This document shows positions 1 through 64,000 of a DNA stretch of 64,000 nt, one piece after another. The stretch lies in contig CAXXWX010000023.1 in NCBI GenBank assembly GCA_963675745.2, positions 96,001-160,000 of the forward strand, given 5' to 3'. Both the position numbers and the translations under genes were made by a program. The notes under the pieces were generated by a model. It was not told the origin of the DNA. It saw only the letters and a program-made list of their open reading frames with translations, and searched no databases. Each line of letters opens with the position of its first letter. Positions within the stretch are counted from its first letter, which is position 1. The DNA is from Phycisphaerae bacterium. GTDB taxonomy: Bacteria; Planctomycetota; Phycisphaerae; UBA1845; Fen-1342.

Positions 1-1777
1 TGTCGCTCGCGATGATCTGCCAGATGCTCTGGACCGGCAAATGGCACCGTCGTTCGGGCTGCATGACCGTGGCCGAGTGGATGACGTTCCGCTTCGGCGA
101 GGGGCAGGGCGCCAGATTCGCCCGTGCCGCCACCGCCATCGTGTTCATCGTCTTCACCGCCGCCATGCTGACCTACCTCGCGGTCGGGACCGGCATGTTC
201 CTCTCCCAGTTCGTCCCCTTCACCCCGTTCCAGTGTTCACTCGTGCTCATCGGCGCCGCCGCCGTCAGTACGGTCATGTCCGGCCTCTACGGCGTAGTGT
301 TCGCCGACCTGTTCCAGTGCGCGCTGATCGTTGTCGGCATCGCCATCGTCGCCATCCTGGCGCTGACGCGCATGGACGACGCGGCGACCTTTGCCCACGT
401 GGCACAGACGGTGACCGGCGCGGCGGAGTGGACCGACTCGTTCCCCAACTGGACGGCCACCGTCCCGGCCGGCTACGAGCAGTACAAACACCTCTTCCTC
501 TACACGATGGTGTTTCTCGTCACTGAACAAGCTCATCATCGGCGGCTTCGGGACCGGCCACGAGCCGCAGTTCTTCGCCGCCCGCAACGAGCGCGAGTGC
601 GGGCTGCTGGCCTGCCTGTGGTCGGTGCTGATGCTCGCCCGCTGGCCGTTCATGATCGCGTTCGCGATCCTGGGCATCTACCTGGTGCAGGGCTTCTTCC
701 CCGACCGCGGGCCAGATCGCCGAAGCCACCGCACTGATCAAGCAGCACGTCCCGGCCGACCCGGCGACCTGGCGTGAAGTCCTCAGCCAGATCAAGCTGC
801 ACCCCCAGGAACACGCGAGCTGGTCGCCTCCCTGCAAAGCGTGCTGGGCGCCGGTTGGGCCGGCAAGCTCGAGCTGCTCAGCTACGAGGGCACCATCAAC
901 GCCGAGCGCATCGTCCCGGTCGTGATCATTCACAACATCCCCGGCGGCGTGCGCGGCCTGATGCTGGTCGCGCTGATGGCCGCTTCGCTGTCGACGTTCA
1001 ACGTGACCGTCAACAAGGCGGCGGCGATGTGGACCAACGACCTGTACCGCGCGTTCATGCGGCCGCAGAGCCGGGACGCGCGAGCTGTTGGGCAGCACGT
1101 ACGTGTTCTGTGCCCTGCTCATCGGCCTGTCGTTTGCCGTCGCCTACGTCGTGCCGACATCAACTCCATCTGGGGCTGGATCACCATGGGGCTGGCCTCC
1201 GGCATGGGCATGCCGCTGCTGCTGCGCTTCTACTGGTGGCGGTTCAACGGGGCCGGGTTCGCCGCGGGGATGTTCGGCGGCCTGATCGCCGCCCTGCTGG
1301 TCATGGCTTACAACACGTACTATCCGGAGCAGGCCCTGAGCGAGGTGACGCAGTTCCTGCTGCTGACACCGATCTCGCTGGTCCTGGCGATCATAGGCAC
1401 TTACCTGGGCCGCCCGACGCCGACGCCGGTGGTCGAGCATTTCTACCAGACTGACGCGGCCGTTCGGGTTCTGGGGGTGACTATCCGCAGCCGACTCGCT
1501 CCGGAGGTGCGCGCCGCGACGCGTCGTGAGCATCGCAACGACCTGATCGCCCTGCCGATCGCGTTCGTGTGGATGGTCACGATGTACCTGGCGCCGATGC
1601 AGTTGATGATTGGCCGGTACGCCGCCGGCGGTATTTCCGCCGCGCTGTTTGCCCTTAGTTGTGCCGGCCTTTATGTGTTCTGGTATCGCAACCTTCCGTC
1701 CCCCACGCCGCGCACAGTATCCGAGCCCGCTTCGGCGGCGCCCCCTGTCACGGAGACAAAGAAAGTCAACACCATGA
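1..1777 (+). CDS. Sodium:solute symporter (SSS family), 5'-truncated at the window edge and broken by multiple frameshifts
   Basis: Hydrophobic TM segments with SSS-like motifs (RRSGCMTVAEWMTFRFG, SGLYGVVFADLFQ, QFFAARNERE, GVRGLMLVALMAASLST, LRFYWWRFNG) are spread over alternating frames. Shifts occur near 523, 711, 816, 1075 and 1150. Confidence 0.8.
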
Positions 1778-2783
1778 GGCTGCAGCGCTACGAAGGCAAC
1801 CCGATCCTGAAACCAAATCCGGACCATCCCTGGGAGTCCATGGTCACAACCAACCCCGGGGCCTGGTACGACCGTGAGCGGCGTGAAGTGCTGCTGCTTT
1901 ACCGGGCGGCGGGTTTCGACGAGCAGCATGTCATTCGGCTCGGGCTGGCCCGCAGTAGCGACGGCCGCCACTTCGAGCGGGAGCCCGAGCCCGTCTTTGG
2001 ACCGAGCCGCGACGGGTTCGACGCCGGCTGCGTGGAAGACCCGCGCATCACCAAGATGGGCGACTACTTCTACATCACGTATGCAAGCCGCCCGTTCCCC
2101 CGGGGCAGTATTGGCTGAACGACCACGCCCCCTACCGCCTGCCGAAGTGCCCGCCCGAGTTCCCGCAGCGCCTGCGCACGAATGCCACCGCCACGGGGCT
2201 CGCGCTCACGCGCAACTTCAAGACCTTCATCCGGGCCGGCCGGATCACCGATGCGCTGGTCGACGATCGTGATGCGATCCTGTTCCCTGAGCGGATCGAC
2301 GGCGAGTTCTGGATGCTGCACCGCCCGATGGAGTGGCTGGGGCGCGGATTCGGTACGGAGCATCCCGCGATCTGGATCGCCCACGGCCGGGATATGCTAA
2401 GCATGCGTGACACACGCCTGCTCTGCACGGCCCAGCAGCCCTGGGAGCGCAAGCTCGGGGCCAACACGCCCCCGTTACGTACCGAATACGGCTGGCTGAC
2501 CCTCTACCATGCCGTTGGACCCGACGGTCTTTATCGCCTCGGTGCCCTGCTGCTGAAGCTGGATGAGCCGGCCCGCGTGCTGCATCGCACGCCGGAATGG
2601 CTCTTGCAGCCTGAGATGGAATACGAGATCGACGGCATGTACGCCGGCTGCGTGTTTCCGTGCGGGAAAGTCGTGATCGACGGCGTTCTGCATGTCTACT
2701 ACGGGGCCGCGGACCGCTTCGTCGGTCTGGCAACCTGCCCGCTCGATGAGCTGCTGAAGTACCTCCGCACTTGTCCCGCGTGA
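1774..2783 (+). CDS. GH130-like glycoside phosphorylase/glycosidase (beta-propeller), frameshifted near 2100
   Basis: MRLQRYEGNPIL...TNPGA...LLYRA...GCVEDPRIT; continues in another frame as DRDAILFPERIDGEFWMLHRP...GWLTLYH...CVFPCG...VYYGAAD. Confidence 0.85.
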
Positions 2784-2894
2784 ACTGGCGGCACGCCGGT
2801 CCGCGGCAGCTCACTGCGGGCAGCCGCCGAGAATGCTGATCGTGCCAACCGAACTGGTGTTCGCGCGCGGTACAATAGAAACGCACATCGTCTT

Positions 2895-4019
2895 GTGGCC
2901 GAAAGTAGGGAGGAAACGCCGATGAGCCTGGGGAACGAAAGCCCGTCTTTGCCGGAAACGGGAGCGTCGAGGCTATGCGCGTCGCCGCGCGCAGCCGGTT
3001 TCACCATGGTCGAACTCGCCGTGACAGCGGCCTGTCTGGCCCTGCTGGCATCGGCTCTGCTGGCTGTGCCACGCACACTACAGAACTGGTCCAGGCACGG
3101 TGGCTGTCTGAACCACCTGCGAAGTCTCGGAGCAGCCGCGCAGTCGTTCGCTTCGGAACACGACGGCCGGCTTCAACTCGCGGCCGACCAGCTTGGTGTT
3201 GATATCGCCGATCCGAACCGGGAGCTGTTTGCCTACGGCGGCGGAGAGCTGCTCGCCTGGCCGGTGGTCCTGGCACAGTCAGCCGGGCTTGGCTATGAGT
3301 ACAACTGGGATTGGGGCGTGCGGGCAAACTCGTTCGCGCAGGCACTCGAACGACAGGCATTCATGGCTGATGACTTCAGTATCGCAACCTGCCCGGCCGA
3401 CACGGTCAAGACCTCAACGCCGTACTTCCCGCGCGGCAGCGGTCTGCACGGCAACGGTGACCCGGACTACCCCGTAGCCCCGACAGTCTCGACCGCCTAC
3501 TGGGGCAGACTGAGCTATGCGGTCAACGAGGACATCGTCGGTATCGAATCGCAGGATGGCCCGGCGTGGCCGGCGTGTTGGAGAACGGTGGCGTGTGCGG
3601 ACGATTGGTGCGAATGCCTGGGCGGGTATGCGTATGGACCGTCGAGCCCATGCTTCGGTGACCATGGCTCGCGCCTGCGCGGGCGCTTGGACGACGTTTA
3701 CGAACCCGAGTCGGTCGCCTTGTTCGTCGAGGCGGGGCCGAACAACGGCGCCGATCTCGATCCGCCCGGCATCGCGGCGGACTACGCCAATCTGATCCCC
3801 AGCATCTACGCCCACGGTCCCGGCCTGGCAGACGCGCAGCAGCAGCATCCGGCGCGCATACCCACCAACCGGCACCCCGGCGGTCGCATAAACGTCCTTT
3901 TCGCTGATTTCCACGCCCGGCCGGTGCATCCGATCGAGTACGATGCCGACAGCGGTCTGCCCTCGACATACCGCCCGCGCGTGCGCGTGTCGCCATATGA
4001 CCCGCACGGGATGTTCTGA
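2895..4019 (+). CDS. Prepilin-type N-terminal cleavage/methylation protein with C-terminal H-X9-DG-like motif (DUF1559-like planctomycete family)
   Basis: GFTMVELAV N-methylation site, CLNHLRSLG, CPAD, SYAVNE, RHPGGRINVLFADFH. Confidence 0.8.
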   Translation: MAESREETPMSLGNESPSLPETGASRLCASPRAAGFTMVELAVTAACLALLASALLAVPRTLQNWSRHGGCLNHLRSLGAAAQSFASEHDGRLQLAADQLGVDIADPNRELFAYGGGELLAWPVVLAQSAGLGYEYNWDWGVRANSFAQALERQAFMADDFSIATCPADTVKTSTPYFPRGSGLHGNGDPDYPVAPTVSTAYWGRLSYAVNEDIVGIESQDGPAWPACWRTVACADDWCECLGGYAYGPSSPCFGDHGSRLRGRLDDVYEPESVALFVEAGPNNGADLDPPGIAADYANLIPSIYAHGPGLADAQQQHPARIPTNRHPGGRINVLFADFHARPVHPIEYDADSGLPSTYRPRVRVSPYDPHGMF

Positions 4020-4135
4020 AAACAACCGTGCGCGTGCATCGTCCAAACGGGAATGTGAACTTCGACGAGCAAGCCCCGAGGGGGCCATGTCGCCCTGTTG
4101 CCGGCCGACGTGGCGCCCGTCACTCTGCGTGGCAG

Positions 4136-4801
4136 TTATCGCCGCCGGCGCCACACGAGGGCGGCAACTCCCAGCGCCAGCATGCCGAGCGTCCCCGGTT
4201 CGGGCATGAGCACTACGTTGTCCAGCCCACTGGTGTCGCCTTCCAGCCCTTCACGAAACTCGGCCGAGATCACCAACCCATCCAAGGCCGTGAGAACCGC
4301 GATCATCTGCGTGTGCGTCGGGGGCTGTAACGTATCGGGGTCAAACCAGCCGGCGGTCTCGGTCATCCACAGCGTATGGGAGTGCCAGGCGGGGTACGTG
4401 GTGGCCGGGGCGTCAAACGTACAGACAAACTGATGGCCCGCGCCTTCGATACCCACCCAGCCGGCCATATTGGGGTCGGGCATGTTGTACGCCGCGATGT
4501 CAAACGTCAACGCCTGACCGTACGCATCGAGTACATAGTGAAGGAACTTGTCGGGTGCGGAAAACCCCCAAGCGCCGTTGTCCGGATCGGTAGCGTAGAT
4601 CAGCCCATCCGGGTTGCCACCGGTGGACGAGTACATTGGCGCCCCGACGTATCCCTGCGTCGTGCGGATCAGCCAACCTTCGTCGTCGGTGTCAAACGTG
4701 CTGACCGCGACGGGGTCGGCGATCACCGTGGGCGTGATGAGCAGCGCCCCCATAAAACCAATCGCTAGCAACAACGGCATGTAGTGACAAGATGTGCGCA
4801 T
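4136..4801 (-). CDS. PEP-CTERM sorting-domain secreted protein (laminin-B-like STFDTDDEGW domain)
   Basis: Signal peptide; C-terminal MPEPGTLGMLALGVAALVWRRRR; GGAGG upstream of ATG 4801. Confidence 0.85.
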   Translation of the reverse strand: MRTSCHYMPLLLAIGFMGALLITPTVIADPVAVSTFDTDDEGWLIRTTQGYVGAPMYSSTGGNPDGLIYATDPDNGAWGFSAPDKFLHYVLDAYGQALTFDIAAYNMPDPNMAGWVGIEGAGHQFVCTFDAPATTYPAWHSHTLWMTETAGWFDPDTLQPPTHTQMIAVLTALDGLVISAEFREGLEGDTSGLDNVVLMPEPGTLGMLALGVAALVWRRRR

Positions 4802-5324
4802 TCCCTCTTCCTCCTGTGCCACCTTGAGATGAAATGCAAACGGCGCGAGCAACCACGCCATTGTAAGAGGACACCCTCTCCCCCTGCCCCTCTTCCGACA
4901 TCATACACGATACGCTGACTCGACATCAAGACGCACGCCTCCCGGTGGCGCTTAATCGGGGTGACCATTCCTGGTAACGCAGCGGCAGCGGCGCGCCCCG
5001 ACCTGCACGGCTGTCACGCGCCTCGGGGGGGCGACCGGGGGCGCACAGTTGCCGTCTTCCCGGAATCCGTTCCCCAACTTCCGGAAACCAAGAAACCGGA
5101 CTCGCAGGATCGTCTATGAACGAGAGTAATTCTAGGTGGTGTCCGCCGTCCGTGGCTGCCGGCGCACGGACAGCTTTGGTAAAATGCCCATGGCGAAAGC
5201 GGTCAAGGGGAAACCGTCATCATGATGGTTACACATCGCCGCTCACTCGCCGGCAAATGAGTGGTCGTATCAGCACAGGCGGCCGCTGATGGGCGGGCCT
5301 TGCCTTGATTGGGAGGATACCAAC

Positions 5325-7220
5325 ATGTCAGAACTCGAGCGGCACACACGTCTGTCTGCGCCCGCGCGCGGCAAATGGCAGACCCGTCGAACCGTACAGG
5401 AACGCCAGTCGTGGCGTTGGATCTTACCGGTCGCCGGCCTGCTATCGGTGATCTGGGTTCTCGTCCGCGTGGTGCCCAAGCCGGCGCGCGCCGCGTATCC
5501 GTGCCAGCGCGTCGCGATGCCGCTGGCAGCCAGTTTTGTAGTGTGGCTGGCGGGAGGGCTCGGTATTGTTGCGCTGGCCCGGAAAGTGCAGGCGTTGTTG
5601 CGCGGCGCGCGGATCGACCGCGTTCTCGGCTCACTGGGACTGGCCGCGCTGGCCGCGGCCATCATGATCTTCCACATTCCGCCGCGCATAAGCTCCGCCA
5701 GCAGTGGACTGCCTCCCAACGCGCCGATGGGCGTGGCACGCGGCATCCACCCCGGCCGCGTTGTCTGGGTGCATGATCCAACCGCCACCGATTGGGAAGG
5801 CACCGACGACGATGGCAATGATATCGGTGACGGCTATTGGTGGCAGAGCGAGCACACCGACCAGGATGTCGTCGATAACATGTTCAGCCGCGCTGTCCGG
5901 GCGCTGGCCGGTGAAGGCACCACCACCGACGCGTGGGACGCCATCTTCCGGCACTTCAACATCGAGCACGGCAAAGGTGACGTCGGCTATCAGCCCGGCG
6001 AGAAGATCACGGTCAAGGTCAACCTGATTACTACGCAGCCCTCCGTCAACTGGTCAACCGGCGAGCAGACCGGGATGCTCGGCTTTGTAAACACGTCGCC
6101 GCAGATGATCCTGGCGTTGCTGCGCCAACTGGTGTACGTCGCCAATGTCGATCAGGCGGACATCACCGTTGGCGACCCCCTGGACTGGTTCCCCAATCAC
6201 TACTGGGATCACTGCCACACCGAGTTTCCAGACGTGCACTACGTGCAAGCCCTCGCCCGATGGGGACGCTACGGCGTTGTCTCGTCGGAGGGCACGCCGT
6301 ACGAGACGCGTATTCACTGGAGCACCAGCGACGCCGACGGAAAGATACCTGACTACCTGCCCGTCAGCTACGCCGAAGCCGCGTACATGATCAACTTCGC
6401 CTGCCTGAAGGGGCACGGCAGCGGCATAACACTGTGCGCGAAGAACCACTACGGCTCGCTCGGATACCGCCAGCCACCCGCGGCCGGTTACTATGACCTG
6501 CACGCGAGTCTGGCGCGCTCAAACCCAGGCATGGGGCACTACCGCGCACACGTCGACATTACGGGGCATTCCCATCTGGGCGGCAAGACGGTGCTGTATC
6601 TGATCGACGGTCTCTACGCCGGCTATTACTGGGAAGGCCACCCCTACAAGTGGGCGTTGCCGCCCTTCGGCGACGGACAGGGCGGGACCGATTGGCCGTC
6701 AAGCCTGTTTGCATCACTCGATCCCGTGGCTATCGATTCCGTCGCCTATGACTTCCTTCTGTCCGAGTGGCCGGACGTGGTCACCGGCGGCGGCGGGACG
6801 CCCGGGTGCATGGCTGGTGGGGAGGAAGACTACCTGCACGAGGGGGCGCTGGCCAACGATCCGCCCTCAGGGACATTCTACGACCCGGATGGTTCCCGGA
6901 TGGGGCTTTCCAGCCTCGGTGTGCACGAACACTGGGACAACAGTCTCGATAAGCAATACACGCGTAATCTGGGTACCGGCGACGGCATCGAACTCCTGGC
7001 CGTCAACGCGCCGCACGACGGTGACTTTGACCACGACGGGGCGGTATCGCTCGGCGACTTCATTACACACATCGACTGTCTGGCCGGGCCGGCGACATCG
7101 CCCGCCCCGACAGATCCCGTAACACCCGCAGAGTGCCTGGCCACCTTCGACTTCGACTTCGATACCGACGTCGATACGGTCGATTACGCGGCATTTCAGC
7201 CGACGTTCACAGGACAATAG
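5325..7220 (+). CDS. DUF362-domain protein with C-terminal dockerin-like tag
   Basis: RVVPKPARAAYPCQR, GIHPGRVVWVHDP, INFACLKGH, GITLCAKNHYG, DPVAIDSV; C-terminal GDFDHDGAVSLGD...DFDFDTDVDTVD; GGAGG before ATG 5325. Confidence 0.75.
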   Translation: MSELERHTRLSAPARGKWQTRRTVQERQSWRWILPVAGLLSVIWVLVRVVPKPARAAYPCQRVAMPLAASFVVWLAGGLGIVALARKVQALLRGARIDRVLGSLGLAALAAAIMIFHIPPRISSASSGLPPNAPMGVARGIHPGRVVWVHDPTATDWEGTDDDGNDIGDGYWWQSEHTDQDVVDNMFSRAVRALAGEGTTTDAWDAIFRHFNIEHGKGDVGYQPGEKITVKVNLITTQPSVNWSTGEQTGMLGFVNTSPQMILALLRQLVYVANVDQADITVGDPLDWFPNHYWDHCHTEFPDVHYVQALARWGRYGVVSSEGTPYETRIHWSTSDADGKIPDYLPVSYAEAAYMINFACLKGHGSGITLCAKNHYGSLGYRQPPAAGYYDLHASLARSNPGMGHYRAHVDITGHSHLGGKTVLYLIDGLYAGYYWEGHPYKWALPPFGDGQGGTDWPSSLFASLDPVAIDSVAYDFLLSEWPDVVTGGGGTPGCMAGGEEDYLHEGALANDPPSGTFYDPDGSRMGLSSLGVHEHWDNSLDKQYTRNLGTGDGIELLAVNAPHDGDFDHDGAVSLGDFITHIDCLAGPATSPAPTDPVTPAECLATFDFDFDTDVDTVDYAAFQPTFTGQ

Positions 7221-7456
7221 GAGGCGAACCGGCCGACGGGCTGCGCCTTGGTAAGCCTCGTGAACCAGCGTCACAGGGGTGAATCCCGGATGTCTGCTAC
7301 GCTGTGTGCTGAGCGTTGATCGGCTTACCATGAACAGGGCTGACCGGCGACCGGATCACAGGGTAAGCCGGAGGTACGGGAAGCACAGTTGCGGGGTGCC
7401 CTCCCATATAATGGAGGAACGCCGCCCGGCGGTGGAGCCGAGCGGGGCCATGTGGG

Positions 7457-8635
7457 ATGCCTCGGATGAAAGGAGCAGTGACGCTTTCCGGCACCTTCCG
7501 CATTTGCGAGCGCATCGCGCCGGTCGCCGTGCTCATACTCCTAGCGCTCTGCGCGGGATGCACCAACGTCAAGTATCGAGTCAGCGCCGCGCCGCCTGCC
7601 TACCGCGGGCTCCTGTGGCGCTTCCGATCACCCTCCTTTGGAGTACACACCGCCCGCTTCTCGCCTGACGGGCGTTACATCCTGGTACGCGGCTCATACG
7701 CCTGCCGGGTGCTGGAGACCGATTCCGGCTCTGTCGTCAGCGTGTTTGAGAACAAGCGGGAAATCCTCCGGCCACTCGACTGCATTGTCAGCATCCCGGC
7801 CGTGATCGGCCTGACGTTGCTCGGGCCGATACGCACGCCCCGCGGGCCCATCGACGACTCGCCGACCGGACCGAGACCCCCAGTGAAGATACGTCCGTCG
7901 CCCGAACGCGCGCTGCTCACCTGGGCAGGCGATTCACGGCGGGCTTTCTACATTGACATAACCAGACGCCTGCAAACCCGAGATGTGGAAACCGGTCGAC
8001 GCGTGGCGGAAGATCGGGAAGTGGCCCTCGACCGGCAACGCCACGTGCTTGCGATATCCCCAGACGGGGAGGTCCTGGTGATCCGCACCAACCATCGAAA
8101 GACAGTGGAGTTGCGCTGTGAGTGTCGGGGATGGACACGTGAGTATCCGAGGCCAGCTCGTATCGCGTTCGCGGCGTACAAACCAGTGATGGCGATATCC
8201 CAATCAGACGGCGATGTCGACCTGATCGACTGCCGCACGGGCGCCAGAACCGCGTCCTTCGAATCCAAGCCGACCCGCCAAGTGCGGCTCAGCGACGATG
8301 CGGCCTTCCTTCTCATGGACCATGCGGACCGCACAACCCTGGTCGATACGGCAACGGGCCGCGTACTCAGCGAGATCAAACCGCCGGACCTTGGCCTGGG
8401 TGTGTTCTGTGGATGGTCAAGTCGCAATAGACAGGCCGTGTATTGCTCGATATCGCCCTCTGAAGATGAACGGCCGCCGCACGAGGCCGTCATCGTTGAC
8501 CTTATGACCGGGCAATTGACCCATCGTGCCAAGCTTGCCGTCGGGGAAGTCGTGACGGGTCTCTCGCCGGACGGCCGGCTGATCTTAGCGAGGCGGTGGA
8601 ACTCGCACGTATCGCTGTACAAGATCGACGATTGA
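7457..8635 (+). CDS. WD40-like beta-propeller lipoprotein
   Basis: Lipobox CAGC after a hydrophobic stretch; repeated FSPDG/ISPDG/LSPDG and D..TG blade motifs. Confidence 0.7.
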   Translation: MPRMKGAVTLSGTFRICERIAPVAVLILLALCAGCTNVKYRVSAAPPAYRGLLWRFRSPSFGVHTARFSPDGRYILVRGSYACRVLETDSGSVVSVFENKREILRPLDCIVSIPAVIGLTLLGPIRTPRGPIDDSPTGPRPPVKIRPSPERALLTWAGDSRRAFYIDITRRLQTRDVETGRRVAEDREVALDRQRHVLAISPDGEVLVIRTNHRKTVELRCECRGWTREYPRPARIAFAAYKPVMAISQSDGDVDLIDCRTGARTASFESKPTRQVRLSDDAAFLLMDHADRTTLVDTATGRVLSEIKPPDLGLGVFCGWSSRNRQAVYCSISPSEDERPPHEAVIVDLMTGQLTHRAKLAVGEVVTGLSPDGRLILARRWNSHVSLYKIDD

Positions 8636-8767
8636 TGCGCATCTTGAGTGGGCCACGATTCTGATGTGTATTCGGTCGCACTGCCTGCGGCGACAGTCGG
8701 GGGCGCGTATAATTGTCCTCGAATGGGCCACAACCGCGTTCGCGTTCAACAACATAGGGGTCTACAG

Positions 8768-10732
8768 ATGCGGAAGGCGACGACCTGCGCACTACGTGCC
8801 ACGAATCTGGCGGCGTTTGCCCTCACACTGCTTTTGATGCTCTTCGTCCGCGGCTGCGCGCTGGCCGATGACGGCGCGCTCCAGGAAAACGAGCCGACCG
8901 CCCCGGACAATGACGCGCAGATCGTCGACCTGGCGCGCGAGATCGAAGAGGCCGACATCGTCAAGGTCGAGGCCGGGTTGTTCTACATCGTCAATCCCTA
9001 CAAGGGTCTGATGATCATCGATGCCAGCGCGCCGGCGCAGCCTGTGCTGCTTGGCCGCCAGGCCCTGGGAGGTCGCGGCGTGGAGATGTTCCTGCGCGAG
9101 ACGACCGCGCTCGTATTCACGACCGCCGACTTTTTCCTCTGCGCCGGGCGCCGCGTCGGCTTCGACGAGTCCGACTTCGATCAGACCGTTCGCCCCGACT
9201 ACGCGGGCAGCCGATTATGGGCCATCGATATCAGCGTGCCGGCCGAGCCGACGGTCCTCGGCACCGTGGACTTCGACGGCTTCGTGAACGCCACTCGGCG
9301 CGTGGGCGACGTGGTCTACGCCGCCGGCGCTTACGCCGACTACATCGCGCGCGAAGCGGACGACGACGGCGCGCATGGCGACGATGCTGACGCGAACGAG
9401 CCGGGCGACGGCGCCTGCCCTGAGATCTGGGCGCCGGTGTGCGGCACCGATGGTCAAACATACCCGAACGACTGTTTCGCGCGGCAGGCGGGCGTTGATA
9501 TCGCCTACCAGGGCGCGTGCGATGATGTGCTGTGGACCTACGACCCCACGGCGGCCGTCAACACGGGCGTCTTTGTGACTTCGATTGACATCTCCGATCC
9601 GCCCAACGCGGTTGCCGTCGAGACCGAACGGTTTGCGGGGACCGCTCTCGATATTCACGTCAGCGAATCAGCGCTCTACGTACTCGGTGACGATACGTCC
9701 GACGTCAGCACGACGTTGGTCACCTATGTCGATATCAGCGACCCCGCCGGCAACATCATCCCGCGCGACCAGTTCCGCGTCCCCGGCCATGTCCAGAGCC
9801 GCTTCTTCGTGGATGAACATGAAGACGTCTTTCGCATCATCACCGAGGATTTTGACTCGCGCGACTTCGTATCCCGCGTGCGCCTGTACACCTATGACGT
9901 CGCCGATCCCAACGATGTCGTTCGTCGCGCCGATCCCGTGACGATTATCACCGGCGAATCGCTGCGGGCCGTGCGATTCGACGGCCCGCGCGGATACGCG
10001 GTCACCTTCCTCCAGACCGATCCCCTTTTCGTGCTCGATCTGAGCAATCCCGATCTGCCGGTTGTCGCCGGCGAACTGGAAGTCCCCGGCTTCAGCACCC
10101 ACCTGGTGCCACTCGGAACACGGCTTGTCGGCGTGGGCTTCGATGACACTGACGGCGCCAGGCCCGCCGTGGCGCTGTACGACGTGAGCGACGCGGCCAA
10201 CCCGACGCAGTTGTCCCGCATCGTCGTCGGGCAGGAGGGCAGCTACGGCGTTACGTCGGCGGCAACTGTGGATGAGAAGGCTCTCAAGGTCTTGCCGGAC
10301 GCAGGCATTATTCTGCTCCCCTTCGCCGAGTACGACCCCAATTCCGGCGACTATCGCGACTCCCTTCAGATCATAGGATTGGGCGAGGACACGCTCGGCG
10401 CGCACGGCGTCATCACGCACCGGGGGCTGATTCGCCGCGCCGGCTTGATCGACGGCGCGCTGTGGGTGTTGTCCGATCTCGCGTTCCAAACGGTGGATAT
10501 CACCGATGCGGACGCGCCGCTGACACTCACACAACTGGACCTGGCGACTGAACAGGAACTGCTCGATGCGGGCCTGATGGACTGCGTGGACTCGGCACGC
10601 TGGTCCGGCACGTCATTGTGGTTCGGCGCGCCACAGTTCTGCATGCTGACGGCTACGTCAATGCTGGCGCTCACCGTCGTGGGCCTGGTGCGGACACGTC
10701 CGAGCACCCGCCCCGCGCGCCGTCTCCGTTAA
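8768..10732 (+). CDS. Secreted beta-propeller-domain protein (Beta_propel-like) with inserted Kazal domain and Cys-containing C-terminal TM tail
   Basis: EEADIVK, GESLRAVRFDG, YAVTFLQTDPLFVLDL, GELEVPGFSTHL; Kazal at 9416-9520; C-terminal C-hydrophobic-basic tail. Confidence 0.8.
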   Translation: MRKATTCALRATNLAAFALTLLLMLFVRGCALADDGALQENEPTAPDNDAQIVDLAREIEEADIVKVEAGLFYIVNPYKGLMIIDASAPAQPVLLGRQALGGRGVEMFLRETTALVFTTADFFLCAGRRVGFDESDFDQTVRPDYAGSRLWAIDISVPAEPTVLGTVDFDGFVNATRRVGDVVYAAGAYADYIAREADDDGAHGDDADANEPGDGACPEIWAPVCGTDGQTYPNDCFARQAGVDIAYQGACDDVLWTYDPTAAVNTGVFVTSIDISDPPNAVAVETERFAGTALDIHVSESALYVLGDDTSDVSTTLVTYVDISDPAGNIIPRDQFRVPGHVQSRFFVDEHEDVFRIITEDFDSRDFVSRVRLYTYDVADPNDVVRRADPVTIITGESLRAVRFDGPRGYAVTFLQTDPLFVLDLSNPDLPVVAGELEVPGFSTHLVPLGTRLVGVGFDDTDGARPAVALYDVSDAANPTQLSRIVVGQEGSYGVTSAATVDEKALKVLPDAGIILLPFAEYDPNSGDYRDSLQIIGLGEDTLGAHGVITHRGLIRRAGLIDGALWVLSDLAFQTVDITDADAPLTLTQLDLATEQELLDAGLMDCVDSARWSGTSLWFGAPQFCMLTATSMLALTVVGLVRTRPSTRPARRLR

Positions 10733-10759
10733 CGGCCGGTGCGTCACTTCGCGCTCGCT

Positions 10760-11344
10760 CTATGAAACCGGATAGTCGTTCTCGATCCATGCACGATCCG
10801 GGACGAAGATGCGGACGAGCTCGTCCATCTCCGGGGCCGCGATCTCGAAGTGACCGTAGCAGGGGGATAGTTCCTGCTGCGCCTGTTCTTTCGGGTCGCC
10901 CAGAACCACCATCCGCCAGATCGCCGCGGCCGCGCCGGTACGATCCGCGCCGGCCCGACAGTGAATCAGGATCGGCCCTTCCGCCGACAGAAACGCGTCA
11001 TACAGCGCCAGCAATTCGGCCCGCGGCGGCAAGGCATGGGCGCTCATGCGAATGTTGACCAGCTCGACGCCCCTGCCGGCCAGCACCGCCTGCTCGTTGT
11101 CATACCACGCGGACGACTCATTCTCGCCGCGCAGATTGATCACGGTGCGGATGCCCAGCGAATCGACCACCAGTGCCAGCGTCTCCGCGTCCAACTGTGC
11201 CGAGCGATAGGCGCGTTCGGGCTCGATGATACGGAAGTTGTCGGTCAGCCGCAGCGGCGCCCAACCATCCAGCTCCCCCAGGCCACAGCCGACCGCACTC
11301 AGCAGCAGGGCCGCGAGACACCCTCTGACTATTCGCTGATTCAC
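10760..11344 (-). CDS. Dual-specificity/tyrosine phosphatase family lipoprotein
   Basis: HCRAGADRTG CX5R motif, YRSAQ, GIRTVINLRG; lipobox AVGC. Confidence 0.85.
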   Translation of the reverse strand: MNQRIVRGCLAALLLSAVGCGLGELDGWAPLRLTDNFRIIEPERAYRSAQLDAETLALVVDSLGIRTVINLRGENESSAWYDNEQAVLAGRGVELVNIRMSAHALPPRAELLALYDAFLSAEGPILIHCRAGADRTGAAAAIWRMVVLGDPKEQAQQELSPCYGHFEIAAPEMDELVRIFVPDRAWIENDYPVS

Positions 11345-11386
11345 TGAATCGCTCCGGGCCCGCCGACGCCACGTGCGATCATGGCG

Positions 11387-14300
11387 TCAGCTTGCGCAGT
11401 TCGGATCGGCGGGTACGTCCGTACCGCCGTAGCAACGCTGGAGAATGCCAAAGTCCGCCAGATCAGTGTCATCGTCACAGTCAAGGTCGGCGTTCTGACA
11501 ATCGGGATCAGGCACGATCACGCCGACGCCCAACTGACAGTCGCAAAACTGCGCGAAGTCACCCGTATCGACATCGTCGTCAAGGTCAACATCGCCGGCG
11601 ACGGAAACGGTGACTCGATAAACGCCGACTTCTTCGGCAGCCAGCGAGACGGCGAAACGCGCCTGTCCACTGCTCGCAAGGCGTTCGGCCGGCAGGGCCA
11701 CATCCGACACCACATCCCACACGCCCAGCGGGGCACACGCCGTCACCTGCCCCATCCCAACCAGGTCGATCGTAATCACATCTTCGAGTCCGGCCTGATC
11801 GGCCCCTCTGACCGTGAGCAGCACGTCACCGCGCGCGAAGTCGCCAAACCGCTCAACCTCGGCGCTCGGGCCGCCGGTCGCATGTGTGATGGGCTCCCAG
11901 CCGGCGGTGCTCAGATCGCGGATAATCGGTATATAAAACTGGAATAATGGTCGATCGCGCTCGTAAAGCTCCGGGTGCAGGAAATAACGGTCTGGGGCAC
12001 CGCCGACCACGGCGCCACCGGCCGAGCTCACCGCCGGATAGAACCCCCAGAAGAGCTGCCCGCGGATGAACTGCTCCATCTGGTCATAAGTGATGTATTC
12101 CGGCAGATCCCAGCCCCATTGCAGCAGGTTGCTGACGATGCGTTGTCGCGCCAGTGTGCGACGCATCCGGCTGTCCGTGTCGCTCTCCACAAGCTGCCAA
12201 ACCTCCGATCCCAGGACGTCGCCGCGATGGGAATGGAAGCGCATCGCCGACGGGAAGATGTTCAGCATCATCAGCTTGCCGCGACTGTGGACTTCGGCCG
12301 CAACCGCCTCCAACAGCTCAGCCTGCGCCTGGGGCGCGATCTGCGCCGCCTCACCGTCGTCCCAGGAGAATGTGAGCGGCGAGTCGGATACCGCCAGGTG
12401 CTCCGCCCGACGATTCTCCCACGACGATATCGAGTTTGTGGTCACCGAGTCGATGTAGACGCCGGCGTTCTGGTCGAGCTCGCGATACAGCCACTCATCG
12501 CTGGCGTGCAGCTCGAACGTGCTGGGGGTGGGCAGATCGGGATCAGGATTCACCGGCCAGGCCTGAAACATGCTCGCCGTAACACCACCCCATTCGTGCC
12601 AAAGGTACGAGCTGCTATCAATGAAGTAACGGCCTTCGGCATCCAGCGGCGATGAATTGACGACCGCCTGGGCGGTTTGCTGCCGGGGAAACCGCAGCCA
12701 GATCGGCCCACCGTCGTCCCAGTTGGTGTTCTGCGCCGACGCCCAGTTCTGGTCGTCCACATCAAACGGCAGGGACAGGTACGTCACCGCATCATATGTG
12801 CTCTCGACCAGCAGATCGTCAATGTGGACAAAATGATCACCGCCGGTCCAATGCCTGATGGACACCCGCATCGCCACGGCGCTGGCGGGCAGCTCATACA
12901 CATATGAGAAAGGCTCCCAGGTATCCGGCGTGGTGTTGACAATACCGGGGACAACGTGAGCGGCCGATCCGGATGACCAGAACCATCCGTCCGGCGCGGG
13001 CGTCGCCTCGGTGATATCATACCCGGCGCTGTCAAAGATCCGGACCGAGGCGATCTGGGTCGTCTCGATCGAGAGCGTACGCGCCTGCCAGGCTATTCTG
13101 ACCGCGTCGCCGCCGGCCACGGCGAATGGCTCCGCAGTGGCCATGCCGGCGCCGGTCGATAGTCCGTCGCCGAGCAACAGGTGACCGGTGTTGTCCACGC
13201 CACCATCAGGTAACCAGGTCACGACGCCGCCGGGGGCAGTGGCCCAGTCTTCAAGCCGGGCCACACGCTCTTCATAGGGTGGCTTTTCATCAACCTCGCC
13301 CCATGGCTGCCAGGGACACCACGGCTCGGTGTAATAGAAGACTCCGATTCCCAACTGGTCACACAGATCCCGTTCCGCCTGCGCGAACGGGTGCGTTTCC
13401 AGAAACGCGAAGCCGAAGTCCAACGGGTCGGGAATCAGGCTCGGGTGGATCGGGTACATCCACGCCCCTTCGAGCGTGGTCCGCTTGGTGAAGTAGTCGG
13501 GATGAAGCTCGTAGTAGCGATCAACCGCGGCCCGGAAACCCCAGGTCGGATCGTGGTGCAACACCGATAGCGTAAGATCGGCGTGGCCCGGCCCCAGCTT
13601 GGTGGTCACCGGCGACAGGCAGATTTCCCAGGCGGAACTGAGTCCGACGGCCGTGTCGTACTCGAAACGCTGCGCCGCGGGACGGTCTTGCGGCACGCAC
13701 AGCGACAGTCCGTAGTCGGCAGATGTGATCGAACTGAACGGATAGAACGAAACCGGGTGCCGATTGTGATCAAACGTGTTGCGGTAGAGTATGCCCGGCG
13801 CGATCAGCCGCGCGCTGTCGATGTCGTCCCACCACTGCTGAGCATCCGCCTGCACCGGCAATGTCCAACACACTTGCAGGGCGCGATCGGCCAGCGGCGC
13901 GGACGTATCCTGCAGCGCCAGGTCAATCTCCAGGTGTCCGCCGGTTGCCGTGACCGCCGTGTCTACGTGCAGACTTCGGCCCGGCACATCGACGCTCTGC
14001 GTAAAGCCGCCCGCCGCGGGCACAATCGGCCCCGAAATCGGGACCCGGTCACCCCATTCGGCGCCGCCCACCACGTCGAGATTGAAATCGTCAATGTGCA
14101 GCAGGTGGTCGCCGCCAGTCCAGTGACGCAAGGACACGCGGGCGAACGCGGCGTCCGTTGACACCGGGTAGAAGCGCTCGAACTGCTCCCAGGTGTCTGT
14201 TTCAGCGCAGCCGAATCCCCATACGCCGTGGGCCAGTGATGTACCGGTGTAACTCCAACCAGTGGGAGTGTTGGAGCTGGACGTGATGTCCTGCCCCAGT

Positions 14301-14803
14301 GCATCATAGATGCGCACGCACAGAATGTGCGTTGTCTCGGTGGAGGCGGCCAGAGCCTGCCAGGCGATTCTCACCTTACTGCCGGGTGCAACTGGTATTG
14401 CGGCATCCATGGCCATACCGGCCCCTTCCGCCGATCCATCGCCCAGCAGCAAGTGGCCGCTGTTGTCGGGACCGCCGTCCGGAAGCCACGTCACATACGA
14501 ACCATAGTTGTCCCAAGACGCATTCCGCGCAGAGACAATCGGGCCGGTGCCCGCATCGAAATCAAGATGTTGCAACACGTAAGGCGCTATTGGCTCGCCA
14601 ATCCGCATGGACAAGCCGCCGGGCTCGCCCGGCACGAGCGGCACCGGTATGCCGTTTACGCTCACCGCGGTCACCGAACCATCGAGATCAGAAAACGTCA
14701 CGCTCAGCCCGTCGCCCGTATCCAGCGTCGTGGCCGCGACCGGGCAGACAACCGCGGCGACAGCAATCACCACGCACAGCATTCGAACAGGTGCGGCGGG
14801 CAT
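11387..14803 (-). CDS. Large secreted glycoside-hydrolase-like protein with two CBM-like repeats and C-terminal dockerin-like tag (start uncertain)
   Basis: Signal peptide; duplicated VTWLPDGG.DN.GHLLLGDG...RHWTGGDH..HIDD module; GVYIDS, FWGFYP core; C-terminal GDVDLDDDVDTGDF...ADLDCDDDTDLADF. Confidence 0.7.
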   Translation of the reverse strand: MPAAPVRMLCVVIAVAAVVCPVAATTLDTGDGLSVTFSDLDGSVTAVSVNGIPVPLVPGEPGGLSMRIGEPIAPYVLQHLDFDAGTGPIVSARNASWDNYGSYVTWLPDGGPDNSGHLLLGDGSAEGAGMAMDAAIPVAPGSKVRIAWQALAASTETTHILCVRIYDALGQDITSSSNTPTGWSYTGTSLAHGVWGFGCAETDTWEQFERFYPVSTDAAFARVSLRHWTGGDHLLHIDDFNLDVVGGAEWGDRVPISGPIVPAAGGFTQSVDVPGRSLHVDTAVTATGGHLEIDLALQDTSAPLADRALQVCWTLPVQADAQQWWDDIDSARLIAPGILYRNTFDHNRHPVSFYPFSSITSADYGLSLCVPQDRPAAQRFEYDTAVGLSSAWEICLSPVTTKLGPGHADLTLSVLHHDPTWGFRAAVDRYYELHPDYFTKRTTLEGAWMYPIHPSLIPDPLDFGFAFLETHPFAQAERDLCDQLGIGVFYYTEPWCPWQPWGEVDEKPPYEERVARLEDWATAPGGVVTWLPDGGVDNTGHLLLGDGLSTGAGMATAEPFAVAGGDAVRIAWQARTLSIETTQIASVRIFDSAGYDITEATPAPDGWFWSSGSAAHVVPGIVNTTPDTWEPFSYVYELPASAVAMRVSIRHWTGGDHFVHIDDLLVESTYDAVTYLSLPFDVDDQNWASAQNTNWDDGGPIWLRFPRQQTAQAVVNSSPLDAEGRYFIDSSSYLWHEWGGVTASMFQAWPVNPDPDLPTPSTFELHASDEWLYRELDQNAGVYIDSVTTNSISSWENRRAEHLAVSDSPLTFSWDDGEAAQIAPQAQAELLEAVAAEVHSRGKLMMLNIFPSAMRFHSHRGDVLGSEVWQLVESDTDSRMRRTLARQRIVSNLLQWGWDLPEYITYDQMEQFIRGQLFWGFYPAVSSAGGAVVGGAPDRYFLHPELYERDRPLFQFYIPIIRDLSTAGWEPITHATGGPSAEVERFGDFARGDVLLTVRGADQAGLEDVITIDLVGMGQVTACAPLGVWDVVSDVALPAERLASSGQARFAVSLAAEEVGVYRVTVSVAGDVDLDDDVDTGDFAQFCDCQLGVGVIVPDPDCQNADLDCDDDTDLADFGILQRCYGGTDVPADPNCAS

Positions 14804-15007
14804 GGACCGTAGTCTCCAGATCAACCTGAGCGCGGATGAGCCGGACGACATCCCACATCGCCAGCTCACGGACACGCCGATACTGCCACTATACCCCGTC
14901 CAAGGCCACAACCCACCATCTAATCGCCGGCCGATAAGCTCGCGCTACAGGGCTGAGAGTATTCGGCGCTTGATTGACGCGTTGCGGCGGTCGCCGACGC
15001 GGTACGT

Positions 15008-15934
15008 TCAGTCCGGTAGGGCCCGCCGATGAGCGTCAAGCACATCTCTGGGCAGCAGGAGGATTTCGACGCGCCGGTTTTTGGCCGGATCGTCGCTGAT
15101 CGGGCGGTATGAGCTGCACCCCATCACGGCTATCCGCGCTTCGGGCAGACCGGCTTCGACCAGGGCGCTCTTCACTGCGATGGCGCGATGCACCGAGAGA
15201 TGCCAATTGGTCGGGTGCCGTGCCAGAATGTCCGGACGCGTGATCGGCGAATCATCAGTGTGTCCCACTACGACAACGTCATACATCCGGTCGGCGTGGG
15301 TCTTAAGCGCGTCGCCCAGCAATTGGGCAAAGTCGCTGATCCCGCGCGCGGCGTCGGGGCGCACCGTGTCACTGCCCGGCCTGAAAAGCCGATCGTTCGC
15401 GAACGTCAGCCCGCCTCGCAAGCGGTCATAACGCACGCGACCGCCCCAGCGGCTGGCAAAAGCCCGCAGCTCCGCGTCAAGCGCGGGGGGCAACGGCGAC
15501 ACGCGCACATCCGGTTCCCCCGAGACGTGCGCGTCTTGCACGACGATTAGCGCGCTGAGCTCATCCACACGCGCCGCAAGACTGTCGGCACGCTCGCGCA
15601 GCGTGGCGGCTTCGGCCTCACACGCCGCCCGGCGCTGCCGCGCCTCGGAAAGTTGCGCTTGCAGCCCGGCGTCTGAATCTGCATGGGGTGTAGCCGCCCG
15701 CGCGGCCGGCTTCGATCGCGGTTCCGTCGGGGGCGTGGGTTTACGGCCGACCGCGCAGCCGCCGAGCAAAACAACCGCCGCCGGCACGAGCATTAGCAGG
15801 TGGGCGCGCACGATGGTATCCGCCAAAGGTGAATGCGGGTGTGGACGACCGTGTGCGACACTAGCGCCGCTTCCGGCTTGGTCGTTTCGCGTGACGCGCA
15901 TCGTAACGGCCTGGCCGCTAGCGCCGCGCGCCAC
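15008..15934 (-). CDS. OmpA/MotB-family peptidoglycan-binding lipoprotein with coiled coil (true start may be about 15793)
   Basis: Lipobox LGGC; LFRPGSD, GHTDD, NWHLSVHRAIAV, NRRVEI. Confidence 0.85.
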   Translation of the reverse strand: MARGASGQAVTMRVTRNDQAGSGASVAHGRPHPHSPLADTIVRAHLLMLVPAAVVLLGGCAVGRKPTPPTEPRSKPAARAATPHADSDAGLQAQLSEARQRRAACEAEAATLRERADSLAARVDELSALIVVQDAHVSGEPDVRVSPLPPALDAELRAFASRWGGRVRYDRLRGGLTFANDRLFRPGSDTVRPDAARGISDFAQLLGDALKTHADRMYDVVVVGHTDDSPITRPDILARHPTNWHLSVHRAIAVKSALVEAGLPEARIAVMGCSSYRPISDDPAKNRRVEILLLPRDVLDAHRRALPD

Positions 15935-16817
15935 CCGTCGCGCGCCCCATGAGCCACCCGATCAGTACCGACACTCCCACCACACCGACAGCTCCCGGCA
16001 GGAAGTAGATCAGGAAGTGCTTGGTGAGCCAATCGGCGTAGGTCGGCACGTAGTTTTGCAGCCCGGCCGCCGCAACGCTCCCCGCCAGCGCGATCAGCAG
16101 CAGCGCGCCAACCAGCAAGCCACCCATGATCCCCTCGACCGGGTCACCTACGGCCGCCGTCGAGATCGGCACGATAGCCTCGCCGGCTTCGATGTCTTCT
16201 TCTTCGGCGACGGGCTCGGCCGGTTCAGCCTCTTCTTCTTCGACCTCCTCAGCCGGCTCGGCCTGCTCGGTCCGGTCCTCGGCCTCTTCCTCGCCGGGAT
16301 AGATCTCATCAAGCAGCTCGGCGCCGAGCGATGTATCGTCAGCTTCACGCGTCAGATCGAGCAGGCCGGAGCCGCTACCGGCCCCATCAAGCTGAACCTG
16401 ATCATCGGTAGGCGTGTCGGTGATCTGCGTCTTCGCCATCGGGTCGGCGTCGATTTCGAGCTCGTCGTCATCAAAGACGCCGATACCGCTCGCGGAAATG
16501 ACCGTGTCTTCTTTCTCTTCGGGTGGTTGCTCCTGAGCCGGCTCGAGGCCGATTATGCTCGTGCCGCCACCAGTATCCGCCAGTGTGGGCAATTCCTCAT
16601 CGACGGATTCCAGCGTCACCTCGTCCGGCTGTTCCCCGGCGTCAGCGCCGGCGTCGGCGCCAGCGCCCAGCCGATCGACATCCTCAGCTTTGAAGAAAAC
16701 CTTGCCGGCATCGCGAAACTCGCGCAATTCACCGTCGCGCACCAGCGCGCGGATGTCGTCCTCCGACTTGCCAAGCTTGGCACACGCCTCTTCCATCGAA
16801 TAAAACGGCTTGGCCAT
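15918..16817 (-). CDS. Excisionase-type HTH protein with acidic linker and two C-terminal TM helices
   Basis: FYSMEEACAKLG...LVRDGELREFRDAGKVFFK; E/D-rich middle with GSGSGLLDLTREADDTSLGAELLDEI; two TMs. Confidence 0.75.
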   Translation of the reverse strand: MAKPFYSMEEACAKLGKSEDDIRALVRDGELREFRDAGKVFFKAEDVDRLGAGADAGADAGEQPDEVTLESVDEELPTLADTGGGTSIIGLEPAQEQPPEEKEDTVISASGIGVFDDDELEIDADPMAKTQITDTPTDDQVQLDGAGSGSGLLDLTREADDTSLGAELLDEIYPGEEEAEDRTEQAEPAEEVEEEEAEPAEPVAEEEDIEAGEAIVPISTAAVGDPVEGIMGGLLVGALLLIALAGSVAAAGLQNYVPTYADWLTKHFLIYFLPGAVGVVGVSVLIGWLMGRATGGARR

Positions 16818-16844
16818 ACTGCAAACTCCTTGTGTCAGGCAGCG

Positions 16845-17333
16845 CTAGTCGCCGTCCGGCTGTCGAGCATCAGTATTGTGTCCTGAATCCGCTTGCGCGT
16901 CGAGCCCGCTCTCGTCGCGGGACTGTTCGAGACGCCGCTCGTGCTCGACGAGTCGCTGCACATCTCGAAAACTCGGGGCCACGCAGTTGAAATCCCGCAG
17001 GTAGCGGTCGTAAACGAACGTTCGCGCCGCGACCAGCCGCAGGTTGCGCGCGCCGTCCTTGGTCGTCTGAATCTCGTACGCCCACAGAGTGCTCTGATCG
17101 ACGTCCAGCATGAACAATCCGTAGCTGTTCCTGTCGAGCTGGCCGGTAAAGGCAAAGATGCCCCGTGCTCCCGCCAGTGGCTGGTTTTGCGCGAGGGCCA
17201 CCTGACTGACGCCCGGCAGCGGACGCACACACAGGGCCGTCGCGATGATCGCCAGCAAGAGCGCGATAATCCAATAGACCGTCTGATGCTGGCGTGCCGG
17301 TCCCATGGTGGTTTGCCCCGCTGGGGATGTCAT
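16845..17333 (-). CDS. Conserved hypothetical membrane-anchored protein
   Basis: N-terminal TM, then AFTGQL..YGLFMLDVD..TLWAYE..LRLVAAR.F.YDRYL; co-oriented with the HTH and OmpA genes. Confidence 0.65.
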   Translation of the reverse strand: MTSPAGQTTMGPARQHQTVYWIIALLLAIIATALCVRPLPGVSQVALAQNQPLAGARGIFAFTGQLDRNSYGLFMLDVDQSTLWAYEIQTTKDGARNLRLVAARTFVYDRYLRDFNCVAPSFRDVQRLVEHERRLEQSRDESGLDAQADSGHNTDARQPDGD

Positions 17334-17639
17334 CGTCGCCTCGCTCAGCCGCGGGAGGTTCTATGCCGCTCCCCCACGATTGGGATGTTAGCCAGCGCCG
17401 CGTGCCGTCGCAAGCAAAAGCCGCCCCAATTGTCCCGACGCGCCGCCCAGCGGGCATGCATTGATAATCCGCGCGGAGGCCGGGATTCCGGCTGGCACCA
17501 ATGCGCCGGGGTGCCTATAATGCCCAGCGTGTTTTAGGCGTCTGTATCATGCTGTGACGTCGATGGTTGCGCAGAAATCGGCGAAAGAACAGAACAGGTC
17601 GCTTCAGCGGCAAGAACTAGCGGTATCGACAATACGGCC

Positions 17640-17790
17640 CGCACCCGAAAGTGCGAGTGCTGTTCATGGAAACGCCGGGCGTCGGCTGAGATTCCTGACC
17701 GTCAGTATCTGAATCAATACAGTTGTACATCATACCGGCCTGACGGTCACCAAGTGCGGTTCCCGGTAATCCGTACTGTGCGTGTGCCCC
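17640..17790 (+). ncRNA. Candidate 6S RNA-like long hairpin upstream of rny
   Basis: Nested inverted repeats ATGGA(17666)/TCCGT(17770), GCCGGG(17674)/CCCGGT(17762), TGACCGTCAG(17696)/CTGACGGTCA(17740) with an internal bubble; non-coding; lies 5' of rny. Strand and ends are uncertain. Confidence 0.4.
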
Positions 17791-17928
17791 CCCACCGCTG
17801 ATCGCGTTGTTCGCGCGACCTGTTCTGCGACAAACCGCTGGTCAATCCCTGCCCGCCGTCTGCGTCCCAGGTATATGGGGTCAGGCAGTGGTTATTCCTG
17901 CCGATGCAAAAGCGAAACGGACAAAACC

Positions 17929-19524
17929 ATGGGACCGCAGGATCTATTGCTTGCGGCTACCTTGGGATTGGACTGGGTATTGTTGCTGTTGGTCTCGGCG
18001 GCCGTGGGAGGAGCGGCGGTCTGGGGGATCGACAAGCTACGAGACCGGGCCGCCAGGGTAGCGCGCGAAGCCGACGCTGAGCGAACTCTCACTGAAGCAC
18101 GCCAACGCGCCGAGGAGCTCGTCCGCACCGCGGAAGTTCAGGCAAAAAAAGAGTTCCTGGAAATGCAGGAGCGTTTCGAGCGCGAAACCGTCGAAACGCG
18201 CAATGAGCTGAAGGGGGCTGAACGCCGGCTGGCCAAGCGCGAAGACACGCTTGACAAGCAGATCGAGGTGCTCGACACCAAGGAGCGTAAGCTCGAGGAA
18301 CGCTCGCAGGAAACCAGTCGTCGCGAGAGCGCGGTCAAGGAACAGGCCCAGGCCGTGGAGTCAACGCTCGCCGAGCAGCGCGCCGAGCTATTGCGTATCT
18401 CCCGACTCACTCCCGAACAGGCCCGCGAAGTCTGCCTGAAACGCATCGAGGAAGAGGTCGAGCACGAGGCCGGCCAGATGGTCGACCGTGTCATCGGCGA
18501 GGCCCAGGACACGGCCCGCGAGCGCGCCCGGCATATCGTCATCGGAGCCATCGAGCGCTACGCCGCCGACCACACCAGCGAAACAACCGTTGCCTCCATC
18601 GATGTTGCCTCGGATGATATGAAAGGCCGCGTCATCGGACGAGAAGGCCGCAACATCAGGGCCTTCGAAAAAGCCACCGGCGTGACCGTCGTGGTCGACG
18701 ACACACCCGGTATCGTCAGCGTGACCGCGACCGACCCCATCCGACGCGAGGTCGCGCGCGTCGCACTCGACAAGCTCATCCGCGACGGGAGAATTCACCC
18801 CACACGCATCGAGGAAATCGTCGAGGCCACCAGCACCGAAATCGAGCAGCAGATCAAAGAGGCCGGCCAGAAGGCAACTCTGGAGGCCAACGTTCACGGC
18901 GTTCCGAAGAAGATGATCGAGCAGCTCGGACGTCTGCACTTCCGCACAAGCTACGGCCAGAATGTCCTGCGCCACAGCGTCGAGGTTTGCTATATCGCCG
19001 GCATGATGGCCGATGAGTTGCGACTTGACGGTGCGTTGGCACGGCGTTGCGGATTGCTGCACGACATCGGCAAGGGATTTGCGCACGATGAGGGCCTGGG
19101 CACACATACCAAGATCGGGGTCGACTATTGCCGGCGTTTCAACGAACACGAGGCGGTCCTGAACGCGGTCGAAGGCCATCATGGTGACATCCCGGCGACC
19201 ACGCCTTACACACCCTTGGTGATGGCGGCCGACGCCATCAGCGCCGCCAGGCCGGGAGCGCGGCGCGAGTCCCTGGAGCGCTACATCAAACGACTTGAGG
19301 AACTCGAGGGTATTGCGACGGGCTTCAGTGGAGTCCGCCAGGCACACGCGATCGAGGCCGGTCGGGAGGTACGCGTGATCGTTGATGCGGGCCAGGTCAA
19401 CGACCAGTCGGCGCTCAAGCTGGCGCGCGATATCGCCAAGCGCATCGAAGAATCAATGACCTACCCCGGCGAGATTCGCGTCACGGTCCTTCGCGAGCTG
19501 CGCGCGGTGGAGTACGCTCGCTAA
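17929..19524 (+). CDS. rny: Ribonuclease Y
   Basis: N-terminal TM, coiled coil, KH ([17 protein letters not shown]), HD domain ([29 protein letters not shown]), YPGEIRVTV. Confidence 0.97.
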
Positions 19525-19608
19525 TACAACCGGGGCCGAGAATCAGAGGACGCAACCGCCCTCGGACCCTCGACCCCTTCACCCTTCGGCCCCCTCGGCT
19601 GATTCCTT

Positions 19609-21834
19609 CTAACGGGCCAGCAGCGCGACGAACGCGTCGATGTCCCCGTTGTTGATGTACCCGTCGCCGTTAATGTCGCCGAGCATCACGTCGCAGTCGG
19701 GGTACTCATCCGGGTACTGCTCCGGATACGACAGGGCGAAAACGAACGCGTCGATGTCGCCGTTATTGACCCAGCCGTCGCAGTTCATGTCACCGACCGC
19801 GAATTCCTGGTCCACCACCTCCAAGGTTACGCCGACGGCGCCGTAGACCACGCGCCAGTAGCGTCCGGCGGGGAGAGTCGGCAGCGAGACCTGGTTGAAC
19901 GTCCCCGAGCGCGCGCCGAACTTCACGACGCTGAATGTGTCCCCGATGTTGGGTACAAAGCCGTCGATCAGGCGCACGTCAAGTTTGCCGCCCAGTGTCG
20001 CCAGGCCGGTGATAAGAAGCTGATCGTATTCGCTTACCACCGATGTGCCGCTCAGCCTGATTCTGAGCTCGGCTGAGCTGGAGGCGGTGAAGTCGCCGAC
20101 CACACGCAACCTGCCGGTGGCCAGCGTGTTCGCCGTGGGCAGGATGTAATTGTGGTTGACCAGCGGGCCGGCGATGGTGGTGTTGTCTGCGATGGTGCCG
20201 CCGCCGTAGATTGCCCCTTCGTTCAGGAACGGCTTGCCGCCGCCGGCGGTAACCGTGCTGCCGCCCCAGATGGTCATGTTGCCGTAATTCTCGATTGCGT
20301 TGGTATAGCCGCCCCCGGTGGCGGTAATCGGCCGGGTTGATGTCGCCGTGATGTTCGCATGGTTGACCAGGTGGGTACAGGTGAACGGTCCCACGTTGTT
20401 GAACGTGCCGTAATTCGTCAGTGTGCTGCCGCTGAAATCACCGGCGTAGTAGTCAAACGTGCCGTTATTGGTGAGGTGGCCGCTGAAGGTGCCGCCGTTC
20501 GTTGCCGCGTCACCCATCTGGAACGTGCCATCGTTGGTGAAGTTGCACATGAAGTAAACACCGGGCATCACCCGCGGGCCGCGCACGTGGCAACTGTCGT
20601 ACATCTCGAACAGGCCCGCCGTGTTGCTCAGGTTGAGTGCGCGAAAATCGGAGCTGTTGTAGAGCGTGGCGCCGAGCGGCGAATTGTTGGTGTAGTCGCT
20701 GGTCGTAAGAATGCCGCCGAGCTGCTGGTAGTAGCCTGAATGGTTGATCACCTCGCCTTCGACATCGATCGTACCGGCGCCAGTGGAGAGGTAGACGTAG
20801 CTGTAGGCGCTGCCGGCGTCGCCATCCCAGATTTCGAGGTTGCCACCGACGGTAACATCGCCGCCGTAGTTTGTGAACTTCGCCAGCGTGTAGGATCCCA
20901 CGAACAGATTCGTGCCGATGTCGAGGATTGTGTCGCCGTCGTCTTCGTTGGTCGTATACACGGCGCGCTGCGTGTGCGACCCGTTCGCCCCGATGGTAAC
21001 GGCCCCCGTGGTCGTGACCGTACCGCCCGACTGTGTGAACTCACCGTTGCCGTTGAAGCAGATCGTGATGTGGCTGCAGTCCAGCTCCCCACCCCTCATC
21101 AAGTACTCGCCATAACCGCCCGTGTTCAGGCCCAGCATGACGGCGGCGGCATCAAAGGTCCCGCCGGTCTGTTCGAACGTGCCCGTGGAGCCGTTGCCGA
21201 TGACTGTATTCGAATGAACGGTCAGCGTCGTGCCGGAGGTCGAGTCCTTCAACCAGTAGGTGCCGGGATCGTGGTCACCCACGTAGAGAGTCTGGATTTC
21301 GGCGTCGCCGGAGACATGGTCGAAATCCCCCGGCGCGTAGTACCCGACCGAGCAGTAGTGGCCGACGTACAACCCGCTGCCCGGCCCGCTGGTGGCCATG
21401 TAGAAGTGCCCCGTGTAGTCGCCGTAGTTGCCGACGAACAGGTCGTCGTTGACCCAGAGGAAGGGCGGGCCCTCCATCCAATGGAAGGCCTCACCGTCGC
21501 CACCGATCTGCATGTCCGTGGTCGTGAGCGCGTACTCAAACTGCCAGATCGCACCGTAGAGCGTACCATCGCCGTCGATCTTCACGTTGCCGAAACCCGA
21601 GATTCCCGACCAGTCATAGGTAACCGCCTTGTGCGCCGGGCCACTTACGATGATCTCAACGAAGTCGTTGGCCTGTGGGCAGTGTCCCAGGCTCCAATTG
21701 CCGGGCACATTCCAGTCACCACCGTTGGCCGGCACGTAGGAAATCGTTGCCCCCATTGCCATGAACGGCGCCAGCGCCCCCAATAGCAGCGCGGCTCCGA
21801 ACGCCGTCGGTTTGTAATCTTGTTTGTGGCGCAT
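19609..21834 (-). CDS. Secreted beta-helix/autotransporter-passenger-like protein with C-terminal dockerin-like tag
   Basis: Signal peptide; GDWNVPGNWS; G/T/N-rich repeats; YDQL.ITG.ATLGG.L; GDMNCDGWVNNGDIDAFV duplicated Ca-loop. Confidence 0.8.
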   Translation of the reverse strand: MRHKQDYKPTAFGAALLLGALAPFMAMGATISYVPANGGDWNVPGNWSLGHCPQANDFVEIIVSGPAHKAVTYDWSGISGFGNVKIDGDGTLYGAIWQFEYALTTTDMQIGGDGEAFHWMEGPPFLWVNDDLFVGNYGDYTGHFYMATSGPGSGLYVGHYCSVGYYAPGDFDHVSGDAEIQTLYVGDHDPGTYWLKDSTSGTTLTVHSNTVIGNGSTGTFEQTGGTFDAAAVMLGLNTGGYGEYLMRGGELDCSHITICFNGNGEFTQSGGTVTTTGAVTIGANGSHTQRAVYTTNEDDGDTILDIGTNLFVGSYTLAKFTNYGGDVTVGGNLEIWDGDAGSAYSYVYLSTGAGTIDVEGEVINHSGYYQQLGGILTTSDYTNNSPLGATLYNSSDFRALNLSNTAGLFEMYDSCHVRGPRVMPGVYFMCNFTNDGTFQMGDAATNGGTFSGHLTNNGTFDYYAGDFSGSTLTNYGTFNNVGPFTCTHLVNHANITATSTRPITATGGGYTNAIENYGNMTIWGGSTVTAGGGKPFLNEGAIYGGGTIADNTTIAGPLVNHNYILPTANTLATGRLRVVGDFTASSSAELRIRLSGTSVVSEYDQLLITGLATLGGKLDVRLIDGFVPNIGDTFSVVKFGARSGTFNQVSLPTLPAGRYWRVVYGAVGVTLEVVDQEFAVGDMNCDGWVNNGDIDAFVFALSYPEQYPDEYPDCDVMLGDINGDGYINNGDIDAFVALLAR

Positions 21835-22191
21835 GGTCAGACTCCTATCTGAGTGGTGGGTGTCGTCACTGTTTCGGAATCACCCGTTGTGTCGCACTGC
21901 CCCGGCCGCTCGTCGGCCAAACTCCGTTGGACAGCCCCTGTCCACTAGAGATCACGACAAATCCTGCTGCGGACCTTGGCAAAAGCCCCCACGCGCACCG
22001 TGAGCGCAAGGAAACCAGTTGACTCGAGGTTCGGAGTGCCGGGGTGTGAGTCTGGCGGTGAATCAGGCAGGCAGGTCAAGCGCGGCCAGACGTGCTGGTC
22101 GGATCGGAGCCGGCCCGCGGCCCGCTCTGGCAACGGTGCTCAACCGATGGGAATCGCCGGCGCAAACCTGTGCCGCAGCCCCGCGCAGGTT

Positions 22192-23361
22192 TCAGACATG
22201 GGCCGCGGCGGCGGCGCGCTCCTGCAAACGCGGCAATTGCTCGCGCAATACGGCGGCTTGCGGCGAAGTCGGATACTTGCTGATCAGTTGGCGAGCGATC
22301 GCCAGCGCCTCGGCGAAGTGCTGCTCTCTGATCAGGTCGCGAATCTGCCCTTCCATCCGCTGGCGCTGCTGAATCTCGACATTGTCGCGCAGCGTCGGGA
22401 GCTGTTGGCGCAGAGCCTCGGTCTCGGCCGCATCCGGGTAACGCTCGATCAGGAGATTCGTCAGGTCCAGGGCCTCGTGCCAGTCCTTGCGGTCAGTCGC
22501 CGTCTGAGCCTGGGCCAGCAGGCGCGCCCGTTCGTCTTGCTGAGCTTTGGCGCGTTGGGCGGTAATGCGATGCGCCAACTCCTCGACCTTCTTTGACGCC
22601 GGATGCCGCTGAACGAGGTCTCGTACGATGTTGATTGCGCGGTCCCAGGCGCCCAGCGTGGCCAGGTCGGAAATCTGCCGGGTGGCATTCTCAATATCGT
22701 GAGCTTCGATCTTCTCGCGCGCCTGCTCGATTTGCAGATCGAGCTCATCCCACTCGGGAAGGGTCGGAAAACGCTCGCGCGCATCCGCCAATCGCCGGCG
22801 CGCCTGTACAAACTTATGCTCACGCAACAACTGCGGGACTTCGCCGGCGAGCTCATGCAACAGCGCTTGCCCCTGCACTTCAAAACGCTTGGCGCGCTGC
22901 TCTTCGCTGAGCAGCGTCAGGTTACGAATATCGACCAGCAAATCCCGCAACTGGCCCAGCGCCAACTCCACGCCATCACGCGAGCGGCGCGCCGGCGCGC
23001 TCACCGGGGCCGGCTGTGGCTGGAGCACGATCTGTTCCTCGGGGGATTCTGCCGCCAGGACAAGCTGGATGTTGTCCAGTTGCCGAACCGCCTCACCCAG
23101 CGCCCACAGCGCCAGGGCCCCACCCCAGGCCGCCAGCAGAAGCGCCACCACGTTGACGGTCAGGTACCATGAAAAACCGGCGGCCGCCGCGGAAACCTCC
23201 GCCGGTAACTCGGTGCCGGCCCCCCAGATCGCCCAAAGCTGCACTATCGCCCAGACCAAAGCGAACAGGCCCAGGCCCAACGCCGCCACCTCGAGCGCCG
23301 CCCCGATTACACGCGCCTTACGCGGTCCGGCCGACTCTGTCCCGTGTACCGATTCACTCAT
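22192..23361 (-). CDS. Two-TM membrane protein with cytoplasmic TPR-like helical repeats
   Basis: Two TM helices, then repeated W/F..A.......L...YP.S..A units. Confidence 0.7.
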   Translation of the reverse strand: MSESVHGTESAGPRKARVIGAALEVAALGLGLFALVWAIVQLWAIWGAGTELPAEVSAAAAGFSWYLTVNVVALLLAAWGGALALWALGEAVRQLDNIQLVLAAESPEEQIVLQPQPAPVSAPARRSRDGVELALGQLRDLLVDIRNLTLLSEEQRAKRFEVQGQALLHELAGEVPQLLREHKFVQARRRLADARERFPTLPEWDELDLQIEQAREKIEAHDIENATRQISDLATLGAWDRAINIVRDLVQRHPASKKVEELAHRITAQRAKAQQDERARLLAQAQTATDRKDWHEALDLTNLLIERYPDAAETEALRQQLPTLRDNVEIQQRQRMEGQIRDLIREQHFAEALAIARQLISKYPTSPQAAVLREQLPRLQERAAAAAHV

Positions 23362-23478
23362 GTCGCACCTTCGACAATCCGCCCCCTGTCATTATTTGCC
23401 TCGGCGTGAAAAAGGCAATAGCGTCGCACGGCAGATCCCCGGCGTCACGCACCGGCGACGACGCCGGCGCAGGCTGCG

Positions 23479-24885
23479 CTAGTTCATCCCTGATAAAATC
23501 GGCAGGCCGTCCGAGCAGCGTAAGAAATTCAGGGCCGGCGGCGGCACGCCAGGTGACTCCTCAGCGGCGGCCGAAACGCGCTGCATCTGCTCCGCAACCT
23601 CGACAAACGCGTCGACAATCGTCGGATCGAACTGCGTCCCGCTCTGCGCGATGATCAGCGCGCGGACTCGCTCGTGCGACTTCGCCTGACGGTATACACG
23701 CGTCGAACTCGCCGCATCGTACACGTCGGCGACCGCGACGATGCGCGCCGCCAGCGGAATATCCTCGCCGCTGAGCTTCTGGGGATAACCTGATCCATCC
23801 CACCACTCGTGATGACTCAGCGCGATCTCCCGCGCCATCGCCAGAAAGTCGTTCTCTCCCAGACGATCACCGATCGCGGCGAGGCACTCGGCGCCGATGG
23901 CCGCGTGTTGCTGCATGATCAACCGCTCCTCCGCCGACAGCGGCCCCGGCTTGAGCAGGATGGCGTCTGGAATCCCCACCTTGCCGATATCGTGCAGCGC
24001 CGACGCAAACCGCAGCGTCTCAATCCACGCGCTGTCTATCTCAGGATGTCGCTTCGCCACGGCACGCGCCAACAGGGCGCTGAGACTCTGGAGCCGCGTG
24101 ATGTGGGCCCCGGTCTCACGATCACGGGAATCCGCCAGCCGGGCCAGACCGAACATGATCGCGTCGCGCGTCTGTACCAGGGCCGCCGTGCGCTGAAAAA
24201 CCTTCTTGCGCAATCCGCGGTTGTGTACGGCCAACTCGTTTTCGTAGCGATTCATGATGCGCAGCGTCAGCAGGCCGGTGAGCAACACCAGCACCACGGC
24301 AATCGCGAATCCCGCCCCACGCAGCGGGACACCGGCCACCGTCCGCCCGGAGCGGTCCGGCGCCAACGGGCGGTGAACAACCGCCACGTACGGCGAACCG
24401 GCAATGCGCTGGGCGGCGATCAGTTGGTCGCCGTCCGGAGTGTCCACCTGTCCAGCCACAATGCTATTGTTTCCGGCGACGCACTCCGCCAGCGGCTTGC
24501 GCTGGTCACCTTCCTGAAGCAGCCAGCGCCCCAGCCGGATGTTGCGCAAGGCCGGCTCATCACGCAGACGCCGATCCGCCACCAGCGCGCCGTCGGCGTC
24601 GATGATGCTCAGGTGCCAACCTTGAGGCAGCGGCAGTTCCTCGAGCAGCCTCTGAAGCTCCGCCAACGAGGCGGCGTGCGAATCCGGGGCGCGCTCTTTC
24701 ATCCGGATCGCGAGCTCGTGTACGGTCTGGGCGGTGATATGCTGGTGGCTGGCGACGTACTGCTCAGTGAGCGCGTGCTGCCAGGCATCCGCCTGCCAGC
24801 CCGAGTACCAGAGCACGCCCGCGGCCAGACAGATGAACTGAGCGGCCAGGATGCTGGCAACGAGAGCCCATGGCCTACGAATCAT
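23479..24885 (-). CDS. Membrane HD-GYP c-di-GMP phosphodiesterase with Cache-like sensor
   Basis: Two TMs; RDRETGAH, LHDIGKVGIPDAILLKPG, HHEWWDGSGYP, ARIVAVADVYDA. Confidence 0.92.
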   Translation of the reverse strand: MIRRPWALVASILAAQFICLAAGVLWYSGWQADAWQHALTEQYVASHQHITAQTVHELAIRMKERAPDSHAASLAELQRLLEELPLPQGWHLSIIDADGALVADRRLRDEPALRNIRLGRWLLQEGDQRKPLAECVAGNNSIVAGQVDTPDGDQLIAAQRIAGSPYVAVVHRPLAPDRSGRTVAGVPLRGAGFAIAVVLVLLTGLLTLRIMNRYENELAVHNRGLRKKVFQRTAALVQTRDAIMFGLARLADSRDRETGAHITRLQSLSALLARAVAKRHPEIDSAWIETLRFASALHDIGKVGIPDAILLKPGPLSAEERLIMQQHAAIGAECLAAIGDRLGENDFLAMAREIALSHHEWWDGSGYPQKLSGEDIPLAARIVAVADVYDAASSTRVYRQAKSHERVRALIIAQSGTQFDPTIVDAFVEVAEQMQRVSAAAEESPGVPPPALNFLRCSDGLPILSGMN

Positions 24886-25283
24886 GCACAGTGCCTCACC
24901 CGGCGTTGGCCTGGGAAGTCACGCGACTCCCTCCTCCGCAGTCATTGTTCGGGTGAATATGCCCGCAAACTGTGCTGTCGGCCGGAAGATCGGCGTCCGC
25001 GGCGGAGATGCACGCGATTATGGGGCAGCCGGGGCCGGAGAAGTCCGAATCCCCCATCCAGCAGTTACCGGCACGGCGTGTTCAGATGCACCAGCAGCGT
25101 CTACCGCCGCTCCCGGTTCGGCCGTTTCGCGCGCCTGGCGACGTAGCAATGTAGCGGCCTGCGCCCCGCAGGCCGTCGTCACGAAATGGCGTTTCCGATA
25201 TCCGGCGGCCGGCGAGGCGCCGGCCGTTACACATTGCGCCGAGGGATGGCGCGAAACGCGGTACGCCGCCAGCGGAAACGGCC

Positions 25284-26390
25284 CTAACTCTCCGCCGGGC
25301 TCTCCTGCGTCGACGCGTTGACTCCGCGGGGCCGCCCTTTTCGCCCCCGATAACGCGTAACCTCCCTCACATAGCGCTTGCCTTCGGAAGTCACGTGGTT
25401 CCGCGCCGAGAACGGGACGTCGTTGGGCAGCTTGGGGAGAAGCTGCGATCTGGCCAACTCGCTGAACTGACTCTTGACGGCCGCCGCGTCGTAGTCGCCG
25501 CCCGTGCGCGCGTTCAATCCCGCGGCAATCACGCGCAGGGCAACCTCGTTCGGCAGCAGATTCGCCAACGTCACCTTGGTCTCACGATAGAGCTGCAAGA
25601 GGTGATCAACGTGCAGCCCCGGCCAGGCGCCGTTATCGCGCGTGCCGCCGTCCGTCTCGGCAACACCCGCCAGACGCTTTCGCGTGTGTTCCGCGTACTC
25701 CGGCGAAATGTCGATCCCGATATACTCCCGGCCGAGCCGTTGGGCCGCGACGGCGGTGGTCCCGCTGCCGACGAACGGATCGAGCACAATGTCACCCTTG
25801 TTGCTGCTGGCCATGATGATGCGCATCAACAGCGCTTCGGGCATCTGGCAACCGTGAAACCCCGCCCGCTCCTTGAACGTCCCGCACACGCGCGGAAACT
25901 CGTCCCACACATCATTCGGTAATCGTCCCAGCGGGCTCGCGCGCAGATCCTGGTACTCGGTGTGCCGCGCGCTTGGAAAACGCAACGCGCGGTCATTGAA
26001 GACGAACTCGCGCGCATCTTTCGTGAAGTAGAAAATGTGCGTGTGCGCCCGGCAGAACTTCGTGCGCGTGTTCTGCCCGAATGTGTAGTGCCAGATGATC
26101 CAGTTGCGCAGGTGCAGGCCCAATTCGCGGCCGATTACCCGAATGTCGGCCGCAAACTCATCACCGATCGCGATATAAAACGCCCCCGTCGGCTTGAGCG
26201 CGCGGCTAACCGCCGCCATCCACGCGCGCGACCATTCCACGTACTCCGCATCCGGCACATCGTCGTGGTACTTGTCGTAGACGTAACCGATATTGAACGG
26301 CGGATCGGCAAAAGCAAGGTCGACCCACCCCTCCTCGTCGCCGTTGAGCAGTTTGATCGCATCGCCACAATATATAGTGTTTGTATCCAT
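25284..26390 (-). CDS. Orphan beta-class N4/N6 DNA methyltransferase with C-terminal extension
   Basis: Motif IV FADPPFN precedes motif I VLDPFVGSGTT; about 120-aa extra C-terminal region. Confidence 0.92.
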   Translation of the reverse strand: MDTNTIYCGDAIKLLNGDEEGWVDLAFADPPFNIGYVYDKYHDDVPDAEYVEWSRAWMAAVSRALKPTGAFYIAIGDEFAADIRVIGRELGLHLRNWIIWHYTFGQNTRTKFCRAHTHIFYFTKDAREFVFNDRALRFPSARHTEYQDLRASPLGRLPNDVWDEFPRVCGTFKERAGFHGCQMPEALLMRIIMASSNKGDIVLDPFVGSGTTAVAAQRLGREYIGIDISPEYAEHTRKRLAGVAETDGGTRDNGAWPGLHVDHLLQLYRETKVTLANLLPNEVALRVIAAGLNARTGGDYDAAAVKSQFSELARSQLLPKLPNDVPFSARNHVTSEGKRYVREVTRYRGRKGRPRGVNASTQESPAES

Positions 26391-26471
26391 CAGATATCCC
26401 TCATATTGACATCCAGCATTATATCAGGATTGGGCGACCAGCGCCAGTCTGCACGCGATAATGGCTGGAGA

Positions 26472-26969
26472 CTACCTCCAGAACCGCTCCCGGAGCTTGC
26501 CAATCCGGCGCCAGTGCGTGCCCTCCCAGAATACGTGGCCGCAATCCGCGCAGACGTAGTACTCCGCCAGCCATACCAGCGTGCGTGCCGGCACGCGATC
26601 GGCCACCTCCGCGCGGCCGACGCGGGCGAGCGACCCGTTGCAAATCGTGCAACGTGGCGGCGCCGGTGTGATGCTCAGCGCGGGGATGACGATCTCGAGC
26701 TGCTCATCGACCGAGATGCCCACGGGCAGATGCACGCCGCGCAGCTCACCTCGTGTAAATACACGCCGCAGAAACAAGCCGTTGTCCGAAGAGACAACGA
26801 CGCGGCCTTGCGCCAGTGCCAGGGCAACCAGCTCACCGTCGTCGATCCCCTCGATATAGGTTGTATCAACGCCGAGCAGGCGCAGCCAACGGGCCAACCG
26901 CCCACAACACGCATCGCACGCAACGAGCGGCTGACCGGTATCGTCCTTCGACGGATTCATGGGAGACAT
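26472..26969 (-). CDS. Mut7-C RNase (PIN-like + zinc ribbon) domain protein
   Basis: D..CGRLARWLRLLGVDT, RCTICNG, CADCGHVFWEGTH. Confidence 0.88.
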   Translation of the reverse strand: MSPMNPSKDDTGQPLVACDACCGRLARWLRLLGVDTTYIEGIDDGELVALALAQGRVVVSSDNGLFLRRVFTRGELRGVHLPVGISVDEQLEIVIPALSITPAPPRCTICNGSLARVGRAEVADRVPARTLVWLAEYYVCADCGHVFWEGTHWRRIGKLRERFWR

Positions 26970-27221
26970 GATACCGCACGGTTTCCGCCGACTCGGCGCG
27001 TAGCCGCGCGTTGTACACGCGGTGCGCACGAAGGGGCATCCGGATTATGCCGCTGGTAGTTAACCGTAGCACGGTGACTGCACGTCGCCCCCGCGCCGCG
27101 TGAGCCGTCGACGCACCAACCCTGGACAGGCCGAACCGATTGAGCCGGTCTCCCCCCAGATCAACGGCGTCGCAATATGCGCGACGACCGCTCTGTGTGC
27201 TTCCCGCCGGGCGGAAGGCGA

Positions 27222-29108
27222 TTACTCCTCGGCGGCGATGTGCATCTTCGCCAGGCGCTCCTGCCGCAACTCCTGCAACACGCCCGGATATGCATTCAAC
27301 ATCTGGTCCAGAATATCCAGCGTACGATCAACGGCGCCGCCCTCGGCGGTATGCGCCGCGTCCGTAAGCCGGGCCGCGTCCGGAATCTGCCGCGCTTTGT
27401 CAAAGAAGTGCGTCTCGATCGTCTCCATCAGCAAGGCACGTTGTCGGTCGCGTTCACGACGCCAATGGTCGTGGTCCGTCTTGTGGCGGTCGCGGAACCG
27501 ATTATGCGCGGCCCGGAAAACGTGTGCCTGGATAACCAGCAGCTCGTCCTGAACGGTCGAGGCATCGGGATCGTCGGCAATCACCTCGCGCAGACGTTCG
27601 GCCAGCGCGGCCAGTCCGGGATAGCTGGTGACGCGGAAGACGTTCGTGCGCGCCGTGCTGACGATGTTGTGAAACAGGCAACTCGCCGCATTGACCTTCG
27701 CGTACGTGCGAATGCGCCGCAGCGTGACGGCGTTCTCAAACTCTGGCGTCTCGTCGAGTTCGCTTTCACCTTTGTGGCGGGCCAGTTCATCGCAGCGATC
27801 GACCACGGCCCGGTTCACATCCACATACGCCTGCCACTGCTTACCGAGGTGCAGCAGGTGCGAGTATGCCAGCAACACCTGCAACCGTTCCGGGCTGGTG
27901 TGGTGCTGTACGCGCGCGGCGTCCAGCAGAAAAGCGCCGCTGAGCTTGTAGGCCTCATCGAGCTGGTTGCGCTCGAGCGCATCGCAGATCTTGAGGATCG
28001 TCTGCATCTGCCGTTCGAGCACGGTGCGCTGTTCATGCACCTCGGCCAAAGAGCGCTCGTCGAGCAGCACGTTTATGGCGCCGCTGAACTCCGCGCGGTC
28101 GAGCAGCTTCGCGCCCTTGGCGATCGCGTCATCGGGGCCAAAGCTGAACGCCAGATCGCGCGCAAGCCGGAACATCTCTTCGCGCAGCTCGGCGTCCGCC
28201 AACGAGCCCCAGGGCTCGGACGCAAACTTGAGCAGGCGCTTGTGCACCTTGCGGAATTGCCGCCGTGGGGTCTCGCGCACCGGCGCTCCCTCCTTCCGAA
28301 CGATGCGCATGATCTTCGTGACCTCTCCCGGCGTCAATCCAAGCATGCCGGCCAGCGCCCGTGCATCAAGCGTACCCTCGTCATTCAAAGGCGATCGATC
28401 CGCGCGCGGCTCATCCGCCCACGCCTCGAGGTACTTGAGGACTTCGGCCGTGTGCGGCGGCACCCACTGTCCATCCAGCACGCGCGCAAACCACTCGCCC
28501 AAGCCGACGTCGTCACGATGCTCACGCTGCCGCGCGGAAGTCCGTCGATCCTCTTCCTCCGCAAGCAACTGGGTGGCACCCTGCTCATACCTGGCCAAAA
28601 ACACGCGACGCGAACGTTCGCACTGCCGCTGAACCGCATGCGCGAAGCTGCTTCGCAGCCGATGTGGCGCCGAAACCGCTTCTGGGAGTTTCCGAAGCGT
28701 TGGCTTGAGTTTCGCACAAATCTCGTTGACAAACCGTTCCTCGAAGTTCGCATCGTTGAACTTCGAACACGGCGGCGGTAACGGGACGCGATTATCGACC
28801 GCCACCGAGACAATATGCCTCAGCACCTCCTTGGCGGGCGCAACCAACTCCTTGTCCGCGCTGTCAAGATCACTCAAGAGTTGCGGCAGCCCTCCGTACC
28901 TGCCGACCAACTCGTCGACTATTCTGCCAAAGGCGGTTCCTGAACCGCCTACCGCTTTCGACGTGACCGTTTCACCCCGCCCCACACCCTGCGCTGGAAG
29001 GCCGTCGTCCAACCCCGGGGACACCGGACCTTCTATTGGCTTCACGCGCGCGCTGCGGGTTCCCCCCGGCCGATCTTGTCGTCTGTATGGATGAATTGCC
29101 CCATTCAT
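27222..29108 (-). CDS. Hypothetical protein; possible divergent sigma70/ECF-like N-half with HTH, plus helical-repeat C-half
   Basis: 628-aa open ORF; LDARALAGMLGLTPGEVTKIMRIVRK is HTH-like; C-half is alpha-helical/TPR-like. Confidence 0.55.
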   Translation of the reverse strand: MNGAIHPYRRQDRPGGTRSARVKPIEGPVSPGLDDGLPAQGVGRGETVTSKAVGGSGTAFGRIVDELVGRYGGLPQLLSDLDSADKELVAPAKEVLRHIVSVAVDNRVPLPPPCSKFNDANFEERFVNEICAKLKPTLRKLPEAVSAPHRLRSSFAHAVQRQCERSRRVFLARYEQGATQLLAEEEDRRTSARQREHRDDVGLGEWFARVLDGQWVPPHTAEVLKYLEAWADEPRADRSPLNDEGTLDARALAGMLGLTPGEVTKIMRIVRKEGAPVRETPRRQFRKVHKRLLKFASEPWGSLADAELREEMFRLARDLAFSFGPDDAIAKGAKLLDRAEFSGAINVLLDERSLAEVHEQRTVLERQMQTILKICDALERNQLDEAYKLSGAFLLDAARVQHHTSPERLQVLLAYSHLLHLGKQWQAYVDVNRAVVDRCDELARHKGESELDETPEFENAVTLRRIRTYAKVNAASCLFHNIVSTARTNVFRVTSYPGLAALAERLREVIADDPDASTVQDELLVIQAHVFRAAHNRFRDRHKTDHDHWRRERDRQRALLMETIETHFFDKARQIPDAARLTDAAHTAEGGAVDRTLDILDQMLNAYPGVLQELRQERLAKMHIAAEE

Positions 29109-29163
29109 CGCAACCGTGCCTTTGCGCTATCGATCCCACTCAACGTTCAGACAAACCCGGCCT

Positions 29164-29343
29164 CTATTTCGATTTACCGGCGCAACCGGTTGGGTCTGTC
29201 CCGAATCGGGTCTTCTCGAGCGTGAACTTCGGCACGACGGATGGGTCACCAAGCTTGGTGGCGAACTCGTCACAGCCGGTCAGACCGACAATGAACGCGG
29301 CAACCAGGCCACACATCAGTATTTTGGTCACACGGCGAGACAT
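29164..29343 (-). CDS. Small (59 aa) lipoprotein
   Basis: GAGGAG RBS; MSRRVTKILMCGLVAAFIVGLTGC lipobox; 36-aa mature part ending GCAGKSK. Confidence 0.6.
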   Translation of the reverse strand: MSRRVTKILMCGLVAAFIVGLTGCDEFATKLGDPSVVPKFTLEKTRFGTDPTGCAGKSK

Positions 29344-30119
29344 GGCACATCTCCTCAAAACATGTTCCGCTTCGCCAACGAGATGTCGCGGGCCAGACAC
29401 CCGCGCAGTCATTATGTAACGTACTCGCGCCCGGCGGGCCAGGCGAACAACCAGGGCACACTAATCCCGGTAACCTATTTTATCACAACGACTTAAAAAA
29501 TACGAATTTTTCCAGATCCAGCTCGCGATTCGGCCGGCCCAAGTGTCTGGCGGCACACTCGGACAGTCCTCACGCTGACCAGCCGATCGCCACGGACAAC
29601 GGGCTAAGGCGGCTCCGACGCCTCGAAACAACGCTGTAAGCATGGCCGGCCTTGATTGGGCAGCGGCTCGCGGGCGCTTGTCGCCACGCCACGTGCAGGA
29701 ACGCGAAACGCGGTCGATTCTGACGCCGTCGAAAAAAAGTAGGCCGAATCTCTGTCCGAGGCGCTCCGCGCGTACCAAGCGCCCATCCCATACATCTTGG
29801 GCAGGCACGGTTCGGATAACGAGCCGAATCAGGTTTGACGACTGCTCTGTGCGGTTGCGTGCCCGAGACATGCTTGCTCGCCGGTTCGTGGGAGCCGGAA
29901 ACACGGGTCAAAAGTACCAGGACATCTGTTTTGGCCATTAGTGAATCAACATTTGGCTTCTGTGCCGCCGCAACCGAGCGGGTGGCATCATTGATAGACC
30001 GGAAGCGCGACGAGTGCGATCGTGCTCCCGGTCGCTCCGTCCCGCTTTGGCCGCCACGGCAGGACGTTGCCGCGGAAACCGCAGGTCCGTGCCCCAACAC
30101 GCGGACCGGTGATTTCACC

Positions 30120-30480
30120 GTGCATGTGCGCCGCGCTGACTCGGCCGGCGCGCGCGTCGCCACCCTGGCCGCCTCATCCAAGCGGTTGAACCAGACCACC
30201 AGTAACGACGTCGTCATTGCTGATGCGGCGCGAACCGGGTATCGCCCCTCGGCCGCGGAACTTGACCGCAGCGTTACGCGCGAGCTGTTGCTCGGAGTAG
30301 TCGACCGACCGGCCGACAGGCTCCGCAGCCCGGCCCGACAGGCTGGTATCAAGGAGGCACTCCCCACTGGCGGAGGACGTTTCGTGATCGATTCTCGTTG
30401 TCAGAGAGCCAACACTTCCCAATTGGTCGCGTCGAGATCGTCCGCGGAAACAACCCACAGTGATGCGCCCGGTGGTGCGG
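30120..30480 (+). pseudogene. Degenerate LacI-family regulator remnant
   Basis: VRRADSAGARVATLAASSKRLN...AARTGYRPSAAEL...LGVV...AGIKEAL follows the LacI HTH-hinge-core pattern with consensus loss; no full ligand domain. Confidence 0.35.
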
Positions 30481-30979
30481 CGGTTGAGTATCCGGCCGAG
30501 GACACGCATCTCCTCGCGCCGGCGTTTAACGACGCTGTTCTAATATTCGCCCTTTCTCCTCCAGGCTTGCGCCAATGTAAGACTAGGTTTGAGCGCGTGA
30601 GCCGGTAATGCCGAGACCGGATGGTGCGTTCCGGTCTCGGCTACATGTTGACCGACGGCACTCGGGTGGATTAACCCAATCCAATGCCCCCTGCCCTCCC
30701 GAGTGCCCGATTAGCGGGTCGGTGCCAGACCCCCCTCCTCTTGGCGCCGGCTCGCCGGGACGTTTCGCAGAGCTACCCCCCCGGCTCACGCGATACGCCC
30801 CCGCGGCCCGGGGTCGGGCAAGAGTCCCGTGCCCCAGCTTGCTCGACCCGGGCGCACTTTTTTTTGATCGTCCCTTATCAATGGGGAGTAGTCGAAACTC
30901 CGGCTGGCGCCGGCCTGAGGTGGGATTCCCGCGCCCGAGACAAACGACTCGGGCCCAAACTGCGATCATGCGCTACAGA

Positions 30980-31052
30980 TGAGGATGCAGGGACTCGAAC
31001 CCTGGACCCACGGCTTAAAAGGCCGTTGCTCTACCGACTGAGCTACATCCCC
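30980..31052 (-). tRNA. tRNA-Lys(TTT), CCA not encoded
   Basis: Reverse complement GGGGATGTAGCTCAGTCGGTAGAGCAACGGCCTTTTAAGCCGTGGGTCCAGGGTTCGAGTCCCTGCATCCTCA forms a cloverleaf with anticodon TTT. Confidence 0.97.
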
Positions 31053-31281
31053 GATGCTCAGGCCCGACCACGACACGATACACCTGGGCCGGTCCGGGCG
31101 CCGCGAACGTTGGATTATAGCAATCCCGCATCCGCACACAACGCGTTACCGTGCCCGGGCCGGCGTGGGAGCGTCCGCGCGGCGACACTGAGTGGTATAG
31201 GCCCGCGGCGGCTGGGCGGTCGGACCCGCCGATGTCCTGCCAACAGCTTGCCGCTGGGCGTGAGCATGCCACAATGATCCC

Positions 31282-34200
31282 GTGAGCAGTACAGGCCCCG
31301 ACGAGAATGGAGCACCGACCCGGCCACGCCGGCGGCGATTGCGCCGACGGTTGACCTATGGAGTCGGCTGCGCGCTGCTGATCGCGGTGGTCGGATTCGG
31401 CGCGCTCTTTGCGTATCGCACGCGTCCGGCGCGCCTGCGCGCCGGCATCGCAGAACTCTTCACCACCGTCGCAAACGCGGACGTGCGAATCGACAGCGTC
31501 ACCTTCTCTCCGTGGTTTGGCCTCCAGGTCACCGATCTGGATGTCGGACTCGGCGCGGATGCCCCGTTGCACCGCCAGGTGGACGAACCGGCGCAGCTTC
31601 CGATTCTGCGCATCAACGATCTGCGCGTGCGCTGCAAACTGTGGCCTCTGCTTTGGGGCCGCTTCGAGCCGACATCCGTACACGCGGGCAGCGTAACGTT
31701 GAGCCTGATCAGAAGCTCAACCGGCGATGGCAACATAACGTTCACCGGCTTGAGCAAGCCGCGACCCTATTCAACCGGGCAGCATCTGCCATTGTTCAAC
31801 CTCGACCGCGTGCAGATCCAGTTGTGGTCGGTTGAAGAGCGACGCTTACGCCTGCGCGAGCAATGGCGGGTCTCGGTACACGGGCGCACGGAGAAGACGC
31901 GGTCCATCGTGCGCGTCGACCACGTCGGCGGCCCCGCCACCCAGCCGCTCGCCCAAGCCGAACTCGCAGCCGCGAGTGGCGCGCTGCAAATCAGCGTCGG
32001 GTGGCTGTCACTGGACAGTCTGCGCCAGGCGGCACGTCACGCAAACGTTCCCGCGGCGGTTAGCGACCTGCTCGGAAGATTCAACGTGCAGGGCAAACTG
32101 CGGCTTGATCGCATGGTCCTGAATGACTGGCACCTGACCGGCGCCCAGGTGACGCTCAGCGAATTGCGCGGCTCCGTCCCCGTGGAGGATGACGAATCTT
32201 ACAGTCGTGATGGGGCGCCGGCCGACCGCTATCTGGTGTTTGACGGAGGCGCCGGCCAACTCAGCCTCACCGACCATGCACTCACCGGCGAGCTTCACGC
32301 CCGCCTGCACGACGCGGCCGCCACGGTCACGCTGCGCGCCACGGCACCGGCGGGACCGCTGCGCCTGAACGCCGAGTCGCTCGACCGCTGGTTGGTCAAC
32401 CTGGAATTCACGGCGCGCGAGATTACGCTGCCGACGCTCGCCTCGCACCCCGCGTTCGTCAGGTCCCCGCGTCTGCCCGATCCGGTACGGGCCTTCTTCA
32501 AGGACTATCAGCCGGATGGGCAGTTGAACGTAGTGGTGCGAGCCGAAAGGGCGCCGGGCCTGTCGTGGGATGTCAGCGGGAGCATAGAAGGGCTCGGGGC
32601 CACCTGTCGCTATTATCGCTTCCCATACACAATGACCGACGCGCGCGGCATGGTTCGCTTCAAGAACAACCACGTATGGCTCGACGGCCTGCGGGCGCGG
32701 CACGGCAGCGGCACAATCCACGGCGACGGGCGCCTGGATGAGCCGCGCCACTGGACCGGGTTTGCCCTGCGCTTTCGGGCGACGAATGTTCCACTTGACG
32801 GCGAGTTGTACGCGGCATTGCCGGCCGAATACCGCAGGCTATGGGACCAGACCCACCCAATCGGCCTCGCCGACATAGACGTATCTCTCACGCGGCCGTC
32901 CAGCACGCGGGCCGCGGGCGCCAAGCCGACATCCACGGACGTGTCGGCGCGTTTGATGCTGGGAAGTGTCGCGCTTGATGAGCGGCGCATCGGGCCCGCC
33001 GAGGGATTGGTGACGATCAAGGAGGGGGTGATCGACGTTCGTGATCTGCGCGGCATGTATTCCGGCGCGACGGCCCAACTCGACGGGCGATTGCACGCCT
33101 CGACCGCGGGCGACGGTGAAGCATGGCAGTTCTCACTGGGCAACCTGACGGTGAGTCAGACGACCAGCCTCGGCGCCGCCGGCGACACCGCGACAGACGA
33201 GCCAATCGGACTGCGGTTCGACGGCGCTGTGGATGTCTGGGGGCAGGCCTGGTCGTCCGCCTCGCCTGACGGGCTTGAGAACCACGTGGCGGCCCGCGTG
33301 CTGGATGGCCGCCTCGATTCGTTCGCCCAGGATGAAAGCTGGCACGTCACGGATGGTTGGCTCAACACGCAAGCGGGTCGCTCGCAGATCGTCGGTGTAA
33401 GTTGCACCAGCGACGCCGGCTCATTGACGGCCAGTGGCGAGATCGGCCCGGACACTGGGGATCGAGATCTCCGCCTGCGCCTGAACGCCCGGGCAAATTC
33501 CATGGGACAACTGCTGCGTCAGCTTGTTCCGCCGCGCTGGGCCCGCGTCACCGACCGCCTGGGCCTGGCCGGAGCTGGGGAAATGACGGTTAGCATCGGG
33601 CGCGACTCGGCGGCGGATCCCAATCAGTTGGCCTCGATCGACATCACCGCCGACAAGATGCGTCCGCAGCCGTTTCCGCTCGACTTTCGGAATGTCCGCG
33701 GACGGGTCGTCCTTGACGCCGACGGTTTCCAACTGGAAGAGACGCACGCCGCGTTCGGCGGCGACGCGCATGTGGTCATGGGTGGCGAGGGCCGCTGGGG
33801 CGTTCCCGGCGCAGAATCGCGCTTGACCATCAACGCGCGCCACGTGCCGATCAACGATGAGCTGATCGCCGCCATGCCGGAGGGCCTGCGGGATCTGCTG
33901 CGCAGGCTGAGTCCCACCGGCACGCTCAGTGCGGCGCTGGATGAGTTCGCCATTTCGATGACGGGCGATCGCCGCTGGGAGGTACATGGCACGCTGTCGT
34001 TCGAGGCGGCCGAACTCGATCTCGGGCTCGAGCTGACTGACTTCTCGGGGCAACTGCGCGCCGCGCGGCCGCGCGGCGTGGTTGTGACCGGCAACCAGGT
34101 TAATCTGGACTCCGATTTCCAACTGGATGCGGCCATGCTGGCCGGCCGCCCGTTGCGCGACTGTGAGGGACGCCTGTACGTGGTGCCCGGAGATCCGCGC

Positions 34201-34878
34201 GTTCACATCGAGGACGTGAGCGGCCTGTTGTGCGGCGGCGAGCTGCGTGGCTTTGGCGCTATCAATACGCGGACCGGCGAGCACGAGATCTCCGTAAGGC
34301 TGCGGAATATCGTCCTCGAGCAGTTCCTGCTGCGCGACGGGGATGATGCGCTGAGCGCGGCGGCGCCCGGGCCGAGTGGGGTCGACGCCCGGCTCGACGG
34401 GCACGTGTTCGTGCGGGGTACTGGGAGGAACGCCGGTAGTCGGCGCGGCGGCGGGGCGCTTACGATTCGCCACGCGGCCACCGCCCGGACACCCATTCTG
34501 GCGTCACTGGCCGAGGCCGGCCGGCGCACGCAGCGCGGGTTGGGCAGCCGAGCGGAGCGGATCGAATTGCGGTTTGACTGGGAGGGCTCGATCTTCTTCA
34601 TCAAATGGGTGGGCATTGAGATGGGTGGCACGCGACTCGAAGGTCAAGGTCGCTGGCACACGCGCACGGGAGCGATCGACCTTACGCTCGTCGCCGCCCC
34701 GCCCGACCTTCCCGACACGCCGATTCTCGATCTGATCAATATCGCGCGCGAAGACCTGGTTCAATACCGCGTGACCGGGACGGTCGATGAGCCGCGCGTG
34801 ACGCTGCAACCGCTGCACAATGTGACTGACGCGTTGCGCGAGGCGCTCAGCGCCGGCGGTCGCCGATCGCCGCGCTGA
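31282..34878 (+). CDS. AsmA-like (YhdP/TamB-type) large beta-taco protein
   Basis: N-terminal TM anchor, long repeated beta-rich units (FPY...G...F), C-terminal LVQYRVTGTVDEPRV. Confidence 0.8.
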   Translation: MSSTGPDENGAPTRPRRRRLRRRLTYGVGCALLIAVVGFGALFAYRTRPARLRAGIAELFTTVANADVRIDSVTFSPWFGLQVTDLDVGLGADAPLHRQVDEPAQLPILRINDLRVRCKLWPLLWGRFEPTSVHAGSVTLSLIRSSTGDGNITFTGLSKPRPYSTGQHLPLFNLDRVQIQLWSVEERRLRLREQWRVSVHGRTEKTRSIVRVDHVGGPATQPLAQAELAAASGALQISVGWLSLDSLRQAARHANVPAAVSDLLGRFNVQGKLRLDRMVLNDWHLTGAQVTLSELRGSVPVEDDESYSRDGAPADRYLVFDGGAGQLSLTDHALTGELHARLHDAAATVTLRATAPAGPLRLNAESLDRWLVNLEFTAREITLPTLASHPAFVRSPRLPDPVRAFFKDYQPDGQLNVVVRAERAPGLSWDVSGSIEGLGATCRYYRFPYTMTDARGMVRFKNNHVWLDGLRARHGSGTIHGDGRLDEPRHWTGFALRFRATNVPLDGELYAALPAEYRRLWDQTHPIGLADIDVSLTRPSSTRAAGAKPTSTDVSARLMLGSVALDERRIGPAEGLVTIKEGVIDVRDLRGMYSGATAQLDGRLHASTAGDGEAWQFSLGNLTVSQTTSLGAAGDTATDEPIGLRFDGAVDVWGQAWSSASPDGLENHVAARVLDGRLDSFAQDESWHVTDGWLNTQAGRSQIVGVSCTSDAGSLTASGEIGPDTGDRDLRLRLNARANSMGQLLRQLVPPRWARVTDRLGLAGAGEMTVSIGRDSAADPNQLASIDITADKMRPQPFPLDFRNVRGRVVLDADGFQLEETHAAFGGDAHVVMGGEGRWGVPGAESRLTINARHVPINDELIAAMPEGLRDLLRRLSPTGTLSAALDEFAISMTGDRRWEVHGTLSFEAAELDLGLELTDFSGQLRAARPRGVVVTGNQVNLDSDFQLDAAMLAGRPLRDCEGRLYVVPGDPRVHIEDVSGLLCGGELRGFGAINTRTGEHEISVRLRNIVLEQFLLRDGDDALSAAAPGPSGVDARLDGHVFVRGTGRNAGSRRGGGALTIRHAATARTPILASLAEAGRRTQRGLGSRAERIELRFDWEGSIFFIKWVGIEMGGTRLEGQGRWHTRTGAIDLTLVAAPPDLPDTPILDLINIAREDLVQYRVTGTVDEPRVTLQPLHNVTDALREALSAGGRRSPR

Positions 34879-34949
34879 TTGGCCACAGGCGCGTCCCCGA
34901 CTCCCGCCCCCCGCGGTATCACAGCACTTCCAACAGTGAGCGGCCCCTG

Positions 34950-36638
34950 CTATTCGAGGTAGCCCAGATCGCTGAGGCGCTGCTGCAGGATGCGCTTCTC
35001 TTCCTCGCTGTAAACCTCGTCGTGCGCCTCGGCCTCTTTCTTGATGGGCGGCTCATGCTCGACGACGAGCTTGGTGGAGAAGGCTCCGTCGATGACATGA
35101 CCTTCCATGTCGGCCGGCACGCGCAGACCCAGCAGCGCCAGCAACGTCGGGGCCACGTCGCCGATGTCCGCCGAAACGCGCACGCCGGGAGCGACATGCG
35201 GGCCGCCAATCGCCAGCACCCCCTCCACGCGGTGCGTGCCCTCCAGGCGTTTCAGTGACGACCAGCGCACCAGCCGGCTGCCGCGGATCTTACGCACGAC
35301 CGCGAGCCCCGGTTGCGGCACGAGCATCAGGTCGGGCAAGTCCGGGCTGTCATCGCGACTGCAACCGTACAGCTCTTCGGTCTTGTGGACTTCCGTGAAT
35401 ATCTTGACTGACTTGCCACGCGCGTTGCGCGTCTCGGCGCTGAGAAAGCGGGCGATCAGGTCGTCGCGAATCCGCTCGTAGTCAGCCGGGTCCACGATCC
35501 CGTGTGGGCCGCGGCCTTTGAGGTTGAGGTACAGGAAACCATAAATGCCCGCGTGCATTACACAGGCCTTGGTGCGTGACCAATCCACCGCCAGGTCGGA
35601 CTCGATGCCACGATTGCCCTGCTCGAAGCGCGTCATCTTGCCTTTGGAGAGGCGGTACAGCCAGTGGCGCGCGCGCGTCGCCGCCCGCTGTAGCGGGCTG
35701 TCGAGCGACAGGTAGCCCCAGCGGTGCAGCAGCAGATTCGCCTGGGCCTTTCCGTCGAGACTGCCATGCCCGTGGTCGGACATGATCAGCACGCCGGCTT
35801 CGCGCTGCTCGGCATACTTGAAAAACTTGAGCAACACGTCATCGAGGCGGCTGAAACACGCCGCGGCCATCTCCGCCTGCCGCGGGTAGTTCTTGTTGAA
35901 ACGCGGGTCCAGATACTTCCACGCCTTGTGCTGCAGGTTATCGACCAGCTTGAACATGACCATCAACACATCCCAGCCGTAGCGTTCGCCGCAGTAGCGC
36001 GCCAGATCCCAGCCCTGGTCAAAGCTGTTGGATATGTAGTCGAGGTTGGTGGCCAGCACGTCCTGCCCGCCGAGCGCCTTGCGCTGCCAGTTCGTGCGAT
36101 AGTTGTAATGCGGCAGGACGTCGAAAATCTCCTGCTTCAGTTCACGCGGATAGGTGAATTCCGCGTCGATGCTGGGGGTCTCAAAGCCGCTGATCATGAA
36201 GCCGTTGACCGGATGGGGTGGATAGGTCATCGGCACGTTGATGCTGCCGACGCGCAGCCCCTTGTCGCTGAGTATCTGCCAGATGGTTTTTTCGCGAATC
36301 TCATAGGTGCTGTTGAACGAGAGCTGTCCGTCCGCGACGCTGTACTTCTCGAAGTCGATGATGCCGTGGCGTCCGGGCCCCTTGCCGGTCATGAAGGTCG
36401 TCCAGGCGGCCGGTGTGATCGGCGGCATCGTCGAGCGCAGCACGCCCGCCGCGCCGTTGGCCACAAAACGCTTCAGGTTTGGCATACGGCCGGACTCCAT
36501 CATCGGGTCCAGCACGTCAAACGTGGCGCCGTCGAGCCCCAGAATCAAAACCCGTTTGAGAATCGGCTTGAGCGGCCGAGGTGCGGATGCCTCCGGCATG
36601 GCCTGGGGTGCCCGCACCGCCGCGGTTGTCTCACTCAT
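34950..36638 (-). CDS. AlkP-superfamily phosphodiesterase/phosphohydrolase (nucleotide pyrophosphatase type), cytoplasmic, with LxxLGYxE tail
   Basis: LGLDGAT, STMPPITPAAWTTFMTG, DNLQH, MSDHGH, GTHR; ends EEEKRILQQRLSDLGYLE. Confidence 0.9.
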   Translation of the reverse strand: MSETTAAVRAPQAMPEASAPRPLKPILKRVLILGLDGATFDVLDPMMESGRMPNLKRFVANGAAGVLRSTMPPITPAAWTTFMTGKGPGRHGIIDFEKYSVADGQLSFNSTYEIREKTIWQILSDKGLRVGSINVPMTYPPHPVNGFMISGFETPSIDAEFTYPRELKQEIFDVLPHYNYRTNWQRKALGGQDVLATNLDYISNSFDQGWDLARYCGERYGWDVLMVMFKLVDNLQHKAWKYLDPRFNKNYPRQAEMAAACFSRLDDVLLKFFKYAEQREAGVLIMSDHGHGSLDGKAQANLLLHRWGYLSLDSPLQRAATRARHWLYRLSKGKMTRFEQGNRGIESDLAVDWSRTKACVMHAGIYGFLYLNLKGRGPHGIVDPADYERIRDDLIARFLSAETRNARGKSVKIFTEVHKTEELYGCSRDDSPDLPDLMLVPQPGLAVVRKIRGSRLVRWSSLKRLEGTHRVEGVLAIGGPHVAPGVRVSADIGDVAPTLLALLGLRVPADMEGHVIDGAFSTKLVVEHEPPIKKEAEAHDEVYSEEEKRILQQRLSDLGYLE

Positions 36639-36883
36639 TTCGCTCACCTCGCTGCACAACCGCGCTGCCGGCCGAATCCCGCCACCGCCGGCACGCGGTC
36701 AGGTTGATGTGTGAGTATACGCCTCCTCGTTGTTTCTGTCATGCGCCGCCCGATTCGACCGCAAACCGGGCGCGGGCGAGATGTAGCGGCCACGACCTTA
36801 CTTCCCGGGCTCTTTGCGGATAACATCAGCGGATAAGCAGATCCCCCTGATCGGCTGACTTCCTGGTCGCGAGGTGGCTGGCC

Positions 36884-37303
36884 ATGCCCCGCAATTTCGG
36901 TGACGACTCGCACGTTGATGACTGGTCGCGGAGCATCCACGACATGATCGAGGAGATGCACAACCGCACCTTCTTCCAGTTTCGCGACGCCCGCGCCTGG
37001 CAACCCGCCACCAACGTCTACGAAGGCGAACAGGCCTACTTTATCTGCGTTGACCTGGCCGGTATCGAGGAAAACCAGGTCAGTGTGGAGTGCATCGAGG
37101 ATCGACTGGTCGTCATTACCGGCGCGCGCCGCAAACCCCGCCCCGATCAGCACGACGGACCGCTGAGCGTGCTGGTCATGGAGATCGACGAAGGGCCGTT
37201 CCGCCGCCAGATCGAGTTGCCGGACCTTGTTGACGGTGGCGCTGTCGAAGCTGCTTACCGCAAGGGATACCTATGGATTCATCTGCCAAAGAAGAAAGCG
37301 TAG
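36884..37303 (+). CDS. Hsp20/alpha-crystallin small heat-shock protein
   Basis: WQPATNVYE, VDLAG, EIDEGPFRRQIELP, AAYRKGYLWIHLPK; directly upstream of lon. Confidence 0.9.
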   Translation: MPRNFGDDSHVDDWSRSIHDMIEEMHNRTFFQFRDARAWQPATNVYEGEQAYFICVDLAGIEENQVSVECIEDRLVVITGARRKPRPDQHDGPLSVLVMEIDEGPFRRQIELPDLVDGGAVEAAYRKGYLWIHLPKKKA

Positions 37304-39867
37304 GACAGGCCGAGAGGCCCGATACCGGCAACGAAGACGCCGAGGCGCACGACTCCCTGTCGGAAGACGATGGGCAGGCCGGTATCAAGCGCGTCCCGCA
37401 TGAAATCGCCGTGCTGCCCGTACGCCGGGTGGTCATTTTCCCAGGGACAATCGTCCCGCTGACCATCGGGCGCGAGAAGTCCAAACGCCTGATTGATGCG
37501 GTGCTAGCCGGCGAGAAGCTCGTGGCCGTGTTCACGCAGCGCGACGAGTCTGTCGAGGATCCCGGAATCGAGGACGTCTATCGCGTCGGTACGATCGCGC
37601 GCGTGCTCAAGCTGCTGCAAATGCCCGATGGCAGCCACAGCCTGCTGGTACACGGCGTCTCCCGCATCGGACTGGAGAGATTCGTCGAGACCGAGCCCTA
37701 CTGGAAAGCGATAGTCAACCCGCACCAGGACGACCCGGGCACCTCGCTGGAAACCGAAGCACTGGCGCACAGCGCACGCCGCAGCGCTGAGCAAGTCATC
37801 GAACTGAGCCAGAACGTGCCTGATGAAGCGCGCACCATGCTGGCCAACATCGACAAACCCGGCCCCCTGGCCGATTTCCTGGCCGCCAATCTCTCGCTCG
37901 GCCTGGTTCAAAAGCAGGAGCTGCTCGAGACTTTCGATATCGCCGACCGGCTGCGCAAGGTCAACGTCACGCTCAACAACCAGCTCGAGGTTCTCCAGCT
38001 TTCAAACAAGATCCAGACGGACGTACGCCAGCAGATCGACAGCACTCAACGTAAGTACTTCCTCCACGAACAGCTCAAGGCCATTCAGAAGGAGCTCGGC
38101 GAGGACGACGGCCAGCAACAACAAATGGCCGAGCTCCGCAAGCGCATTGACGCCGCCGCCATGCCCGAGGTTGTGCTCAAGGAGGCCAATCGCGAGCTCG
38201 ATCGGCTCCAGCGCATCTCGCAGAACTCGCCCGAGCACGGGGTCATACGCGATTACCTCGATTGGCTCTGTGACATGCCCTGGCAGCACGAAACCAAGGA
38301 CAAGCTCGACCTGGCCCGCGCCGAACGCATCCTCGACGAGGACCACTACGGACTCGAGAAGATCAAACGCCGCATCCTCGAGTATCTGGCGGTTCGCAAG
38401 CTCAAGCCCGACGGCAAAGGACCGATCCTGTGCTTTCACGGCCCGCCCGGCGTCGGCAAAACCTCACTCGGTAAGAGCATCGCGCGCGCGCTCGGCCGCA
38501 AGTTCATCCGGATCGCGCTCGGCGGCGTGCGCGACGAGGCCGACATCCGCGGGCACCGCCGCACGTACATCGGCGCGATTCCCGGACGCATCGTCCAGGA
38601 GATTCGCAAGGCCGGCTCGCGCAATCCCGTCGTGATGCTCGACGAACTCGATAAACTCGGCGCGGACTTCCGTGGCGACCCGGCATCGGCGCTGCTTGAA
38701 GTGCTCGACCCCGAGCAGAATCACACATTCACCGATCACTACCTCAGCGTGCCCTTCGATCTCTCGCACGTGCTCTTCATCGGGACCGCCAATTACATGG
38801 ACCCGGTCGCGCCGGCGCTGTTGGACCGCATGGAAATCCTGGGGCTGGCCGGCTATACCACCGCCGAAAAGATGGAGATTGCCAAGCGCTACCTCGTCAA
38901 GCGCCAGCTCGATCAGAATGGTCTGACCGGGCGTAAGATCAAATTCGAGGACGACTCCATTCGCACGATCATCGAGAACCACACGCGTGAGGCCGGCGTG
39001 CGTAATCTCGAACGTCTCATCGGCTCCGTCTGCCGCGGCATAGCCGCCAAGGTCGCCCGTAAAACGCGCATCTCTAAGGTCGTGCGCCCCGAAGACCTTC
39101 AGCAGTACCTCGGAGCGCAGCGCTTTGAGCGCGAGACCGCCCTCGATGATGCGCCGGCCGGCGTGGCAACCGGCCTGGCCTACACACCCGTGGGCGGCGA
39201 TTTGATCTTCATCGAGGCCCTCGCCATGCCCGGGCGCGGCGGCTTCCAGCTCACCGGCCAGATTGGCGATGTCATGCGCGAGTCGGCCCAGGCCGCCCTC
39301 TCGCTCGTGCGCTCGCGGGCCGCACGGTGGGGCATATCGCTCGAAAACCTGCCCGACGTTGACCTGCACGTACACGTACCGGCCGGTGGAATACCGAAGG
39401 ATGGACCGTCCGCGGGCGTGGCCATCGTCAGCGCGCTTTTGTCACTCATCCTCGACACTCCCGTGCGGCGGCGCCTCGGCATGACCGGCGAAATCACACT
39501 GAGTGGGCGCGTCTTGCCGATCGGCGGGCTGAAGGAAAAGCTCCTGGCCGCTCACCGCGCCGGATTGGACACGATCATCCTGCCGGATCGAAATCAGCCG
39601 GACCTCGACGAGGTTCCCCAGGATGTACGCGACGACCTCAAGCTCATCTTTGCCAAACGGATCGAAGATGTGATCGAGGTGGCGTTGCCGGAGGCACTCG
39701 CCGTGGGTAAACCCAAACCTCGGCGCGGGACAATAAAGGCCAAACGCGGTCGCGCCGCGACCAGGAAGGCCGCCGCTGCCAAGCGCGGCAAGACCAGGAA
39801 GGCGGCGAAAAGCAAGAAAACCGCCCGGAAAACGAAGGCCCGCCGCACCAAGGCCGTGGCGCGTTGA
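37273..39867 (+). CDS. lon: ATP-dependent protease La with basic C-terminal tail
   Basis: Lon N-domain, Walker A GPPGVGKT, RGHRRTYIG, DELDK, PKDGPSAG, IGGLKEK. Confidence 0.97.
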   Translation: MDSSAKEESVGQAERPDTGNEDAEAHDSLSEDDGQAGIKRVPHEIAVLPVRRVVIFPGTIVPLTIGREKSKRLIDAVLAGEKLVAVFTQRDESVEDPGIEDVYRVGTIARVLKLLQMPDGSHSLLVHGVSRIGLERFVETEPYWKAIVNPHQDDPGTSLETEALAHSARRSAEQVIELSQNVPDEARTMLANIDKPGPLADFLAANLSLGLVQKQELLETFDIADRLRKVNVTLNNQLEVLQLSNKIQTDVRQQIDSTQRKYFLHEQLKAIQKELGEDDGQQQQMAELRKRIDAAAMPEVVLKEANRELDRLQRISQNSPEHGVIRDYLDWLCDMPWQHETKDKLDLARAERILDEDHYGLEKIKRRILEYLAVRKLKPDGKGPILCFHGPPGVGKTSLGKSIARALGRKFIRIALGGVRDEADIRGHRRTYIGAIPGRIVQEIRKAGSRNPVVMLDELDKLGADFRGDPASALLEVLDPEQNHTFTDHYLSVPFDLSHVLFIGTANYMDPVAPALLDRMEILGLAGYTTAEKMEIAKRYLVKRQLDQNGLTGRKIKFEDDSIRTIIENHTREAGVRNLERLIGSVCRGIAAKVARKTRISKVVRPEDLQQYLGAQRFERETALDDAPAGVATGLAYTPVGGDLIFIEALAMPGRGGFQLTGQIGDVMRESAQAALSLVRSRAARWGISLENLPDVDLHVHVPAGGIPKDGPSAGVAIVSALLSLILDTPVRRRLGMTGEITLSGRVLPIGGLKEKLLAAHRAGLDTIILPDRNQPDLDEVPQDVRDDLKLIFAKRIEDVIEVALPEALAVGKPKPRRGTIKAKRGRAATRKAAAAKRGKTRKAAKSKKTARKTKARRTKAVAR

Positions 39868-40105
39868 AACCGCCCGCGCACGGCCATAACCGGGGCTGCC
39901 GGCCCGGTTCCGCTGATAAATACTGCTGGAGAGAGAACTTAACACTGCACCTCCCTGAGAAATCCGCTTGAACGCACCCCGCTGACACCTTAACATGATG
40001 CTCTTGCACGCGTTAGGCATGGCGGCCGGGTGCCGTGCCTCGTGCTTCAACGACGAACCGACTCGGGAGAGCATCCGTCGGCGGGCGGAGCTCATACTGG
40101 GGAAG

Positions 40106-40459
40106 ATGATGACGACGATCACCAAGAAAGACTTGGTTGACCGCATCGCCGGTCGCACCAGCCAGCGGCGCGTTTTGGTTAAACAGGTTGTCCAGGCCTT
40201 TCTCGATGAGATCATCAACGAGTTAGGTCAAGGTAACCGCTTGGAGTTCAGAGACTTCGGCGTATTTGAAGTCAAAGCGCGCGCCGCACGCATCGCTCAA
40301 AACCCCAAGACGCTCGAGCGCGTCAACGTACCCGGTAAGCGCACCGTGAAATTCAAGGTTGGGCGCCTGATGAAGGAGCAGCTCGCAGGCGCGAGCGACT
40401 CGCTGAAAATTCCAGCCCCACCGGCCGTTGCCACTCCAGAGCAGAACGTCGGCTCCTAA
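40106..40459 (+). CDS. HU/IHF-family DNA-binding protein
   Basis: TITKKDLVDRIA, RLEFRDFGVFEV, AQNPKT, VKFKVG. Confidence 0.93.
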   Translation: MMTTITKKDLVDRIAGRTSQRRVLVKQVVQAFLDEIINELGQGNRLEFRDFGVFEVKARAARIAQNPKTLERVNVPGKRTVKFKVGRLMKEQLAGASDSLKIPAPPAVATPEQNVGS

Positions 40460-40566
40460 CAGGTCGCGGCAGCGAGTGCATGGCAGTCCTGACGCAGCCG
40501 CATGCGGGCCTGCTATCTCCGCCTGACCGCCAACAACCAATCCAACTCATGAGGCAGCAGTAGCTT

Positions 40567-42744
40567 ATGAAGCGCGGCCGGCGCTCGAAGCACGATGGCC
40601 AAACCACCCCGGCGCCGCCCGGCGACCTTGGCCGCGAAGCACCGGGCGCGCCTCGCTGGAGTCGTGGACCGTGGTTGGCCGCCGCGCTGGCAACTGTCGC
40701 TTTTGTCCCCGCGCTGATGAACGATTTTACGTATGACGACATCCCCATCATTCGCGACAACATCCGCCTGCACGATCCAGCCAATATCCCGACATTGTGG
40801 TTGAGCGATTACTGGCGACCCGCCGGTGAAGATGCGCGCGTGCTCGACGCGCGGCGTGACCGGCTCTATCGCCCACTGGCGATGACCACCTATGCCCTCA
40901 ATCTCGCCCTGCACGGCGCGCGGCCCGCGGGCTTTCTGCTGGTCAATCTTCTTCTGCACGCGCTCGCCGCCGCGCTCGTCTGGCATGTCGCCCACCTGCT
41001 GCTCCATGATCGAGCGACCGCGACCTGCGCCGCACTGCTGTTCGCGCTGCACCCGATTCATGTCGAGGCCGTCGCCAATATTGTGGGCCGGGCGGAATTG
41101 CTCGGAGCCGTGGGCATGCTCGCCGGCCTGCTTGTGCTCTTGCGCGGGTCGCGCCCTCCCGGCATCCGCGCCGCGGTCGTCGCCAGCGCGCTGTTCTTCA
41201 TGGCACTGGCGTCGAAGGAGTCGGCCATCTGCTACCCGGTGGTCGCGCTGATCGCGCTGCTGGCCAGGGGCCACAGCGCTCGACCCGCAACCTGGTCACG
41301 GCGGATCACGCTCACGGCTGTTCTGCTCGTGCCCGTCGCGGTCTATCTCCCGCTGCGCTACGCCGCGCTCGGCGGACACCTGACGCGTATCGCACCGCCC
41401 AGTCACTACGGTAACCCGCTTACGGTGGCCACGCCGCTTCAGTGCTTCGTGGGTGTCTTCACAATAATCGGTAATTACGCGCGACTACTCGTGCTTCCCA
41501 ATCGCCTCAGTGCGGACTATGGCCTGGCGGTGATTGATCCGGCCGCCGGCGTAAACGCCATGACCATACTGGGAGCGCTGGTATCGCTTGCGACGCTCGT
41601 CGCGCTGCTCGGCATCTTCCGGCCCGGCCGACCCGTGCGGATCGTCGCGACGCTGGCCGCCATCTTCGTCGCCAGCTATGTCCTGATTTCCAACGCCTTC
41701 CTGACCATTGGCGTCACGCTCGCCGAGCGGTTGATGTACTGGCCATCTGTGCCCTTTTTGATGGTGGCGTCGGTGGGCATCATGGCGGCGTGGCGAAAGA
41801 TCAGTCGCGCAAACGAGGCGAAACCAGCCACCGCACGTCTCATCGGCGTTGCCGGCGTGGCGGTGCTGGCGGCGTTGGGGTTGCGCAGCTCGATCCGGGC
41901 AACGGACTGGCAGTCCAACCTGACGCTCTTCGAGACCGACGTCAGAACACACCCCCAGAGCATACACATCAACCTCAACCTCGCCGAAGCCCTGGTGAAC
42001 AAGCCCGCGCGCTCGGCCGAAGACTTGCGGCGTGCCGACGAGTGCATCGCACGCGCCCTCGAGATTTCGCCGCGAACGCTCGACGCGTTGCAACTCGGCG
42101 GCATTGTGGCGTACCTGCTGAAGGACAACGCCCGCGCCGCGCGTTACCTCGAGCTGGCCACGAGTCTCGGGCCGGTCGATGAGCTGTCGCAGGAAATACT
42201 CGCCGAAGTGCGCGGCGCCGCCGCCGAGGCGAACGACCGCATAACCGCTCTGCGCGCGCTGACGGCGCGCGATGCCGGAAACACCGCACTACACCTGGAA
42301 CTCGGCGAAGTACTGCTCAGCGTTGGGCGATACCGCGACGCGTTTGAGTCGGCCCAGACCGCCCAGCAACAGGATCCGGAAAGCCCGGCGGCCAACTGGC
42401 TACTGGCCCGCGCCGCTATCGGAACGGACCAAACGCCGCGCGCCGTGGCCGCGCTACGGCGGGTTGTTGCGGCCGATCCTGAAAACTGGCGGGCACACAC
42501 GCAGCTCGCGGTGCTGCTGCACATCGCCGCCCCGCGGCAGGCACTCGACCACGCGCGGATTGCACACCAGCTCGCCCCGGCCGAGCTGGAGACCAATCAA
42601 AACCTCGCGGAAGTGCTGGTCGCCAACGGTCGGATTGACGAGGCGATCGAGCGATTTCGGCTCATTGAGCGCGGTTTGCCGGAAGGTGATCCGCTGCGCG
42701 CCGCAGTCGCCGCGCGCATCGCAGACCTGGAACAAGACCGGTAG
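40567..42744 (+). CDS. TMTC-like GT-C glycosyltransferase (putative protein O-mannosyltransferase) with C-terminal TPRs
   Basis: FTYDD, LYRPL, LFALHPIHVEAVANIVGRAE, SKE, LSADY, AERLMYWPS, then TPRs. Confidence 0.85.
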   Translation: MKRGRRSKHDGQTTPAPPGDLGREAPGAPRWSRGPWLAAALATVAFVPALMNDFTYDDIPIIRDNIRLHDPANIPTLWLSDYWRPAGEDARVLDARRDRLYRPLAMTTYALNLALHGARPAGFLLVNLLLHALAAALVWHVAHLLLHDRATATCAALLFALHPIHVEAVANIVGRAELLGAVGMLAGLLVLLRGSRPPGIRAAVVASALFFMALASKESAICYPVVALIALLARGHSARPATWSRRITLTAVLLVPVAVYLPLRYAALGGHLTRIAPPSHYGNPLTVATPLQCFVGVFTIIGNYARLLVLPNRLSADYGLAVIDPAAGVNAMTILGALVSLATLVALLGIFRPGRPVRIVATLAAIFVASYVLISNAFLTIGVTLAERLMYWPSVPFLMVASVGIMAAWRKISRANEAKPATARLIGVAGVAVLAALGLRSSIRATDWQSNLTLFETDVRTHPQSIHINLNLAEALVNKPARSAEDLRRADECIARALEISPRTLDALQLGGIVAYLLKDNARAARYLELATSLGPVDELSQEILAEVRGAAAEANDRITALRALTARDAGNTALHLELGEVLLSVGRYRDAFESAQTAQQQDPESPAANWLLARAAIGTDQTPRAVAALRRVVAADPENWRAHTQLAVLLHIAAPRQALDHARIAHQLAPAELETNQNLAEVLVANGRIDEAIERFRLIERGLPEGDPLRAAVAARIADLEQDR

Positions 42745-42768
42745 GGCCGAGCTTGCCGTGCCTGACCG

Positions 42769-43185
42769 CTATGTCGCCTGCGCCAGGTACTCGGTCAGCC
42801 GACGCCGAATCTGGTCGCGCACGGCGCGAAAGAGCGGCAGTCGTTGCTCGTCGCTACCGCCGGCACCGGCCGGGTCTTCAAAAGGCCAGTGCTCCTTGGG
42901 CGCGGCGTGGGCAAAGCGCGGACAGTGTGTGTCGGCGTTGCCGCACACTGTAACAACCAGGTCGAAATGTTGATCGACGTAATCAGCCACCGAGTCGCTG
43001 GTGTGGCCGCTGATGTCGATGCCGACCTCGGCCATCACCCTGATCGCCAGCGGGTTAACGCCGTGCGGCTCCAGGCCGGCGCTGAACACATCCCACTGCG
43101 CGGCGGCCATGTGTCGCCAGAAGCCCTCGGCCATCTGTGAGCGGCAGGAGTTACCGGTGCAGAGAATCAGGACGCGTTTTTTCAC
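42769..43185 (-). CDS. arsC: Arsenate reductase (LMW-PTP type, thioredoxin-coupled)
   Basis: LCTGNSCRSQMAEG, VTVCGNADTHCP, HWPFEDP. Confidence 0.9.
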   Translation of the reverse strand: MKKRVLILCTGNSCRSQMAEGFWRHMAAAQWDVFSAGLEPHGVNPLAIRVMAEVGIDISGHTSDSVADYVDQHFDLVVTVCGNADTHCPRFAHAAPKEHWPFEDPAGAGGSDEQRLPLFRAVRDQIRRRLTEYLAQAT

Positions 43186-43188
43186 GCG

Positions 43189-43731
43189 TCAGCTCTCCAG
43201 TCGTCGCACCTGCTTGATCATGGGTGGCACAACCGGCAACGAATCTTCGGCCATCTGCGGATTGTACTTGGTCTCCACATCCTTGATGCGGTCAACGACA
43301 TCCTGCCCATCCACGACCTGGCCGAACACGCAATACCCCCAGCCATCCTGACCCGGATAATCAAGCATGGTGTTGTCGGCCACATTGATGAAGAACTGCG
43401 AAGTGGCCGAGTGCGGATCAGCCGTGCGCGCCATGGCGATGGTGCCCAGCTTGTTGTTCAGCCCGTTGGCGGATTCACACTCGATCGGCTCGCGCAGCCC
43501 CTCACCCTTGGGCTGGGCGTCGGCCGTATACCCGCCGCCCTGGATCATGAACGTGGGTATAACGCGATGAAACACGGTCTCGTCGAAGAACTTGTCATCG
43601 ACGTATTGCAGGAAGTTCTCGACCGTCTTGGGGGCGGCCTCAGCGTCGAGCTCGAGCACGATCGCGCCCCACGCCTCATCTCCCGATACGATGTCGAGCG
43701 CAACACGCGGTTTGCCGGCGGATGCGGCCAT
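43189..43731 (-). CDS. Cyclophilin-type peptidyl-prolyl isomerase (PpiA/PpiB type)
   Basis: [45 protein letters not shown]. Confidence 0.93.
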   Translation of the reverse strand: MAASAGKPRVALDIVSGDEAWGAIVLELDAEAAPKTVENFLQYVDDKFFDETVFHRVIPTFMIQGGGYTADAQPKGEGLREPIECESANGLNNKLGTIAMARTADPHSATSQFFINVADNTMLDYPGQDGWGYCVFGQVVDGQDVVDRIKDVETKYNPQMAEDSLPVVPPMIKQVRRLES

Positions 43732-43856
43732 ATGATGTCTCCGTCAAGGTGCCAAGCTGGTACCGTTTCCAGCCAGACCGGGTCACGCGTTCAGCGCTGT
43801 AGCGGCCTGCGCCTCCGCAGGCCGTCGGTGTCATACGGCGCCTCCGACTCCCGGCG

Positions 43857-44986
43857 CTACTTGATGCCCAGCAGCTCGATGTCGAAAACGAGCGTCGCCT
43901 TGGGCGGGATTGTCGGCGGACGACCGCGCTCGCCATATGCCAGCTCGTACGGGATAACCAGTTTGTGCTTGCCGCCGACCTTCATCAGCCCGACGCCTTC
44001 GGTCCAACCCGAGATGACGCCCGTCAGGCGGAAGCTGGCGGGTGAGCCGCGATCGCGCGAGCTGTCGAACTTGGTGCCATCGACCAGCCAGCCCGTGTAG
44101 TGAACCTCGACAGTGTCGGACGGCTTGGGGCTAGGCCCGTCACCCTCTTCCAGAACCACGTACATCAATCCCGACTCGGTCTTCTGGATCTTCTTGCCCG
44201 TCTCGGTCTCGATTTTGGCGATCAGGTCGGTCAATTTCTTGGTCTCCCGGGCTTTCAGTGCGGCTTCCTCTTCCATTTTCGCGCGCCTGGCCTGCTCGAA
44301 CTTGGCCCCCAGCTTCTTGCGGTCGAACTCACCTGTGATCTTCACGCTCTTGATGATGACCGCCGCATCCGGCGTAACGCCCGGTCCCTGCACGGGGTAC
44401 TTGGGGTGAACGATGCAAGGCGTCTCGCGGATCTTGTCAACGACATCCATGCCCTCGACGACCTTGCCGAATACGGCGTAGGCCGCCCCATCCCGCTGCG
44501 GGCGATCGAGTCGCTCATTGTCGACCACGTTGATGAAGAACTGGGAGGTGGCCGAGTCCGGCTTGCCGCCCTGCCGGGCCATCGCGACCGTGCCGCGCAT
44601 GTTCTTGAGCCCGTTCTTCCATTCGTTGGGAATGCCCTCGCGGAGCCCCTCCTTCTTGACGTCCATATCAGCGGTGAACCCGCCACCCTGGATCATGAAC
44701 GTCGGGATTACGCGGTGAACAATCGTATCGTTGTAGTACCCATCCTCGGCGTAACGGATGAAGTTGTAGCAACTGTACGGGGCCTTCTCGATGTCCAGCT
44801 CGAAGACGATCTTGCCCAGAGGCTCGCCCTTCTGCTCGATCATCAGTTCGGCGCGCGGCAGGGCCGTCGCCTTGGCATCCTCGGTCTTGGCCGGTCCTCA
44901 TCCTGCGCCACGGCGGCGACTGCGAGCAGTGCCGTGCAAATGCCGATCGCGTACATGAGGTTGCGTGTGTTCGCTCTTCTCATTTC
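43857..44986 (-). CDS. Secreted cyclophilin-FKBP fusion PPIase; signal peptide separated by a frameshift near 44895
   Basis: Cyclophilin ([22 protein letters not shown]) plus FKBP ([32 protein letters not shown]); upstream frame encodes MRRANTRN...AVAAVAQDE. Confidence 0.88.
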
Positions 44987-45088
44987 ATAAATCTCCGCAC
45001 CACGAGTCAGAGGGATTAGCTGATTAACGCATTCTCGAACCAAGCAGTCTACCCGTCAGTCAGCGCACGTGCCACCCCCGCCAGACCG

Positions 45089-46366
45089 TCATACCTGCCT
45101 TGAGGCGGCCTTTGTCCAGAGCCGTCCTTCACCGCGTGCCGTACCGACTGGATCGTGCGTTACGACAAAAGCGGCCGCTGCTGAGATAATCATGAACGGC
45201 ATCAGCGGCACACGATAGCGCAAACTTCCGATATAGATGCAGTGTACGAGCGTGAAATAGGCGATCGGCAGCCACAGCAGCACAATCAGCAGCCGCCGGC
45301 GCCGACGTGCGCTGGGTGAGCCCAACTGCCCGACCAGGCGAAACACACCGACAAGCGAGGCGACGATCACCGGCAGCATGAACGCGGCGCTGACCAGCCC
45401 GGCCAGGCCGCCCCGGTATTGCTCGTAATTCGGGCGCGGATTCCACGTGCGCGCAAATTTCACGCCCGCCAGCCGTACCACGCGATACGGATCATGCCAC
45501 ATGTGGCGTCTGGCGAGTGCTCCCAGTCGGCGATCGACCTGAACCTCATCAAGCGCGGCCAATTCGGGCATGTGCTGGAGGAAGGATTGGTCACTGGCCC
45601 CGGTCGCTTGTGGGCCCTGCGCGTCATACAGCGTCACGCCGCCGTTGGTGCTCAGCCAGGCATAGCTGCCAATCACCAGGCGATTGCGCAACCCCCAGGG
45701 CAGCAGCAATGCGACGCACACCAGGCCAAGGCCGATCATGCGGTAAGCCGCCCGAATCCTGTTCTCGGAGAAGAGCCACAGAACCAGCCAGATAAGTGGG
45801 ATCCAAGCCGCCGCGGACGGTCGAGTCAGTATTGCAATCGGCCCTAATAGCGCCAAAGCGACCAACCCGCGCCGGCTGATCTCGTGCGGCCGCCTCAGCG
45901 TCATCCACGCCGTGTACGTCAGCCCCACGCCCGCGAGCGTGAACAGCACCTCCGTCAACAGCAGGTTGCAGAAGAAGATGCTGTATGGATCGCAGGCCGC
46001 CAACAGGCCGGCGATCAGGCCGGGACGCCGGCCGAGCGCTTCCTGTGCGAACCGATACACCAGCCACGCCGTGATCGCCCCGATGACAGCCTGCGCCAGG
46101 CGTGCGGCGAGGATGCCACCGGGGCCGCGCCACGCAAACAGTGCCAGGAACAGAGGATACAGCGGCATGCGCGCCGCATAGCGGCCGTCGTCGGTGGCCA
46201 GGATTCCGTCGCCGACCAGGTTCTGCGCCAGTTGCCAGTGCAGCGCTTCGTCGTCGAACTCGAGCGTCGGTGCCGCGCCGGCGGCGCGCCACACGACCCA
46301 TGCCAGCCGCAGCACCAGCGCGACCAGGAACACCCAGAAACCGGCGTTGCCGGACACGGTTCTCAT
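45089..46366 (-). CDS. ArnT/PMT-like GT-C (family 39/83-like) glycosyltransferase
   Basis: Polytopic; FDDE, RMPLYPLFLA, LLLTE, TRP, PWGLRN, STNGG, RYRVP. Confidence 0.85.
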   Translation of the reverse strand: MRTVSGNAGFWVFLVALVLRLAWVVWRAAGAAPTLEFDDEALHWQLAQNLVGDGILATDDGRYAARMPLYPLFLALFAWRGPGGILAARLAQAVIGAITAWLVYRFAQEALGRRPGLIAGLLAACDPYSIFFCNLLLTEVLFTLAGVGLTYTAWMTLRRPHEISRRGLVALALLGPIAILTRPSAAAWIPLIWLVLWLFSENRIRAAYRMIGLGLVCVALLLPWGLRNRLVIGSYAWLSTNGGVTLYDAQGPQATGASDQSFLQHMPELAALDEVQVDRRLGALARRHMWHDPYRVVRLAGVKFARTWNPRPNYEQYRGGLAGLVSAAFMLPVIVASLVGVFRLVGQLGSPSARRRRRLLIVLLWLPIAYFTLVHCIYIGSLRYRVPLMPFMIISAAAAFVVTHDPVGTARGEGRLWTKAASRQV

Positions 46367-47832
46367 ACGCGATCAACCTGGTGCGGCAACTGGGGGTGGA
46401 ATAACAGGTGTAGTGCCCGCTTGGTAGTGGATCGCAGTTTGACACGCTCATCGATGCGCAGCGGCATCACCCAGATGACCCCCGCCTGATCGCACACCAC
46501 GCCGGTGCGCGCCCGCTGTAGCGGGTCAATCTTCTCGCCGATCAGGAAATCGCTGATCGTCTTCGCGCCCGGGGCCCCCAGCGGGCGAAACCGATCACCA
46601 TCCCGGCGCCCGCGCACGAGTACCGGCGGCTGGACACGCTCCAGGTCAATCCACTCTTCGTACGGGCTGTTCGCGCGACGCAGCTCTTCGATCTTACCGG
46701 CGTCGATCGCGGTTTCCCGCAGTTCGAGATCAGCGCCGAGCGCCGGCAAGCGGGTCCGTCCCGGGCACTTGAGGTAGACAGTCGAAACCTCCGGCGCCGG
46801 CTCAACCTGTGCCTGCGGCCGAAAGTCCAGGCGGTCATACTGCTTCCGCACGGCGACGCGGCCGGGAAGGTGTACCTCCTTGCCGCTAGCCGGATCGTGC
46901 GCCAGCTTGAGCACCGCCTCAATGTGTGCAAAGCTCAGATCCTGCTCGCCGCCGATTACCAGCGAGCTGGCCAGCCGCACGACTTCCGCCTGGATGATCC
47001 TCTGTTTGGTGAGCAGGGCCTTGGCGTTCAACACCAGGCGCTGCGGGCCTTCAGAGACGATTAGTGAGTCAAACGTGCGTGCGGCGGCATCCTGCAAATA
47101 GGTGCCCAGCCAGCGCGCTTGCTCGCCGAGCCGCAGCAGCGCATCGGTGACGTTCGGGTTCATCTGCTCGCGCAACAGCGGAATGACCACATTGCGAATC
47201 CGCCCCCGCGTAAACAACGAGGCGGCGTTTGTCGAGTCACATCGGCTTGGCCAGCCGCGCTCTTCCAGCAGGCTGTCGATCCGCTCACGGCGCTGGTGAA
47301 GCAGCGGGCGGATCAGCCGTACGCGACTTCCCGCGCGAATCGGCCGTACCGCCAGCATGCCGGCCAGACCACGCAGTCCGGTACCGCGACAAATGCGGTG
47401 CAGAATCGTCTCGGCGTCGTCGTCTGCATGATGTCCCACCGCCACCCGGTCACTGCCGACCTTGAGGGCCACGCGTTCCAGGAATGCATAACGTTGCTCG
47501 CGGGCAACCTCTTCGGTGGAGCCCCCCCCGGCGGCAACCACGGCCGGGACGTCGATCTGTTCATGGTGAAAGGTGGCGTCCAGTTCGCCCGCCAATTCCC
47601 GGACGAACTCCTGGTCACCGTCGGCCTCCGCGCCGCGCAGGCCGTGGTGCAGGTGGGCCAGATGGAGCTTCCAGTCGAGATTGCGGCATTCTGACACTTC
47701 CGCCAGCGCGTGCGCCAGCAACGTGGAGTCGGGTCCGCCTGAGACGCCGACGACCCAGTGGCGGTCTGATTCGAGGATCTCGCGTTCGGCGAGCCAATCG
47801 GCCAGATCGTCACGAAAACCGTTCCAGGCCAC
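46363..47832 (-). CDS. tilS: tRNA(Ile)-lysidine synthetase
   Basis: VGVSGGPDS, HHGLRG, AREQRY, HHADDDAET, RGTG, IRPLL, RGRIR, GDRFRPLG; AAGGAG before GTG 47832. Confidence 0.95.
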   Translation of the reverse strand: MAWNGFRDDLADWLAEREILESDRHWVVGVSGGPDSTLLAHALAEVSECRNLDWKLHLAHLHHGLRGAEADGDQEFVRELAGELDATFHHEQIDVPAVVAAGGGSTEEVAREQRYAFLERVALKVGSDRVAVGHHADDDAETILHRICRGTGLRGLAGMLAVRPIRAGSRVRLIRPLLHQRRERIDSLLEERGWPSRCDSTNAASLFTRGRIRNVVIPLLREQMNPNVTDALLRLGEQARWLGTYLQDAAARTFDSLIVSEGPQRLVLNAKALLTKQRIIQAEVVRLASSLVIGGEQDLSFAHIEAVLKLAHDPASGKEVHLPGRVAVRKQYDRLDFRPQAQVEPAPEVSTVYLKCPGRTRLPALGADLELRETAIDAGKIEELRRANSPYEEWIDLERVQPPVLVRGRRDGDRFRPLGAPGAKTISDFLIGEKIDPLQRARTGVVCDQAGVIWVMPLRIDERVKLRSTTKRALHLLFHPQLPHQVDRV

Positions 47833-48352
47833 AGCAGCAGCTCCTTGGGTGAGTGCGCGCCGCCGGCAAGCGTCCATGCTGCCTCGTAACAGGGTGCGTC
47901 CCGAGCCACGAGGCGAACCATAAATGGTATACGAACGCGCCGACAGGTCCAGCCGGGATTGGCGCAGCGTGCGGTTGTCTGGCATCCAGCCGGTGGGTTC
48001 GATAGAATGGAATTGGTTTGCGCGAACCCCGGAACACGGCTGGCGGTCCTGCCATCTTACGGATTCACGGCTGCCTGGAGCCACGGCGCAATGAAGAAGC
48101 CTGCTGAATCCATAGCAAGGCGTGGCGGACTGCCAACCTGGTCTCCTGATGTGGCTACGCGAGGGAACAGCGGTCGTCGCTGATTGGTACCGCTGCTGCC
48201 AGTTATCGGATCAGTGTAACGTGATACGCCGCCGATACAGTGCAATATAATCTGCTGGAGGGGTTGGGCGTTTGAGTCGAACAGGCAGTGACCCCATCAG
48301 CAAACGAGGGGAATCCCGGGGGCGGCACGATGCCGCGTTCCCTTGATCAGAC

Positions 48353-50599
48353 GTGGAAAGGCAACAGATGTCGTGGCAATCTTCGGGCAGCCGACGTGCA
48401 ATACGCGCATGCGGCGCCTCCGGTACCGGTGCCGGCGAGGTGTTTCTGAGACGCGGGTTACTCGCGGCGTGCATTGTATATGCGCTCGCCAGCCCCGCGG
48501 AGGCATATATCGGCCCGGGAGCGGGTTTTGCGATCGCTTCCTCGTTTCTGACCGTGCTGGCGACGATGGCGCTGGCCCTGCTGGGGCTGATGCTGTGGCC
48601 GATCAACTGGTTGATCCGGTCAATCAGAGGACGCCGGGCCTTCGCAAAGGCCCGGATAAAGCGTCTGGTAATATTGGGCCTCGACGGCCTGGAACCCAGC
48701 CTCGTTGACCGCTTCATGGGCGAAGGCAAGCTGCCGAATCTGGCCAAGCTGAAAGAAACGGGTGGGTTCAGCCTGCTGGGCACAGTTTTACCACCACTGT
48801 CACCGGTGGCGTGGTCGACGTTTCTAACCGGCACAAACCCTGGCAAACACAATGTTTACGACTTCCTGAACTCCGACCGGCGCACCTACCTGCCCAGCCT
48901 GTCCTCAGTTCTGATCCGCCCGCCGACCAAGACCTTCAAGCTCGGCAAGTACGTTTTCCCGCTCAACAAGCCCGAGATTCGCCTGCTGCGCAAGGGCAAG
49001 CCATTCTGGCACACGCTGGGCGACCACGGCATATTCAGCTCGGTGATTCGCGTGCCGATCACGTTTCCGCCCGAGAAGTGCCGCGGCGTCGTTCTGTCCG
49101 CCATGTGCGCTCCCGACCTGCGCGGCACACAAGGGTTGTTCTCATTCTACAGCACACGTTCGGATGACAGCGAGGAGCGTACCGGCGGCGAGCAGATCCG
49201 CGTGCAGCGCGAAGGCGATCTGATTCGCTCTGAGCTTGTCGGGCCAGACAACAGCGTGGTGCTCGGCGAAGGCCCGATGAAAATCCCGTTCGAGGTGCGC
49301 ATCGCCGGCGAACGGGCGACCCTGCACATCGAAGGCGATCAGTATGACCTCGAGCCCGGAATCTACACGCCTTGGATAACCGTCAACTTCCGGGCCGGCA
49401 TGGGCATATCCGTTCAGGGCGTATGTCGTTTCATGCTGGTAAGAACGCAGCCCGAGTTCGAGCTGTACGTGATGCCGATCAACATCGATCCAGAGAAGCC
49501 GGCCATGCCGATCTCGCACCCGGTGGCGTACAGCACGTATCTCTCAAAGCGCTTCGGGTCGTTCGCAACACTCGGATTGGCCGAAGACACCTGGGCGCTG
49601 AACGAGGACTTGATCGACGACCAGGCATTCGTCGATCAGTGCATGTTCATCGACAGCGAGCGCGAGCAGCAGTTCTTCGACGCGATCGACAACACCGGCA
49701 ACGGGCTGGTGGTCTGTGTCTTTGACGGCACCGATCGGCTGCAGCACATGTTCTGGCGCTATTTGGAAGATGATCATCCGGCGCACCCCAAGAACCTCCA
49801 CCCCGAAACGTACAAACCCAATGGCAGCGAGCGGGTGCTTGAAGAGCTGTATATGCGCATGGACAAGCTCGTCGGCGAAACGATGGAGCGGACAGTCAAG
49901 CGCGACAAGAACACGGTGTTGATGGTCCTGTCCGATCACGGATTCTGCTCGTTCCGCCGCGGCCTGGATCTCAACGCCTGGCTAATCGAAAACGGCTACA
50001 TGAAGCTCAAGCCGGACGCCAAGCCGGGTGCCCAGTATCTCGCCGCGGTGGATTGGGAACACACGCGCGCGTACACGCAGGGATTGGCCGGGATGTTCAT
50101 CAACCAGAAGGGCCGCGAGGCCCAAGGTATCGTCGAGCCCGGCGAGGAAATGCAGAAGCTGAAGGACGAGATCAGCGCAAAGCTGACCGGCTTGCGCGAT
50201 CCGGCGAATGATGAGATTGCCATTCGCCGCGTGTTCGACAAGGAAAAGTCATATCAAGGCCCGTATCGCGCCACGGCCCCCGACCTGGTGATTGGATATA
50301 ACCGTGGCTATCGCATTGCGTGGGACACCGCGATCGGTAAAGTAACCGGCTCGGTCTTTCACGATAATACGAAGGCGTGGAGCGGCGACCACTGCATCGA
50401 CCCGGAACTGATCCCGGGCGTGATGTTCTGTAGCCACAAAATCGAGAGCGAGTCGCCGCGGCTGATGGATCTGGGGCCGACGGCGCTGGATCTGTTCGGC
50501 ATCGCGGTTCCCGCCAACATGGATGGCCGGCCGCTGAAGATCGCCGTTGGAAACGGGCATACCGCCGGAAAAACCGCGCCGGTCGCCGCGGCGGGGTAG
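48353..50599 (+). CDS. AlkP-superfamily phosphodiesterase with signal peptide-AYIGPGAG-TM N-terminus (start may be 48440)
   Basis: LGLDG, PPLSPVAWSTFLTG, DRLQHMFW, LSDHGF, WSGDH; no LGY tail. Confidence 0.9.
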   Translation: MERQQMSWQSSGSRRAIRACGASGTGAGEVFLRRGLLAACIVYALASPAEAYIGPGAGFAIASSFLTVLATMALALLGLMLWPINWLIRSIRGRRAFAKARIKRLVILGLDGLEPSLVDRFMGEGKLPNLAKLKETGGFSLLGTVLPPLSPVAWSTFLTGTNPGKHNVYDFLNSDRRTYLPSLSSVLIRPPTKTFKLGKYVFPLNKPEIRLLRKGKPFWHTLGDHGIFSSVIRVPITFPPEKCRGVVLSAMCAPDLRGTQGLFSFYSTRSDDSEERTGGEQIRVQREGDLIRSELVGPDNSVVLGEGPMKIPFEVRIAGERATLHIEGDQYDLEPGIYTPWITVNFRAGMGISVQGVCRFMLVRTQPEFELYVMPINIDPEKPAMPISHPVAYSTYLSKRFGSFATLGLAEDTWALNEDLIDDQAFVDQCMFIDSEREQQFFDAIDNTGNGLVVCVFDGTDRLQHMFWRYLEDDHPAHPKNLHPETYKPNGSERVLEELYMRMDKLVGETMERTVKRDKNTVLMVLSDHGFCSFRRGLDLNAWLIENGYMKLKPDAKPGAQYLAAVDWEHTRAYTQGLAGMFINQKGREAQGIVEPGEEMQKLKDEISAKLTGLRDPANDEIAIRRVFDKEKSYQGPYRATAPDLVIGYNRGYRIAWDTAIGKVTGSVFHDNTKAWSGDHCIDPELIPGVMFCSHKIESESPRLMDLGPTALDLFGIAVPANMDGRPLKIAVGNGHTAGKTAPVAAAG

Positions 50600-50611
50600 C
50601 CGCTGAGTGAG

Positions 50612-52663
50612 TTGGATATGCGCATAGCCGCCGCCGTAATAATCGTCGTCGTGAACCTGTTCGCGCTGATCTTCTTCTGGCCGAGTGGCGAAGGGGAAGA
50701 TGTGCGGCCACAGGCGGGGCGCGGCGATGGCAAAAAGGTGTTCATACTCGGGTGTGATGGGCTGGATGCCGAGCTCATCGAACGGATGCTGCGCGAGGGG
50801 CGCCTGCCGAACATGGCCAAGCTGGCCGCCAAGGGTGGATTTCGACCGCTCACGACCAGCATTCCGCCGCAAAGCCCCGTTGCCTGGTCGAACTTCATCA
50901 CGGGCGCCGGCCCCGGCGTACACGGCATCTTTGACTTCATTCACCGCGAGCCGGACAAGCAGTACGCCCCGTACTTCTCCACCAACTACTTCGCCCAAAA
51001 ACACAATTGGTGGATCACCAGGAAGCTGATTCCCGAAACGGTCGGCGGATATGTGCTGCGCGGCACCACACAGAACACGCTCATGCGCAAGGGTACGCCG
51101 TTCTGGGACTATCTCGACACGGCCGGCATCAAGGTCGACCTGTATCGCTTGCCGGCGAATTACCCCCCCAGCAAGTCGAAGTACGGCAACGTACGCTGCC
51201 TGCCGGGCATGGGTGTACCCGACGCGGTCGAGACCGGCACACAGGGAACCTACCAGCAGTTCACCACCAAACCGCGACGCGAGGTCGAACTGGGCGGCGG
51301 CAAGAAGTTCAAACTGCGGCGTGATCCAAAGACGCGCGCATATGTCGGCACGCTGCGCGGGCCGTCGAACATGTTGCTCGCCGACGCGCCCAACATGACG
51401 CTCGATTTCAGCGTGTACCGCGACCCCGAGCGCGACGCCGCGATCATAACCTATGAGAACAAGGGTATTGCCGGCACCGAAGAGGTGAGCATCCCGCTGA
51501 ACGTCGGGGAGTGGAGCGACTGGGTATATGTCGACTTTCCGCAAACCGGCCTGCGTGTTCCGGCGATGCGCACGATGGCGCGTTTCCTGCTACAGGGCGT
51601 GCGACCGCACGTGGACGTGTACGTCACGCCGCTGAACTTCGCGCCTGACGCGGCCCCGCCGGACTTCAGCGAGCCGTCCGACTTTGTCAAAGATATCGGC
51701 GAGGGGATCGGGCCTTTCTACACGCAGGGATTCGCTGAGGACTTCAAGGCCCGTGACCAGAACGTGTTGAGCGACGAGGAGTTTCGCCAGCAGGCCGAAC
51801 TCGTGCTTGACGAGCGAATGAAAATGCTGGACTTCGCGCTCGACAATTACGTGGACGGGCTGCTGTTCTTCTACTTTTCCAGTTCCGACTTGCAGGCGCA
51901 CATCTACTGGTGGGAATCAACCGATGAGCACCCGATCCGCTCATGGGAGGATGCGCAGCGCTTCAACCGCGTGGTCGAAGACGTCTACGTCAGGCTCGAC
52001 GAAGCGCTCGGCCACAGCCTGGAGCGGCTCGGCGAAGACCTCACCGTAATCGTCATGTCCGATCACGGATTCGGCAACTTCGGGCGCGGATTCGCGCTGA
52101 ACACGTGGCTGCGCGAGGAGGGCTACCTCGTCGCCGATCGCGGTCTCCTGTTCGACTGTGACTGGTCGCAGACGCGCGTATACGGCCTGGGCCTGAACGG
52201 GTTGTACCTGAACCTCAAGGGCCGTGAGCCCGAGGGCATCGTCGATCCGGCCGAAGCCGATGAGCTGCTTGACGAATTGTGCGACAAGCTGGTGGCCCTG
52301 CGTGACCCCGAGAACGGCCGACAGGTTATTCTCCGGTGTTACAAGACCAAGGACTGGTATCACGGCCCCGAGGCGGTCAACGCGCCCGACATCATTGTCG
52401 GATACGGCGCGGGGTATCGCTCGAGTTGGAATACGGCGTTGGGCGATTTCGACAAAAGCGTCGTGGTGCCGAATCACAGCGCCTGGAGCGCCGACCACTG
52501 CGTGGCGCGCGAGCTTGTGCCGGGCATCGTCATCGCCAACCGGCCGATCAATCGCGCTGACCCCGCCCTGATCGACCTGGCACCGACTATTCTCGGAGAG
52601 TTTGGGCTACCCACGCCCGAGACCATGACTGGACGCAACATTTTCGGGGCGCCGGAGGAGTGA
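50612..52663 (+). CDS. AlkP-superfamily phosphodiesterase with N-terminal signal anchor
   Basis: LGCDG, PPQSPVAWSNFITG, DLQAH, MSDHGF, WSADH; no LGY tail. Confidence 0.9.
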   Translation: MDMRIAAAVIIVVVNLFALIFFWPSGEGEDVRPQAGRGDGKKVFILGCDGLDAELIERMLREGRLPNMAKLAAKGGFRPLTTSIPPQSPVAWSNFITGAGPGVHGIFDFIHREPDKQYAPYFSTNYFAQKHNWWITRKLIPETVGGYVLRGTTQNTLMRKGTPFWDYLDTAGIKVDLYRLPANYPPSKSKYGNVRCLPGMGVPDAVETGTQGTYQQFTTKPRREVELGGGKKFKLRRDPKTRAYVGTLRGPSNMLLADAPNMTLDFSVYRDPERDAAIITYENKGIAGTEEVSIPLNVGEWSDWVYVDFPQTGLRVPAMRTMARFLLQGVRPHVDVYVTPLNFAPDAAPPDFSEPSDFVKDIGEGIGPFYTQGFAEDFKARDQNVLSDEEFRQQAELVLDERMKMLDFALDNYVDGLLFFYFSSSDLQAHIYWWESTDEHPIRSWEDAQRFNRVVEDVYVRLDEALGHSLERLGEDLTVIVMSDHGFGNFGRGFALNTWLREEGYLVADRGLLFDCDWSQTRVYGLGLNGLYLNLKGREPEGIVDPAEADELLDELCDKLVALRDPENGRQVILRCYKTKDWYHGPEAVNAPDIIVGYGAGYRSSWNTALGDFDKSVVVPNHSAWSADHCVARELVPGIVIANRPINRADPALIDLAPTILGEFGLPTPETMTGRNIFGAPEE

Positions 52664-52693
52664 CCGTTCGAGCGAGGTGGTTGATTGAGCAGC

Positions 52694-52743
52694 GTGGCTT
52701 GGGCGTCGCGCCCGAGGCGTCACAGGCGCGACGCCTGTGCCAC
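52694..52743. repeat. REP-like inverted doublet
   Basis: GTGGC-TTGGGCG tcg CGCCCGAG ... CACAGGCG cga CGCCTGTG-CCAC. Confidence 0.7.
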
Positions 52744-52786
52744 CGGTGTCCCACCGCCGCCCGCTTGTGTTATACAGGAGCACGCG

Positions 52787-52987
52787 ATGTTTGGCGGAAA
52801 CGTGAAGATTGACAAGCACCTGCTGGAGCGGGTCAAGAAGTACTCGAAGATCGCCGGCTATGGCACGCCCGATGAGTTTATCACGCATTGCCTCGAAAAG
52901 GAGCTCGAGCAGCTCGAAGCCGGCGAAGGTGGCGACGACGAACAGGCCATCATGGAACGTCTGCGCGGCCTGGGATACATTGAATAA
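52787..52987 (+). CDS. 66-aa RHH-like protein ending in LxxLGYxE
   Basis: AGGAG RBS; VKIDKHLLERVKKYSKIAGYGTPDEFITHCLEKEL is ribbon-helix-helix-like; tail DEQAIMERLRGLGYIE. Confidence 0.85.
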   Translation: MFGGNVKIDKHLLERVKKYSKIAGYGTPDEFITHCLEKELEQLEAGEGGDDEQAIMERLRGLGYIE

Positions 52988-53023
52988 TCCGGGCGCTACC
53001 CGGACGGAGCGATCAAGCAACCA

Positions 53024-53860
53024 ATGAACGTCGTCCTCGATGCGATCACGTTTTTGATGAACGGCATCGGCCGGGTGCTGTTTGTCACCGGCGGATTCCT
53101 CTCGCCCGCGCTCACGCTGCTGTTGATCTCGCAGGTGCTCGCGATCGGCATGCTGTATCTGTGGCGGTATACATCCAACCAGGACGCGATCGCCGCCGGT
53201 CGCCGAAAGATCTCCGCCTATCTGATGGCGACGTTGCTGTTCAAGGACAACCTGCGCGTCATGTTCCGCTCGCAACGGGTGATTCTGTGGGAGACGCTGA
53301 GAGTATTGGGGTACAGCGTTCCGCCCATGATTGTCATGCTGATCCCGTTTGCGTTAATCGTGGCGCAGATCGGGTTGCGCTACGAGTTTGACATGGCCCC
53401 CACCGGCCGGACCATTAACGTGCTGGCGCAGCTCAAATCACCCGATGGTCTCGACAAGGGTGGCGACCAGCTCAGCCTGCCCGACGGTGTGCGCAGCGCC
53501 CCGCTCGACCCGGTCCGCGCCGCGCCGATCGGCACGGTTACCTGGCGCCTCACCGCCGACAATCCGGGGGTCTACACGCTCAAATTCGGAGACGGGGACG
53601 ATGTTGTCGAGATGCCGCTGGCGGTCGGCGATGGGTTCCAACGCATCAGCGCCGTGCGGGGCGGTGGCGTTCTCACGCGGCTGATGTACTCGGCGTTGCC
53701 ATCCATACCGGCCGACTCGGTCTTCAAAGAGATCCGCATCGACTATCCGAAACGCTCGACATCTCTGTTCGGGTTTGACTGGCACTGGCTGATCTGGGTG
53801 CTGGTGCTATCGATCGTCTTCGGCTTTTTGTGGAAACCGGTGCTGAACGTGCAGATCTGA
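53024..53860 (+). CDS. DUF106/EMC3/TMCO1-like (Oxa1 superfamily) membrane protein with extracytoplasmic beta domain
   Basis: Amphipathic N-helix, TM1, basic coiled coil, TM2 (PPMIVMLIP), beta-rich insert, C-terminal HWLIWVLVLSIVFGFLWKPVL. Confidence 0.65.
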   Translation: MNVVLDAITFLMNGIGRVLFVTGGFLSPALTLLLISQVLAIGMLYLWRYTSNQDAIAAGRRKISAYLMATLLFKDNLRVMFRSQRVILWETLRVLGYSVPPMIVMLIPFALIVAQIGLRYEFDMAPTGRTINVLAQLKSPDGLDKGGDQLSLPDGVRSAPLDPVRAAPIGTVTWRLTADNPGVYTLKFGDGDDVVEMPLAVGDGFQRISAVRGGGVLTRLMYSALPSIPADSVFKEIRIDYPKRSTSLFGFDWHWLIWVLVLSIVFGFLWKPVLNVQI

Positions 53861-53878
53861 TCCGCCGACGCAAGCTGA

Positions 53879-54535
53879 TTACGACCCGATCGGCGGCTCG
53901 TCGTCCGTCCGGTCGTCCCCATTCACGATTACGTCAAGTGCCACGCGCACCGCTTCAATCTGGAGCGACAACCCCATCGACGCCCGCGGCGACGCATCAT
54001 TGACCATCTGCACCGGCAGCGATGGTAGATGGATAAAGCCGACGCGCGTGTTGCCGGCGCGCGTCGCGGCCCAGTGCAACGCGCGATAGAAAACCAGGTT
54101 GCACAGATGGCTCCCGGCGCTGAGCGAGCGAATGCACGGGATGCCGCGCTGGCGAATGGCCCGCTGAATACGACCTACCGGCAGCGTGGTCCAGTAGGCG
54201 GCGGGGCCGTCGGACGCGATCGGCTGATCGGTGGCGACCTCGCCGGCGTTGTCAGGCGTCTCGAAATCGACCAGGTTCGCCGCGAGCCGTTCGATGCGGA
54301 CGGCGGCCGCCCCGCGCGCTTCGCCCAGCGCCAGCACAACATCCGGCTGCACGGCCTCCAGCAGCTCACCCAACACCCGCGGCGCCGCGCCAACCACAAC
54401 CGGGAGCACACGCGCGTGCAGTCGGAAACCGGCGGGGGGCTCGCGGTCAATGGCCCCCACAACGTGCGCGGACGGATTCTCCGGCGATTCGGCGAACGCC
54501 TCGAATCCGGTCAACAGCACAGTCAAATCAGCCAT
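53879..54535 (-). CDS. pcp: Pyroglutamyl-peptidase I
   Basis: LLTGFEAF, NPS, LPV, ERLAAN, SAGSHLCN, GFIHLP. Confidence 0.92.
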   Translation of the reverse strand: MADLTVLLTGFEAFAESPENPSAHVVGAIDREPPAGFRLHARVLPVVVGAAPRVLGELLEAVQPDVVLALGEARGAAAVRIERLAANLVDFETPDNAGEVATDQPIASDGPAAYWTTLPVGRIQRAIRQRGIPCIRSLSAGSHLCNLVFYRALHWAATRAGNTRVGFIHLPSLPVQMVNDASPRASMGLSLQIEAVRVALDVIVNGDDRTDDEPPIGS

Positions 54536-54620
54536 CGTCTATTGGCCCTGCCATCTGCCGTAGGTCCACTCCCCGCGGGGCACCCGGCCCGGCGGGGGAA
54601 TTAGTGATCCGGACATTCGC

Positions 54621-55223
54621 CTACAGCTTGTGGAGCAGCCGAAGAGCCTCTTCGCGCGTGCTCATGTTCTTTTGCATCAAACCACGCAGGGCCGACGTCA
54701 CCATCACCGAGCCCGATTTGCGCACGCCGCGGCAGGTCATGCACGTATGCACCGCTTCGAGCACGACAGCGCAGCCCCTGACCTTCAGGCGTTTGGCCAG
54801 CAGGTCGGCGATCTGTGACGTGAGGCGTTCCTGCACCTGCGGCCGGCGGGCGAAATCCTCGACCACGCGCGCGAGTTTCGACAGGCCCAGCACCTTGCCG
54901 CCGGGAATGTAGGCCAGGTGGGCTTTGCCCTCGAACGGCAAAAGATGATGCTCGCACATGCTGTTGAAGGGCACGTCGCGCAGTGCGACCATCTCGTGAT
55001 GATCCTCGTCAAACGAGGTCATCAGGTGTCGCTCGGGGTCCAGGTGCAATCCGGCAAAGAGCTCAGCATACGCGCGGGCCACGCGCGCCGGCGTCTCCCG
55101 CAGGCCCTCACGCTCGGGATCCTCACCGACCGCGATCAGGATCTCGCGCACCGCACGCTCGATCCGCGGCAAGTCCATGTGGGGCTCAGATTGTCCAGCT
55201 TCTTCCGGCATTTGCACACCCAA
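54621..55223 (-). CDS. folE: GTP cyclohydrolase I
   Basis: [50 protein letters not shown]. Confidence 0.97.
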
Positions 55224-55304
55224 TCAGTCGCAGCCCACGTGGACATCAGCAGGCAAGCCCTGGCGCTACGAACGATAACCGTCACGGTCGCTTCTGATGC
55301 GGCG

Positions 55305-56825
55305 TTAGCGCACCGACTGTCGCCGCAGATACTCCACCAGCAGGCGCACGCCGAAACCGCTGGCCACCTTGCCGCCGTTGGTATCGTCGGACGCGACGGC
55401 GGCGATGTCCAGATGAGCCCACGGCATGCTGTTGTTGACGAATTGCTTGAGGAAGATACCGCCCTGGATGCAATGCGCGTCGCGCTTTGACGAAGAATTG
55501 ACCAGGTCCGAATCGGTGCCCACCATCAGCTCTTTGTAATCGTCCCACAGCGGCAGTCGCCAGAGGCGCTCGTGCGTCACGCGTCCACACTCGCCCAGCA
55601 TCGCGGAGAGCTCGTCATCATTACTCATGAGGCCGGCGGCACACTTGCCCAGGGCAATGCCAACGCCGCCGGTAAGGGTGGCAATATCGATCAGTGCCGT
55701 GGGTTTGCAGTATTTCTGGGCATACCAGAGAGCGTCGGCGAGCACGAGCCGGCCCTCAGCGTCGGTGTTGGTGACTTCAACGGTCTTGCCGTTGGCCATG
55801 TGGATGATGTCACCGGCACGGTATGCGCGGTCCGAGACCATGTTCTCCGCCGCCGCCACGAGGCCGATCAGATTGCACTTGAGCTTGAGTGTCGCCGCCG
55901 CCATGAGCACACCCATGACCGTGCAGCCGCCCGTCTTGTCGTACTTGAGGCCGGCGAGACCTTGCGACGGTTTGATCGAGTAGCCGCCGGTGTCGAACGT
56001 GATGGCCTTGCCGACCAGCACCGCGGTCTTGCGTGTACCGCGTGTCCCCCGATACTCCAGCCGGATCAGTCGCGGCGCGTGTTGAGCCCCCTGCCCGACG
56101 GCGATAAGCCCGCCCATGCGCATCTGCCGCAGGCGCTGACCTTCCACCACGGTGCATTTGAGTTTGTGCCTTGCGGCCAGGCGGCGCGCCTCGGTCGCGA
56201 GCGTGTTGGGTTGGATGATGTTGCCGGGTTGCTGAGACAGGGCCCGCGTGTAGTTGACCGCATCGGAGAGCTTGAGCGCCGCCTGCACACGAGGCATCAC
56301 GCGCGTAACATCCGCGGCCTTGCGCGCCCTGACGACGACGCGGACTTTCCTGGGTTTCTTCTCGTCGGGCTGTTTGTGCTCGTCGAAACGGTAGCCGGCG
56401 GCGGACATGCCGAGCACCCAGGCGCCCTCCGCATCCTCCACGCCACACGATACCAGGCCGTCGATCCACACATCCGCCGATGAAAGCCCCTCATTGACAA
56501 GCCATTGCGCGGCGCTGGCGGCGGCTTTGCGGACCTGGCGGGCGTCGAGCTGATCGCTGTCACCAAGGCTGACGGCAAGCAGGCGGCGGTATGACCCGCG
56601 ACAGGAGGAATGCGCCAAGTGGCCGACGTCTTCGTGCAGCGCCCCCACGTCCACCAGCCCGGACAGTGCGTCGTCGCACAGCGCATCAACGCGCGACATC
56701 AGCTCCATGGGCGGTTGAGGCTTGGCCGCCAGTGGCACAATCAGCACGGCGCCTGTTTTGGTGCCCTTGGTTCCCGCGGCAAAATCGAAAGCTGTTCCGT
56801 TGTGTGCCATATTGTCGCATCCCAC
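55305..56825 (-). CDS. pepA: M17 leucyl aminopeptidase
   Basis: VGKAITFDTGG, KYDK, NTDAEGRLVLAD, ATLTG, WRLPL, WAHLDIA. Confidence 0.93.
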   Translation of the reverse strand: MGCDNMAHNGTAFDFAAGTKGTKTGAVLIVPLAAKPQPPMELMSRVDALCDDALSGLVDVGALHEDVGHLAHSSCRGSYRRLLAVSLGDSDQLDARQVRKAAASAAQWLVNEGLSSADVWIDGLVSCGVEDAEGAWVLGMSAAGYRFDEHKQPDEKKPRKVRVVVRARKAADVTRVMPRVQAALKLSDAVNYTRALSQQPGNIIQPNTLATEARRLAARHKLKCTVVEGQRLRQMRMGGLIAVGQGAQHAPRLIRLEYRGTRGTRKTAVLVGKAITFDTGGYSIKPSQGLAGLKYDKTGGCTVMGVLMAAATLKLKCNLIGLVAAAENMVSDRAYRAGDIIHMANGKTVEVTNTDAEGRLVLADALWYAQKYCKPTALIDIATLTGGVGIALGKCAAGLMSNDDELSAMLGECGRVTHERLWRLPLWDDYKELMVGTDSDLVNSSSKRDAHCIQGGIFLKQFVNNSMPWAHLDIAAVASDDTNGGKVASGFGVRLLVEYLRRQSVR

Positions 56826-56939
56826 ACACAGACCTCCCCCATCCGAGCGCGCAGCGTATCATGAGCGCGCGAACTGTGGAAGCCTCGGCGTGGCACGTTC
56901 ACGAATACGTTGTGACTGAGGGACATGGGCGTCGCGGCT

Positions 56940-57584
56940 TCAGAAGACCTCGGCGGGATCGTCAATCACGCGATCCGCGCCCGCGGCGGCCAGCTCGGCG
57001 CGCGTACGAAATCCCCAGGTCACTCCCAGGGAGAGTGCCCCCGCACGGTGAGCCGTCTCCACGTCCGTCGGCGTGTCGCCAATCATCCAGGTTTCGGCCG
57101 GCGTGACGGCCAGCTCCTCGCAGATGCGCAGCAGATAGTACGGGTCGGGTTTGCGATGCGGCTCGGAGATATAGCCATAGACTTGTGCAAACACGCCGTC
57201 AGGCCAGAAACGCCTGACGACGCGGCGTGTCATCTCGTCTGGTTTATTGGAGAGGACGGCGAGCTTGATTTTGCCGGCGCGTAGTCGTCCGATAAGCTCG
57301 TTGACGCCATCATATGGCTTGGTATGTCGCAGTGGCCGCACCCGGTATCGCGCACGGGCCAATTCCGCCAGCCTGCCCACCAGATGTGGATGCGTTTTGC
57401 CGACCGCGCGCGTCGCCAGCTTCGGTATACCCTCACCCACCATGTATCGATAGCGCTCGACCGGATAGGTGGGCAGGCCCAGCAACTCGAGACACTCGTT
57501 GAGCGCCTCGGCGATATCGCGGAGTGAATCCACGAGTGTCCCGTCGAGATCGAAGACGCAAGCCTTCGGAAGTGCTGTCTGCAT
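56940..57584 (-). CDS. HAD-family hydrolase (phosphoglycolate phosphatase-like)
   Basis: FDLDGTLVDS, VLSNKP, KPDP, IGDTPTD, GVTWGFR. Confidence 0.9.
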   Translation of the reverse strand: MQTALPKACVFDLDGTLVDSLRDIAEALNECLELLGLPTYPVERYRYMVGEGIPKLATRAVGKTHPHLVGRLAELARARYRVRPLRHTKPYDGVNELIGRLRAGKIKLAVLSNKPDEMTRRVVRRFWPDGVFAQVYGYISEPHRKPDPYYLLRICEELAVTPAETWMIGDTPTDVETAHRAGALSLGVTWGFRTRAELAAAGADRVIDDPAEVF

Positions 57585-57713
57585 GAGGGGTTCCGGTCGT
57601 GGGTGTCGCGTGGGCCGTCGCAACTCACTGGACGGCGACCGGTATAATAGCGATGATACAAACGGGGAACAATGTGGGCCCGCCCTGCCATCAGCGCGTG
57701 GGAGACTGTTCAA

Positions 57714-58958
57714 ATGAGATTACGTATCGCGACGCTGATCGTCGCCGCTGTCGCATGCAGCCTGCCTGCCGCGGCGCAACCCGAGGAGCTGGATCAGCCC
57801 CGCCGCAGCCGTTCGTTCTCCAGCATGCTGAACACGGACTTGCTGATTGACAACTACTCGCGCCTGCTGGCGCGCAAATACAAGTTGACCGACGATCAGG
57901 AAGCCTACACGAACGAGTTCGTGCGCGTGAAGGCGCATGAGTTCCTCGACAACCACCGTGACGAAGTATTCGACCTGGTCGACCGCATGTTCGAGGTGCG
58001 CGCGGGCGGGGACATGGATCAGACGGAGCTGCTCGAATGGGGCCGGCGCGCGTTGCCGCTCTACAACGAGGCCAAGCTGCTGATCATCGACGGCAACCAG
58101 GAATGGCGTGAGATTCTCGATGATGAGCAGAAGCTGATCCACGACGAGGACCTCAAGTTAATGCACGAAGGCTTCCAGATGAGCGAGGCGCATCTGGAGC
58201 GCGTCGTCACCGGCGAAATGACCGTGGAGGAATTCCGGCAACCACTGCGTATTCAGCCGCGCCAATCGAACACAACAGCGCGGCGGAGTGATGATGGTTG
58301 GCAAGGGGACCGGCACGAAGCCCTGCCGCCCCCGCCACCGGCGATAACCACACCCAAGGCGGCCACCGGCGGTACACAACCGCGTGTCGCGCCGCGACAA
58401 CCGGATGTCAAGAACGACACCGGCCGGGCCGCGCGGCCCACTCCCCGGCCGCCGGCCATGGCTCACCGCGTACCGGACCCGGGGCGCACGCCGTCCGAGC
58501 CACCGCCTGACCAGGGTCGGCGCACCGTTCCCACGCCGGCCGGCAGGCAGAACGCCGACTCGTACGAAAGCGATTGGGACAAGTACGTTGCGGTGTTCAT
58601 CGAGCGTTATGAGCTCAATGAGGGGCAGGCGCAGAAAGCCCACACGATTCTGAAAAGCTGCAAGGAGCAAGCCGCCCAGGTTATGCGCCGCAACCGCGGC
58701 AAGATCGAACAGTACGACAAGCAGATTGACGACCTGAAGAAGTCAGCGGACAAGAACGACAAGCAGAAACTGGCCAAGCTCACCGAACAGCGTGACAAAC
58801 TGCTCCAGCCGCTCAACCAGATCTTCGACAAACGCCTCAAGCCGCACCTGGAGAAGCTGCCTACCAGGGCCCAGCGCGAGGCGGCCGAGGCCAACGCCAA
58901 GAAGCCCAGGAGCAAACCCAAACCCGACGGTCGCGGCGGCGGAAACGCCGGCCCGTAG
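57714..58958 (+). CDS. Secreted helical protein with two LTxxQ-type (Spy/CpxP-like) domains joined by a Pro-rich linker
   Basis: Signal peptide; YKLTDDQ...ILDDEQK; YELNEGQ...LPTRAQR; GGAG RBS. Confidence 0.6.
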   Translation: MRLRIATLIVAAVACSLPAAAQPEELDQPRRSRSFSSMLNTDLLIDNYSRLLARKYKLTDDQEAYTNEFVRVKAHEFLDNHRDEVFDLVDRMFEVRAGGDMDQTELLEWGRRALPLYNEAKLLIIDGNQEWREILDDEQKLIHDEDLKLMHEGFQMSEAHLERVVTGEMTVEEFRQPLRIQPRQSNTTARRSDDGWQGDRHEALPPPPPAITTPKAATGGTQPRVAPRQPDVKNDTGRAARPTPRPPAMAHRVPDPGRTPSEPPPDQGRRTVPTPAGRQNADSYESDWDKYVAVFIERYELNEGQAQKAHTILKSCKEQAAQVMRRNRGKIEQYDKQIDDLKKSADKNDKQKLAKLTEQRDKLLQPLNQIFDKRLKPHLEKLPTRAQREAAEANAKKPRSKPKPDGRGGGNAGP

Positions 58959-59101
58959 CGCGGAGTCTCACAGCTCTTACAACTCATTCGCCGCCATCGC
59001 GACCGCGCGTGAGGCCACGCGCGAATCGCCCTGGCTCCGTCGCACAGGCGCGTTTCATCCTGACGGTTGGGGAACCAATAACATTATCGACTCCGACGCG
59101 G

Positions 59102-59166
59102 TGTGCCACGGCTCTGTGAGCCGTGAGGTTCGCGTCGAAACTGCACTGCTCAAGAGTGGTGGCACA
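59102..59166. repeat. REP-like inverted doublet
   Basis: TGTGCCACGGCTC tgt GAGCCGTG ... CACTGCTC aa GAGTGGTGGCACA. Confidence 0.65.
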
Positions 59167-59355
59167 TCGAGAGTTGCAGACGGGGGGGGGACAGCCCCGG
59201 CCCCCGACTCACGCCGGGAGATTCCGCCGACTCGGCGCGAGTCGGTGGGACTTTTGAAAACCCACTTGATATCGGGCTCTGCCCGGTCCTAGGAAATACT
59301 GGAGCAAGGGGGCCAACGGAGCCGGTCCGCACTTGGGCCGTCAGGGAGACAAGCT

Positions 59356-60033
59356 ATGTTGAAATTGGGCGTGCTGGCGCTGGTGCTGGCCATGTCGAGC
59401 GCGGCCTCGGCGGTCGTGGTTGACGACTTCACGGACGGCGGCATCAGCCTGACCGCCATCGATCTTATCGGACAAACGGAGAGTCAGGTGGGGCTCGACC
59501 CTAACACGGTCCTCGGCGGCGGACGCGACATCTACGTCGGCGCGACCGCCGGCGCCACTGTCGGCACACAGTTGGTCATCGACGATGTCGCCGGCGAACT
59601 CAGTCTGACGTCTGACCCGGTCCAGCGCGGCTACATGACACTCGAGTACATTGTCGCCGACGCTCAGGGACTCGATCTCACGGCGGAAGCCGGCAACGAC
59701 CGCATCAGTCTCGACGTCGTGAACGTGACGCAGGGCATTTCCAGCGGCGTTTTCGACCTGAAGATCGAAAGCGGCCCGTTGGGAAACACGGTGTCCGAAT
59801 CGACCAGCTTCGGCCCCGGTCGGCTCTGGGATCTGCCGGGCAGCGGCGTGGTGGACGTGCCGTACGCGGATTTCACGTCAACGGACTTTACGCAGGTGCG
59901 GGCGATCTCGATCGACATCGCGCGCTTCCCCGCCGACGCCAACCTGACGCTCGGCGGCATCGCGACGACGCCGGAGCCGGCTTCGATCATGGCGCTGCTG
60001 GTGCTGACCGCGCTGGCCCGCCGCCGCCGTTAG
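59356..60033 (+). CDS. PEP-CTERM secreted protein
   Basis: Signal peptide, VVDDF...VLGGGRDI; TPEPASIMALLVLTALARRRR. Confidence 0.88.
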   Translation: MLKLGVLALVLAMSSAASAVVVDDFTDGGISLTAIDLIGQTESQVGLDPNTVLGGGRDIYVGATAGATVGTQLVIDDVAGELSLTSDPVQRGYMTLEYIVADAQGLDLTAEAGNDRISLDVVNVTQGISSGVFDLKIESGPLGNTVSESTSFGPGRLWDLPGSGVVDVPYADFTSTDFTQVRAISIDIARFPADANLTLGGIATTPEPASIMALLVLTALARRRR

Positions 60034-60061
60034 ACTCGCCCCGAGATCACTCAGCCAATAG

Positions 60062-60095
60062 AAAGCGGCCGCGATGCACCGATCGCGGCCGCTTT
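60062..60095. terminator. Intrinsic (bidirectional-type) terminator hairpin
   Basis: AAAGCGGCCGCGAT gcaccg ATCGCGGCCGCTTT, about 30 nt after the stop at 60033. Confidence 0.75.
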
Positions 60096-60110
60096 ATTGC
60101 GCGTGTGCGG

Positions 60111-60227
60111 CGCTGGGCCCAGATGATGCGGGCCTCGATGAAGACCGACTGCGTCCAGTTCAACACCCACCGCATGCTCGGCGACTAGGTCCGCAGGTAC
60201 TACCTCCCCGCCCACCGACAGGGCACG
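60111..60227 (+). pseudogene. Fragment of alpha-glucan (glycogen) phosphorylase C-terminal region
   Basis: RWAQMMRASMKTDCVQFNTHRMLGD*VRRYYLPAHRQG matches the phosphorylase W..MM..S......FNTHRM..EY...YY.PA motif, with TAG at the Tyr position. Confidence 0.7.
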
Positions 60228-60408
60228 TCGAGCTCAGCGAGACGTGGCGGTGCCCGGCAATACAGGCAGATCCCCCAGCGCGGCGGGTGTAAGCTCTCGC
60301 ATGCCTTGATTACCGATAACTGGAAGCCATAGGATTGGGTGGTCGTCGCCATGGGGTGGGCGCGGTCCGCCGGCGGCGGTGGGATCGGGATATCAAGGAG
60401 CCAGGCTG

Positions 60409-61071
60409 ATGTTACGCATCGTGATCGCGCTGGCTTTGTGCAGTGGCGCCGTGGCCGGCGCGGCGCCGTACTCCGTGTCATACGAGGGTAACGTACTGCC
60501 GGAGGATGACGGCTGGGAGCGCTTCCACGGCTACGACGATAACGAGGCCGATCGATACATCGACAACGGCGTGCTGGTCATCGATTCGATGCACGATGGC
60601 CAGGTTTACGACTACGTGACACACGACGCCTCGCCGGCGACCGCGATGGAGCCGGGTGAACTCCTTGTCGTCGAGTGGCGCACCTACTTGGCCGCCACGG
60701 AGGGTCGCGACGCCATTTTCGCCCTGATCCTTGGGGATTGGACCGAGGATTTCACGCTCGGGTATGACCACGTCCACCTGGGTTGGCTGCGAATCAACGT
60801 CCCGGTCACTCCGGAAGTGTGGCATACCTACCGCATTGAGATGACGCCGTCGTATTCATACATCTTCTTCATCGACGCTGAACCGCGGGTCCAGGCATCG
60901 CTGTTCGAGGTGCCGGATGACCGCGAGATCATCGCGTTTGGGGACGGCGCAATCGGTGCCAGGTCAATATCTCACTGGGACTACGTTCACTGTGACGTTG
61001 TTCCAGAGCCTGGAACGACGGTTCTGCTGCTCGTGTGCGTTCACGGGTGGATTCGCAGGTTTCTCACATGA
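60409..61071 (+). CDS. PEP-CTERM-like secreted protein (degenerate tail)
   Basis: AAGGAG RBS, signal peptide, YEGNVLPEDDGW, IAFGDG..WDYV; VPEPGTTVLLLVCVHGWIRRFLT. Confidence 0.8.
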   Translation: MLRIVIALALCSGAVAGAAPYSVSYEGNVLPEDDGWERFHGYDDNEADRYIDNGVLVIDSMHDGQVYDYVTHDASPATAMEPGELLVVEWRTYLAATEGRDAIFALILGDWTEDFTLGYDHVHLGWLRINVPVTPEVWHTYRIEMTPSYSYIFFIDAEPRVQASLFEVPDDREIIAFGDGAIGARSISHWDYVHCDVVPEPGTTVLLLVCVHGWIRRFLT

Positions 61072-62528
61072 AGCGAGTTGGTTCGATGACCAGGCTCACG
61101 CACAGACTGCTTGCGATCTTGTCACTGATGTTTGTCACCACGGCCATCACACAGGCGGAGATCCGCCAATTCGGTCCGGCGGATCCGAACTCGTATACGA
61201 TCTACAACGACACGCAGACGATAGTCATCAAGTAGTGCACCGGTCTCGAGTTCAAGTTCGAGTCCTACACCAGCGGCTCCCCAGATCAGATCAAGGGCAT
61301 AACAGTCGAGCCCGATCCCAACGACCCCAACGCTATCGAGGTCGCGCCACTTGTCAGCATCATCGGCGATCCCAACGAGAGCCACACTATCGGTGCCACC
61401 AACGTGTGGTTCATCGATCTGCGTGCCGACGGGGCGCCAACCGGCGTAGTGAAAGACATCAACATCACCGGCAGCCTCGGTGCTTCCGCTGCTTCGCAAG
61501 GGTCGTTCTTCGCACGCTTCACCGGCACCGCAGAGGTCAACAACATCAAGCAGGATCTTACGACCACCGTGGCCGGCGCGGGCATCACCATCGACGGAAC
61601 CGTGGCCCTCGACAATGGTGCCGTGCTCGATATGCCGCTGTCAGCCGGTGAGGAGATCGTCATCGATGGACGCATGCAGAACGCCACAATCATGACACAC
61701 AGCGCCAACGACATCCGCTTCACCTCAACGGGCAACATCACGCGCACGGGCACAATCCGCGGCCCCGAAAGCGGCTCTTACACGGGCGACATTGAGATCG
61801 GGATCGGAGCCGGAAGCTCGGCCAAGTGGCAGGGGCTGATCGAGTTCGACGACTTCGGTGGTACACTCGAGATCAACACCCTCCTGGCCAAGGCCGATGC
61901 CAGCGCGGGCGGCATTCGCATCAACGGTAGTTTCCTGAATGGTGGCGAGATCACGATCACCAACGCCACAGCATCGGCGGGGGCGTTCGTATCGGTAGAC
62001 TATGATGGCTACCACGCCGGCGATAGCTGGGATCCCAACGCCACCGTCACAGTCAACAGCACGGAGTATACCGGTAATACTCCCGCCGCATATATCTACG
62101 AAATCACCGAGTGTCTTGGCGACATGACCAACGACGAGACCACCAACAACGGCGACATCGACGCGTTCACTACCGGCCTCACCGACCCTGACGACTATGA
62201 TGATAGCTACCCCGCGCTGGCCGGCAGCCGCATCTACCATGGCGACTGCAACCGGGACACCTACTATAACAACGGTGATATCGACGCCTTTGTCACATTC
62301 CTGAGCGACCCGGGTTGCCCAACCGGCGCATCGGAGAGCGGCGGCGGTGGCGGCGGCGAGGGTGAATACAGCCATACGCCCGCGAGCGTGGCGCTGATGT
62401 ACGCCGAGAACCTCTCCTCAGCCAACCTCACCGCTTTCTGCGGTTATCTCTCCGACCTGATAGACAGCGAATCCGAAACGCCCGTCGGCGCGTTCTGGGA
62501 GCAGGTATACAAGCTGCTGTGTGAGTAG
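61068..62528 (+). pseudogene. Secreted dockerin-tagged protein interrupted by a single in-frame TAG (61233-61235)
   Basis: Signal-peptide ORF and 61404 ORF share one frame with no other stop between them; C-terminal GDMTNDETTNNGDIDAF...GDCNRDTYYNNGDIDAFV. Confidence 0.7.
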
Positions 62529-62589
62529 GCCGGGTATAAATGCAGCGCTCACGCTCGCTGGGGCGGGTGGACGATGCCCAAGGCCGAGA

Positions 62590-62677
62590 CGTAGGGCAGG
62601 TCGAGCGCGCCGAGACATGTCGACCGTGGCGCTCACGACGGCCGGTCTCGCTGCACTCGACGTCCCCTGCCCGTACG
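62590..62677. repeat. Degenerate GTAG-type REP doublet between convergent genes
   Basis: CGTAGGGCAGGTCGAGCGCGCCGAGAC ... GTCTCGCTGCACTCGACGTCCCCTGCCCGTACG. Confidence 0.55.
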
Positions 62678-62730
62678 CAGGTCTTGTTCGTCGTGCATGG
62701 AGGCCCGACACTACCGGGGGTTTCCCAATG

Positions 62731-64000
62731 TTAGTCACCGGATAGCAGGGCCACGAATGCGTCGATGTCGCCGTTGTTGACCAGACCGTCATCGTTGCAG
62801 TCCGCCAGGTCGCGATCACAGTTCGGGTAAGTCGTGTCGTAGAGTGACGGATTGGTCAGCGCCAGCACGAACGGGTCGATGTCGCCGTTGTTGATCAGGT
62901 TGTCACAGTTCAAGTCGCCCAATATGCCGCTCGTGACGACGAAGTACTGCAAGCCGGCGATCGTCCCGAGATCGGTGGTTCGCGGTTCGCCCAGGCTGTC
63001 ACCGCCGCCCAACGCGCCGAGCACCTGGTTGGACAGGTGGTCGTGCGCGGGTGCGTTGAGCAGCGCGACTACGCGGCAGGCCCCGCTTGGACTATCAAGC
63101 AACGTCAGCGGGATCGACAGCTCAATACCCGTGGTGACGTCTTCCGGGTATACGCCGACCAGGTCAATCAGCTCGGTGCCGCCGTCGACGCCAAGCGTAT
63201 TCGAGTTGTCGATCGTGGCGAGCAGCACCTCGGGATTATTGCCAACAACCAGGCCGTCCCACGAGCGATCTGCCGCCGCCCCCTCTCCGAGGAACTGCGC
63301 GAATCCGGTGTTGCCCTCGTTGACGTACAACTCGGCATAGTTGACGTACAGCGTGTACGGCGTGTCGCCGCCGGACAGACCGATCCAGAAGTCCGCCGCG
63401 AAGTTGGGATCCAAGGTCAATCCATCGCCGATACCGGCGTCGCCCAGGCGTTGGAGCGCGCCGTCGTCGATCACGGGATTGTCGTGCAGGATGCGTTGTT
63501 GCCCGCCCGGGCGGGTATCGAAGAACAGCTCCAGCTTGTTGTAGTTGGATTCGAGGTTACCGGTCAGCAGCAAATGGAGCCGGTTGTCGGTCAGCCGGCC
63601 ATACGCCGCGTCGAGCTCGGAGCCGTTGGCGGCGTCAACCAGGCCCAGGTTGCTGTCGCCAAAGCTGGTCTGCGTGTCCTGAATCGCCAGCGGCGCCCCG
63701 TATTGGGCGTCACGGACGCCATCGACCAGGAACGGATCGCACGGCTGCCCGCAGGGGCATGTAGTGCAGTCGCTGCCGTCGCCTTGATAGTCGCCACCCA
63801 GTGCCGTGCACTGCTGCGCCAGCGTCACCAGGCACACATCGACCAGACAACACGCGCCAATCGAGTAGCACTCATCGGGAATGCCGTCCGTGTTTACATC
63901 CTGGCTGGTGCCGTCAGCGATGTCGCACGTGTCAAGGACGCCGTTCTTGTTGCAGTCGCTGCACCACGGTTGGCCACTGCACAAGGCGGCATCTTCCGCA
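62731..64000 (-). CDS. C-terminal part of a secreted Cys-rich dockerin-tagged protein (runs off the window)
   Basis: DCNKNGVLDTCDI, GACC, GSELD...LTGNLESNYNKL, TTGIEL.IPL, SNQVL; GDLNCDNLINNGDIDPFV...ADCNDDGLVNNGDIDAFV. Confidence 0.85.
   Translation of the reverse strand, partial: AEDAALCSGQPWCSDCNKNGVLDTCDIADGTSQDVNTDGIPDECYSIGACCLVDVCLVTLAQQCTALGGDYQGDGSDCTTCPCGQPCDPFLVDGVRDAQYGAPLAIQDTQTSFGDSNLGLVDAANGSELDAAYGRLTDNRLHLLLTGNLESNYNKLELFFDTRPGGQQRILHDNPVIDDGALQRLGDAGIGDGLTLDPNFAADFWIGLSGGDTPYTLYVNYAELYVNEGNTGFAQFLGEGAAADRSWDGLVVGNNPEVLLATIDNSNTLGVDGGTELIDLVGVYPEDVTTGIELSIPLTLLDSPSGACRVVALLNAPAHDHLSNQVLGALGGGDSLGEPRTTDLGTIAGLQYFVVTSGILGDLNCDNLINNGDIDPFVLALTNPSLYDTTYPNCDRDLADCNDDGLVNNGDIDAFVALLSGD

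Follow-up and report, generated by a model that had tools for sequence, protein, structure and literature searches.

A widely conserved cassette of two AlkP-fold enzymes, an LGY-tailed small protein, and an Oxa1-like membrane protein: a candidate route for sulfate across the bacterial inner membrane

What might two AlkP-superfamily enzymes, a protein of 66 amino acids (aa), and an Oxa1-like membrane protein do together? The question is raised by a group of genes in the window, the whole stretch of 64,000 nucleotides (nt) of Phycisphaerae bacterium DNA that was analyzed. An earlier note on this DNA had claimed four neighboring genes on the same strand, and the open reading frame (ORF) calls place them as follows, listed here with a motif region of AlkP1 and a related enzyme.

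48353..50599, + strand: AlkP1 gene, 748 aa; ATG 48368 is a possible true start
48506..48619, + strand: YxGPGAG motif and transmembrane (TM) helix of AlkP1, mature residues 1 to 38
50618..52663, + strand: AlkP2 gene, 681 aa counted from ATG; the start of the ORF caller is TTG 50612
52787..52987, + strand: gene for the 66-aa protein, soluble, with a probable ribbon-helix-helix (RHH) core and an LxxLGY tail
53024..53860, + strand: gene for the Oxa1-like protein, 3 TM segments, 278 aa, DUF106/Ylp1/EMC3/TMCO1-type
34950..36659, - strand: soluble PF01663 enzyme with an LGY tail in cis, related to AlkP1 and AlkP2, outside the operon

The intergenic gaps within the cassette are, in order, 18, 123, and 36 nt. 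Judged by eye, the ribosome-binding site is better at ATG 48368. A scan for promoters and terminators gave signals at chance level, and an NCBIfam search with all four proteins gave no model above its cut-off. The flanking genes, namely tilS (divergent), a pyroglutamyl peptidase gene (convergent), and GT-C genes, were rejected as members of the system because they are not retained in the loci of relatives. The PF01663 enzyme outside the operon is a possible functional partner of the cassette.

The grouping of these genes is far beyond chance. A gene-neighborhood survey had been suggested in the earlier note, and the co-occurrence that it uncovered was not rare. The 66-aa protein was used to fetch 80 loci from metagenomes; in 79 of them the membrane gene directly follows the 66-aa gene, and the contig of the 80th stops 50 nt past the 66-aa gene. 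Across 201 Planctomycetota genomes, the Oxa1-like protein (called present at E < 1e-30) and a full AlkP1 ortholog mark the identical 26 genomes, in counts over kin genomes whose members are not independent. Broken cassettes also occur: AlkP1 is nonadjacent in loci L023, L025, G004, G025, and G088, the Oxa1-like gene of G025 staying beside AlkP2, and L020 has no AlkP within 1.6 kb upstream. Related large AlkPs are found in ~60 further sampled genomes without the cassette Oxa1-like protein. The membrane-protein profile matches 2,676 clusters at 50% identity, distant relatives counted in, and the family is distributed over Planctomycetota, Acidobacteriota, Aminicenantota, Thermodesulfobacteriota, and Gemmatimonadota. 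A second cassette pairs a more distant Oxa1-like protein with a PPDK-like phosphotransferase. We find support for the four-gene cassette as a dedicated, widely conserved membrane module.

Both large enzymes match PF01663 (AlkP1, E = 2.5e-30, 107 bits; AlkP2, E = 1.1e-36, 128 bits; cut-off 23). The GxDG, SPVAWS, DxxxH, SDHG, and WSxDH motifs described earlier were all recovered, and in alignments of 62 rows their residues show full or at least 90% conservation. The ligands of the two metals and the nucleophile are D60, S99, D410, H414, D477, H478, and H629 in mature AlkP1 and D11, S50, D388, H392, D446, H447, and H591 (alignment numbering) in AlkP2. The AlphaFold model of AlkP1 (pLDDT 90.8) has ENPP6, ENPP7, and Xac NPP as its nearest folds (Z = 27 to 28); the structural ranking places ENPP6, ENPP7, ENPP4, Xac NPP, and PhnA at Z = 26 to 28 and sulfatases at 21.7 or below. 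PF00884 scores 13 bits on AlkP1, under its cut-off of 25, and has no match on AlkP2. An identity as formylglycine sulfatases was rejected, the motif being SPVAW, without the Arg of C/S-x-P-x-R. The enzymes also depart from NPPs proper, with Ser instead of Thr as nucleophile. In Xac NPP, HGIVH is followed by an Asn with a role in phosphate binding; the column concerned is here an invariant Phe with an Asp just before it. Sequence and model (fold match at Z = 27.8) together point to NPP/PhnA-branch AlkP enzymes with a predicted two-metal site and a Ser nucleophile; no solved close relative of either was found. The large beta-rich insertion claimed for both enzymes was located in the AlphaFold model of AlkP1, at approximately mature residues 120 to 325.

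On which side of the membrane would each enzyme work? AlkP1 starts with a signal peptide to AEA, followed by YxGPGAG, a single TM helix, and a basic stretch, and its catalytic domain is therefore predicted to be cytoplasmic. All 70 AlkP1 orthologs with an intact N terminus have YxGPG, after which they hold 436 K/R versus 8 D/E. No variation is seen at Y1, G3, P4, G5, A6, G7, or P32 across 62 AlkP1 rows that were chosen by the YxGPG motif, the unbiased figure being the 70 of 70 intact orthologs. AlkP2 is, also in a profile comparison, a paralog of AlkP1 (36% identity) that shares the catalytic residues, has an N-terminal signal anchor, and belongs to a distinct clade (SH-like support of 1.0 in the tree). 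A heuristic of regular expressions and hydropathy classed the N termini of 84 AlkP2 orthologs as Tat-like (16), lipobox-like (45), other hydrophobic (21), and signal-less (2); YxGPG is in none of the 84. From these sequences, the catalytic domain of AlkP2 is predicted to lie outside the inner membrane. The two membrane-anchored enzymes of the earlier description are thus both anchored, but in opposite orientations, with AlkP1 predicted to be cytoplasmic and AlkP2 exported. This opposite topology makes the two enzymes a possible relay.

That the 278-aa protein belongs to the Oxa1 superfamily, as had been proposed, is supported by a profile match to PDB 5C8J (MJ0480/Ylp1, E = 2.1e-8) over TM1–coiled coil–TM2 and TM3. 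Its order is an amphipathic helix, TM1, a cytoplasmic coiled coil, TM2, an Ig-like beta-sandwich, and TM3, and the Ig-like insert between TM2 and TM3 (~121 to 250) is predicted to be periplasmic. Hydropathy gives hydrophobic segments at 18 to 36, 99 to 117, and 256 to 274. The model (pLDDT 97.2) has helices at 28 to 50, 77 to 120, and 255 to 274 and coiled-coil helices at 53 to 72 and 77 to 97, aligned with the MJ0480 region. PF01956 is found on 10 of 139 family members (best E = 4.8e-8). The top structural match is 7TUT chain 8 (Z = 11.2, rmsd 3.2, 134 aligned), and YidC 3WO7 is matched at Z = 7.8; a Foldseek search found nothing at E = 0.001, its output being mostly Ig-like domains. Polar positions kept in the family, which may belong to a hydrophilic groove exposed to lipid, are a Ser at TM1 position 36, S263, and consensus Q115. 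By profile and by model, the protein is a bacterial DUF106/Ylp1-type member of the superfamily. DUF106 is described as archaeal and eukaryotic in PMC5868721. The same genome encodes a canonical YidC on another contig, and a role as the cell's YidC replacement was rejected on this ground.

When AlkP1 and the Oxa1-like protein were modeled together, the complex scored 0.75 (best control, 0.00), at least 74% of contacts recurred between runs, and the partner pLDDT was at least 78. Of 157 solved complexes, 116 attain that mark, as do 2 of 215 mismatched pairs; these counts are only approximate with our own alignments. On the AlkP1 side, the modeled interface comprises residues 6 to 38, where the TM-helix region is packed on the Oxa1-like protein, and the catalytic domain contacts the cytoplasmic coiled coil. 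The contacts of highest confidence join mature residues 339 to 349 of AlkP1 to this coiled coil; P339, Y345, and L346 are invariant. A membrane complex of all four proteins had been envisaged, and the pair of AlkP1 and the Oxa1-like protein is the part that stands, in a model.

The 66-aa protein consists of an RHH-like core (~6 to 43), in which K7 is conserved, an acidic linker, and a C-terminal LxxLGY. Many of its 809 homologs are labeled CopG/Arc/MetJ by JGI. Profile matches to RHH domains are weak (NikR, E = 0.32; Arc, E = 0.97), a Pfam search gave no match, and the nearest family in the Atlas is RHH_1 (0.88), which accounts for 27% of cluster members; the core is probably an RHH. A search for a shared operator upstream of 64 AlkP1 genes found no palindrome common to more than 3 regions, and the sole common 8-mer is mostly coding sequence of an upstream gene. 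The Tyr of the tail is retained in all 119 homologs and in 132 of 133 locus copies. Neither AlkP1 nor AlkP2 of the window has a C-terminal LGY in cis, and one AlkP2-position protein, at locus L073, does. LGY tails are also carried by APS kinases, a CysD-like protein, sulfatase-fold enzymes, and small AlkPs, and LGY matches occur in 39 of 175 genomes without the cassette. In the window's genome, 7 of 11 sulfatase-fold proteins carry LGY; all 7 have hydrophobic N termini (by eye), 6 have a Thr-x-Pro motif, and none has CxPxR, and the two CxPSR sulfatase-fold proteins of this genome are without LGY.

Phospho or sulfo transfer had been left open, and genome context favors sulfate. Of 57 distant cassette loci, 29 (13 of 33 from metagenomes and 16 of 24 from the phylum sample) have a gene for ATP sulfurylase, APS kinase, or sulfotransferase in their flanks, compared with 0 of 15 loci of the second Oxa1-like cassette. 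In the window's own lineage such flanks are found at 0 of 24 loci; the three kinds of gene sit on other contigs of the window's genome, which has a single copy per sulfur query type in 5.2 Mb. The flank sulfotransferase type is present in 10 of 26 cassette genomes versus 10 of 175 others. A role for it as an obligatory fifth member is not supported, with no match at E = 1e-20 in 16 of the 26. Among the 120 longer relatives listed, 16 (4 groups at 75% identity) have a sulfotransferase fused N-terminally to a full-length AlkP1. The joint passes through a signal-peptide-like segment and the YxGPG helix and therefore ties AlkP1 to a PAPS-type enzyme. LGY is present in 71 of the 120 listed sulfotransferase fusions, mostly between the AlkP and sulfotransferase domains, and in none of the 16 AlkP1-type fusions.

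We propose that the cassette is a trans-membrane sulfate relay for envelope decoration, a reading to which we give an even chance. Against it count the missing sulfur flanks in the window's own lineage, the cassette genomes without a match to the flank sulfotransferase type, the phosphodiesterase-type fold and metal site, the related AlkPs and LGY matches outside cassette genomes, and the broken cassettes. The genes, linkage, catalytic residues, targeting signals, and fusions on which it builds are established, and the chemical steps are proposals. Activated sulfate (APS/PAPS) would be produced in the cytoplasm, and the active-site serine of AlkP1 would accept the sulfuryl group on the cytoplasmic face, from APS/PAPS directly or from a carrier that a PAPS-type sulfotransferase has charged. 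The 66-aa protein may supply its LGY tail in trans to the tail-less AlkP1, as a docking piece or as this very carrier. As the complex model suggests, the Oxa1-like protein would hold AlkP1 by means of the AlkP1 TM helix and of its own cytoplasmic coiled coil. The group would then move onto a membrane carrier, probably a lipid, and cross via the Oxa1-like groove; lipid scrambling by Oxa1-family proteins is described in bioRxiv 10.1101/2023.09.01.555937. On the outer face, AlkP2, which may dock on the Ig domain in the periplasm, would collect the group for delivery to acceptors in the envelope or to sulfatase-fold transferases that are exported and LGY-tailed.

A bolder version, which we consider improbable, is a general periplasmic sulfation system with LGY as a sulfotyrosine swinging arm. 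A PAPS sulfotransferase would charge the Tyr of the RHH-LGY protein, AlkP1 would shift the sulfate to a lipid carrier, and the Oxa1-fold protein, repurposed as a dedicated scramblase, would flip that carrier. AlkP2 would then reload the sulfate onto the LGY tails of exported threonine-type "sulfatases," which would really be sulfotransferases like Agl30. If true, this would account for the bacterial sulfation of envelope polymers where PAPS is absent, and a large class of "sulfatases" would need re-annotation.

Other readings of the same genes have to be weighed. AlkP1 and AlkP2 could be NPP-like phosphodiesterases or phospho-headgroup transferases that relay a phospho-group, or could clear PAP/APS by-products, and clearance would explain the sulfur neighbors. 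The ranking of NPP/PhnA folds above every sulfatase, the complete two-metal site in both enzymes, a CysQ-like gene at 2 of 24 phylum-sample loci, and the PPDK-like phosphotransferase of the second cassette all speak for such chemistry. However, by-product clearance requires neither an exported paralog nor an Oxa1-like partner, and the Phe and Asp at the Xac NPP Asn position count against phosphate. The LGY tails, moreover, connect the module to AlkP-fold proteins that were shown genetically to sulfate glycans (PMC11980604), and we regard phospho-chemistry as unlikely.

We are similarly doubtful that there is no relay at all, the Oxa1-like protein doing no more than insert or chaperone the N-out helix of AlkP1, as its dedicated helper, while the enzymes act separately on each face, adding or removing sulfate. 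Binding of the AlkP1 TM helix in the model is client-like, the partner protein of the second cassette likewise begins with an N-out helix motif, and the N-out topology of AlkP1 is simple, of a kind that Oxa1 proteins insert according to PMC5868721. Yet the most confident contacts set the folded catalytic domain on the coiled coil, an arrangement more in keeping with a stable subunit than with a transient client. This reading also leaves the conserved periplasmic Ig domain without explanation, and G025 keeps its Oxa1-like gene with AlkP2 instead of AlkP1, in addition to the canonical YidC of the genome. Scavenging or turnover, in which AlkP2 strips sulfate or phosphate from esters in the envelope or outside the cell, AlkP1 finishes the hydrolysis once the product or a lipid intermediate has crossed, and the RHH protein regulates transcription of the operon, is in our view very improbable. 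The hydrolase folds, the RHH-like core with its conserved K7, and sulfatase-fold neighbors at 22 of the 81 cassette loci whose flanks extend 4 kb or more agree with it; the neighboring genes, however, produce or consume activated sulfate, AlkP1 is fused to a sulfotransferase, CxPxR is missing from the sulfatase-fold proteins with LGY tails in the window's genome, and no common operator was found upstream of the 64 AlkP1 genes.

The sulfate relay, if true, would be the first case found in which an Oxa1/YidC-fold protein is built permanently into an enzyme machine instead of serving as a general insertase, and also the first found in bacteria of the archaeal/eukaryotic DUF106 type. The cassette would give activated sulfate a testable way over the bacterial inner membrane and might explain how AlkP-fold sulfotransferases (Agl30/31, for example) work. 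The earlier note knew of no characterized pathway of this composition, in agreement with a full-text literature search (subscription papers largely outside its scope) in which titles and abstract openings were without such a cassette and without a description of a bacterial DUF106 protein or an LGY tail. The single literature match for "COG3379" was PMC10061031, which appears to concern a different topic.

With Ylp1/MJ0480 and TMCO1/EMC3/Get1 (PF01956), the cassette has the Oxa1 superfamily in common. Unlike these, its protein is bacterial, has an Ig-like insert between TM2 and TM3, is linked to an enzyme cassette, and exists beside a canonical YidC; the four-gene cassette contains no EMC6-like partner gene. 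The enzymes resemble Xac NPP (2GSN), ENPP4/6/7, and PhnA in AlkP core fold, two-metal ligands, and nucleophile position. They share only 10 to 18% identity with these and differ by Ser for Thr, Phe for Asn, and a beta-rich insertion of ~200 aa, and as a paralog pair predicted to lie on opposite membrane faces. In the envelope headgroup transferases LtaS, EptA/MCR-1, OpgB, and BcsG, a membrane-bound outer AlkP domain transfers a lipid-derived group via a Ser/Thr intermediate; these are structurally farther (Z ~16), contain a domain of several TM segments, and work without a cytoplasmic twin.

MBOAT-SGNH relays include PatA/PatB and DltB/DltX/DltD; in the latter, an invariant Tyr lies on the short C-terminal peptide of DltX. 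In such relays, the group of a cytoplasmic donor reaches an outer enzyme across the membrane, as described in PMC12148441. The analogy would be group transfer across the membrane via a C-terminal invariant Tyr, whereas the cassette is without MBOAT and SGNH proteins, has its Tyr peptide on a soluble cytoplasmic RHH protein, and would transfer a sulfuryl instead of an acyl group. Agl30 (VNG1056C) and Agl31 (VNG1057C) of Halobacterium salinarum are AlkP-fold proteins required in vivo for N-glycan sulfation (PMC11980604); "PAPS" and "donor" are absent from the main text of that paper, and both C termini, read off its cloning primers, are LGY. The likeness to the cassette is one of fold class and of the C-terminal LGY. 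Agl30 and Agl31 are sulfatase-like and carry the tail in cis, whereas AlkP1 and AlkP2 are NPP-like and tail-less, with LGY encoded next door.

The earlier note had described four closely spaced, co-oriented genes, and open reading frames were indeed found at those positions, all on the plus strand. AlkP1 and AlkP2 are paralogous enzymes, and LGY denotes the C-terminal LxxLGY of the microprotein.

48353-50599, plus strand: AlkP1, ORF, PF01663 passed
50618-52663, plus strand: AlkP2, ORF, PF01663 passed
52787-52987, plus strand: 66-aa microprotein, ORF, no Pfam family
53024-53860, plus strand: 278-aa Oxa1-like membrane protein, ORF, no Pfam family matched by the window copy
34950-36659, minus strand: soluble PF01663 enzyme bearing its own LGY tail (in cis), 12 kb away from the cassette

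Intergenic gaps in cassette order are 18, 123 and 36 nt. None of the four proteins reached an NCBIfam cut-off. The flanking genes, a divergent tilS and a convergent pyroglutamyl peptidase, are not conserved as neighbors and were rejected as members. The AlkP2-to-microprotein gap is unusually long (123 nt versus a median of 29 nt) and contains a GC-rich inverted repeat, seen by eye at 52690-52760, which is possibly an inserted short element. Elsewhere in the window lie a cyclophilin-FKBP fusion and, after it, another cyclophilin (43189-44843, minus), and two proteins with weak PEP-CTERM matches below cut-off (59356-60033 and 60379-61071, plus). A few kb upstream of the cassette are genes for two GT-C-like membrane proteins (40567-42744, plus; 45089-46366, minus). 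One of these proteins has TPRs and matches TMTC weakly, and the other is a PMT_2; similar GT-C/TPR genes occur beside some related loci.

The cassette is conserved well beyond this genome, and the gene-neighborhood survey proposed in the earlier note upheld the co-occurrence. A GTDB scan with the membrane protein returned 30 loci, the closest named relatives being Planctomycetota, mostly Phycisphaerae, which is probably this genome's group too. The microprotein lies directly upstream of the membrane gene in 29 of these, the 30th being interrupted by the contig start. AlkP2 is present in 28 and AlkP1 in 21; where AlkP1 is missing, six contigs end before its place and two have another gene there. 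One of the 30 loci has no AlkP in the 1.6 kb upstream. Among the best 80 of 469 confirmed relatives from a metagenome scan with the microprotein, the membrane gene came next in 79 and an AlkP was present in 68; in the remaining 12, the microprotein is <300 nt from the contig start. Across 201 evenly sampled genomes of the phylum, the membrane protein (E<1e-30) occurred in 26, and the identical 26 had a full AlkP1 orthologue (five candidates scored per genome), two of them split over contig ends. Approximately 60 further genomes had more distant large AlkPs and no such Oxa1-like partner. In a tree built from every second row of the alignment, together with 16 distant homologues and five fusion proteins, AlkP1 and AlkP2 each formed one clade (SH-like support 1.0 each), and the distant AlkPs fetched from non-partner genomes fell outside both. 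Two loci with such partnerless large-insert AlkPs (L199 and L215) have UbiA prenyltransferase genes nearby, Pfam-confirmed in both, with DUF92 too in L199; this hints at a substrate or carrier that is a prenylated lipid. Judging by Atlas clusters and source names, Acidobacteriota, Aminicenantota, Thermodesulfobacteriota and Gemmatimonadota also carry the cassette proteins.

Recurrent cassette neighbors are ATP sulfurylase, APS kinase, P-loop sulfotransferase, sulfatase-fold proteins and small soluble AlkPs. Among loci flanked by at least 4 kb of sequence, two duplicates excluded, one of the first three types was found at 13 of the 33 from metagenomes and 16 of the 24 from the phylum sample. 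None of the 15 loci of the second cassette (described below) had one, nor did any of the 24 loci within the window's own lineage. This genome encodes a single copy of each of the three types, all on other contigs. The sulfotransferase type was found in 10 of 26 cassette genomes versus 10 of 175 others. Full-length AlkP1 was fused to sulfotransferase in 16 of the best 120 of 782 longer sulfotransferase relatives (four groups at 75% identity), the joint running via a signal-like segment and the YxGPG helix of AlkP1. CysN/CysD-like genes adjoin some distant AlkP homologues outside the cassette (two loci).

Both enzymes retain all two-metal ligands and the serine nucleophile in alignments. Among 71 AlkP1 orthologues, classed by BLAST score and not by motif, YxGPG occurs in all 70 with an intact N-terminus, preceded in 64 by a signal-peptidase-like site and followed by a TM helix and then a strongly basic segment (436 K/R versus 8 D/E). 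YxGPG was found in 0 of 84 AlkP2 orthologues, 82 of which begin with a hydrophobic signal (Tat-like, lipobox-like or other), as classed by a heuristic rather than a trained predictor. Because the targeting signals differ so sharply, the enzymes are predicted to lie on opposite sides of the membrane, AlkP1 on the cytoplasmic and AlkP2 on the periplasmic side.

A 139-row profile of the membrane protein matches archaeal MJ0480/Ylp1 (5C8J; E 2e-8) in one stretch from TM1 to TM2, coiled coil included, and in another at TM3; PF01956 is matched by 10 of the 139 members. In its predicted structure (pLDDT 97), an amphipathic helix accompanies three TM helices and a coiled coil, and a beta-sandwich separates TM2 from TM3. 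Structurally, the protein is closest to 7TUT chain 8 (Z 11.2, rmsd 3.2, 134 residues); YidC scores Z 7.8, and Foldseek gave nothing significant and returned mainly Ig-like domains. Because PMC5868721 describes the superfamily as N-out with the coiled coil inside, the Ig domain is predicted to be periplasmic. Weak matches in other Planctomycetota (loci L171-L184) revealed a second conserved cassette built around a more distant Oxa1-like protein. Its partners, each found in 10-11 loci, are a PPDK-like enzyme, a PQQ-type propeller membrane protein (N-out helix motif at its start) and an FG-GAP protein. This suggests that this Oxa1 branch serves group-transfer machines more generally.

Co-folding of mature AlkP1 with the membrane protein scored 0.75 (best control 0.00); three runs share at least 74% of contacts, with partner pLDDT of at least 78. 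Of 157 solved complexes, 116 reached that mark, as did 2 of 215 mismatched pairs; these counts are only rough here because the alignments were self-supplied. The searches turned up no solved structure closely related to either chain, which makes it unlikely that the model reproduces a known complex. In the model, the cytoplasmic coiled coil is touched by the AlkP1 TM helix and by catalytic-domain residues 339-349, which include invariant P339, Y345 and L346, and the contacts agree with the predicted topology. The model supports binding, and AlkP1 looks like a stable subunit with the membrane protein.

The tail Tyr was replaced in none of 119 microprotein homologues and is present in 132 of 133 locus copies, the remaining copy having no motif; among 86 long fusions, 68 have the motif, all with Tyr. 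LGY also ends APS kinases, a CysD-like protein, small AlkPs, sulfatase-fold enzymes, other RHH proteins and small lipoproteins. Since LGY occurs in 71 of the best 120 sulfotransferase fusions but in 0 of the 16 AlkP1-type fusions, the microprotein resembles the missing tail, given in trans. Where the cassette is split (genome G025), the microprotein remains beside AlkP1. Tail-profile matches average 5.1 per genome in the 26 cassette genomes versus 0.5 in 175 others, with a profile trained partly on cassette loci; 39 non-cassette genomes also have matches. This genome has a second, distinct RHH-like LGY protein (contig C13, 146202-146438; L190:8203-8439), of a type that many cassette loci have close to APS kinase genes. 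At L198:13842-14642, an LGY-ending CysD-like protein adjoins CysN, a sulfatase-fold gene and a large-insert AlkP. Helical, lipoprotein-like proteins of ~170 aa ending in LGY lie near cassettes (L092:839-1378, L158:14639-15166, L159:10764-11456, L163:69-563); one searched against Pfam had no match.

Combining the observed genes, linkage, residues, signals and fusions with the modeled complex, we infer, for all of the chemistry, a relay of activated sulfate from the cytoplasm to envelope acceptors, the likeliest of the readings, with an even chance of being right. Activated sulfate would be taken through AlkP1 in the cytoplasm, a membrane carrier of sulfate would move along the Oxa1-like protein, and AlkP2 would hand the sulfate to the acceptors. 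Oxa1 family members scramble lipids, according to a preprint (bioRxiv 10.1101/2023.09.01.555937). The Oxa1-like protein is unlikely to be a private insertase for two independent enzymes; a normal YidC is also encoded elsewhere in this genome. Phospho-transfer or nucleotide clearance is just as improbable. In its favor, the AlkP1 model is nearest to ENPP6/7/4, Xac NPP and PhnA (Z 26-28), with sulfatases after these. Scavenging, with a classical regulator, seems very improbable; the microprotein core is RHH-like on weak evidence, and no conserved operator was found for it.

Every part of the cassette is a new member of a known superfamily, and we found no description of the four-part combination in open-licence papers and preprints. 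Unlike NPP, AlkP1 and AlkP2 have Ser where NPP has Thr, and the column that holds the NPP Asn is an invariant Phe in both. PMC11980604 reports that AlkP-fold Agl30 and Agl31 are required for glycan sulfation in Halobacterium; Agl30, Agl31 and VNG1063H, also AlkP-fold, have LGY at or near their ends, as read from the reverse primers given there. Seven of the 11 sulfatase-fold proteins of this genome have LGY, six of them with a Thr-x-Pro motif, and LGY is absent from its two CxPSR sulfatases. The seven (contigs C10, C15 and C27) have hydrophobic N-termini and LGY after the catalytic domain, and are candidates for Agl30-like transferases mis-annotated as sulfatases. In PatA/PatB, the Tyr of a C-terminal peptide has been proven to act as a shuttle (PMC12148441); by analogy, the LGY Tyr may be a shuttle site, with a docking role fitting equally well.

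Follow-up and report, generated by a model that had tools for sequence, protein, structure and literature searches.

A predicted bacterial homologue of the DUF106/Ylp1 branch of the Oxa1 superfamily, linked to a conserved operon of AlkP-superfamily enzymes

What could a bacterium that has its own YidC do with a membrane protein of the archaeal insertase type, encoded at the end of an enzyme operon? In the parts of the literature that treat the subject (PMC5868721, PMC8887752, PMC8675477), the three-TM DUF106/EMC3/TMCO1/GET1 branch of the Oxa1 superfamily is described as archaeal and eukaryotic, with YidC as the only bacterial form. The question is raised by a gene in a stretch of 64,000 nucleotides from a Phycisphaerae bacterium (the window; its genome is referred to as G000), which an earlier note had described as DUF106/EMC3/TMCO1-like. 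The open reading frame is real, starts with ATG and encodes 278 aa, and it is the last gene of a four-gene operon:

48353..50599, + strand: AlkP1, an NPP-type AlkP-superfamily enzyme (PF01663, E 2.5e-30)
50612..52663, + strand: AlkP2, a 683-aa NPP-type AlkP-superfamily enzyme with one N-terminal hydrophobic segment (PF01663, E 1.1e-36)
52784..52987, + strand: 67-aa RHH-like protein with an LGY tail, ending ...ERLRGLGYIE (conserved ATG at 52784; listed ORF start at 52685)
53024..53860, + strand: the target, a 278-aa DUF106/Ylp1-like (Oxa1-superfamily) membrane protein with an inserted Ig-like domain (from the ORF, the model and homology)

The true start of AlkP1 is probably downstream of 48353. 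A promoter and terminator scan of 47800-54200 gave counts within chance, and PADLOC returned nothing for the four operon proteins. Weak NCBIfam matches to ComGG (0.041) and PgsC (0.86) fell far under the cut-offs of these families and were set aside.

An AF2 model of the target, built on 50 homologues (mean pLDDT 89.3, pTM 0.77), contains helices at residues 2-22, 28-50 (TM1), 53-72 and 77-120 (the coiled coil continuing into TM2) and 255-274 (TM3), and all of its strands are located between residues 130 and 253. The model confirms the layout previously read from the letters, namely an N-terminal helix, TM1, a basic coiled coil, TM2, a beta domain and a W-rich TM3; both the Oxa1 three-TM core and the coiled coil, for which the predicted structure was checked, are present. 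The parts of the protein are as follows:

53027..53089, + strand: N-terminal helix, residues 2-22, predicted on the periplasmic side (DSSP on the model; neutral charge; topology by prediction)
53105..53173, + strand: TM1, residues 28-50, with conserved S36 and ending in the near-invariant T50-S51-N52-Q53 (model, conservation)
53180..53311, + strand: basic coiled-coil hairpin, residues 53-96, predicted cytoplasmic, with the conserved tip L72-F73-K74-D75 (model, conservation, charges)
53312..53383, + strand: TM2, residues 97-120, with P101, P108 and Q115 (conservation; aligns with TM2 of MJ0480)
53384..53785, + strand: inserted Ig-like beta-sandwich, residues 121-254, predicted periplasmic (model, fold matches)
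53786..53845, + strand: TM3, residues 255-274, containing W255 and S263; a short basic tail begins at K271 (conservation; weak collinear match to MJ0480)

Conservation was measured in 130 diverse family members, in which TM1 is marked by S36 (116/130), S51 (126/130) and Q53 (128/130), TM2 by P101 (122/130), P108 (120/130) and Q115 (110/130), and TM3 by W255 (129/130) and S263 (106/130), so that each of the three TMs contains a conserved polar residue (S36, Q115 and S263). TM2 reads P100-P101-M102...P108, which bears out the pattern PM.....P noticed earlier, and the terminal W-rich TM3 was also correctly placed, the C-terminus being HWLIWVLVLSIVFGFLWKPVL; residues 271-278 include a single K/R and form no long basic tail. 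W174, G182 and Y241 are near-invariant in the inserted domain, which matches filamin/invasin-type Ig-like domains at a generic level only (Z 6.2-6.6, rmsd 2.2-2.6, 73-76 residues aligned). A beta-sandwich-like insert between TM2 and TM3 had thus been rightly suspected, with a length of about 133 aa rather than about 120. The coiled-coil helices 53-72 and 77-96 pair as a predicted hairpin that is net basic. Loop 51-96 has 8 K+R and 3 D+E and the beta domain 14 K+R and 17 D+E, family means being identical; this distribution obeys the positive-inside rule and, as a prediction, fits a topology with the N-terminus out, the coiled coil in, the beta domain out and the C-terminus in.

We searched 177,635 PDB sequences with a family profile (A2) of the 130 diverse members. 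The sole match was MJ0480 (5c8j; E 3.6e-9, 39.5 bits), with query residues 7-120 aligned on chain residues 8-125 and a further weak collinear stretch of 247-273 on 172-198. MJ0480 was also matched by a narrower profile (A1, E 5.1e-5) and by a single relative, P0017 (8.6e-5). The target itself gave no match to Pfam PF01956 at E<=1, nor at E<=10 in a six-frame search, but two relatives that are 52-53% identical to it, P0009 (29.8) and P0017 (30.7), exceed the Pfam cut-off of 27.1 bits, and we therefore file the target as a divergent subfamily of the branch and not as a member at Pfam threshold. PF01956 matches were obtained for 24 of 50 close relatives at E<=1 and for 9/130 diverse members at E<=0.01. 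SxtJ (PF19588) was matched by 28/50 relatives, and these matches were treated as noise because the best of them (E 0.0037, 18.4 bits) lies below the cut-off of 24.4.

Foldseek on the whole target model yielded no match at E<=0.001, just hits to Ig-like domains. The wide VIA structural search placed 7tut_8, a chain of the substrate-engaged ER multipass translocon, first, 3 Z units above the next row (rmsd 3.3, 136 aligned residues, model 22-278), with a Z of 11.0 that must be read against the tool's safe level of about 13 for helical proteins, below which Z can reflect a common arrangement. Chain 8 of this entry, which contains TMCO1, is presumably TMCO1 itself. YidC (3wo7) was found at Z 7.8, with an rmsd of 7.0 over 151 residues. 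PF02096 gave no match to the target, which has three TMs only versus the five-TM core of YidC/Oxa1/Alb3, and a canonical YidC is encoded elsewhere in the same genome (G000:C6:263945-264655; PF02096, E 5.7e-50). The MJ0480 profile match, the relatives above the PF01956 cut-off and the fold match to 7tut_8 uphold the proposed DUF106/EMC3/TMCO1-like assignment: judged from sequence and predicted fold, the bacterial target is homologous to the DUF106/Ylp1 proteins of archaea, a branch of the Oxa1 insertase superfamily, and its predicted periplasmic side carries an inserted Ig-like domain.

The likeness is closest to MJ0480/Ylp1 of Methanocaldococcus jannaschii (DUF106, PF01956, 5c8j), in which TM1, the coiled coil, the two-proline TM2 and a last TM opening with a conserved Trp can all be aligned with those of the target, both proteins having three TMs. 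Unlike MJ0480/Ylp1, the target carries the Ig-like domain of about 133 residues between TM2 and TM3, resides in a bacterial host that has YidC, and is encoded by a gene tied to an enzyme operon. YidC (PF02096; B. halodurans YidC2, 3wo7) shares the superfamily fold and differs by its five-TM core and the lack of a match to the family profile. In Gram-negative YidC, a periplasmic beta-sandwich (P1) separates TM1 from TM2; the beta domain of the target instead lies between the last two TMs. The ER proteins TMCO1, EMC3 and GET1 resemble the target in their three-TM core and cytosolic coiled coil, while family profiles gave no sequence-level match to them in the PDB search. According to the relevant part of Lewis and Hegde 2021 (PMC8675477), these proteins work as subunits of fixed complexes with partner proteins; the partners of the target are enzymes, unlike EMC6, GET2 or C20orf24-like partners.

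The target is not an isolated case. The homologue search returned 51 proteins at E<=1e-3, nearly all of 267-294 aa, and a wider search 1542 cluster representatives at E<=1e-3, of which 864 reached <=1e-10; with few exceptions, these are full-length and of about 275 aa. This near-uniform length indicates that the layout is conserved and not a chance feature. Target-type proteins are not rare in bacteria. Of the 301 genomes sampled from the phylum, 39 encode a family member; within the same class, the figure is 1/16 genomes. A search of the G000 genome with the narrower A1 profile gave no second match. In the ESM Atlas, the whole target matched unnamed bacterial clusters labelled Acidobacteriota, Aminicenantota and Planctomycetota, while residues 1-125 had no match among the named clusters.

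The gene neighbourhood is conserved as well. The phylum sample has 38 other positive genomes, and in 36 of them an AlkP gene lies directly upstream of the target gene, at target identities of 23-35%, which extends to the family the link with adjacent AlkP enzymes first noticed in the window; the two weakest family matches (G178 and G298) have no partner genes nearby. Among 30 close loci, an AlkP2-like gene was found directly upstream in 28 and the small gene in 29. The small protein gave no Pfam, NCBIfam or PDB match; across 46 sequences of it, G62, L63, G64 and Y65 never vary. A second LGY-tailed small protein is encoded in G000 upstream of a TauE permease gene, and in locus L060 an LGY-tailed RHH protein adjoins CysC.

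The two enzymes are probably sisters separated by the membrane. AlkP1 (AF2 model pLDDT 85.2; closest folds Xac NPP, ENPP1, PafA and PhnA) consists of a leader-like segment ending in AEA, an invariant YIGPGAG, a TM, a basic stretch and the catalytic domain. Among its orthologous N-termini, Y[IVF]GPG[AP]G occurs in 35/35 and a small-x-small pattern before the Tyr in 32/35, and the 24 residues after the TM carry 5-10 K/R and 0-1 D/E; in locus L033, the Tyr motif follows a 12-residue N-tail without a leader. The catalytic domain of AlkP1 is thus predicted to be cytoplasmic. AlkP2 is predicted to be exported, in most lineages as a lipoprotein: by script, 26 of 43 orthologue N-termini are lipobox-like and 2 Tat-like, one of the latter (L033) being clear by eye. 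The catalytic domains of AlkP1 and AlkP2 would then be on opposite membrane faces. The suggestion that the target inserts the AlkP proteins into the membrane must be narrowed for this reason, as such a role could concern at most the N-terminal hairpin of AlkP1.

Which chemistry does the cassette serve? APS kinase (CysC) lies near it in 20 of the 38 other positive genomes, often with ATP sulfurylase (Sat), the usual order being Sat - 300-aa AlkP-like - CysC - AlkP1 - AlkP2 - small - target; in many lineages, Sat and CysC immediately precede the cassette and share its strand. Neither in the window nor in any of the 30 close loci does a PAPS gene adjoin the cassette, and the CysC and Sat genes of G000 are on another contig, far apart. 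APS kinase was found in 39/39 positive versus 184/262 negative genomes (223/301 overall), an association that is real but weak because the enzyme is common in the phylum and related genomes are not independent. The repeated proximity of PAPS-synthesis genes would suggest that the chemistry involves sulfate and not phosphate. The nearest folds of AlkP1 are nevertheless nucleotide pyrophosphatases/phosphatases and, in the portion of PMC8268124 devoted to it, an archaeal NPP beside sat and cysC is guessed by the authors to be a PPi hydrolase, so the chemistry could be phosphate- or nucleotide-based. The latter gene belongs to a Pyrococcus yayanosii cluster, copG - sat - DHH pApase - type I phosphodiesterase/NPP - cysC with an adjacent TauE, that mirrors both the Sat - 300-aa AlkP-like - CysC order ahead of the cassette and the LGY-tailed protein beside TauE in G000; that portion of the paper describes no membrane-anchored enzyme pair and no DUF106-like gene (PMC8268124). 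A precedent for an AlkP fold acting in sulfation over hydrolysis is provided by Agl30 (VNG1056C) and Agl31 (VNG1057C), AlkP-superfamily proteins needed for N-glycan sulfation in Halobacterium salinarum, of which one is membrane-associated and the other soluble according to the available part of the report (PMC11980604). By that description, to which the likeness is confined, they are sulfatase-like (S1-type) versus the NPP-like AlkP1 and AlkP2, and no Oxa1-like partner, LGY-tailed protein or opposite-face pairing is reported for them there.

Taken as a whole, the explanation that we favour, while holding it at somewhat less than an even chance, is that the target is a dedicated membrane subunit of a conserved four-protein, two-sided, PAPS-linked group-transfer module and not a general insertase. 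It is probably not the housekeeping insertase, since the genome has a separate canonical YidC and the family is patchy. The target is likely to be the core, within the membrane, of an envelope machine that has not yet been studied and that may move sulfate groups outward. As predicted from sequence, AlkP1 would be anchored by a procoat-like hairpin at its N-terminus (or by an N-out anchor) and its NPP-like catalytic domain would face the cytoplasm. The target would tie the sister enzymes AlkP1 and AlkP2 together across the membrane, exposing its basic coiled coil and its TSNQ motif to the cytoplasm and its Ig-like domain to the periplasm. A putative lipid-exposed polar groove (S36, Q115 and S263) would accommodate either a charged intermediate or the polar turn YIGPGAG of AlkP1, and a group from cytoplasmic PAPS (sulfate) would thereby reach the periplasmic enzyme AlkP2.

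Several other readings have to be weighed against this dedicated subunit. The target could be a client-specific insertase or assembly chaperone that inserts, and perhaps holds, the N-terminal hairpin (or N-tail) of AlkP1 without any role in catalysis or transfer, which we regard as unlikely and yet worth serious attention. YidC inserts M13 procoat and Pf3 coat, and AlkP1 offers a comparable hairpin: a leader ending in AxA, an 8-residue polar turn, a TM and a basic cluster are seen in 32-35 of 35 orthologues, with the leaderless N-tail of L033 as a variant. Short translocated segments are classical substrates of the Oxa1 superfamily in the account given in part of Anghel 2017 (PMC5868721), and the target combines an Oxa1 fold with polar residues that form a groove-like set. 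However, the canonical YidC should handle such a hairpin, and in four loci (L020, L022, L037 and L047) the cassette is kept without AlkP1 in the DNA examined, only an exported AlkP being left; a chaperone would also leave unexplained the near-invariant periplasmic Ig-like domain, the TSNQ motif and the invariant small protein. At the far end of plausibility, we see hardly any prospect for a second general-purpose insertase of archaeal type, gained by gene transfer and linked to AlkP genes by chance or co-transfer. In its favour, the target is homologous to Ylp1, for which that part of Anghel 2017 (PMC5868721) reports in vitro binding of ribosome-nascent chain complexes, but the gene order held at 23-35% identity in 36/38 genomes, the patchy distribution (39/301 genomes) and the missing long basic C-terminal tail argue against it.

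The same two-sided module could instead act on phosphate esters, the groove being a scramblase for a lipid-linked or phospholipid substrate that NPP-like enzymes cut or transfer on both leaflets, for instance in head-group remodelling or phospho-polymer synthesis. This is rather improbable in our opinion. AlkP1 and AlkP2 are indeed PF01663 proteins with NPPs, PafA, SPAP, PhnA and ENPP6 as nearest folds, the window and the 30 close loci have no PAPS genes beside the cassette, and lipid scrambling by YidC is stated in the relevant part of PMC11997395; on the contrary, Sat and CysC directly ahead of the cassette in many lineages, LGY-tailed RHH proteins adjoining sulfur-anion genes (TauE in G000, CysC in L060) and the absence of any recurring phosphate-regulon or lipid-synthesis gene in the flanks argue against this reading. 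We give a still slimmer chance to a trans-membrane regulator or sensor. On this view, binding of AlkP2 or of a periplasmic ligand to the Ig-like domain would be signalled through the coiled coil either to AlkP1 or to the RHH protein, the latter being a CopG-type transcription factor that the membrane retains or releases. The RHH-like pattern of the small protein, its second LGY-tailed counterpart upstream of the TauE permease gene, and the CopG gene that heads the archaeal sat-pApase-NPP-cysC cluster, called a putative regulator in the portion of PMC8268124 that treats it, are compatible with such a role, but no family match backs DNA binding by the small protein, and a simple anchor needs no Oxa1 core with conserved intramembrane polar residues.

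The boldest form of the group-transfer module is a trans-membrane sulfuryl relay, in which the Oxa1 fold would be repurposed from protein insertion to conducting a chemical group; we consider it improbable, on a par with the action on phosphate esters. Cytoplasmic NPP-like AlkP1 would take sulfate from PAPS, the sulfate would ride on a tyrosine, either in the LGY tail of the small protein or in the YIGPGAG turn of AlkP1, the tyrosine-borne sulfate would pass the thinned polar groove of the DUF106-like protein, and AlkP2, docked on the Ig-like domain, would hand it to envelope glycans, lipids or proteins. If true, this relay would account for the sulfation of bacterial surfaces by means of a donor that is produced in the cell interior only.

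In the openly accessible literature that our search covered, neither a bacterial DUF106-type family nor the cassette is described. The family seen here is a large bacterial one of that branch; its members have an extra, predicted periplasmic domain, occur alongside YidC and are tied to a particular set of enzymes. Such a family provides a natural test of whether an Oxa1 groove may be devoted to one client, or to a task beyond protein insertion, a question that matters to students of insertases, scramblases and the origin of the ER insertases. It also draws attention to an unstudied envelope module, whose sister enzymes are predicted to lie on either side of the membrane and which is repeatedly linked to PAPS synthesis; this module may be a missing route for bacterial surface sulfation.

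The protein encoded by the ATG-started, 278-aa ORF at 53024-53860 on the + strand (hereafter the target) belongs to no named family in Pfam or NCBIfam. AlphaFold2, given 50 homologues as input, produced a confident model of it (mean pLDDT 89.3, pTM 0.77), in which the following elements were recognized:

Residues 2-22: N-terminal helix
Residues 28-50: first transmembrane helix (TM1)
Residues 53-72 and 77-96: helical hairpin, continuing into TM2
Residues 97-120: TM2, with P101 and P108
Residues 121-254: beta-rich domain
Residues 255-274: last TM, starting at H254-W255

This model bears out the layout that an earlier note had read from the sequence, namely an N-helix, TM1, a coiled coil, TM2, a beta domain and a last TM. 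The loop at residues 51-96 is net basic (8 K+R versus 3 D+E) and the beta domain is slightly acidic (14 K+R versus 17 D+E), as is the case on average in 130 diverse relatives. Because of these charges, the positive-inside rule predicts a cytoplasmic coiled coil and a periplasmic beta domain. The latter resembles filamin/invasin-type Ig-like domains at a generic level only (Z 6.2-6.6). Each TM contains a conserved polar residue (S36, Q115 and S263), and in the 130-relative alignment the last TM starts with a near-invariant Trp, a position at which Trp is described as a feature of archaeal YidC by Lewis and Hegde (PMC8675477).

We compared profiles of the family with 177,635 distinct PDB sequences. 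The profile built from 50 close relatives (A1) returned a single match, MJ0480 (5c8j, E 5.1e-5), which is the archaeal DUF106 protein “Ylp1”. The profile of the 130 diverse relatives (A2) reached the same protein at E 3.6e-9 (39.5 bits), with an alignment spanning TM1, the coiled coil and TM2 to which the last TM adds a weak collinear match, and a single relative, P0017, found it unaided at 8.6e-5. P0017 and a second relative, P0009, both 52-53% identical to the target, scored 30.7 and 29.8 bits on PF01956, above the cut-off of 27.1, over profile positions 9-113 of 169. PF01956 was matched by 24 of the 50 close and 9 of the 130 diverse relatives; the target itself gave no match in either the Pfam or the six-frame search. 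The profiles do not pick up membrane proteins indiscriminately, as the target gene was the sole match of A1 in the 5.2-Mb genome (G000), and no YidC, EMC3, GET1 or TMCO1 chain of the PDB was matched by sequence with A1 or A2. A wide structural search with VIA-align placed 7tut chain 8, presumably TMCO1, on top (Z 11.0, rmsd 3.3, 136 aligned, model residues 22-278). This chain leads the next row by three Z units, and Bacillus halodurans YidC scored Z 7.8. The 7tut entry is a substrate-engaged ER multipass translocon (PMC12572126). Foldseek run on the whole model returned matches to Ig-like domains only. The MJ0480 profile matches, the relatives above the PF01956 cut-off and the 7tut fold match uphold the proposal of the earlier note that this is an Oxa1-superfamily protein of DUF106 type, and the target very probably represents a bacterial subfamily that has diverged within the DUF106/Ylp1 branch and carries an Ig-like domain inserted between TM2 and TM3.

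The target is most likely not the cell's insertase. G000 encodes a canonical YidC (PF02096, E 5.7e-50, 723-aa open frame), and the target is single-copy in this genome. The family is patchy, being present in 39 of the 301 genomes sampled from the phylum (25 of the 190 of good quality) and in 1 of the 16 that belong to the same class. Its cluster representatives number 1542 at E<=1e-3 and 864 at E<=1e-10, nearly all of ~275 aa and aligned end to end. All 30 named loci come from Planctomycetota or Phycisphaerae MAGs, and labels on neighbouring clusters, as given by the ESM Atlas, include Acidobacteriota and Aminicenantota.

The target gene closes a four-gene operon, organized as follows:

46363-48084: divergent gene flanking the operon
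48353-53860: four-gene operon
First operon gene: AlkP1, 748-aa ORF (PF01663, E 2.5e-30)
Second operon gene: AlkP2, 683 aa (PF01663, E 1.1e-36)
Third operon gene, conserved start at 52784: small protein, 67 aa
53024-53860, + strand: target
53879-54535, - strand: pyroglutamyl peptidase I, convergent with the operon (PF01470, E 3.6e-51)
54621-55223, - strand: next downstream ORF, convergent with the operon

Downstream genes are not conserved, neither convergent gene being kept beside the cassette in other loci. Upstream, an AlkP2-like gene directly precedes the target in 28 of the 30 genome_contigs loci (one of the other two is cut at the target start, and one has none within 1.5 kb); the small gene is found in 29 and AlkP1 in 21, contig ends explaining most AlkP1 absences. 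The phylum sample contains 38 other positive genomes, all of which we examined (target identity 23-35%); an AlkP gene directly precedes the target in 36 of them, and 34 have the small gene. The flanks, as fetched, of the weakest family matches, L072 (G178:C71, E 1.2e-8) and L073 (G298:C27, E 1.6e-4), lack AlkP, small-protein and CysC (APS kinase) genes; these two are perhaps spurious matches, or else copies that have diverged and stand alone. A two-gene minimum occurs in L047 (G026:C74, 6129-8826), where the target directly follows a lipoprotein-type AlkP gene and the fetched DNA holds neither the small protein nor AlkP1. L061 and L063 (genomes G063 and G088) carry extra AlkP1-like pieces on both sides of CysC, with at least three AlkP-type genes in series ahead of the small protein and target.

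AlkP1 orthologues share the motif Y[IVF]GPG[AP]G (35/35), preceded in 32 of 35 by a small-x-small pattern that ends a leader-like hydrophobic stretch. A TM follows, then 24 residues with 5-10 K/R and 0-1 D/E immediately ahead of the LGLDG catalytic start. From this arrangement the AlkP1 N-terminus is predicted to be a procoat-like hairpin, or an N-out anchor once the leader is cleaved, with the catalytic domain in the cytoplasm. In locus L033 the Tyr motif comes after an N-tail of just 12 residues. A six-frame translation of G000 contains the motif a single time. The AlkP1 model (pLDDT 85.2, pTM 0.85) has a 42-residue helix (20-61), then an AlkP core with a beta-rich insertion; its closest solved folds are Xac NPP, ENPP1, PafA, SPAP and PhnA (Foldseek E ~3e-9, 11-14% identity), and its sequence matches are generic superfamily members only. 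AlkP2 orthologues start with a lipobox-like sequence in 26 of 43 cases by a strict script and 28 by eye, and with a Tat-like signal in two by script, one of which (L033) is clear by eye; the remainder, like AlkP2 here, have a plain hydrophobic N-segment. These N-terminal signals predict export of AlkP2, which would place the two sister enzymes on opposite faces of the membrane.

The small protein shows an RHH-like pattern, lacks a TM and ends in the invariant sequence G-L-G-Y-I-[ES]; Pfam, NCBIfam and the PDB gave no match to it. Its LGY tail occurs twice more in G000. One occurrence ends a third NPP-type AlkP enzyme (34950-36659, - strand, 569 aa, PF01663 E 5.2e-39, ...QQRLSDLGYLE), which is cytoplasmic, with no signal and no TM; this enzyme has in cis the tail that the small protein of the cassette supplies in trans. 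The other ends a second small protein (...RERLRALGYIE; G000:C13:146190-146438, L055:8203-8442, + strand), whose gene immediately precedes that of a TauE/SafE permease (L055:8553-9476, + strand, PF01925 E 5.6e-28). Locus L060 keeps the small gene ahead of the target and has a second small100-like, LGY-tail gene just upstream of CysC (412-666, + strand; weak tblastn score of 33).

Clustering of flanking ORFs in the distant loci revealed one recurrent same-strand set upstream of the cassette, consisting by Pfam of ATP sulfurylase (Sat; PF01747 with PUA_2, E 7.7e-94), an AlkP/sulfatase-like protein of ~300 aa (AlkP300; PF00884, E 1e-8 to 8e-7) and APS kinase (PF01583, E 1e-61 to 1e-64), in the order Sat - AlkP300 - CysC - AlkP1 - AlkP2 - small - target. 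AlkP300, found at L035:1715-2671 (+ strand) with counterparts in L036, L038-L040, L043, L044, L050-L052 and L065, may hydrolyse PAP or PPi, or transfer sulfuryl groups. APS kinase lies within the fetched DNA of 20 of the 38 genomes (15/20 in the first batch, 5/18 in the second), and the sequence of several loci stops shortly upstream of AlkP1. Neither the window nor the flanks of the 30 close loci contain an APS kinase gene; in G000, CysC and Sat are both on contig 19, ~190 kb apart. At the genome level, APS kinase is present in 39/39 positive versus 184/262 negative genomes of the phylum sample, which supports the link only weakly, since many genomes have the gene and related genomes do not count as independent cases. 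A role in sulfate transfer is plausible given that N-glycan sulfation in Halobacterium salinarum depends on the AlkP-superfamily proteins Agl30 and Agl31 (PMC11980604), and that an archaeal cluster combines copG, sat, pApase, NPP and cysC with TauE alongside (PMC8268124). Removal of PPi by the NPP of that cluster is only a guess in that report, and TauE adjoins that cluster as the TauE/SafE gene of G000 adjoins the gene of an LGY-tailed small protein.

Any account of the target can build on its fold and homology, its coexistence with YidC and its fixed gene set; the opposite topology of AlkP1 and AlkP2 and the periplasmic Ig-like domain are predicted from sequence. We tentatively propose that the target is a dedicated membrane subunit, which would couple cytoplasmic AlkP1, with the tailed small protein, to periplasmic AlkP2. 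Its putative polar groove would take in the YIGPGAG turn or a charged intermediate, allowing a group derived from PAPS to be passed outward. The main rival, in which the target is an insertase or chaperone dedicated to the AlkP1 hairpin as its client, draws on the fact that such a hairpin suits the substrate type of the superfamily, but it leaves unexplained the conserved periplasmic domain, the cassettes without AlkP1 (L020, L022, L037 and L047) and the presence of YidC, and we regard it as unlikely. That the same module acts on phosphate esters, with lipid scrambling, seems improbable, and a sensor or regulator function for the target is quite doubtful. A second general insertase is hardly credible.

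The portions consulted of PMC5868721, PMC8887752 and PMC8675477 present DUF106 as a family of archaea and eukaryotes, and in the last of these Lewis and Hegde dropped the PF01956 sequences from outside the archaea as “EMC3 and TMCO1”. We found no literature description of a bacterial DUF106-type family or of the AlkP cassette, subscription journals and supplements lying outside the coverage of our search. The proposed coupling of AlkP1 and AlkP2 by the target is a mechanism that can be put to the test. The target represents a genuine bacterial branch of the archaeal-type Oxa1 fold, conserved and embedded in an unstudied enzyme module.
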